NCBI GenBank assembly: GCA_000165345.1
Contig: CM000430.1
Location: 768,001 to 832,000, forward strand
Direction of reading: 5' to 3'
Length of the DNA stretch: 64,000 nt
Under the pieces are notes generated by a model. The model was not told the origin of the DNA. It made no database searches and worked only from the letters and a program-made list of their open reading frames with translations. This document shows, in pieces, positions 1 to 64,000 of this stretch; positions within the stretch are counted from its first letter, which is position 1, and the number at the start of each line of letters is the position of its first letter. Position numbers and translations under genes: made by a program.

Positions 1-1012
1 AAGCTAATTGTATGTAAAAAAACACTATTTGTTATCTTTTTTCTTTATTATAAATGAATAATCGACTATTTTTTTATATTAAGAGCTAAACAATTTAATA
101 CTATACATATTTGGACAATTTCCCGCCTAATATTTAATTGGCTTAATTTATTTGAAAGAAGTCATTTTCTAAATATTTATTCCTTTAACAATAATAATAA
201 TAATAGTAATATGAGCACAATTTAATCCATTAAATGTGCAAGTTTCATTTTAATTATATTCAATTTAAAATATAATTAAAATGCATTTTGATTTTAATGT
301 AAATTTAACTCAAAGAAACTTTTAATGACATTTAATGTTCATGCTTGTGCAATAATATAACATATTATTATAATATGGGGAATTTTTTGGAAAGTATTTT
401 TTCATGTTATTCTCATAGATGATTCTTCTTATTAATGTATTTCCTGATTGTTTTCAATTCAGGGAAATAATATACATTGCAAGATAGTTATCTAACAACA
501 TTTTTAAAGAAAAAAAAATTTTTTATTATTTTTACATTCTATTTTACACAATCATTTTTCCATACACAAATAAATAATCACTTTTTTTATTTACATATTA
601 ATATTAACTACCCTCACTTTGCCGCCAATTCGATATTTGACATGTTTCTAACCTCAACATTTAATTTTTACTGGTGTAAACAATTTTTAAGTTTTTTTCG
701 CGGTAAATTTAAAAACTGCATGCAAATTATATAATACAGTTATCATTTCTTTAATGTGAAAGTTACATGCATTCTGGAAACAAAATAAGCGCCAAAACTT
801 CTACCGTATGCATTAATTAAATTAATTAAATTAAAAATAAAAAAAATTATCTACTCGTTAATTTTATTTACTCTAAATCTTTCCTTCTTTATTTATTTAT
901 CTCTTACTTCTTACTATATTCTTACTCTTTCTAGCAGTCGTTAAAACCATATTCTCCCCTCCCTACCTTCACCCTCCCCCAATCGCACCCTAAACCTCTT
1001 CTTTCTCTGTTA

Positions 1013-20752
<19,740 letters not shown>

Positions 20753-21693
20753 TTTTTCCTCTGATATATTAAAAAATACACTCTTCCATCATAAAAATCC
20801 AATAAATCATTCAATTTTCAAAACTAGATAGATTATCACGCTTTGCACCTTTATTTATATTAGAAAAACTTTCATTCAAGGTTTTGGAAGAAAGACTTCC
20901 TTAACAAATCTCTTTATTCTACTTATTCATAAAATACTGAATGACTTTCTAATTACAGCTCTATTCAATTCTTTAATTATCCAACTCTTTTACAATTTTT
21001 TTTTTCTGTTTGAATCCATAACTTTATTTTCTTTGTCTGCAGCAGAGCCAAACATGTGGCCAAAAGGCGCCAACTCTGCATCACTTATACTATGCATAAT
21101 ATAATTGGGATATAATTTTCAAAAAGAAAAAAAAGTAAATTTTGATAAAATTGATTACTGGAAGAATATTAAAAACAATTTAAAGTTTAAATAACCCATT
21201 TTTCTGGGCTTTAATTTACAATTGACTTTTTTAAAAACTCTTCCTCTATTTGATTTCTTTATTATAATTTTAAAATAACTTTTCAAACAATACCTTAAAT
21301 TAATTAGAATGATTTTTTTTGATTCTTAAGAGAATTTAGAATTTATAAACCATTATAGAAATATGTTTTAAAAATTGAGAGAAATTTTTTATAATATTCA
21401 ATTACTAGTAATTTTTTCTTTTTCTCCAATTTTATTCCCTATGCATGCAATTTTCGTTACAATACCGGTGTTACACAAAATTTTGGCGCCAAGTCGATTT
21501 TTTTTTTCTTGAGTTTAATCAGAGGAATAAAACCTATATGAAAAGTAAATATTTGTATATAATTAAAAGTGAGATTTATGAATTAAAGTGAAGGAGTAGA
21601 TTCTAAGTTAGGTGTTAAAAAACACAATTTGATGAACTAGTGACTATTATTATTATTAATATTATTGTTGTAATTAGTCAGTAATAGTTTCTG
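20753..21693. promoter_or_regulatory. Divergent intergenic/promoter region between the VPS13-like gene (minus) and the exportin-like gene (plus)
   Basis: Extremely AT-rich. Contains the E2F-like palindrome-type motifs AAAGGCGCCAAC (21063-21074) and TTTGGCGCCAA (21482-21492), plus ATGCATGCAA (21443-21452). These are the two motif classes known to be over-represented upstream of Cryptosporidium genes. Confidence 0.6.
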
Positions 21694-24600
21694 ATGGAAG
21701 AGGATCATCTGATAGAAAAGGTGAGTAAAAAATCCAAATTTCAGGTAATAATTGAACAGAAATATGAATTTAATTAACTGACTTTAGATTATCTCAAGTA
21801 TTAAAATAACTTTGGATCCAAATAGAAGCTCAGTGAATAATTCTTTAAATTATGAAGGCGATATATGTGGGGTCAGTGAGAGATCTCAATCAGAATATTT
21901 CTTAGATAAAATATGCGATCAAGAGAATCTGAGAATAGATGAACTTGTATTTGAGGTACTAAAATCTGCAAAATTGAAAAGGAAAAGTGGACTTATTGGG
22001 GATGATTTACAACATGGAGTGGAATTTATTAGTTTATCAATTTTGGATAAGTTTGTAATTAGAAGATGGGTACAACTGAGAGATGAAGATAGATCCCGAG
22101 TAAGAAATAAGCTTTTAGAGATTTCAGTTTATGGAATAGACAATATAGATGATGATATGATTCTTGTGAGTTCTTCATTTGCTTTAAGAAAACTTTGTTG
22201 CACCTTTAGCAGGGTAATAATTCAGGATTACTTTACATCTTGGAAAGTATTTATGGAGTCTATTTTAGACTATAGAAGCAGAATAATTAGCCTTGATAAA
22301 CCTGGAGTAGTAATATTAAGTAGTGGTATCTTTTTAAGAAATAGGAATATTTCAAATTTAACAAGATTGGTTTTAGGTATAACAAAAGAGATTTCGGAGA
22401 CTTTATTAATTAATAACTCAAATATAAATGAATTAAACTCAAAGATGAGAGCTTCTTGTACAAATGGACTTTGTGGTGAAATTGAGCCAATATTACGTAT
22501 AATTAGTACTGAACTTCAGAATGCATGTAATTTGAAAGGAAATAGAGAAATGATGAATTTTGATATTTCTCTAGTAAAGCAGAGTTTGGATTGTTTGAAG
22601 AACTTAACAAACATAATAGATTCTGGAAAGTTGTTGAATTTGAGATTGGATGATTTATTAATAATGTTACATAATACTGGAATATTAGAAAATGATGAAG
22701 AAATCTTAGATCTTTTAGATTCTCTTGTACAGAATTTGACAAAAAATAAAAAAGGACTAGTTTTTATTTTAGATTACCAAGATTTGAATAGATTTGTACT
22801 TGGAGTTTCAAACTTAGTCAAAAAAACAGTTTTATCGCCAAAGTTATTTTTAGAAGACCCAGATTATGATACAAGCTTGACTCATTTGAATTGGATAAAA
22901 TTATTTAAAGATCTTATTGAAGGTTGTATTCCAGCAGTACTAAGAATTCCAGACAATATAATTTTAGAGACCTCAAATAATAAGATGAATACAATTACTT
23001 TGATTTGGAAGATTGCTTTAATACTTTGCATGCATCCATATATTTCAGTTTGTGATCTAGCAATTTCCACTCTTTGCCAAATTTCAAGGATTCTTGCAAA
23101 AGATTTCCCAAAAAATTTGTCAAAAGATGGTTCTAAATACATTCAATTGGTGAAAGATTTTCAAATTGATGTTTTGTTAGTAGTTATATTTGTAAGATCA
23201 GTTCGTATTGGAGACCCAAAAATTAACTATTTGACAGATGAATGGAATCAATGGAATTCTTTAATCTTGAATATGATCTTCAATTCTATAGAAAAACTCG
23301 ATTCTGAATCTTTTAATATTCTCTTCCATTTTAAAAATCAGTCATACAACTTTTTTTTAATAACTTCCAAGTATTTTAAACTTCTAGATCAGTACAATAT
23401 TTCTGATTCTTCTCATATTAAAGTTTTTTGTGATTTTGAAACATCAGAAAATACGCAAATCTCAAAAAATAATAATATGATAGGATCATCCTTCAACAAC
23501 TCATATAGCTCTTTAAGAAATAGAATAATTCAACTGGTAAATTCTCTTGTGGATTTTGGACAAGGAATACTTCTGGACCAACTTTTGGAAACCTGTCTTA
23601 ATATTGCAATGTTTATTTTCAGCTCACAACCTTTTAATATAAGATGTAAGAAACATTTGACTTTACAAAATTCTTACAATAATTCTCCTCAAACAGTGTG
23701 TCAAAAGTTGGTTATAGTCGATGGAATATTTATTATACTTGAAACAATTCTCTGTAGAATCAACTCTAAAATTCTTGATAATATTGAAAGTGATAAATTT
23801 TTAGATTCCGATACCCAGTGTGGGGCTGGCGCCTCGTCATTTTTTGATTTGTTAAACCAAAATACAGAATATAAAGAACAAAAAATATGGATTTCATCAC
23901 TGTTTAAATTAATGAATGGTATTTTACAGCTTTCTTTGCTTGATTTATGTGGGAGCTTCTTGGAATCTAGACGACTTATTTTTATTTCTCAAACTGTAAT
24001 GTGTATAGAGTGGTATCAGGAATTATACAAGAATTCAAGTTCTTCCATGATTAAAAGCGATGAGATTTTGAAAATTTATCTGTCTTACTTATTAGATTCT
24101 GGAGGAATAAGAATTCATGAATTAAGAAAAACAGCATCAAATTGTTTATCAAGAATCCTTTTAAGCCATCCAAAATTATTTGAGAAAAATCTTTTACTGA
24201 TTATTCAATTAATTAATGAAAATCTGAATAATTCTTGTACTTGTTTTGAAGAGAAGACTGTCTTGAATTCTGTATTAATAGCTGCTACAAATGCATTAGG
24301 GGACTTTAGCAAGATTTCAGAAAGTTGCGAAATGACTTCAAAAGCAGCTTTTAGTATGATTTCAAGAGATTCATTTCATTTCTCAAATCAAGAGGAATTA
24401 TTAGAATTCTTATTTAAAGATCTTATTGAATCTGTGAAGATGTCTAAGGAACCAATTGAATCAAATTGGAAGAATTTGATACTATTAAAGAATTCTTTAA
24501 CTTTATTATCCTCTATATTTGGAAATGTTAAATTACCAGAAGATTTTTTAACTCTGAAAAATGGAGGATTTCTTAAAGAGGAAAATTCTCATTTTATTTT

Positions 24601-26560
24601 AAGACATCCTTTGGAAAATGTTTCAAGACAAATCTTTGAAACAATATGCTTAATTAATTTGACCTTTTTACAGATTTGTGATAGCCATTTACATACTAAT
24701 ATAACCAATAATAAATCCCAATTGGAAGAATTGAATATAATTTCTCTTTTCAACGCCATCTCAGATCAAGAATGGATGCATAGGAGTGGTATTAAGAATC
24801 AATCTGATAACAAGATTATTAAACTGTCTCAGATTACTAGTTATAAGATGATTTTTTATAATAGCCTTTTTCAAATCAGAAGAATTACTTTTTCAATTAG
24901 AAATCTTTTAATAAGATTACTAGTATTCACATTTACACTTGGTACTTATAAAGATATCTTTAATGATCAAAGTAATAAGATGATTTTAAATCCAGGACAG
25001 TATTTTGATGAAGTTAATGTTAATCTGCTTATAAAGACATTGATAGATCCAATCAGATCTTTACCAATTAATATTCTAAATTTTATTATTAAAAATGGTT
25101 TGGCTATTATTCTTTCTCCTCAATCGCTTCCAAGATTTCAAGATGGTCATCCCACGGATATATTTTTAGAAGAGGTATTTTCCAATAGATTTGTCCCTAT
25201 AGTACTTGATAGACTTAAGTCTGAGTGGCAAAATTTAATGATTTCACAAGCATTCATATTATCTTCATCCATTTCAGAATTAAAAAATTTAAACTTGGAA
25301 AATATATCTTCATCAATAATACCTTTTCAAGATCCATTTAAAGTATTATTAAATTTAAATTTTGATAATAATGAATTCCAAAATAATATAATCCAAGATA
25401 ACTCTCTTTATAATGTTATCTACAATTCTCATTATAATGATTTATCAGAAACTTGTTTAACCATTTTAAAGATTATAAATGGATTCATTCTAAGTACAAA
25501 CCGTCAATGGCAAACAAACTTTAAATCAAAAACTGGGTCCAAGTTAATTAATTATCCAAATAAAATTAAATCATTATCTAATAATAATGAAGATTTTCAA
25601 ATGGATAGTAGTTTTAGTGGATACCAATATAATCAAAATCAATATTATGAAGATCATGAATTTCAAGATTCAATTTTAATGGATTGTGAAGATTCAGGAA
25701 ATCATTCTTCACAAAAAAACAAAGTGCAACCAAAGCATGTTGTATTGTCCCAAGTTTTTCTTTTAAATCAAAATCTGATGAGATCTTGCTTGGAAATATT
25801 GATCGAATTTTTAAGCTTTCCAGATCCAAATATTTTAGAGACTTCATTACATATAATTCAAAGGTACCTTCAACTATATATTAACTTTACAAATCAAGGA
25901 ATCCATTCAAAATACTCTCATATACATGTTTTTTTAATTAAAAATCTTCTAATTCAACTTTTTAAAGTAGGGCCCAGAGCATTACCATTTGATCCACTTA
26001 ACCTTTCTCCAAGCAAGAATGATAATATAAAAATAGTAACTCCTTTAAACTCTTATATCAAGTTAAACCATCCAAATTTACTTAAAAATACTATTATTGA
26101 TTGCATTCAGAGCATTATTAGATCAGACCAAGACTGCCTAAATTTCATAAATAATACAAAAAATGAGCTCAGTAAAGACTTGAGTAATAATATTTTAACC
26201 TGCAGAAATTTATCTTCGTCCAATTCTATGACTTATAATAACTTTTTTCCAGAACAACAGATATCAATTCCAGATAAAATCTTGGAAAATGCTTATAAAA
26301 ACTTGGAATTTCTATTCTCAAATTCTAATGAGTATTTACCTTCTGGATCAGAAAGGATATTTTCTCAACAAGATTTAATCCTTATATGTAAGACTTTTCT
26401 TCAAGAACATATTATGGATATAGTCTTCTCTACTCAAACTCCTATATTTAGTGCTTTAATTGGAAATATCCTCCAAAAACTCAGTCAAATATCGTCTCAG
26501 AATGAGCAAAATCCATATATCAACTTTACCACGTTTATCAAGCCAACTTTCCTTCAGTAA
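21694..26560 (+). CDS. Exportin-like importin-beta-family karyopherin. Two exons: 21694..21720 and 21788..26560, with a 67-nt intron at 21721..21787
   Basis: The ORF-track start at 21812 is a TTG, not an ATG. The reading frame stays open back to 21788, which sits directly after the sequence TTTAG. A short ATG exon, ATGGAAGAGGATCATCTGATAGAAAAG, lies 67 nt upstream and is followed by GTGAGT. Exon 1 is 27 nt in phase 0, and the total CDS is 4800 nt, or 1600 codons. The spliced N-terminus reads MEEDHLIEK|IISSIKITLDPNRSS... The segment EFISLSILDKFVIRRWVQLRDEDRSRVRNKLLEI resembles the importin-N/exportin N-terminal motif, as in the exportin-5 sequence HFGLQILEHVVKFRWNGMSRLEKVYLKNSVMELI. The protein is long, 1599 aa, and looks HEAT-like and helical. 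Confidence 0.6.
21721..21787 (+). other. Intron 1 of the exportin-like gene (GTGAGT...ACTTTAG, 67 nt)
   Basis: Canonical donor and acceptor. Phase 0/0 is compatible with the upstream 9-codon ATG exon. The in-frame TAG at 21785-21787 is the acceptor AG itself. Confidence 0.65.
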
Positions 26561-26591
26561 TTATTAACAAAATACCTCTTCTTAATACTTT

Positions 26592-29500
26592 CTATTTTAA
26601 TTCATTATTTAAAATCTTTCCGAACTTAAGCAATGCAAGCTTTGAGTTTCCTGTTGATTCTGAAATTAAAAAGCCTCCAACATCTGCATATATTGGATGC
26701 CCTCTAACCGAAAGTAAACTATAATCCTTTTTTTCATTATCTAACTCGTTTTCTTCTTCATTGATTGAAGTCTGATGTATCCTAATATTATTTCCTTCAG
26801 CTACACTCGTTTCTTCAATTTGAGTTATTTGGCTCGAACTTGTTGAGTCTACTTCCCCCTCAATCTCTCTCTCAATACGTGTATTAGAATGAATTACTTC
26901 ATTTCTATTCACATTACTTTCAGTAAATGTATGAACCACTGGATAAGAGCGAGTGGGAGATTTTCTTTTATACCCCTCCTCATATTGTGAACTAAGCATG
27001 TGAAAGTATCCAAACTTTAATTTAGGAGATAGACTTTCAGTATCAAAAATTCGAACATATTTATCCTTGGTATTGATTGATAAAACCAAATCCCCATTGG
27101 AGTTGTAAACCGACCTTCGATAGCTTTGGGAATCCCTCAAAGTTGGAATATTAAAACCTCTGCCCCCATTGCCATGATTAGTTTCTTTTAACCTTAAATC
27201 TAACTGCTTAAGATAATCATCCACTCCACTTATTACCATCTTGAGGTCATCTTTTGGAGAGAAGCATGACATAATTGCCATACATGGTAACTCGAATTTT
27301 ATAATAGGATTGTTTCCATTGATTTTCTGCCTTAAGTCCCATAACTTGCAGCTTGAGTCAAAAGATGCAGTAGAAAATATCTGTGGATGATAATTTGCAA
27401 ATCTTACAATATTAATATGCGACATGTGCATACTTGGTAGAATTTTTACCTGAGATCCAGTATTTGTATCATACAAACCAACGGATTTACCGAATCCACT
27501 TGCTAAGTAATAATCATCTGTAGCATTTACCGAAAGTGAGCTTAATTGAGGAAATGGTTTACTCTTATTTTCAGTATTAAATAAATACGGAAATTTGTCT
27601 TCTTGCTTATCTTGATCAACTTTTCTATTGCTTTGAAAATTGTTATTCTGGTCTTGAAGGTAATCTATAGGCTGATAAAATGGATTTTCTTTATAACTTA
27701 AAATTGAAATTGTACCCAATAAACAACTTCCTGCTACAAATGTTTGTGGATGGCAATTGAACCAAGATAAACCAATAATAGGGCTTAAAGAAATTCCTAA
27801 AAGCGTTTTAAGAGGGAAGAAAAAAGTTTCAGTTAATTTCGAATTTTTTGTTTTTTCGAAGAATCTTAATTACGGAATATAACATAAATATGTTATAAAA
27901 GAAATATTTTTCTTTCTTTACGCTTGATATAATTACAACATTTAATTCTTTATTATATTTAATTCATCCAAATATGTTATTATAAATGGCAATTGCAAAC
28001 CTGCCTTGCTTGCATGCAATACATTACATGAATTTTGCAATACAGTAACAGCAGTGTATTAAGTTTGCTTGCATGCAAATTGAAAATGCTAAAGTGGATT
28101 TGTTTTGACCACTGTACTATTTTTATGCATGCAATTTTATTAATGCCACGTGTATATATTACACGTAATTAATATCTGGAGAATAAATGAATACCAAATA
28201 ACTAAATATAGTATTTTTCATCAAGGTAAAAATAATGGTTCATACAAATATATTAAACTAATATATTTGCATGAATATTTATTTCAAACCGTATATGATT
28301 TCTTCTCGACAATTAAGTAAACTTACCTTGTTCAGCCAAAATAACGTCATTATATCTATCAATCAATTTAACCTTTCCCAAAGAAGTTCCAATTAAGATT
28401 ATATCTGACCTATCAGAGTGAAATTCAAACTGCCTAGTATCTTGCGAACTCTGTAATAATGTGAATTTATATTGATTTTTAATTATGAGATCTTCTTTAA
28501 AACTGTCATCAAGCCTAGTATTTTCTGAATTTGAGATGGAGTCGAAATACAAAGTGTTTTGAATAGGTTGTGAATCAAAGCTTAAAAATCTTGAGCTAAT
28601 ATCACCATAAAATTTCCCAACTATTAAGTCTTTGTAAATTTCGTTTGTATTTTTTATTAAGCTTTTTAAACAAAAATTATCTTTTGATTCAGGATTTTGT
28701 AATGAAATATCGCCAGAGTATTCTTTATGATCTTTAAACCTATTTAGTTCTCTATATAAAGTGATTATTCTACACTTTGAAAACTTCACAGTAGAATTTA
28801 ACATGTGGCCTTCCAATGATGAGAATGATGAAAATGAAGGCATTGTTGACATATTTGAAATACCTGAAAAGGATCTCTGTATTATAAATTGATTCTCAAG
28901 TGATTCATTCGTATTGTCAATATTACTTTTCAATACAAAATCATGCTCTTCTTCAACTTTTATTGGCAAAAAACTGATTTTTGACAATCTTAAACCATCT
29001 GAAGACCAGCTAATAGGAATTATAAATTCTTTATGTATCTTAAACTGTTCTTTAAGATCCTCATAAATTTCTTCCGTTCCAATTTGTTTAATTTCCGCTT
29101 TAATTTTCTCACCATTAACAAAAAAGAAATTCTTTGATAAGCTACCGAGTAGATCCCCAGAATAAGACTTTAATTTACTCAAAATCTTTTCATTTTTTGT
29201 CAAATTCTCTCCATAAACTTTTTTCCCCATCTCCTTCTCCTGCAAAAATATCTCGCTACTATCTTCATTTTCCTCATTTTCGTAATCGCTCAGCTTCCTC
29301 CATCCTATGCCTTTTAATATGAAGATATTATAACAATGTTCATCTTTAAAACCATCACAAATAACTCCGTCCAAGTTTGCTTTTATCAAATAAATTAAAT
29401 CGGCCATACACGCTTCTTCTTTATTTAAAGTTATATATCTTCTATTAATCTGTCTCTCTAAGCCTTGAGGATTCTGAATTATATTTAATATTAACTCCAA

Positions 29501-31183
29501 ATTAGCTTTGGGAGCAATACTAAGAGGTAAATTATCACTTGAAAGTGAAGAATTTTGCAATGAAGAGAATATACCCGAATTAAAATTCCTTATGTCTTGT
29601 AAATTTGATCTATTAGGATTGTAATACCAAGTACATCCCAAGAGAGTCTTTGGATATTCACACCAACATGAGTAACTTTGATCATTATCGAATGCTGAGT
29701 CTTGCAAGTTAATACTAGTTGCAAACATATTAAATATTATAGAATTTGAACATAACATTTTAAAATACTGTCTTATATTCTGAAACTCCAAATTACATGT
29801 TCTATTAATTACTGAACATGGGGTTGTGCAATTTACCGGACTATGAGTTAAATTCATATTTGAATAGTAGTCATTAACAGCTCCAAATCTAATCTCGCCT
29901 TTTACACCCTTTTGATCTTTATGCATCTGGCTCAACACCTCAGAGAAAAGTTGAAAACCCTCATTGTTTGGAATTCCCACTTGTTTAAATGCTGAAATAG
30001 ATCTTGGAGTTAAGGATGTTGTCCAGTTTGGGTTGCTGGCGTAAGAAATAAATGCATTAGCTATTGTGACAAACTCTATGGAACTTGAAGCTACTTTATA
30101 CATGATCCCACCATCATCTCTATCTTCCTCCTCTTCCTCTATCTTCTCCTCTTCCAGTATCCCTAAATTTGTTCCTTCCATCTTTGACTGAGTTATGATC
30201 TTTGAATAATTACCTAGGAACGACTTCCTATGAATATTTATTGGAAGTTGTAGCTTTTTGCTCCCCAGTAAATTGTCATTATCACATTTAGGATTAGGTA
30301 TATCGACTACATTTACCATATGTACAAGCTCCTTTGGTAGCTCTAAAAGATATCTACCATGTGAATTAGGCTCAGAGCTAATAATATTCCCAATTCGCCC
30401 TCCTATCAAAATCTCTCGAATCCTAATTGGACATGGAAGCCGAATAAAATGTCTGCATGTATGTAAAGTTGATAAATACTTAATCTTCTTTGCAAAATCA
30501 AAAATTCGACTAATTACTGTATCCTCCATATCTTGATATATCTTTGGGTCAATCTTAACTGAAGTTATTGGAGTCATTATATCTATGCACGTACCAATCC
30601 TTAACCAGAAAATATGATTTGGATCTTCATTTAGTATATTCATGTAAAATACCAACCTCCAATTCACTAATTCTGTTGCAAGTGAAATATCCAATCTTAT
30701 ATTTTCCAATTCGCTATTATCCAACTCTGATACTGGCTTTTTTCCTTGATTTAATGTTATTTTATGATTGTTCTCATCCCACCAATTGTACTCCAATATC
30801 TTAAGAAAGTTATCCTCGTTCCCAAACTCTATAGAGTAAGCTTCTACTTCCTCTATAGGCATATGCGTATTTCTCTTACTATTTAGATTTTTTATTATGT
30901 TATTCCCATTTCTTTCAAACCGATAATCTCCCAAATCATCCCTTTTATTAGCTGGAATTTGTTGAGCATTTTCAAAACACCATTTTTTCCCTTTTTTGTT
31001 TTGTACAAAACCAAATTTATGGCAGTAGAATCTCCATATTATTGGGTTATTGTGTATTGTTAAATATGCAGAATTGCATGTTAAACTCAGACTAATTGTA
31101 TCTTTTGGTTCCAAAAAATAACATATTCCCATAATTATCTCCTTAGGAATTTTAAGAAGTGTTGGAGCTATTGCAAAAGCCAT
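26592..31183 (-). CDS. F-box / WD40-repeat protein (FBXW-like). Proposed two-exon gene: exon 1 at 31183..28327 and exon 2 at 27796..26592, with a candidate 530-nt intron at 27797..28326
   Basis: A real ATG at 31183..31181 opens the N-terminus MAFAIAPTLLKIPKEIIMGICYFLEPKDTISLSLTCNSAYLTIHNNPIIWRF, which is an F-box motif (LP.EI...I..FL...D...L...C......P..W). The 956-aa ORF ends ...HSDRSDIILIGTSLGKVKLIDRYNDVILAEQ and looks like a truncated WD40 blade. Its stop lies inside a perfect donor, CAAG|GTAAGT (GT at plus 28326/28325). The downstream 375-aa ORF is WD40-rich, for example YYLASGFGKSVGLYDTNTGSQVKIL and SSCKLWDLRQ. Its track start is TTG, it has no in-frame ATG for about 95 codons, and it stays open upstream to 27869. 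An acceptor, TTTTTCTTCCCTCTTAAAACGCTTTTAG| (AG at plus 27798/27797), sits in the correct phase-1 register. The junction reads ...VILAEQ-G-ISLSPIIGLSWFNCHPQTFVAGSCLLGTISIL..., and the total CDS is 4062 nt, or 1354 codons. The alternative is two separate genes, with an undetected 5' exon for the WD40 gene. Confidence 0.5.
27870..28312. promoter_or_regulatory. TGCATGCA motif cluster lying inside the candidate intron, or the promoter of a separate WD40 gene
   Basis: Three copies of the palindromic TGCATGCA motif at 28008-28022, 28066-28081 and 28124-28138, set in AT-rich sequence. This argues for promoter function and is the main evidence against the single-gene intron model. Confidence 0.4.
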
Positions 31184-32420
31184 TTTTATTTTATATTCTT
31201 TTTTCTCCTTTTCTTCAATTTCTTCCTTTTCTCTCTATTTCATCTTTATTATCCTTTTATATGTGATATTTGGTATTCTGTGAGGTTAATACTTTCAATT
31301 TCTGATATTATATTTTTGTTTTCTTTTCGTCTTATATATATATGGTCTCGAATTCAGTTATTCCTGAATAAAGCAATATAAATTAATAATTTCTTTATTT
31401 TAGTTCTTAAATGAAGAAGAAAGGAGAGACTAGGATAAACAAATTGTTTATTACTTTACTATTATTTCCAAGGCTTATTTAAAGTTTTCCGCCCCTTTTT
31501 TTTTTGTTAAGACTAGTACATATTTACAGAAACCTATTAAGATAACAAACTCAACTATTTTTGCATGAGTTTATCGTCAATTAAATCAATTCCGAGCAAA
31601 AATCAAGATGCATGCATGTAATACATGCATTGCATTACAAACATTGCATGCATCTTGTATTTGCTGCATTTCTAATCAATTGATAATTATTTATGCAAAA
31701 AAAAATGTTAAAATATTCAACAAATATTAAAACTAATTAGTATCAAATATTTTCTAAAATATATTAGTTTATAAAAAGTGATTTTCTTATTTTTAAAAAA
31801 ACCAATTCTTTTCAACACATTTTTGCCTAATAATTCTTAACACAAAAAAAATAACGCGCTAACTCGAGAAATTGAGCGCCAAGTATTAATAATTGTATTA
31901 TTAATCATGATAAATATTATTAATAATTACATACCGGCACAAGTAGTATGGGGGCGGAAGAAGAGGAAAAAAAATAAAAAAAAATGAGGCTGAGGGGAAA
32001 AGTGGAGGTAATTTAAAGTTGATAATATAGGAATATTTTATTCTTTCTTATTCCTCTAAACTCTCTAAAAAATTTGCTTAATTGAGTTTCATAACACATT
32101 TTAAAGGAGGAATAGCTAGTGATAAGCTTTTTCTATTCACGCTTTAAATACTGATAGAATATACAAAATAGCAGAGCAATTTTTTTCTTTTTTTTTTTGA
32201 ATGCTGAGCTATTAAACAAGAACTTTACTTTTAAAATAAGAAAGAAAATAAAACTTCAAAGAAAAAGTCATCTATAGCTAATTTGAGCAAATAATTATAA
32301 TCACCTATAAGTTACTTGTTAAAATAAATTAATATTCATTACATATGCCCATTACAAGAATACGAATATATGTATAAATCAACTTATTAAATTAAGATAA
32401 TATTAGCTTAAAACAAAGTA
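31184..32420. promoter_or_regulatory. Long (about 1.2 kb) divergent promoter region between the F-box gene and the RGG-protein gene
   Basis: Contains a dense GCATGC cluster at 31608-31652 (GATGCATGCATGTAATACATGCATTGCATTACAAACATTGCATGCATC). It also has GAGCGCCAAG at 31875-31884 and an inverted pair of GC-box-like elements, TTTTCCGCCCC (31485-31495) and GGGGCGGAAG (31951-31960). No convincing ORF. Confidence 0.5.
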
Positions 32421-40625: not shown

Positions 40626-42710
40626 TTATTCAAGAACACTAGTATTATTTGTATCTTCATTGCTAAAACTACCATGAATGTTATTATTCGACTTTAAAAG
40701 TTGAATAAACTGATCATCTTCATTGTAAAGTCCTGACTGTACTAGAGACTCTATATTGTGTGTATAAACGTTATTACTTTTGTTGGAAGTAGGATGTGTT
40801 TCTTTCTCAGGGAATAAATGCACTGCAGCAGCTAAATGTTCAAACTGAGTCTTGTAATGATCTCTGGAAGCCCTCAATATCTGAACACTTTCCTTGAGCT
40901 GTAAGATTTGATCTTCAAATGACTGAATTAACTCATCTTTTCTAAGAAGTTCGTTTTTAAAATACAAATCAGATTTTCTACCAGTTTTTAGACTCTGAAT
41001 CTCTTTGTGAAGCTTTTCGTTAATTTCCTCTTCCTCGCTATATTTCTTGAACCATTTATTTTTTTCAAATTCTGCAATCTGAGTTTTCTTTTTTTCAAGC
41101 TCAAGTTTCATCTTAAACTCATTTTTTTGGGATTCAAGAAGTTTTGTTTGTTCAAATTGAAATAGTTTCATCTTTCTATTGTTTTCATCATTAATATTAT
41201 CTATTGAGTTTTCTTTATTCTTTAACTTAAGTATTTTATTGCTAACTAAATTCTCAAGTCTTCCAAGCTTATTGCTTTTTCTACTAATATCTCCAATGAA
41301 ATCTTTCATGATTGTTTCTTGTCTAATTAAAGTCAACTTTCTGAATTCTTCTTCCAAATTGTGAAGGTGTTGTACGAACCTTTCTTTCTCTGACCTCTTC
41401 CAAATCTCGAAGTTTACCTTTGAGGTATAATCATCGCTATTTTCAAGCCCTTGTTCATACAATTCATCATTATCAATTTCTTTTATGATAGTTTCTATTA
41501 GCTTATTTGAAAAATCAACATCTCCAACAGTGAAATATCCTATCTTTGAGCTAAAATCAGAAATTACGCCAGGGCTTCTAATATTGGAGTCTAATTTATC
41601 ATACATATTTCCAATTTTCAGAAACTCCAAGTCTTCTGGAGAAATAAATTCTTCATCATTACCCGGTTCGTACTTAACATTTCTTGACGTTCTTTGTGGA
41701 GAAAAACTCACTCTTTTGTCAGAAGGAGGGGTTTTGGGTCTGTTCCTTAAATTGTTCCTAGTCCTCTCATTTATTGGAGATTCATTTGTAGCACTTCCTG
41801 ACCTTGGCCTAGATCTAGATCTAGATCTAGATACAGATCTAGGTCTAGAGAATAAAGACGAGTTTTGATCTGTTTTAGTATTTAACGACTTCTGTCTAAT
41901 ACCAGGTGATGATCCATCTGAAATTGGTTGTTTCTTACAATCCTGCAATACTATATCAACCTCTATAAGTCCTATAGGCACGCTCTTTTCTTCTTCTGTT
42001 ACTGAATTCTTACTATTCTTATTTTTCGATTCGCCAGAATTTGGTTCTAATTCAGAATCAGAGAGTGAATCCAACTCATTTGAAGTGTTTTTATGGTCAT
42101 TGGGTACTTGAGATTTTGATGCTGGATATAGTAATATGCGTGTTGGCCAAATTCTGAATGTATTTGAACCAAAAATATAATTACCTGAAATAGTTGGATT
42201 GGTTTTTTCAGTCTGAATTAAAATATGCTTTAAATTGACATAACCCATGGAATGAAGTTCCTGGTCCCCAAAAGTACTAACTTTATAAGCCTCAATTTTT
42301 AAAGGCTCACAGTTTAATCTGTCAAATATATCCTTCCAGGAGCAGACTATTCTAGAAGTTATTTCTATTTCATGATCAGAAAAAATGGTCGTAGATCTTC
42401 TACATGGGTATGGTGGGCTTGTTTTTGGACATTTTGACGGAGATATCTCATTTGTGCTTTTAATTATTTTATACCAATTTGGAGCCTTAAAAATCACAGT
42501 AGCAGGGTCCTGCAAAGTGATTGATCTAAAATGAATAGAAAGGCTCCATATCAAAGATTCGGATGCCCCAAAACCTGCAATATCTGAATCATCATTTTTG
42601 TCTATTTCAATATTAAACCATCCAGATTCTTCTTTAAGTTCATCAAAGTTTAACTTTGTATTATCTAAGTTCTCTAAAGAATACCAATCAGTGTATTCTT
42701 CAGAATTCAT
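40626..42710 (-). CDS. Hypothetical protein (694 aa) with a globular N-terminal domain, an RS-repeat linker and a C-terminal coiled coil
   Basis: Real ATG at 42710..42708. The linker is SRPRSVSRSRSRSRPRSGS, encoded by an (AGATCT)n-like DNA repeat at 41811-41848. The C-terminal 300 aa are heptad-rich, for example ...KLELEKKKTQIAEFEKNKWFKKYSEEEEINEKLHKEIQSLK... No family recognised. Confidence 0.6.
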   Translation of the reverse strand: MNSEEYTDWYSLENLDNTKLNFDELKEESGWFNIEIDKNDDSDIAGFGASESLIWSLSIHFRSITLQDPATVIFKAPNWYKIIKSTNEISPSKCPKTSPPYPCRRSTTIFSDHEIEITSRIVCSWKDIFDRLNCEPLKIEAYKVSTFGDQELHSMGYVNLKHILIQTEKTNPTISGNYIFGSNTFRIWPTRILLYPASKSQVPNDHKNTSNELDSLSDSELEPNSGESKNKNSKNSVTEEEKSVPIGLIEVDIVLQDCKKQPISDGSSPGIRQKSLNTKTDQNSSLFSRPRSVSRSRSRSRPRSGSATNESPINERTRNNLRNRPKTPPSDKRVSFSPQRTSRNVKYEPGNDEEFISPEDLEFLKIGNMYDKLDSNIRSPGVISDFSSKIGYFTVGDVDFSNKLIETIIKEIDNDELYEQGLENSDDYTSKVNFEIWKRSEKERFVQHLHNLEEEFRKLTLIRQETIMKDFIGDISRKSNKLGRLENLVSNKILKLKNKENSIDNINDENNRKMKLFQFEQTKLLESQKNEFKMKLELEKKKTQIAEFEKNKWFKKYSEEEEINEKLHKEIQSLKTGRKSDLYFKNELLRKDELIQSFEDQILQLKESVQILRASRDHYKTQFEHLAAAVHLFPEKETHPTSNKSNNVYTHNIESLVQSGLYNEDDQFIQLLKSNNNIHGSFSNEDTNNTSVLE
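41811..41848 (-). repeat. Imperfect (AGATCT)n hexamer repeat encoding the RS dipeptide repeat of the 694-aa protein
   Basis: agatctagatctagatctagatacagatctaggtct, giving SRSRSRSRPRS on the minus strand. Confidence 0.8.
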
Positions 42711-43046
42711 TGCTCCAACTTGAATTGATAAATTAACATATTAATCACTATTTACACCACTATTTCATTGGCATTCATAATCTAACAAAATATATTGGAA
42801 TTTTTTTTAAGTATATGATTATTATTTATTTATTTATTAAATCCACTATTTTTTCATTAGTGTGGTGCTAAACTACATACAATTTGGCGCCAAACTGATT
42901 ATCATTAATAATTCTGGTAATATTTAAAATTGCATGCAATTTTTGCATGCGATAAATGGAGAAAAAAAAAGCAGGAAAGGGAGAAATTAGAGAAATGTAA
43001 AATTAGAGATAACTTAATAGAAAGATAATAATTGTGAAAAATAATA
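42711..43046. promoter_or_regulatory. Promoter of the 694-aa gene
   Basis: Contains TTTGGCGCCAAA at 42883-42894 and TTGCATGCAATTTTTGCATGCG at 42927-42948. Confidence 0.55.
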
Positions 43047-45245
43047 TTAGCCCCAGAGAATTAGGGATGGTTTTCCGTCTTTGTTAATTCCAGCTGTGAA
43101 TATCCAAGGTTGCCTTGGATGCCAAATAGCTGAGCTAATAAAAGAAAGCTCTCCTTTAATTACCTTTAGAGGGACAAAAACGGGATCACTCATTAGATCT
43201 GTGGGCATTCTGCAATGGAAAACATTAATAGTGCCATTTTTACTAGCAGAGAAAACCATAGATTTTCCTTGGTGGAATTGTACTTTTTTGATAGCTGATT
43301 CACTATATCTTAAAAGTTTATAAGGAGTATTTCCAAGATCCAGATCAAACCAGGCAATTCTTCCATTGGATTGTCCGACAAAGATATGTTTCCCTGAAGA
43401 ATCTAAAGAAATGGTTGTTGGATCTTCAATACCAATAAGTTTTTTGACCAAAGCTTTACCAGTATTTTGGTTACCAAGCTTCTTATTACCTGTTTTACTA
43501 GATGTTAGGTCAACAATCCTAATACATGTTTGAGTAGCAACAATAAGCCATGGGTTAGATGAGTGAAACTGAACAGATTTAACCAATCCACTAAGTTTTT
43601 TAAATGCAGTAATTGATGAGCATCTATTGATAGAATGAATAACAACTCTTTGTGAAGGTGAAATAGCTCTTGGAGATACTGCAGCTAAATACCCTCCTTT
43701 ACTATGCCAGGATAAATGTCTAATAGTAGATTGATGTTTAATTACAACAGCTGAGCTTAATTCTTTATTTAATTCAGAATTAGAATCCAAATTAATGCTA
43801 TTCCATGAAAGTAACTCCAATTTACTGGATTCTTTATTATAAGTATGGAGATCCTCAAATAATTCCAAAGAATGTTGATAATCTTTTATTGGGTCCTTTT
43901 CCTTGTTTTTAGAATTTTTAATTATTTCATCTGAATCCGAAGTTTCTTCCTGTTCAATATCAGTGGAAGCTTCAGAGTCTTCTGCAAAGCAAATGCTTGG
44001 AAGTTTCAGTACTAAAATAAAGAGATATTCCTCAACTCCACAAGCTAAAATAGGCAAATTAGGATGAAACGCTAGAGTTGTTATAGAGTTTGTGTTAGAT
44101 TCTTGTGTTTCATCACTAGAAGATGGTTCATCGTAGATATTTACTTGTTGAGCTAACTTTGATATATCCAATTTAAAAGCTATTCGTGAAGTAGATATTT
44201 CAAATACTGTCAATAGATTACCTACTCCCACAGCTAGCCAGAATCCATCAGATGATGCAGACATTTGTATATTTTTACTGTCAATAATTTGATCAAAGTC
44301 ATATCTAATTCTGATTGAAGTTGGATAAGGTTTCAAATCGCTTGTATCAATTGGGGGAGGCAAGATACTTTCAGGATCAACGTTCATTCTCATTTTCATA
44401 GCTCTAGGACACAAATAAAGATCCAAGCAACGCTCAAACCTTTCAGTAATGAGCTTGTCATAAGCTGGTACCCTTCTTAGACAATCAAATTTAGATGGTA
44501 TAAATGTATTTTCCAGTTCACCCTCTTTCTCAAGCTTAGAAATCTCATCCTCATCAAACAAGTACTCTTCTGGAGGATTATAGCTATGTTCATGAATTGG
44601 GAGTTCCATTCTTGGTGCTGGGATATGAGGAGGCCCTTTAGAAGTAGTTTCATCAACAACCGGATCCAAAATTGCATCTTCCCAAATATCAAATACTTCC
44701 GGTTCCTTCTTCTTAATAGGATGTAAAATCTTAAGCCTTATTAACTTAATTAGATGAGTAATTTTCTTTGCTTCCCATTTAGATGGTATAAATCCGCGCT
44801 TAGGTACTGGTCTGTTTGATACTGGGAATATTTTATCTTCTAGACTGTCATTTTCATAATGGTAGCTTTCCGCATCAAAGTCAGGATTAGCATAAGTTTG
44901 AGATGAAATTCTTCGGATTATGTCCAAATCCTCATCAGTAAGTCTAACTGAAGTCTGATTTTTTTGATCGTATATTGTTCTCCATGCATCTGGATCTGTT
45001 GAATTTAGTAGAGCTTGTAACTCAGAATCTAAAGAGAAAAATGTATTAAATATATTTCAATAAGTACTAAATATAGATCATTGAGTTAACTTACCTGACT
45101 TATTGAGTAGTTTTTTCAGCCTCTCACCGTCGATTGTATATCCTTGGTGATCAAATTCGTCATACCAATGTAAAGGTACATTTCCAACGCGATTTACCTC
45201 CTCATCCTCATCTGAAATGTACAAATTTTCATCGATATACTCCAT
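43047..45245 (-). CDS. BOP1: BOP1/Erb1 ribosome-biogenesis WD-repeat protein, 710 aa. Two exons: 45245..45095 and 45028..43047, with a 66-nt intron at 45029..45094
   Basis: BOP1NT hallmarks are present: ...HSYNPPEEYLFDEDE... and ...RCLDLYLCPRAMKMRMNVDPESILPPPIDTSDLKPYP... C-terminal WD40 blades include IHPRQPWIFTAG. The ORF-track start at 44927 is TTG. The frame stays open to 45028, which is preceded by the acceptor CTCTTTAG. The upstream exon starts at ATG 45245..45243 and encodes MEYIDENLYISDEDEEVNRVGNVPLHWYDEFDHQGYTIDGERLKKLLNKS. This matches the conserved BOP1 N-terminal motif (NTVGNIPLEWYDEY.HIGYD.DGKKI). It ends in phase 1 at the donor CAG|GTAAGT. Total CDS is 2133 nt, or 711 codons. 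Confidence 0.8.
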
Positions 45246-45953
45246 TGTACTTTTGATACTTTATTTACAGAGTATTTTTTTAATTCTATTTTCCCTACCT
45301 TTATCCACCTTTTTCTATGGTCTTTTTTTACCATTTATATGTTTATTGAAGTGGCGCTCAGTCACTTTAAAAGGCGCCAAATCTTTTCTGCCTCTATAAT
45401 TCTCTTTTTCTTCTATTAGTAGGGTGCTGCTCCAGGTATTCAGTAATGATTAATTTTAAACTGTCTCGTGATTAGAATGAGTGCTTACTCATGTATTTTA
45501 CCACTCATGTAAGATATTTGCTTAGGTTTTTACCTTGTTGATGTTCTTCTTGGTTATCTCATTTTCTAATTTGTGTCTTTACATTCTCAGCATGCACGTT
45601 TTAATATATTAATATTTTGACACGTAAGTTTTAGTAATGAGTTGCATGCATTCATGCGCAAACTTTTTGTAAAACTACCGGTATTAGGAATTATATTATC
45701 ATTTTGAAACATCAAGACAGTAGAAAATTGCAAATAAGCTTACAAAATTAGAGCAAATCAATTAAATGATTTTTAACTCAATTCCTCTTTATTATCAACA
45801 ATGATGAGTGAAATATTACATTCTTCTCATTCTTTTAATGACTTTATAATGAGATAATATATTATTTTTGCCTTGCCGCCCCAAAGTTACGAAATATAAC
45901 ATGTATTGAAAATAAGAAAAAATAAATGTGACAAGGGTTTTGATATTAAAGCA
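45246..45953. promoter_or_regulatory. Divergent promoter between BOP1 (minus) and the 3964-aa gene (plus)
   Basis: Contains GTGGCGCTCAG at 45352-45362 and AAAAGGCGCCAAATC at 45369-45383. Also CAGCATGCACG at 45589-45599, GTTGCATGCATTCATGCGC at 45641-45659 and CTTGCCGCCCC at 45872-45882. Confidence 0.55.
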
Positions 45954-48900
45954 ATGAGAAATTGCGTTGAGGAAAATGGAGCAAATGGTGTGCAGAGCTT
46001 GATCAAGACATTTGTGAAAGAGGACCCTTCATTTGTGATTTTACAGTCCATTAAAAGTAGTAATTATTTGGAACTTACAGATGGAAGGCTTTTGGTATCG
46101 CATAACCCCAAATTAATAGCGAATTTGACAACTAAAGGTCAACTTAGTGTATTTCTAGATACTTCTAGAGGTGAAATTGAAAATATTGATACTAGACAGA
46201 AGGATATTGTTTTAAAGGAAATTAAATTGCCATTTTTAAAAGAGAAAACTGAGTCAAAAACTGTGATATCAGAAGCTATTTGGTGCAAGTCTATTATAAG
46301 AGAGGATCATCTCAGAGAGTATGAAGTTGCTCCAACTTTGGTTATTCTTGAAAAAACAACAGAGTATATCGAAAAAGACGTCAAATGCAAATACTGTAGT
46401 AAGTATTCAGGAAATCAGTTTTTGACAATAATACAGTTTTCTAGAATTGGAAACTTTGAGGATGGGGAATGTGAAATAATTGAATTGAATGCAAAGAATA
46501 ATTTGGAAAATGTAATCAACTTTAATAGGCCAATATCTATTGATTTTGAAGTTACAAATACTCATAAACCACCTATTTCAAATCAAATGAGAACAATAAT
46601 CAGGTACAGTCGAATTCCAATTATAGATATATTCAATACTTTTTCTAATAAGAAAGCCCAATTTTCCGAAAGCCATAAAACTTGTAAAAGCTGTTTCTCA
46701 TTTAATAATGCTCAAACTTTTGTTGATAACTCCATGGAATCAGGTTTTGTGATAATTATGGCTAATTTGATAGTATTATCTTTGGATTTTATTCAAGGTA
46801 ATTCTTTAATTCTAAAAAGAAGGTTTCTTATTCAAGATTTTCGAGATCCCCAGATTCGCTTTTCTGGTTTTACAATACAAAGTGGATGGCTTGTTTCAGT
46901 ATCTATTGATACTTTGGAGCTATTAATTTGGAACTATTATCAGGGAATAGCCTTTAGAATGGTTAAACTGAGTGAAGATTACTTTGATTTCACAGTTTCA
47001 AATGAGTCAAGAGTTGATGTTTTTGTTACTCTTTCATTTGGAAAAGATTTATCCAAGTTATTTTTAGTCTTTGATGGCTTAAATGAAAATGCTTCCAGTC
47101 ATATAAAACAAGTTGGGATGTATATAATTGATTTAAATGCTATTTTTAGTCAAATTTTCTGCTCTAATTGTATTTTAAAATACTTGATAGACACAAGAAA
47201 AACTTCTGAAATGAGAATATCTGATCCAGGAACTGAATTGAAGAAAAAGTTGCAAATAAGCTCAGGAAGTATACCTCACGTACAATTATATGAAGAGTAT
47301 TCATCGCTCACAGTTTATCCTGAAGCTTTCCATTTTGGAAAAGAACATAAAGCTTTGGAAAAAATCATGAAATGTCTTTCGGAAGAATCTTGTCAATATT
47401 TAGACTCTTTAGATTGGGCAAAAAGCTTGAATCTAAAGTTGGATTTAACAAAATATGAATTTGGATGGCCTCTTTTGTTTAACAAAAGTTGGTTTTATGG
47501 AGATCTATTTTGCAATTATAAGATGAATCAGATCATTATTACTACAATTGAAAATATCATTGCAAGAAACAGCATCGGAGAAGATTTCATAGATAATTTT
47601 GAAGAGCTAAGTAATAATATATATTTAAAGACAATTTCTAGCCATTTAAAAAAGGTTTTAGAAGGGATCCCTGAAATTTTATTTTCGAAAACAATAAGTC
47701 CTAAACAAAGTAATAAGAATTGCTCAGAAATACTTGGAAATCAAGAAACTGATAATCATTTTCAACGTAAATTGATATCTCACAAAACTAGCTTTATATA
47801 CAGTCATTTAATTCCAATTACCATTGATGAATTTCCAAATCATGAAGAATTTCAATACGAGATTAGTTTTATCGATATTATTCCATCATCTGATACAGTT
47901 TTAATACAATTTTCTATTCGAGATTTACCTAAGAAGCATCTAAGCTTTTACATTTCTGAAGAAAGCAAAAATCTTTTTATTAATCAGTTAAGCTTTGAAT
48001 GTGAATATACTACGTTGATTATGGGTTTAACTAAAGTTATAGATTGGCATTACTTTGCACTGAAAGATGTTAGAAGGGAGAAATCTTACCTTGGTCTTTT
48101 TTCAAAAACTATAAGCTTACTTGGGCTCATTTATTCCACTGTAAGGTACCAGGATATTGACAATTTGCAAAAAATTTGTGAGTATAACAATGTAGATCCA
48201 TGCATTATTCCATTAATACAATTGGAAATAGGATTCAAACATGAAGAATTAAAGCTTATTAGCCTTTCTTTGGAAAATACTCCAATGATACTTAATCTAG
48301 AAATGGTTAAACTAGCAAGAAATATGTTGCAAGATGCTAATTTGCATTTATCTTTGGATTTTACAAGAGAATCATCCAAGCTTTTCCTTGATTTTTGCCT
48401 GGACAAAATCAAATATTATTCCGAGAATGAGTCAACAGAGATTTCTGAAGAAAAAAACCAACAAAAGTGTAAGGTTGATGAGTTTCTACAAGAAATTTCT
48501 TACTATTTGTCAGAATTTAGAATGTATTTAAATAAGACTTCAGAATTGACAACCTATGTAAAAGTTTGTGACAACATACAAAAAGGTGATCAAAATTCAG
48601 AGGATGAATTGATTAACGAAACAAACAAAGTAGCTGATGAAGATGGAAGTAATCATGATAATGAGATTTTGAGTAAAAATGAGATATTTATAAGAGACCA
48701 GATAATAATGGGACATTATTCAAGTTTAATTGATTGGTATTTAAAAAGTAGCAAAGATAAAAACCCTCAAGTATTTAGATTAAAAGTTTTACATGATATT
48801 TATAGACTGATTTGTACTTTAAGTACGAATTCTTTAACATTATCAATCCATATGTTGAGACAAATTGGTGAGAATACAACACAGTATCTTAAAAGCATTC

Positions 48901-51900
48901 TGTATTATACAAGTAGAAGAGAAATTAGAAGAAGACTAATTAACCATTTAAAGCACTTTGGTGCCTTAAATGATGATGATATTGCTCTTATTCAATTCAG
49001 TAATGAATTGGAGAGTTACTATCCAAATAATTGTTATTCTGTGGAAAGAAATAGGATCTGGACATCATTATTTACTTATTCTATTCCATATAATGTTTTA
49101 TCAGATTGTAACTTGGAAAATGAGTTCAAGGTTAATACTGATAATGAACTAATCATTCAAGAAAGTATAGAAGGTGGAGTATCCATCAATGATTGTTTTG
49201 TTTCTAATGAAAATTTAGACGAATACTATTTCTATGGAGGTATTGATCAAGGAAGCCATGTAAACAATCCTATTTTTTCGGCAATGACTTATCCATTTGG
49301 TGGATTGCAAGCTTTAAAGTCCGGATTCAAAATAAACCAGGAGTATAATTTACAATATCTTGAGGATTGTAGGAGAATTAAAAGTGTTACCAGTATCTCA
49401 GCCAAGAAATTATCAAATAATAAGGATGATGGTTATAGAACAGAAAACAAAGAAAATGTTGAAATTAGTAACAGAGACTTCTTTTATTCAAACTTTTCTA
49501 CTGAAGCTATTGCTACTTGGGAAGGTTTAAAGTGTTTTGAAATAGAAGACTACGATTTAGAATTAAATAATGACCTTTATATACAAGAAGGAATTTCAAA
49601 AGGGCAAGAGGTTGAAAATGATAGAATTTCTGGCAAAAATATGAATACAGTAATTTCTAGTATTCCTGAGCAAGAAGGAAATGATTTTATTCGTCTTAAC
49701 AATGGTAGACTGGTTTCTATTAAGAATTCAAGCTGTAAACAGTGTTTAGATTTGAACGAAGATGAAGAGCTTGAAATTGAGGAGGAGTTACTCAATTATG
49801 AAAATGAATTTGGGCAATTATTATTATCCAAAAATGATTCAAAAGAAAGTTTTTCTATATCTTCTCAAAAGGAGCATATATCTTCAAATTCATCAATTAT
49901 ATTATCCCCAAGCCCAATATCAAGCTCATTAGAGAAGATTCAGCTAAATACTACCAATTTTGGAGATCATAATTCTAAGAGAGGTGATCTAACATGGCTC
50001 AGACTTCAAAGACAAAGAAGAGAAATGATTAACAACAATTTCAACAATTTTGGTTATTTAAATCATTCACTAAAATTTTTGAGTGAATGGTCGTTTGATG
50101 TTTCTATTAGAGTAGTCATTGAAAAAACTCACCTTCAGGTTTGCTTTGTTTGGAACCGACTATTAAGAGGATTCCAAACCCCTCCAAAGAGAAATGAAGC
50201 TTTAGTATATTCTCTTTTGAATTTAATCATCAGGAAGACTACAATACAACTTTCAAATAACTTGGATTATGAAATTAATTTGCAAGTTGCAAAGACAATT
50301 ACTTCTAGTATTTACATTGCAGTATTTGGATTTATTTTTTCTCATTTTGAATGGAAAAATATTCCAGCTTCAATGAACTATTTGGATAATACACTTTTTC
50401 TAATGTTCAAATATTTTAATGTGGAAGAATCCTACAAGTATGAATTATTGAATGAAATAATTCGTCTCAATTTTAAGTATAGTCCGAAATTTATTGTTGA
50501 AGTGTTTTTGAATTCTTTAGATTCATCTGGAATTGTTCCAATACATCACTTAAAGGCTGATTTGTTGCAAGAGAAGATCAATCAAATTGAGATTGACAGA
50601 TATAATAATGTTAAATATATTCTTGATAAATGCATCAGATATGGTAACTATGGAATTTATCTTTTTAGATACTACTTAATGAAATCCAATGAATTCACTT
50701 CTAAAGAATCATTACATACTTTTTTATCAGTAATTGAGAATTCTAGAGAAACCAATATTAAAGAAGAAAATCAACAAAATCAAGTGGATTATACTGATTA
50801 TTTAAATACTATATATGTTTATCTAGATAGAAAGCAAGATATAATTTTGCTTTCTCTAAAACAGACTTTCAATTCCCTTAAATCAAGTATTGATGAGAAT
50901 ATTTATTTATCTCTCCTAAATGGCTGTACTGAAAATGAGTTTGAAGTTAAGAAGGAAGAAATAGATCAATTTGACCTTAAAAAGTTGGATAGTCCAGGAT
51001 TCATATTAAATGTCTTAATAAGGTACTTTAATAACTACTATGAAAGCGTGCCTGGACCTGATGAGAGAGAAGAGGAGAAAAGGGAGGAAAAGAAAGAGGG
51101 AGAGGAGAAAGAGGAGGAAGAAAATGAGGAAAAGGAGGAGAAAGAGGAAAAGGAGGAGAAAGAGGAAAAGGAGGAGAAAGAGGAAAAGGAGGAGAAAGAG
51201 GAAAAGGAGGAAAATGAAGAAAATGAAACGAAAGAAGAAAATAAGGATAAAGATATCGAACAATCAGAGTTTAAAGGAAAAGATAAAAGGATCAAAATAA
51301 CCCCATATTATATTCTTTCAATTTTATTTTCATTGGATATACCCAGAAAAGAGATATATAATCAAGAATTCTACCAATTTCTTAGAAAATTCTTTCCCTC
51401 TTTAGTAAAAGTATTCAGGGAAGCATTTTTAAAAGAAAAAGTATGCATTGATCAGATTCAAGGAGATTGTTTTAATAAAATGAATGCAAATGATAATAAA
51501 GAATTGAATTCAGATTCTTCAACATCATTTAATATTACTCAGATAATAAAAATGACAGATAAAAACTCAGACTCTTTGATAAAATTGATGGAATTGTATC
51601 CAGAGTTAAGAGAGAAACTTAAAGAAAACCCTAATAATACGGATGAATTTTTTGAAATATTTTCTGAAAACCTAAAAAAAGTAATAGAAGAAGAAGAAAA
51701 AGAAGAAGAAACAGAAAAATCATTCGAAATTTCTGAAGATAAATTAAGCTTACCTATATTACATTATATATCAATAGGAAGACCATTTTTTGCATTTAAT
51801 CTTTTATGTATGAGACATGCAAAATTTCATAATAGTTTAGAGTATAAACAATTTAAAAAGGAGGATTTAAAGTTCCCAGAATTGTCAATGGAAGAAAAGA

Positions 51901-61800: not shown

Positions 61801-63547
61801 TTTGATATGGTAAAAGACTTCCTCCTTTAAGAAGTTTCATTGGTTTATCAGAAATACTTTCAGATACTGAATGAGCCATTGTATAATATGATGCCACGCT
61901 TGTAGTTTTTGGAATATTAATAAATTCTGAAGATTCATCAATATTAGCATTAGATACTCCAATCAGATCACCAGTTTCTCTTTGATCCCCTTCTATATTT
62001 GAATTCTGGACAAATCCACTTTCTGAGCCTACCATCTTTTGGTCTTGCACTCTAAGTCCAATATCTAATAGGAATCTATCAGTTTGGTTAATAAGCTCTT
62101 GTAATCTTCTATTTTTAGTTTCTTTCACAAGCTCTAAATAAGCCTCTAAATCATTTTCTCTTAATAGACGGAGTCTCTCTCTTTCTTTCCTTTCAAGATT
62201 AATTTGCTTTTGGGATTGAATAGAAACAACTTGTTTGGTAGCATTAACAGCTAAACGTCCTAAGAGAGCTTTTTTTCTTTTCTTTTCTCTAATCATCTTT
62301 TCTCTTTCAGTTGGTATTCCATCAATGATCATTTGGAATCTGTATTGATGAATTATTGGAGATTTGGATGACCAAAACTGAGAAAAACGATGACAAATTC
62401 TCTCAAGCATAGAATATCCTCTATCTTCAGGATCTATTGTTAATGATGGAATAAATATACCAGTTGAAGAAATACCCTCCAATATTGACTCTTGAAGAAT
62501 TTTAAGTTTTTCATCTTGTAATGATTTTTCTGGACAAGTATCAATAACGGGATTCTGACTCATGTTTAGATTTTGTTTAGTATTTGAAGATGATTGAATA
62601 TTAGGATCTTCCAAATTCTGAGCAAGAATCTGAGCAGAAACAGGATTTGAATCAAGATTTTCATTAAATTCTTTACTCTGGAGTATGCTTTTTTCAGTAA
62701 CCTGATAATACATTCCTCGTTCCTTGACCATATTTCTGACTCTATTTTGAATCTTTGAAAGCCTATTAAGTTTTTCATTAAGTGAAGCTCTATAAGATAC
62801 ATCAGCTGGAAGAGCAAGATACTTTCTTAGATTAGCTTCAGTATCAATATCTTTAAGACCGATTAAGAATTGTTTTTCCTGTTGAGTATATTTATTCCAT
62901 CTTGCTAAGAAATTGGACTCAATTTCAAATGATCCAGCAAATTTTAAAGGATTAATACGTAGTGAATTAATTTCAGAAAAGACCCTGGTAAGCTCTCCAG
63001 TAAGTAAAGAAGTCTTATTTCTGGGTATATTTTCCATGATATTTCCTGTTTTTTTGATTTTGTCTCTAAATACTTTCTTTGAATGACCAAAATAATCCTT
63101 TAAAACAAGAAACATTCGGGTTTCAGAGTCTAAAAGTTTTTCATTTTCTTTTTGTTCATTTTCTCCATATTTGAATAGATCAAATCCTCGTCTAACAATA
63201 AGATCATCCATCATTCCAAATAACTCCCCAAGTAATTTTTCTCCAGGAATTAAACCTCTACTTAACATTCTATAACATTGTATCAAGATTTTGAATCTAA
63301 GCTTTAATACATTAATTTCTGGAATTTCAACTCTATTTACAAGTTTAATCCCATGTTTTCTTAACTCTTGAAACTTTAAAGAGGTTTCCAAACATCTTCC
63401 AAATATTTCAGTAGAATTAGTAGAAGCTTCAACAATAACTCTTTCTAAACTAGGTTCAATTTTAAACTCATCAATTTCCATAGCTAAATAACCCTCCTCA
63501 TTTCCATATCCTGAAGCTTTGCTTTCTGAGCTTCTCAGACCTTCCAT
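58889..63547 (-). CDS. SWI2/SNF2-family (Snf2/Brahma-like) chromatin-remodelling ATPase, 1552 aa
   Basis: Real ATG at 63547..63545. The helicase ATP-binding region is [43 protein letters not shown]... with a DEGH box ([12 protein letters not shown]). Also present: [21 protein letters not shown], the helicase-C motifs [42 protein letters not shown], and an HSA-like basic helix before the ATPase ([18 protein letters not shown]...TDRFLLD). The C-terminus has an acidic (DE)n tract at 59170-59290. No bromodomain evident. Confidence 0.85.
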   Translation of the reverse strand: [1552 protein letters not shown]

Positions 63548-64000
63548 ATCTGGTTACCTTGTGGCTAAAATCCTACCCCACTTTCTTATTTGATAACAAT
63601 AGATTTGTTCAAAGGGTATCTATTTATATTCACTCTGGTAAATTCTTCTTTAATTTCTCAATTTGTTAAAAAACTTGCTCAATTTTCAAATTGGCTTTCT
63701 CTCTTTCTTTTGATCTCTCTTCATAAAAAAAAAAGTGAAAAAAAAGAAATATCAGAAACCTAATTTCACAACAAAGCAATATCCCTACTTAAATATTTGA
63801 GCTATGCTTATACCTGGCTAAATATACATATATAAATACACAAATGCTTCATTTGTATAAATATATGCCAATGTTTTCACTTCACTTCTTGTTATATTGT
63901 TTGTATTTATTTTTCTGGTATATATTTCCTTTACTTATTATCTTTATTGGCGCCAATAATAATTATATTAATTTGAATCACAAGATTTATCTTCATGAAA
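63548..64000. promoter_or_regulatory. Promoter region of the SNF2 gene
   Basis: AT-rich, with TTGGCGCCAA at 63947-63956. Confidence 0.45.

Follow-up and report, generated by a model that had tools for sequence, protein, structure and literature searches.

A two-exon F-box/WD40 gene on Cryptosporidium parvum chromosome 2 and the content of its unusually long intron

A single gene at the locus

Positions 26592–31183 of the window, i.e. of the whole 64,000-nt stretch of DNA that was analysed, very probably hold a single minus-strand gene of Cryptosporidium parvum chromosome 2 (probability about 0.93), comprising two exons separated by a 530-nt GT-AG intron in phase 1 and encoding a product with an F-box and a WD40 propeller (Table 1). 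Read from the start ATG at 31183, the minus-strand translation of the joined exons runs through 1354 codons without an internal stop, giving a protein of 1353 aa. Exon 1 encodes the F-box, then a genus-specific middle region of ~850 aa and finally β-strands 1–5 of the propeller; exon 2 encodes the other 23 strands of this 7-blade structure, along with two low-complexity insertions. The locus thus unites the old cgd2_3620-type F-box ORF with the neighbouring WD40 ORF.

Table 1. Features of the F-box/WD40 locus (positions in the window)
Feature	Positions	Strand	Remarks
Exon 1	28327–31183	-	2857 nt; residues 1–952 and base 1 of codon 953; from ORF and translation
F-box	31019–31159	-	residues 9–55; Pfam on the isolated N-terminus
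WD40 propeller, exon-1 part	28327–28471	-	residues ~905–952; RQFEF motif; five predicted strands; AlphaFold pLDDT ~96
Intron, single spliceosomal	27797–28326	-	530 nt, phase 1, GTAAGT...TTTTAG
5′ splice site GTAAGT	28321–28326	-	context CAAG/GTAAGT; exon 1 ends at 28327
Long-range stem, 5′ arm	28196–28225	-	intron nt 102–131; RNAalifold, pair counts, out-of-sample species
ACGTG core pair (TACGTGTA...TACACGTGG)	28147–28166		in the best-conserved intron block, ATTAATTACGTG
TGCATGCA (AP2_1), copy 1	28126–28133		in conserved block AAATTGCATGCA
TGCATGCA (AP2_1), copy 2	28070–28077		in a ~59-nt local duplication absent from C. meleagridis
TGCATGCA (AP2_1), copy 3	28011–28018		within TTGCATGCAAGCAA; aligned with the conserved TTGCATGCAAG block of long-intron species
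Long-range stem, 3′ arm	27923–27951	-	intron nt 376–404; RNAalifold, pair counts, out-of-sample species
Intron 3′ end	27797–27836	-	branch-point-like TTAAC (27836–27832), pyrimidine tract, TTTTAG; read from sequence
Exon 2	26592–27796	-	1205 nt; last two bases of codon 953, residues 954–1353, stop
First in-frame ATG of exon 2 (Met1075)	27429–27431	-	start used by 279-aa 'WD domain-containing protein' models in several annotations

The fused gene model is already known, and only the unusual content of its intron is mildly new. The exact 1353-aa sequence is present in databases for C. parvum (QOY42867.1, WRK31154.1, UniRef100_A0A7S7RH09), and equivalent fused models exist for C. hominis (1352 aa) and C. 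meleagridis (1349 aa). The window matches chromosome 2 of C. parvum IOWA-ATCC (CP044421.1:183893–194484) with 100% identity throughout the 10.6 kb compared, and the gene call for QOY42867.1 there has the identical intron; neither the product nor the intron coordinates differ from ours. The paper describing the IOWA-ATCC annotation reports that its introns are 100% supported by RNA-seq, a statement made for the annotation as a whole rather than for this locus (PMC8744675). Annotated orthologues of the gene include C. hominis OLQ16048.1, C. meleagridis KAK9174113.1 and C. ubiquitum cubi_00706, as well as entries for C. andersoni and others.

Split models from older or automated annotation nevertheless are still public, namely XP_626549.1 plus XP_626548.1 in Iowa II, CPHLJ_2g3620 plus KAL5370156.1, and those of C. 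hominis 30976 and C. tyzzeri; exon 1 is 100% identical to CPHLJ_2g3620 and XP_626549.1. Because the evidence at the junction supports the fused gene, such pairs (a 956-aa model with one of 279 or 425 aa) are truncations, and these errors matter for orthology assignments, knock-outs and proteomics that use the respective protein sets.

The splice junction and its conservation

The intron combines a consensus donor with a pyrimidine tract and an AG acceptor (context ...CTTCCCTCTTAAAACGCTTTTAG/GA), and its removal restores the reading frame. Since exon 1 measures 2857 nt, the junction falls in phase 1; a preliminary description of the locus had proposed a 28326/27797 junction whose acceptor matches the donor in this phase, which the exon lengths and the stop-free translation corroborate. 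The same description correctly read the WD40 frame as open upstream to 27869, yet placed the stop codon of the F-box ORF inside the donor consensus. This is not the case: the unspliced frame reads GGT AAG TTT ACT TAA, with the stop 4 codons beyond the end of the exon. As for the claim that the WD40 frame lacks an ATG for about 95 codons, the first in-frame ATG, at 27431 (residue 1075 of the fused protein), lies 122 codons past the acceptor and ~96 past a TTG at 27719. Close to the acceptor, the TTAAC motif may serve as the branch point.

With a GC content of 25%, the intron is also exceptionally long for this parasite. The 1370 introns of C. parvum cover 1.29% of its genome (PMC9465071), which together with a genome size of ~9.1 Mb (PMC12246861) yields a mean of ~86 nt per intron. 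Where 5–10 times the usual length had been estimated earlier, the derived figure is about sixfold.

Eleven other Cryptosporidium species or isolates share the intron at this codon and in phase 1, with lengths from 90 to 549 nt, so that comparison of the orthologous loci, suggested earlier as a way to tell one gene from two, points to one. Long versions occur in C. hominis (508 nt), C. meleagridis (468 nt), chipmunk genotype I (549 nt), C. ubiquitum (387 nt), C. canis (368 nt) and two Logan isolates (440 and 429 nt), and short ones in C. ryanae (146 nt), C. xiaoi (90 nt), C. andersoni and C. serpentis (198 nt each). Of the 12 species or isolates, 11 have a GTAAGT donor, the exception being C. 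ryanae with GTGAGT, and conservation of the protein sequence across the junction is strong. The intron dates back to the ancestor of the genus and lengthened from ~90–200 to 370–550 nt in the lineage of C. parvum, C. ubiquitum and C. canis.

Outside the genus, 12 relatives match positions 6–88 of the junction-spanning profile without a break, the junction itself lying at 50/51 (domain i-E-values of about 1e-9 to 2e-23). They are uncharacterised WD40 proteins of the same specific propeller family, from Vitrella brassicaformis (P0029) and from unidentified organisms in metagenome and sequencing-run assemblies (P0030–P0042), and they are contiguous over the position of the C. parvum splice junction. 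Aligned with the C. parvum protein they show 28–39% identity and share the motifs RQFEF, PILGLSW, LSSLSVN.TDD, NYRRS and VQS.R.HP, the first of which does not vary among 20 sequences, including 12 from outside Cryptosporidium. Their N-terminal regions are far shorter (160–410 aa), and a Pfam search at E≤0.01 detects no F-box, some of them showing only a weak similarity of the LW(R/H)..C-like kind.

Domains of the product

An AlphaFold model computed with the above alignment (pLDDT 76.8, pTM 0.74, with pLDDT >90 in 273 residues) contains 28 propeller strands, corresponding to 7 blades, and thereby shows a complete propeller whose closure is read from the strand count. Foldseek matches the model to full 7-blade WD40 propellers at E ~1e-15, with TM scores of 0.72–0.78 normalised to target length. 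The splice junction sits between strands 5 and 6, where the local pLDDT is ~96. As strands 1–5 are encoded before the intron and 23 after it, only the spliced mRNA gives a closed propeller in this model, and the split models cannot fold into one. The analysis as a whole confirms the fused 1353-aa model of IOWA-ATCC. The F-box ORF had been thought to end inside the first blade; we read strands 1–5 as a predicted closure strand plus this entire blade, in which case exon 1 would end beyond the blade.

The F-box is most evident when the N-terminus is searched in isolation, scoring 26.1 bits for F-box-like (cut-off 24.3) and 22.1 for F-box (cut-off 20.5). The isolated N-termini of all 8 orthologues pass the Pfam cut-offs (best E 5.7e-9), and in the full-length protein the F-box reaches 21.9 bits, just below the cut-off. 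Profile matches of this region in the PDB are weak (E 0.2–0.6) and comprise F-box proteins only (FBXW7, FBXO4). For the ~850-residue middle region, a phmmer search with residues 1–956 against 1.84 billion representative proteins returned Cryptosporidium matches only, and thus no relatives from outside the genus.

With an F-box and a WD40 propeller on one polypeptide, an architecture kept in 7 other annotated species, the protein is an FBXW-class member in terms of architecture alone. The likeness to yeast Cdc4, human FBXW7 and β-TrCP noted in the preliminary description thus holds at the level of domain classes, the F-box lying towards the N-terminus and the propeller at the C-terminus, but does not extend to orthology: the two domains are not joined by a short helical linker but lie ~850 genus-specific residues apart, and the best PDB sequence matches of the propeller are DAW1 (E 2e-18) and U5-40K, with FBXW7 matching the propeller profile at a generic E of 9e-4. 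The 7 blades of the C. parvum model are a further point of difference. Judging from its domain classes, the protein most likely serves an SCF (Skp1-cullin-F-box) ubiquitin ligase as substrate receptor: Skp1 would be contacted by the F-box and the substrate by the face of the propeller, the same logic that is presumed for the FBXW class. Few other F-box/WD40 candidates exist in this parasite, whose ubiquitin system is very reduced.

AP2_1 motifs in the intron

Three promoter-type palindromes had been noticed in the intron, and the AP2_1 motif TGCATGCA is indeed found there at 28011, 28070 and 28126. The window as a whole contains 15 such sites versus 0.44 expected from shuffles, 14 of them outside long ORFs, and the exact 8-mer is over-represented in noncoding DNA. 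Within the 530 nt of the intron, the three copies compare with 0.57 expected at the 1.07 per kb of the other non-ORF DNA of the window (P(≥3) = 0.02), and their density is similar to that in the gene's own upstream region. Among the long-intron species or isolates, seven of eight carry 1–3 copies and the eighth (the Logan isolate with the 429-nt intron) has the GCATGC core only; none of the four short-intron species has the motif.

AP2_1 is bound by the ApiAP2 protein cgd2_3490 (PMC3734150) and ranks among the top motifs in the upstream regions of C. parvum lncRNAs (PMC7840661). Being exact 8-mers that are clustered and conserved between species, the intronic copies resemble the apicomplexan AP2_1 promoter element (ApiAP2 cgd2_3490 / PF14_0633). 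Unlike AP2_1 elements upstream of start codons, however, these candidate elements lie inside an intron.

Possible roles of the 530 nt

Taken at face value, promoter-type motifs between two ORFs could indicate two genes, i.e. an F-box protein of 956 aa that stops with the TAA at 28313 and a separate WD40 protein, either of 279 aa from Met1075 or longer by way of an undiscovered 5′ exon, with the 530 nt serving as an intergenic promoter. This length matches the intergenic distances of the genome, which average 504 bp (PMC7840661), three AP2_1 motifs lie within it, and GenBank does hold split models. Yet, such an arrangement is highly improbable: the stretch from the acceptor to Met1075 contains no ATG, and translation from Met1075 would lose 13 of the 28 propeller strands of the AlphaFold model. 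A search of the 530 nt revealed no ATG...GT mini-exon with a credible donor, which disfavours the independent WD40 gene with a hidden 5′ exon that had been considered earlier. Moreover, the intron keeps its codon and phase even at 90 nt, a length too short for a promoter, and the outgroup proteins are unbroken over the junction. Compatible with the single spliced gene, by contrast, is an intronic promoter or enhancer formed by the ACGTG pair and the TGCATGCA (ApiAP2) sites, which might produce a stage-specific sense transcript over exon 2, give rise to antisense RNA across exon 1 or influence the host gene itself. The motif density of ~5 times that of other noncoding DNA in the window speaks for such an element, as do the restriction of the motif to long introns (7/8 long versus 0/4 short), the status of the ATTAATTACGTG and TTGCATGCAAG blocks as the best-conserved parts of the intron, and the established links of AP2_1 to cgd2_3490 (PMC3734150) and to lncRNA upstream regions (PMC7840661). 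Still, we consider it unlikely: the overall evolutionary rate of the intron is that of the upstream intergenic DNA, a sense transcript beginning within it could not, by the model, encode a complete propeller, and the part of the lncRNA catalogue covered has no entry with the intron or junction-flanking sequences.

Alternatively, the intron of the single gene might be kept long by a structured RNA, in which a stem between nt 102–131 and 376–404, together with inner helices, loops out ~245 nt. Such a stem could reduce the distance from the 5′ splice site to the branch point, or the hairpin could be an intron-derived ncRNA; C. parvum is known to have ncRNAs within introns (PMC9465071). The minimum free energy of the intron has a z-score of -6.7, and those of six long introns range from -2.9 to -7.0, as compared with +1.0 to -1.8 for short introns and a mean of -0.9 (minimum -4.1) for 24 control noncoding segments. 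Compensatory changes affect 14 pairs versus 5.1 ± 1.7 in shuffles (reached in 0 of 500), pairing amounts to 88.8% versus 35–52% when partner columns are slid, and the consensus energy is -21.3 kcal/mol in the sense orientation versus -2.5 in antisense. In one species outside the prediction set, 38 of 51 pairs form (versus 15–25 when slid), and a different species set re-predicts the same stem. On the other hand, the sequences are few, with three near-identical, the stem was derived from and tested on the same alignment, and covariation as scored by RNAalifold contributes about zero or is slightly unfavourable. The stem is also unsupported in C. canis (31/50 pairs) and in one further species (L012; 24/50), and single-sequence z-scores are about equal on both strands, so that inverted repeats at the DNA level could explain much of the signal. 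Searches of Rfam gave only two chance-level miRNA matches within 27600–28500 (E 0.24 and 0.48), and no gathering score was reached in the whole window. Altogether, a structural role is rather improbable.

It is conceivable, if doubtful, that the expansion of the intron from 90–200 to 370–550 nt created a functional module from both elements, with the predicted stem enclosing the ACGTG pair and one to three copies of TGCATGCA in its ~245-nt insert. Such a module would either help the spliceosome to cope with an intron six times as long as usual or serve as a promoter or enhancer within the gene that responds to ApiAP2 factors; if true, either role would be the first case described for Cryptosporidium. 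The clade-specific TGCATGCA cluster offers a small, testable lead on whether ApiAP2 sites work inside genes.

The stem with its compensatory changes is a similarly small and testable lead on how a compact, intron-poor genome handles long introns. In long yeast introns of the S. cerevisiae RP51B type, the 5′-splice-site side pairs with the branch-point side and thereby shortens the effective distance. The C. parvum intron resembles these in being unusually long within an intron-poor genome of short introns and in having a stem that would loop out its middle, but differs in that the predicted stem lies ~100 nt from either splice site rather than adjacent to them. Direct end-to-end pairing of the intron is significant only in C. 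canis.

Gene structure and existing annotation

The preliminary description had proposed that an F-box open reading frame (ORF) and the WD40 ORF downstream of it are one minus-strand gene divided by a 530-nt intron. Details aside, this observation is confirmed, and its interpretation as a single spliced gene is supported. The F-box ORF taken by itself encodes 956 aa (start 31183, stop 28313, minus strand), and the second ORF ends at 26592. Reading and translating the sequence reproduced the proposed donor, acceptor and junction phase (see table): the joined exons comprise 1354 codons with a sole, terminal stop and thus a product of 1353 aa, the junction being in phase 1 because of the length of exon 1. 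One detail had been misplaced, namely the in-frame stop said to lie inside the donor hexamer, which is actually found four codons past the exon end. The GC content of the intron is 25%, compared to 31–33% in the exons.

Features of the F-box/WD40 gene and lengths of the orthologous introns
Feature	Position	Strand	Details
Exon 1	31183 to 28327	-	2857 nt; context CAAG/GTAAGT
Exon 2	27796 to 26592	-	1205 nt; acceptor ...CTTCCCTCTTAAAACGCTTTTAG/GA
Intron	28326 to 27797	-	530 nt; phase 1
TGCATGCA in intron	28011, 28070, 28126		three copies
Predicted stem arms	28196-28225 and 27923-27951	-	RNAalifold, pair counts
C. hominis			intron 508 nt
C. meleagridis			intron 468 nt
Chipmunk genotype I			intron 549 nt
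C. ubiquitum			intron 387 nt
C. canis			intron 368 nt
C. ryanae			intron 146 nt
C. xiaoi			intron 90 nt
C. andersoni			intron 198 nt
C. serpentis			intron 198 nt
Logan isolate L011			intron 440 nt
Logan isolate L012			intron 429 nt

Comparison of orthologous loci, suggested earlier as a way of telling one gene from two, revealed a single intron in the same codon and in phase 1 in all 11 other species and isolates. For annotated orthologues, the intron was recovered from the genomic locus and the spliced translation had to equal the deposited protein; in the two Logan isolates, its placement relied on the donor together with the conserved reading frame of exon 2. With the exception of C. ryanae (GTGAGT), every orthologue has GTAAGT as its donor, and the protein alignment is near-invariant on either side of the junction (DRY.D....E. 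in exon 1, G.S.SPIIGLSW in exon 2).

A search with the fused protein returned full-length single-protein orthologues annotated in seven other Cryptosporidium species, together with a C. parvum entry of 956 aa whose sequence is the same as that of the F-box ORF. Exact-sequence look-up showed the 1353-aa C. parvum protein to be public as QOY42867.1, WRK31154.1 and UniRef100_A0A7S7RH09; equivalent models exist in C. hominis (1352 aa) and C. meleagridis (1349 aa), and other annotations hold split models of 956 aa plus either 279 aa or a ‘partial’ 425 aa. The QOY42867.1 gene (CP044421.1, 186893-191484) contains the very intron proposed here at 189750-190279, and the surrounding 10.6 kb are base-for-base identical to the window. 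We take the CP044421.1 assembly to be that of C. parvum IOWA-ATCC. According to the paper on the IOWA-ATCC annotation, RNA-seq supports 100% of the annotated introns (PMC8744675). The splice put forward in the preliminary description thus coincides with a known, evidence-based gene model, the one annotated in the very assembly that the window matches. A full-text literature search for cgd2_3620 and cgd2_3610 returned no papers.

One gene or two

An arrangement in which the F-box and WD40 ORFs are two genes, the latter having a hidden 5′ exon as the preliminary description had allowed, is highly improbable. Following the acceptor, 122 codons pass without an ATG (the lack had been noted correctly, its extent put too low at about 95 codons), and the first one, at 27431, corresponds to Met1075 of the fused protein. 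The frame is indeed open upstream of the acceptor to 27869, and this stretch is devoid of Met as well. The search for an alternative first exon within the intron yielded four right-phase ATG...GT combinations, all of them rejected: they span only 4–10 codons and have poor donors (GTTATT, GTACAG, GTTACT and GTATTG), and in two of the four the ATG lies inside the AP2_1 motif TGCATGCA itself. No intron ORF exceeds 56 aa, and the intron of C. xiaoi leaves no room for a promoter.

A profile of the C-terminal 451 residues reached a specific family outside the genus, including a protein of Vitrella brassicaformis (E 4e-75) along with a dozen others derived from metagenomes and sequencing-run assemblies. 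These non-genus relatives match profile positions 6–88 without interruption (domain i-E-values ~1e-9 to 2e-23), and the C. parvum junction falls within this match, at position 50/51; RQFEF, encoded by exon 1, and the W of PILGLSW, encoded by exon 2, are invariant in 20/20 aligned sequences. An AlphaFold model built on the 20-sequence alignment (mean pLDDT 76.8, pTM 0.74), which supersedes an earlier one from eight Cryptosporidium sequences only (pLDDT 35), comprises 28 strands forming seven blades and places the junction between strands 5 and 6 with a local pLDDT of ~96. Foldseek matched it to complete seven-blade propellers, e.g. beta'-COP, PRPF19 and G-beta. Judged by this model, exon 2 alone would lack five strands and the 279-aa product starting at Met1075 thirteen.

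Family assignment

The F-box is genuine, albeit weak. In the full-length protein, it scores 21.9 bits against a cut-off of 24.3, whereas the isolated N-terminus matches F-box-like (26.1) and F-box (22.1), each above its cut-off, as do 8/8 orthologues; PDB profile matches of the region are limited to FBXW7 and FBXO4, with E-values of 0.2–0.6. The WD40 matches of the propeller are generic, with DAW1 (2e-18) and U5-40K (6e-10) preceding FBXW7 (just 9e-4) in the PDB. A phmmer search of residues 1–956 against 1.84 billion representative proteins returned Cryptosporidium sequences only and no outside relative. Given the generic WD40 matches, the weak FBXW7 match and this genus-restricted N-terminal part, the protein belongs to the FBXW class by architecture only. 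The F-box-N/WD40-C order described earlier thus holds insofar as both domains reside on one product, but ~850 genus-specific residues separate them and the protein is no orthologue of Cdc4, FBXW7 or beta-TrCP. Its domain classes suggest a role as an SCF substrate receptor.

In four of the propeller relatives from outside Cryptosporidium (P0030, P0033, P0035 and P0041), the N-terminus contains an LW(R/H)..C-type stretch whose distance from the start equals that of the Cryptosporidium F-box end (for example, LWHFFCHFEGFA in P0030 vs. IWRFYCHKFGFV). Pfam calls no F-box in these four proteins and their profile match is weak; the resemblance hints that the combination of F-box and propeller is older than the genus.

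Intron length and AP2_1 motifs

With 1370 introns making up 1.29% of the genome (PMC9465071) of ~9.1 Mb (PMC12246861), the mean C. parvum intron is ~86 nt long and the present one therefore about six times the mean, which is inside the 5–10 times estimated before. Its length is near that of the average intergenic region, 504 bp (PMC7840661). The three intronic palindromes were likewise recovered; they are copies of TGCATGCA, the AP2_1 element bound by the ApiAP2 protein cgd2_3490 (PMC3734150) and enriched in the non-coding DNA of C. parvum (PMC3734150, PMC12246861). Within the window, TGCATGCA occurs 15 times vs. 0.44 expected, with 14 of the 15 sites outside long ORFs, and three copies per 530 nt correspond to P = 0.02 relative to the other non-coding DNA of the window. 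All three are part of a repeated TTGCATGCAAGCAA unit spaced 56–59 nt apart; part of this repeat is a local duplication, which is absent from C. meleagridis. Among the orthologues, one to three copies are present in 7/8 long introns (368–549 nt), the exception being the 429-nt intron of a Logan isolate with a GCATGC core only, and in 0/4 short introns (90–198 nt). The best conserved intron blocks are ATTAATTACGTG...ACGTGG and TTGCATGCAAG, and the intron as a whole diverges at the rate of the 1.2-kb upstream intergenic region.

Neither the intron nor the junction flanks matched the part of the lncRNA catalogue that was compared (PMC7840661 supplement). Rfam gave nothing real for the intron or the whole window, the window contains no tRNAs, and a scan for sigma-70 promoters and terminators, irrelevant to a eukaryote, remained at shuffle level. 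A possible origin of the intron as a copy of another window region was rejected, as only motif-sized matches were found.

The divergent intergenic stretch preceding the F-box gene (31184-32420) measures 1237 nt, ~2.5 times the genome mean, and carries TGCATGCA at 31609 and 31645, i.e. 433–469 nt from the start codon; a correspondingly placed site is conserved in C. meleagridis, chipmunk genotype I, C. ubiquitum and C. canis. Elsewhere in the window, an AP2_1 pair 15 nt apart occurs at 40456 and 40471 (cluster 40456-40478), TGCATGCA together with TTGCATGCG at 42931 (42931-42955), and overlapping TGCATGCATGCA at 58441 (58441-58452) between two convergent ORFs.

Predicted RNA folding of the intron

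The intron RNA has a minimum free energy of -121.6 kcal/mol vs. -85.6 ± 5.4 for dinucleotide shuffles (z = -6.7, about -5 to -7), and is predicted to fold equally strongly on either strand when treated as a single sequence. Six long introns reached z-scores of -2.9 to -7.0 and four short ones +1.0 to -1.8, while 24 non-coding control segments of the window averaged -0.9 (minimum -4.1). The palindromic TGCATGCA was rejected as the cause, since scrambling it costs ~8 kcal/mol, equal to random 8-mers.

From the six long introns, RNAalifold predicts a long-range stem pairing intron nt 102–131 with 376–404, with inner helices at 144–155/352–364 and 178–183/336–341, that encloses the TGCATGCA cluster. 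In the prediction alignment, 88.8% of cells are paired vs. 35–52% with the partner columns slid, and 14 pairs show two-sided changes vs. 5.1 ± 1.7 in shuffles (0/500), although the stem is tested here on the very alignment from which it was derived, one of few sequences, three of them near-identical. The consensus energy is -21.3 kcal/mol on the sense strand vs. -2.5 on the other. A species outside the prediction set keeps 38/51 pairs (15–25 when slid), and the main stem was re-predicted after swapping C. canis for it. The RNAalifold covariation term is nevertheless ~zero, and the stem is unsupported in C. canis and in the species of L012. A ‘zipper’ pairing of the intron ends is clear in C. 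canis only (0/500 shuffles), marginal in C. parvum, C. hominis and C. meleagridis and absent in chipmunk genotype I and C. ubiquitum, with cross-species duplex energies giving no sign of co-evolution.

The predicted intron stem is a lead, not a finding. What is mildly new is a clade-specific cluster of ApiAP2 sites carried at the tip of a long-range stem that may be conserved. That the content of the expanded intron is functional, either as an aid to splicing or as a regulatory module within the gene, is conceivable but rather unlikely. Intronic ncRNAs number 23 in a small-RNA paper (PMC9465071).

Neighbouring features of the window

The stops of the F-box/WD40 gene (26592, minus strand) and of a convergent 1582-aa ORF (21812..26560, plus strand) are 31 nt apart, and the 3′ UTRs of the two genes must therefore overlap. 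Orthologues of the 1582-aa ORF have Pfam Xpo1 matches, and the spacing is equally tight in other species.

A subtilase (Pfam Peptidase_S8) at 38774-39435 on the minus strand is divided among two or more separate ORFs, one with the Asp motif (39435..39070) and one with the His motif (39013..38774), with a further fragment possibly at 38394..38200; 37.8-40.6 kb is free of long ORFs. The gene either has several introns or has decayed. Giant uninterrupted ORFs occupy 1013-20752 (minus strand, 6579 aa) and 45906-57800 (plus strand, 3964 aa).

Follow-up and report, generated by a model that had tools for sequence, protein, structure and literature searches.

The gene cgd2_3680, located on the minus strand at 43047-45245 of the window, that is, the whole 64,000-nt stretch of Cryptosporidium parvum DNA analyzed here, is almost certainly an orthologue of Erb1/BOP1, which is composed of two exons separated by one 66-nt phase-1 intron and encodes a 710-aa protein carrying a complete BOP1NT domain and a WD40 propeller. 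This two-exon model is correct yet already known, and the main value of the analysis lies in quality control, as the correct model proved recoverable from the sequence alone; no new biology is involved.

Exon 1 occupies positions 45245..45095 (minus strand, 151 nt), encoding residues 1-50 and the first base of codon 51 and ending in ...TCAG, and is followed by a spliceosomal intron at 45094..45029 (66 nt, phase 1) and by exon 2 at 45028..43047 (1982 nt, residues 51-710). Reading of the minus strand over 42800-45600 places the ATG start codon at 45245-45243 and the TAA stop codon at 43049-43047, and the spliced coding sequence of 2133 nt comprises 711 codons, 710 for amino acids and one for the stop. 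The product of exon 1 is MEYIDENLYISDEDEEVNRVGNVPLHWYDEFDHQGYTIDGERLKKLLNKS, within which the conserved motif NRVGNVPLHWYDEFDHQGYTIDGERL is found. The long open reading frame, as listed, covers 43047..44927 and comprises 626 aa with a TTG start at 44927; its first in-frame ATG is its Met107, equivalent to Met191 in the spliced numbering. The initial annotation had described such a frame, beginning at a TTG, with its first methionine more than 100 residues in and remaining open up to an acceptor at 45029/45030, together with an upstream ATG exon of 151 nt at 45245..45095 that ends at CAG/GTAAGT in the correct phase and yields 711 codons. Every one of these coordinates and numbers was reproduced, including the end of the intron at 45029 and the beginning of exon 2 at 45028.

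The border between exon 1 and the intron reads ...AAGTCAG/GTAAGT at 45095/45094, and the intron is delimited by a GTAAGT donor (GTAAGTTAACTC...), a T-rich tract, and a TTTAG acceptor (...CTCTTTAG; ...TTTTTCTCTTTAG). It is AT-rich, with a G+C content of 19.7% vs 34.6% in exon 2. The two exons share one reading frame, the intron length of 66 nt being divisible by 3; two in-frame stops nevertheless lie inside the intron (...GKLTQ-stop-SIFSTY-stop...), and the exons therefore cannot be joined by read-through. Enumeration of all GT..AG pairs revealed 36 that restore an open reading frame from the ATG at 45245, so that an open frame is by itself insufficient evidence for a given intron. Among these 36 pairs, 45094..45029 is alone in having both a GTAAGT donor and a T-rich TTTAG acceptor, and it is also the shortest, keeping the most sequence and all conserved residues, in agreement with both the orthologues and an intron-less contig described below. 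Its removal restores a single open reading frame, and the homology to human BOP1 runs through the junction at residues 50/51.

The intron was further compared among seven species, namely C. parvum, C. ubiquitum, C. canis, C. felis, C. ryanae, C. xiaoi, and C. andersoni, by determining, for each orthologue, which one GT..AG interval has to be removed to yield the deposited protein. Exon 1 measures 151 nt and the intron lies in phase 1 in all seven species, with intron lengths of 66, 67, 64, 75, 55, 55, and 63 nt, four of which are not multiples of 3. The donors are GTAAGT in five cases, GTAGGT in one, and GTATGT in one, and every acceptor is a YAG preceded by a T-rich run. Retention of the intron would lead to a stop within 4-9 codons in 7/7 species. 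The mean pairwise identity amounts to 48.6% for the intron, which is near the 44.8% of the 150 nt of non-coding sequence upstream, whereas exon 1 reaches 75.7% and the initial 152 nt of exon 2 reach 75.1%. Variable sites among the seven species are distributed over codon positions 1/2/3 as 18/11/46 in exon 1 and as 17/12/44 in exon 2, and the third-position bias in exon 1 is that expected of purifying selection on coding sequence. The orthologous gene models may have been propagated between species, but neither the conservation statistics nor the stops in the retained introns depend on the annotation. The same flanking genes are found in all species, including a divergent giant open reading frame of about 3,550-3,950 aa, a downstream gene of 580-703 aa, and a subtilisin-like gene, the stretch fetched for C. 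felis ending before the last of these.

A 629-nt transcript-like contig in the ENA (ERZ21852397, NODE_17208) skips exactly 45094..45029 and reads ...aataagtcag/attctgagtt... across the junction; it is also the source of a 165-aa protein in the same protein cluster. Its positions 1-200 align to 45295..45095 of the window and its positions 199-629 to 45030..44599, with an overlap of 2 nt that arises because AG is common to the end of exon 1 and the end of the intron. The contig is C. hominis-like, the two segments showing 100% and 99.3% identity to C. hominis and 98.5% and 98.8% to C. parvum, and it contains a 1-nt deletion downstream; the introns of C. hominis and C. parvum differ by one base. 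If assembled from RNA, this contig would be transcript evidence for removal of the intron; as it stands, it is suggestive rather than final. An exact 39-mer spanning the spliced junction gave no match in JGI metagenome contigs.

The 5' end of the contig lies about 49-50 nt upstream of the ATG, and the corresponding segment (45246..45295, minus strand) represents the minimum 5' UTR. An in-frame TAA is present there six codons upstream of the ATG, which supports this ATG as the start and speaks against a further upstream coding exon. An additional 5' coding exon supplying the N-terminal region that is missing relative to Erb1 and BOP1 was accordingly discarded, given this stop in a transcript-like contig, and it is also disfavored by the methionine start that is kept in seven species.

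When the spliced 710-aa protein was aligned with BOP1/Erb1 and with the Pfam BOP1NT family, a full-length domain was obtained and the exon-1 peptide proved to be homologous, as the initial annotation had supposed. The BOP1NT (NUC169) domain (PF08145) covers residues 28-286 (44322..45164, minus strand) and is split by the intron; the spliced protein matches positions 1-259 of the 259-position profile with 281.5 bits and an E value of 1.2e-83, the curated cut-off being 29.6 bits. The long open reading frame alone matches profile positions 57-259 with 216.9 bits, so that splicing gains 64.6 bits, and the complete domain is obtained with the spliced model only. Exon 1 alone gives a weak BOP1NT match (E 0.063, 13.7 bits, profile 1-21); this very short exon is unconvincing in isolation because of its length, and the weight rests on the gain seen with the spliced protein and on the alignments to solved structures. 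Since the Pfam model begins at residue 28 (YDEF...), the peptide NRVGNVPLHW belongs to a motif located just upstream of it, yet human BOP1 and yeast Erb1 share it. The proposal that exon 1 encodes the conserved start of BOP1NT thus stands insofar as the exon is conserved in BOP1/Erb1 and extends the match to profile position 1, and needs amendment insofar as NRVGNVPLHW falls outside the Pfam model.

All 13 matches in the PDB are to BOP1 or Erb1, with residues 9-700 of the query aligned to Erb1 residues 144-800. The best of these, human BOP1 (8fkp), has an E value of 2.9e-106 and is ungapped across residues 50/51, pairing SDEDEEVNRVGNVPLHWYDEFDHQGYTIDGERLKKLLNKSDSELQ with a stretch of 45 letters of the human protein, and yeast Erb1 is matched with an E value of 1.3e-94, the alignment containing two gaps of one residue each close to the exon junction. 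Outside Cryptosporidium, the database matches that carry a name from their source are designated BOP1, Erb1, or NUC169-domain protein, the others being unnamed or hypothetical. The WD40 beta-propeller region, delimited from the Pfam and PDB alignments, extends over about residues 300-700 (43080..44282, minus strand). Within it, WD40-type Pfam matches span residues 480-700 (47 bits vs a cut-off of 27), and residues 480-699 match the crystallized Erb1 propeller chains 5em2, 5cxb, and 5cyk with E values of about 1e-36. An acidic, serine-rich, lineage-specific insertion is located at about residues 345-470.

Yeast Erb1 and human BOP1 (6elz, 8fkp) likewise combine BOP1NT with a C-terminal WD40 propeller and share the N-terminal motif VGNVPLxWYDxFxHxGYDxDG with the Cryptosporidium protein, at an overall identity of about 30-35%. 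Two differences are apparent. The acidic and serine-rich insertion in the propeller region is extra in the Cryptosporidium protein, and the latter starts about 125-140 residues later than its counterparts, with query residues 9-11 corresponding to Erb1 residue 144 and BOP1 residue 127, and therefore does not possess the charged N-terminal region of Erb1/BOP1. In Erb1, this region contains a nuclear localization signal (NLS), as reported by Kater et al. 2017 (PMC5745149).

Comparison with public records shows that the C. parvum protein deposited as 'Erb1p-like protein' or 'Cgd2_3680 protein' (QOY42861.1, WKS76666.1, WRK31160.1, KAL5370163.1; UniProt F0X4P6), for which the name 'Ribosome biogenesis protein BOP1-like protein' is used as well, matches the spliced protein at all 710 residues (100% identity). 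The 'Cgd2_3680 protein' entries may derive from full-length cDNA sequencing, in which case they would constitute direct evidence of the transcript in C. parvum. In GCA_031892065.1 (CP029781.1, chromosome 2), with which the window is identical over all 22,199 nt compared, the public gene has a span of 2199 nt and a product of 710 aa, from which it follows that the same 66-nt intron is already annotated; the deposited cgd2_3680 model agrees in sequence, span, and intron. Equivalent proteins of 710/711 aa are present in the current annotations of C. hominis, C. meleagridis, and the chipmunk genotype. The models of 2004 differ from these. The 669-aa model of C. parvum Iowa II (XP_001388238.1, labeled 'partial') represents the same locus and is identical from DSELQ... 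to the C-terminus, but it lacks exon 1, and its first residues, NIFNTFFSL, stem from translation of the 3' end of the intron. The 520-aa model of C. hominis TU502 (XP_667146.1), also from this locus and also without exon 1, is identical from Met191 onward. The statement that the spliced reading corrects the gene model consequently holds against a naive open reading frame call or the 2004 models, whereas current annotations already contain the exact 710-aa protein. Users of the accessions XP_001388238.1 and XP_667146.1 obtain an N-terminally truncated Erb1/BOP1 from which part of the conserved tail is missing.

This is in keeping with the annotation history of C. parvum, in which the use of RNA-seq and full-length cDNA increased the proportion of intron-containing genes from 4.3% to 10.8%, and the 451 introns added average 99 nt in length and 22% in G+C content (PMC4637869). 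In the supplement of that 2015 paper, cgd2_3680 appears solely in the dN/dS table. In another paper, the gene is listed solely among the loci at which the 2004 CpIOWA II assembly carries a frameshift variant relative to CpBGF reads (PMC12179316), and if that indel affected exon 1 or its vicinity, it might be a reason for the 'partial' model of that year.

Two other readings of the locus were weighed against the spliced model. The gene could be devoid of an intron and translated from Met191 inside the long open reading frame, giving a 520-aa protein of the form deposited as XP_667146.1 for C. hominis TU502 in 2004, a view to which the general scarcity of introns lends some credit, about 89% of Cryptosporidium genes having none (PMC4637869). 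However, some 165 BOP1NT positions out of 259 would be missing from such a protein, the 570 nt that precede the Met191 codon show coding-sequence conservation among the seven species, most changes falling on third positions, and the reading is at odds with all later annotations and with the intron-less contig; it can be regarded as virtually certain to be wrong. Alternatively, the intron may be removed as proposed in part of the transcripts and often retained in the others, possibly in a regulated manner, in which case many transcripts would encode a 55-aa peptide (MEYI...GKLTQ, followed by a stop) and splicing efficiency would tune the amount of Erb1. The in-frame intron stops in 7/7 species are compatible with this, as retained transcripts would lose the full-length product, but stops of this kind are expected of any AT-rich intron, the GTAAGT donor and the T-rich acceptor both conform strongly to the consensus, and the poor conservation of the intron (about 49%) speaks against an internal regulatory element, which makes frequent retention highly improbable. 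The two-exon gene with an intron at 45094..45029 remains the preferred reading.

Within the Nop7-Erb1-Ytm1 (PeBoW) module, which organizes nucleolar pre-60S ribosomal particles, Erb1/BOP1 acts as the hub; the genes for its partners, the orthologues of Nop7/Pes1 and Ytm1/WDR12, lie outside the window. In yeast pre-60S structures, in which Erb1 residues 125-807 are visible, the N-terminal tail of Erb1 leaves the propeller and 'meanders' by way of Nop7 and Rlp7, then Nop16, Has1, and eL36, to the inter-subunit side, with Spb1, Noc3, Ebp2, and Brx1 as its contacts there (PMC5745149). The Erb1 segment aligned with residues 9-50 of the Cryptosporidium protein, at about residues 144-185, forms the distal end of the visible tail, and by analogy exon 1 most likely encodes part of these distal contacts. 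Judging from the yeast structures, a protein produced without exon 1 would be expected to miss part of the tail contact network. A more far-reaching interpretation, in which the intron would serve as a retention switch tuning Erb1 dosage and 60S output over the life cycle, or in which the shortened N-terminus devoid of the NLS region would reflect a rewired nucleolar targeting, is a long shot and very unlikely to apply.

A candidate promoter element, TGGCGCC, is located at 45373..45379 on the minus strand, 128-134 nt upstream of the Erb1 ATG. This heptamer occurs 11 times in the window vs 0.14 expected by chance, and TGCATGCA occurs 15 times vs 0.44 expected; examples of the sites of these motifs are 45373-45379, 42885-42892, 21484-21491, and 63948-63955. 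Several of the sites are intergenic, and some lie inside annotated genes (23827-23833, 33629-33636, 23027-23034, 38299-38306), at least two of the latter being TGGCGCC (23827-23833 and 33629-33636). We take TGGCGCC and TGCATGCA to resemble the E2F-like and AP2-type upstream motifs of Cryptosporidium, and the copy at Erb1 is presumably of the E2F-like type, as a candidate.

Public models for the window comprise 13 genes, at least four of which, including cgd2_3680, contain introns. The initial annotation had regarded 5'-proximal introns as a recurring feature of this region, and the public models at 21694-26560 and 57896-58350 agree with this; the genes concerned are few, and their proportion is not clearly different from the genome-wide rate. 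The former gene (plus strand, 4867-nt span, 1599 aa) has a 27-nt first exon and a 67-nt intron (GTGAGT...CTTTAG), an arrangement that is the sole single-intron solution, and a plain open reading frame call (21812.., TTG start) misses this intron. The latter (minus strand, 455-nt span, 94 aa) has 170 nt of intronic sequence according to its annotation and no Pfam match on record; reading of the sequence by eye indicates an apparent 43-nt first exon ending at CAG/GTAAGT and an apparent second intron of the form GTAAGT...TCTTAG.

The subtilisin-like Peptidase_S8 gene at 37949-40093 (minus strand) encodes 509 aa within a span of 2145 nt, which leaves about 615 nt for introns. Its orthologous models vary in length, with 790 aa in C. 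ubiquitum vs 509-531 aa in the others, and, judged by these lengths, some multi-exon Peptidase_S8 models may still be wrong. At 1013-20752 (minus strand), an uninterrupted ATG open reading frame of 6579 aa corresponds to a public product of 6547 aa with the same start; the difference of 96 nt could be an annotated in-frame intron, and 45 GT..AG intervals of 96 nt fit. The divergent giant neighbor of cgd2_3680, located at 45954-57800 (plus strand), encodes 3942 aa in GCA_048859185.1 (CM109962.1) vs 3948 aa in CP029781.1, and the loci in CM109962.1 and CP029781.1 are out of register, with 2736 mismatches when compared position by position. The C. parvum assemblies thus seem to differ by an indel, possibly in the low-complexity run of the EEKEEK type in this open reading frame.
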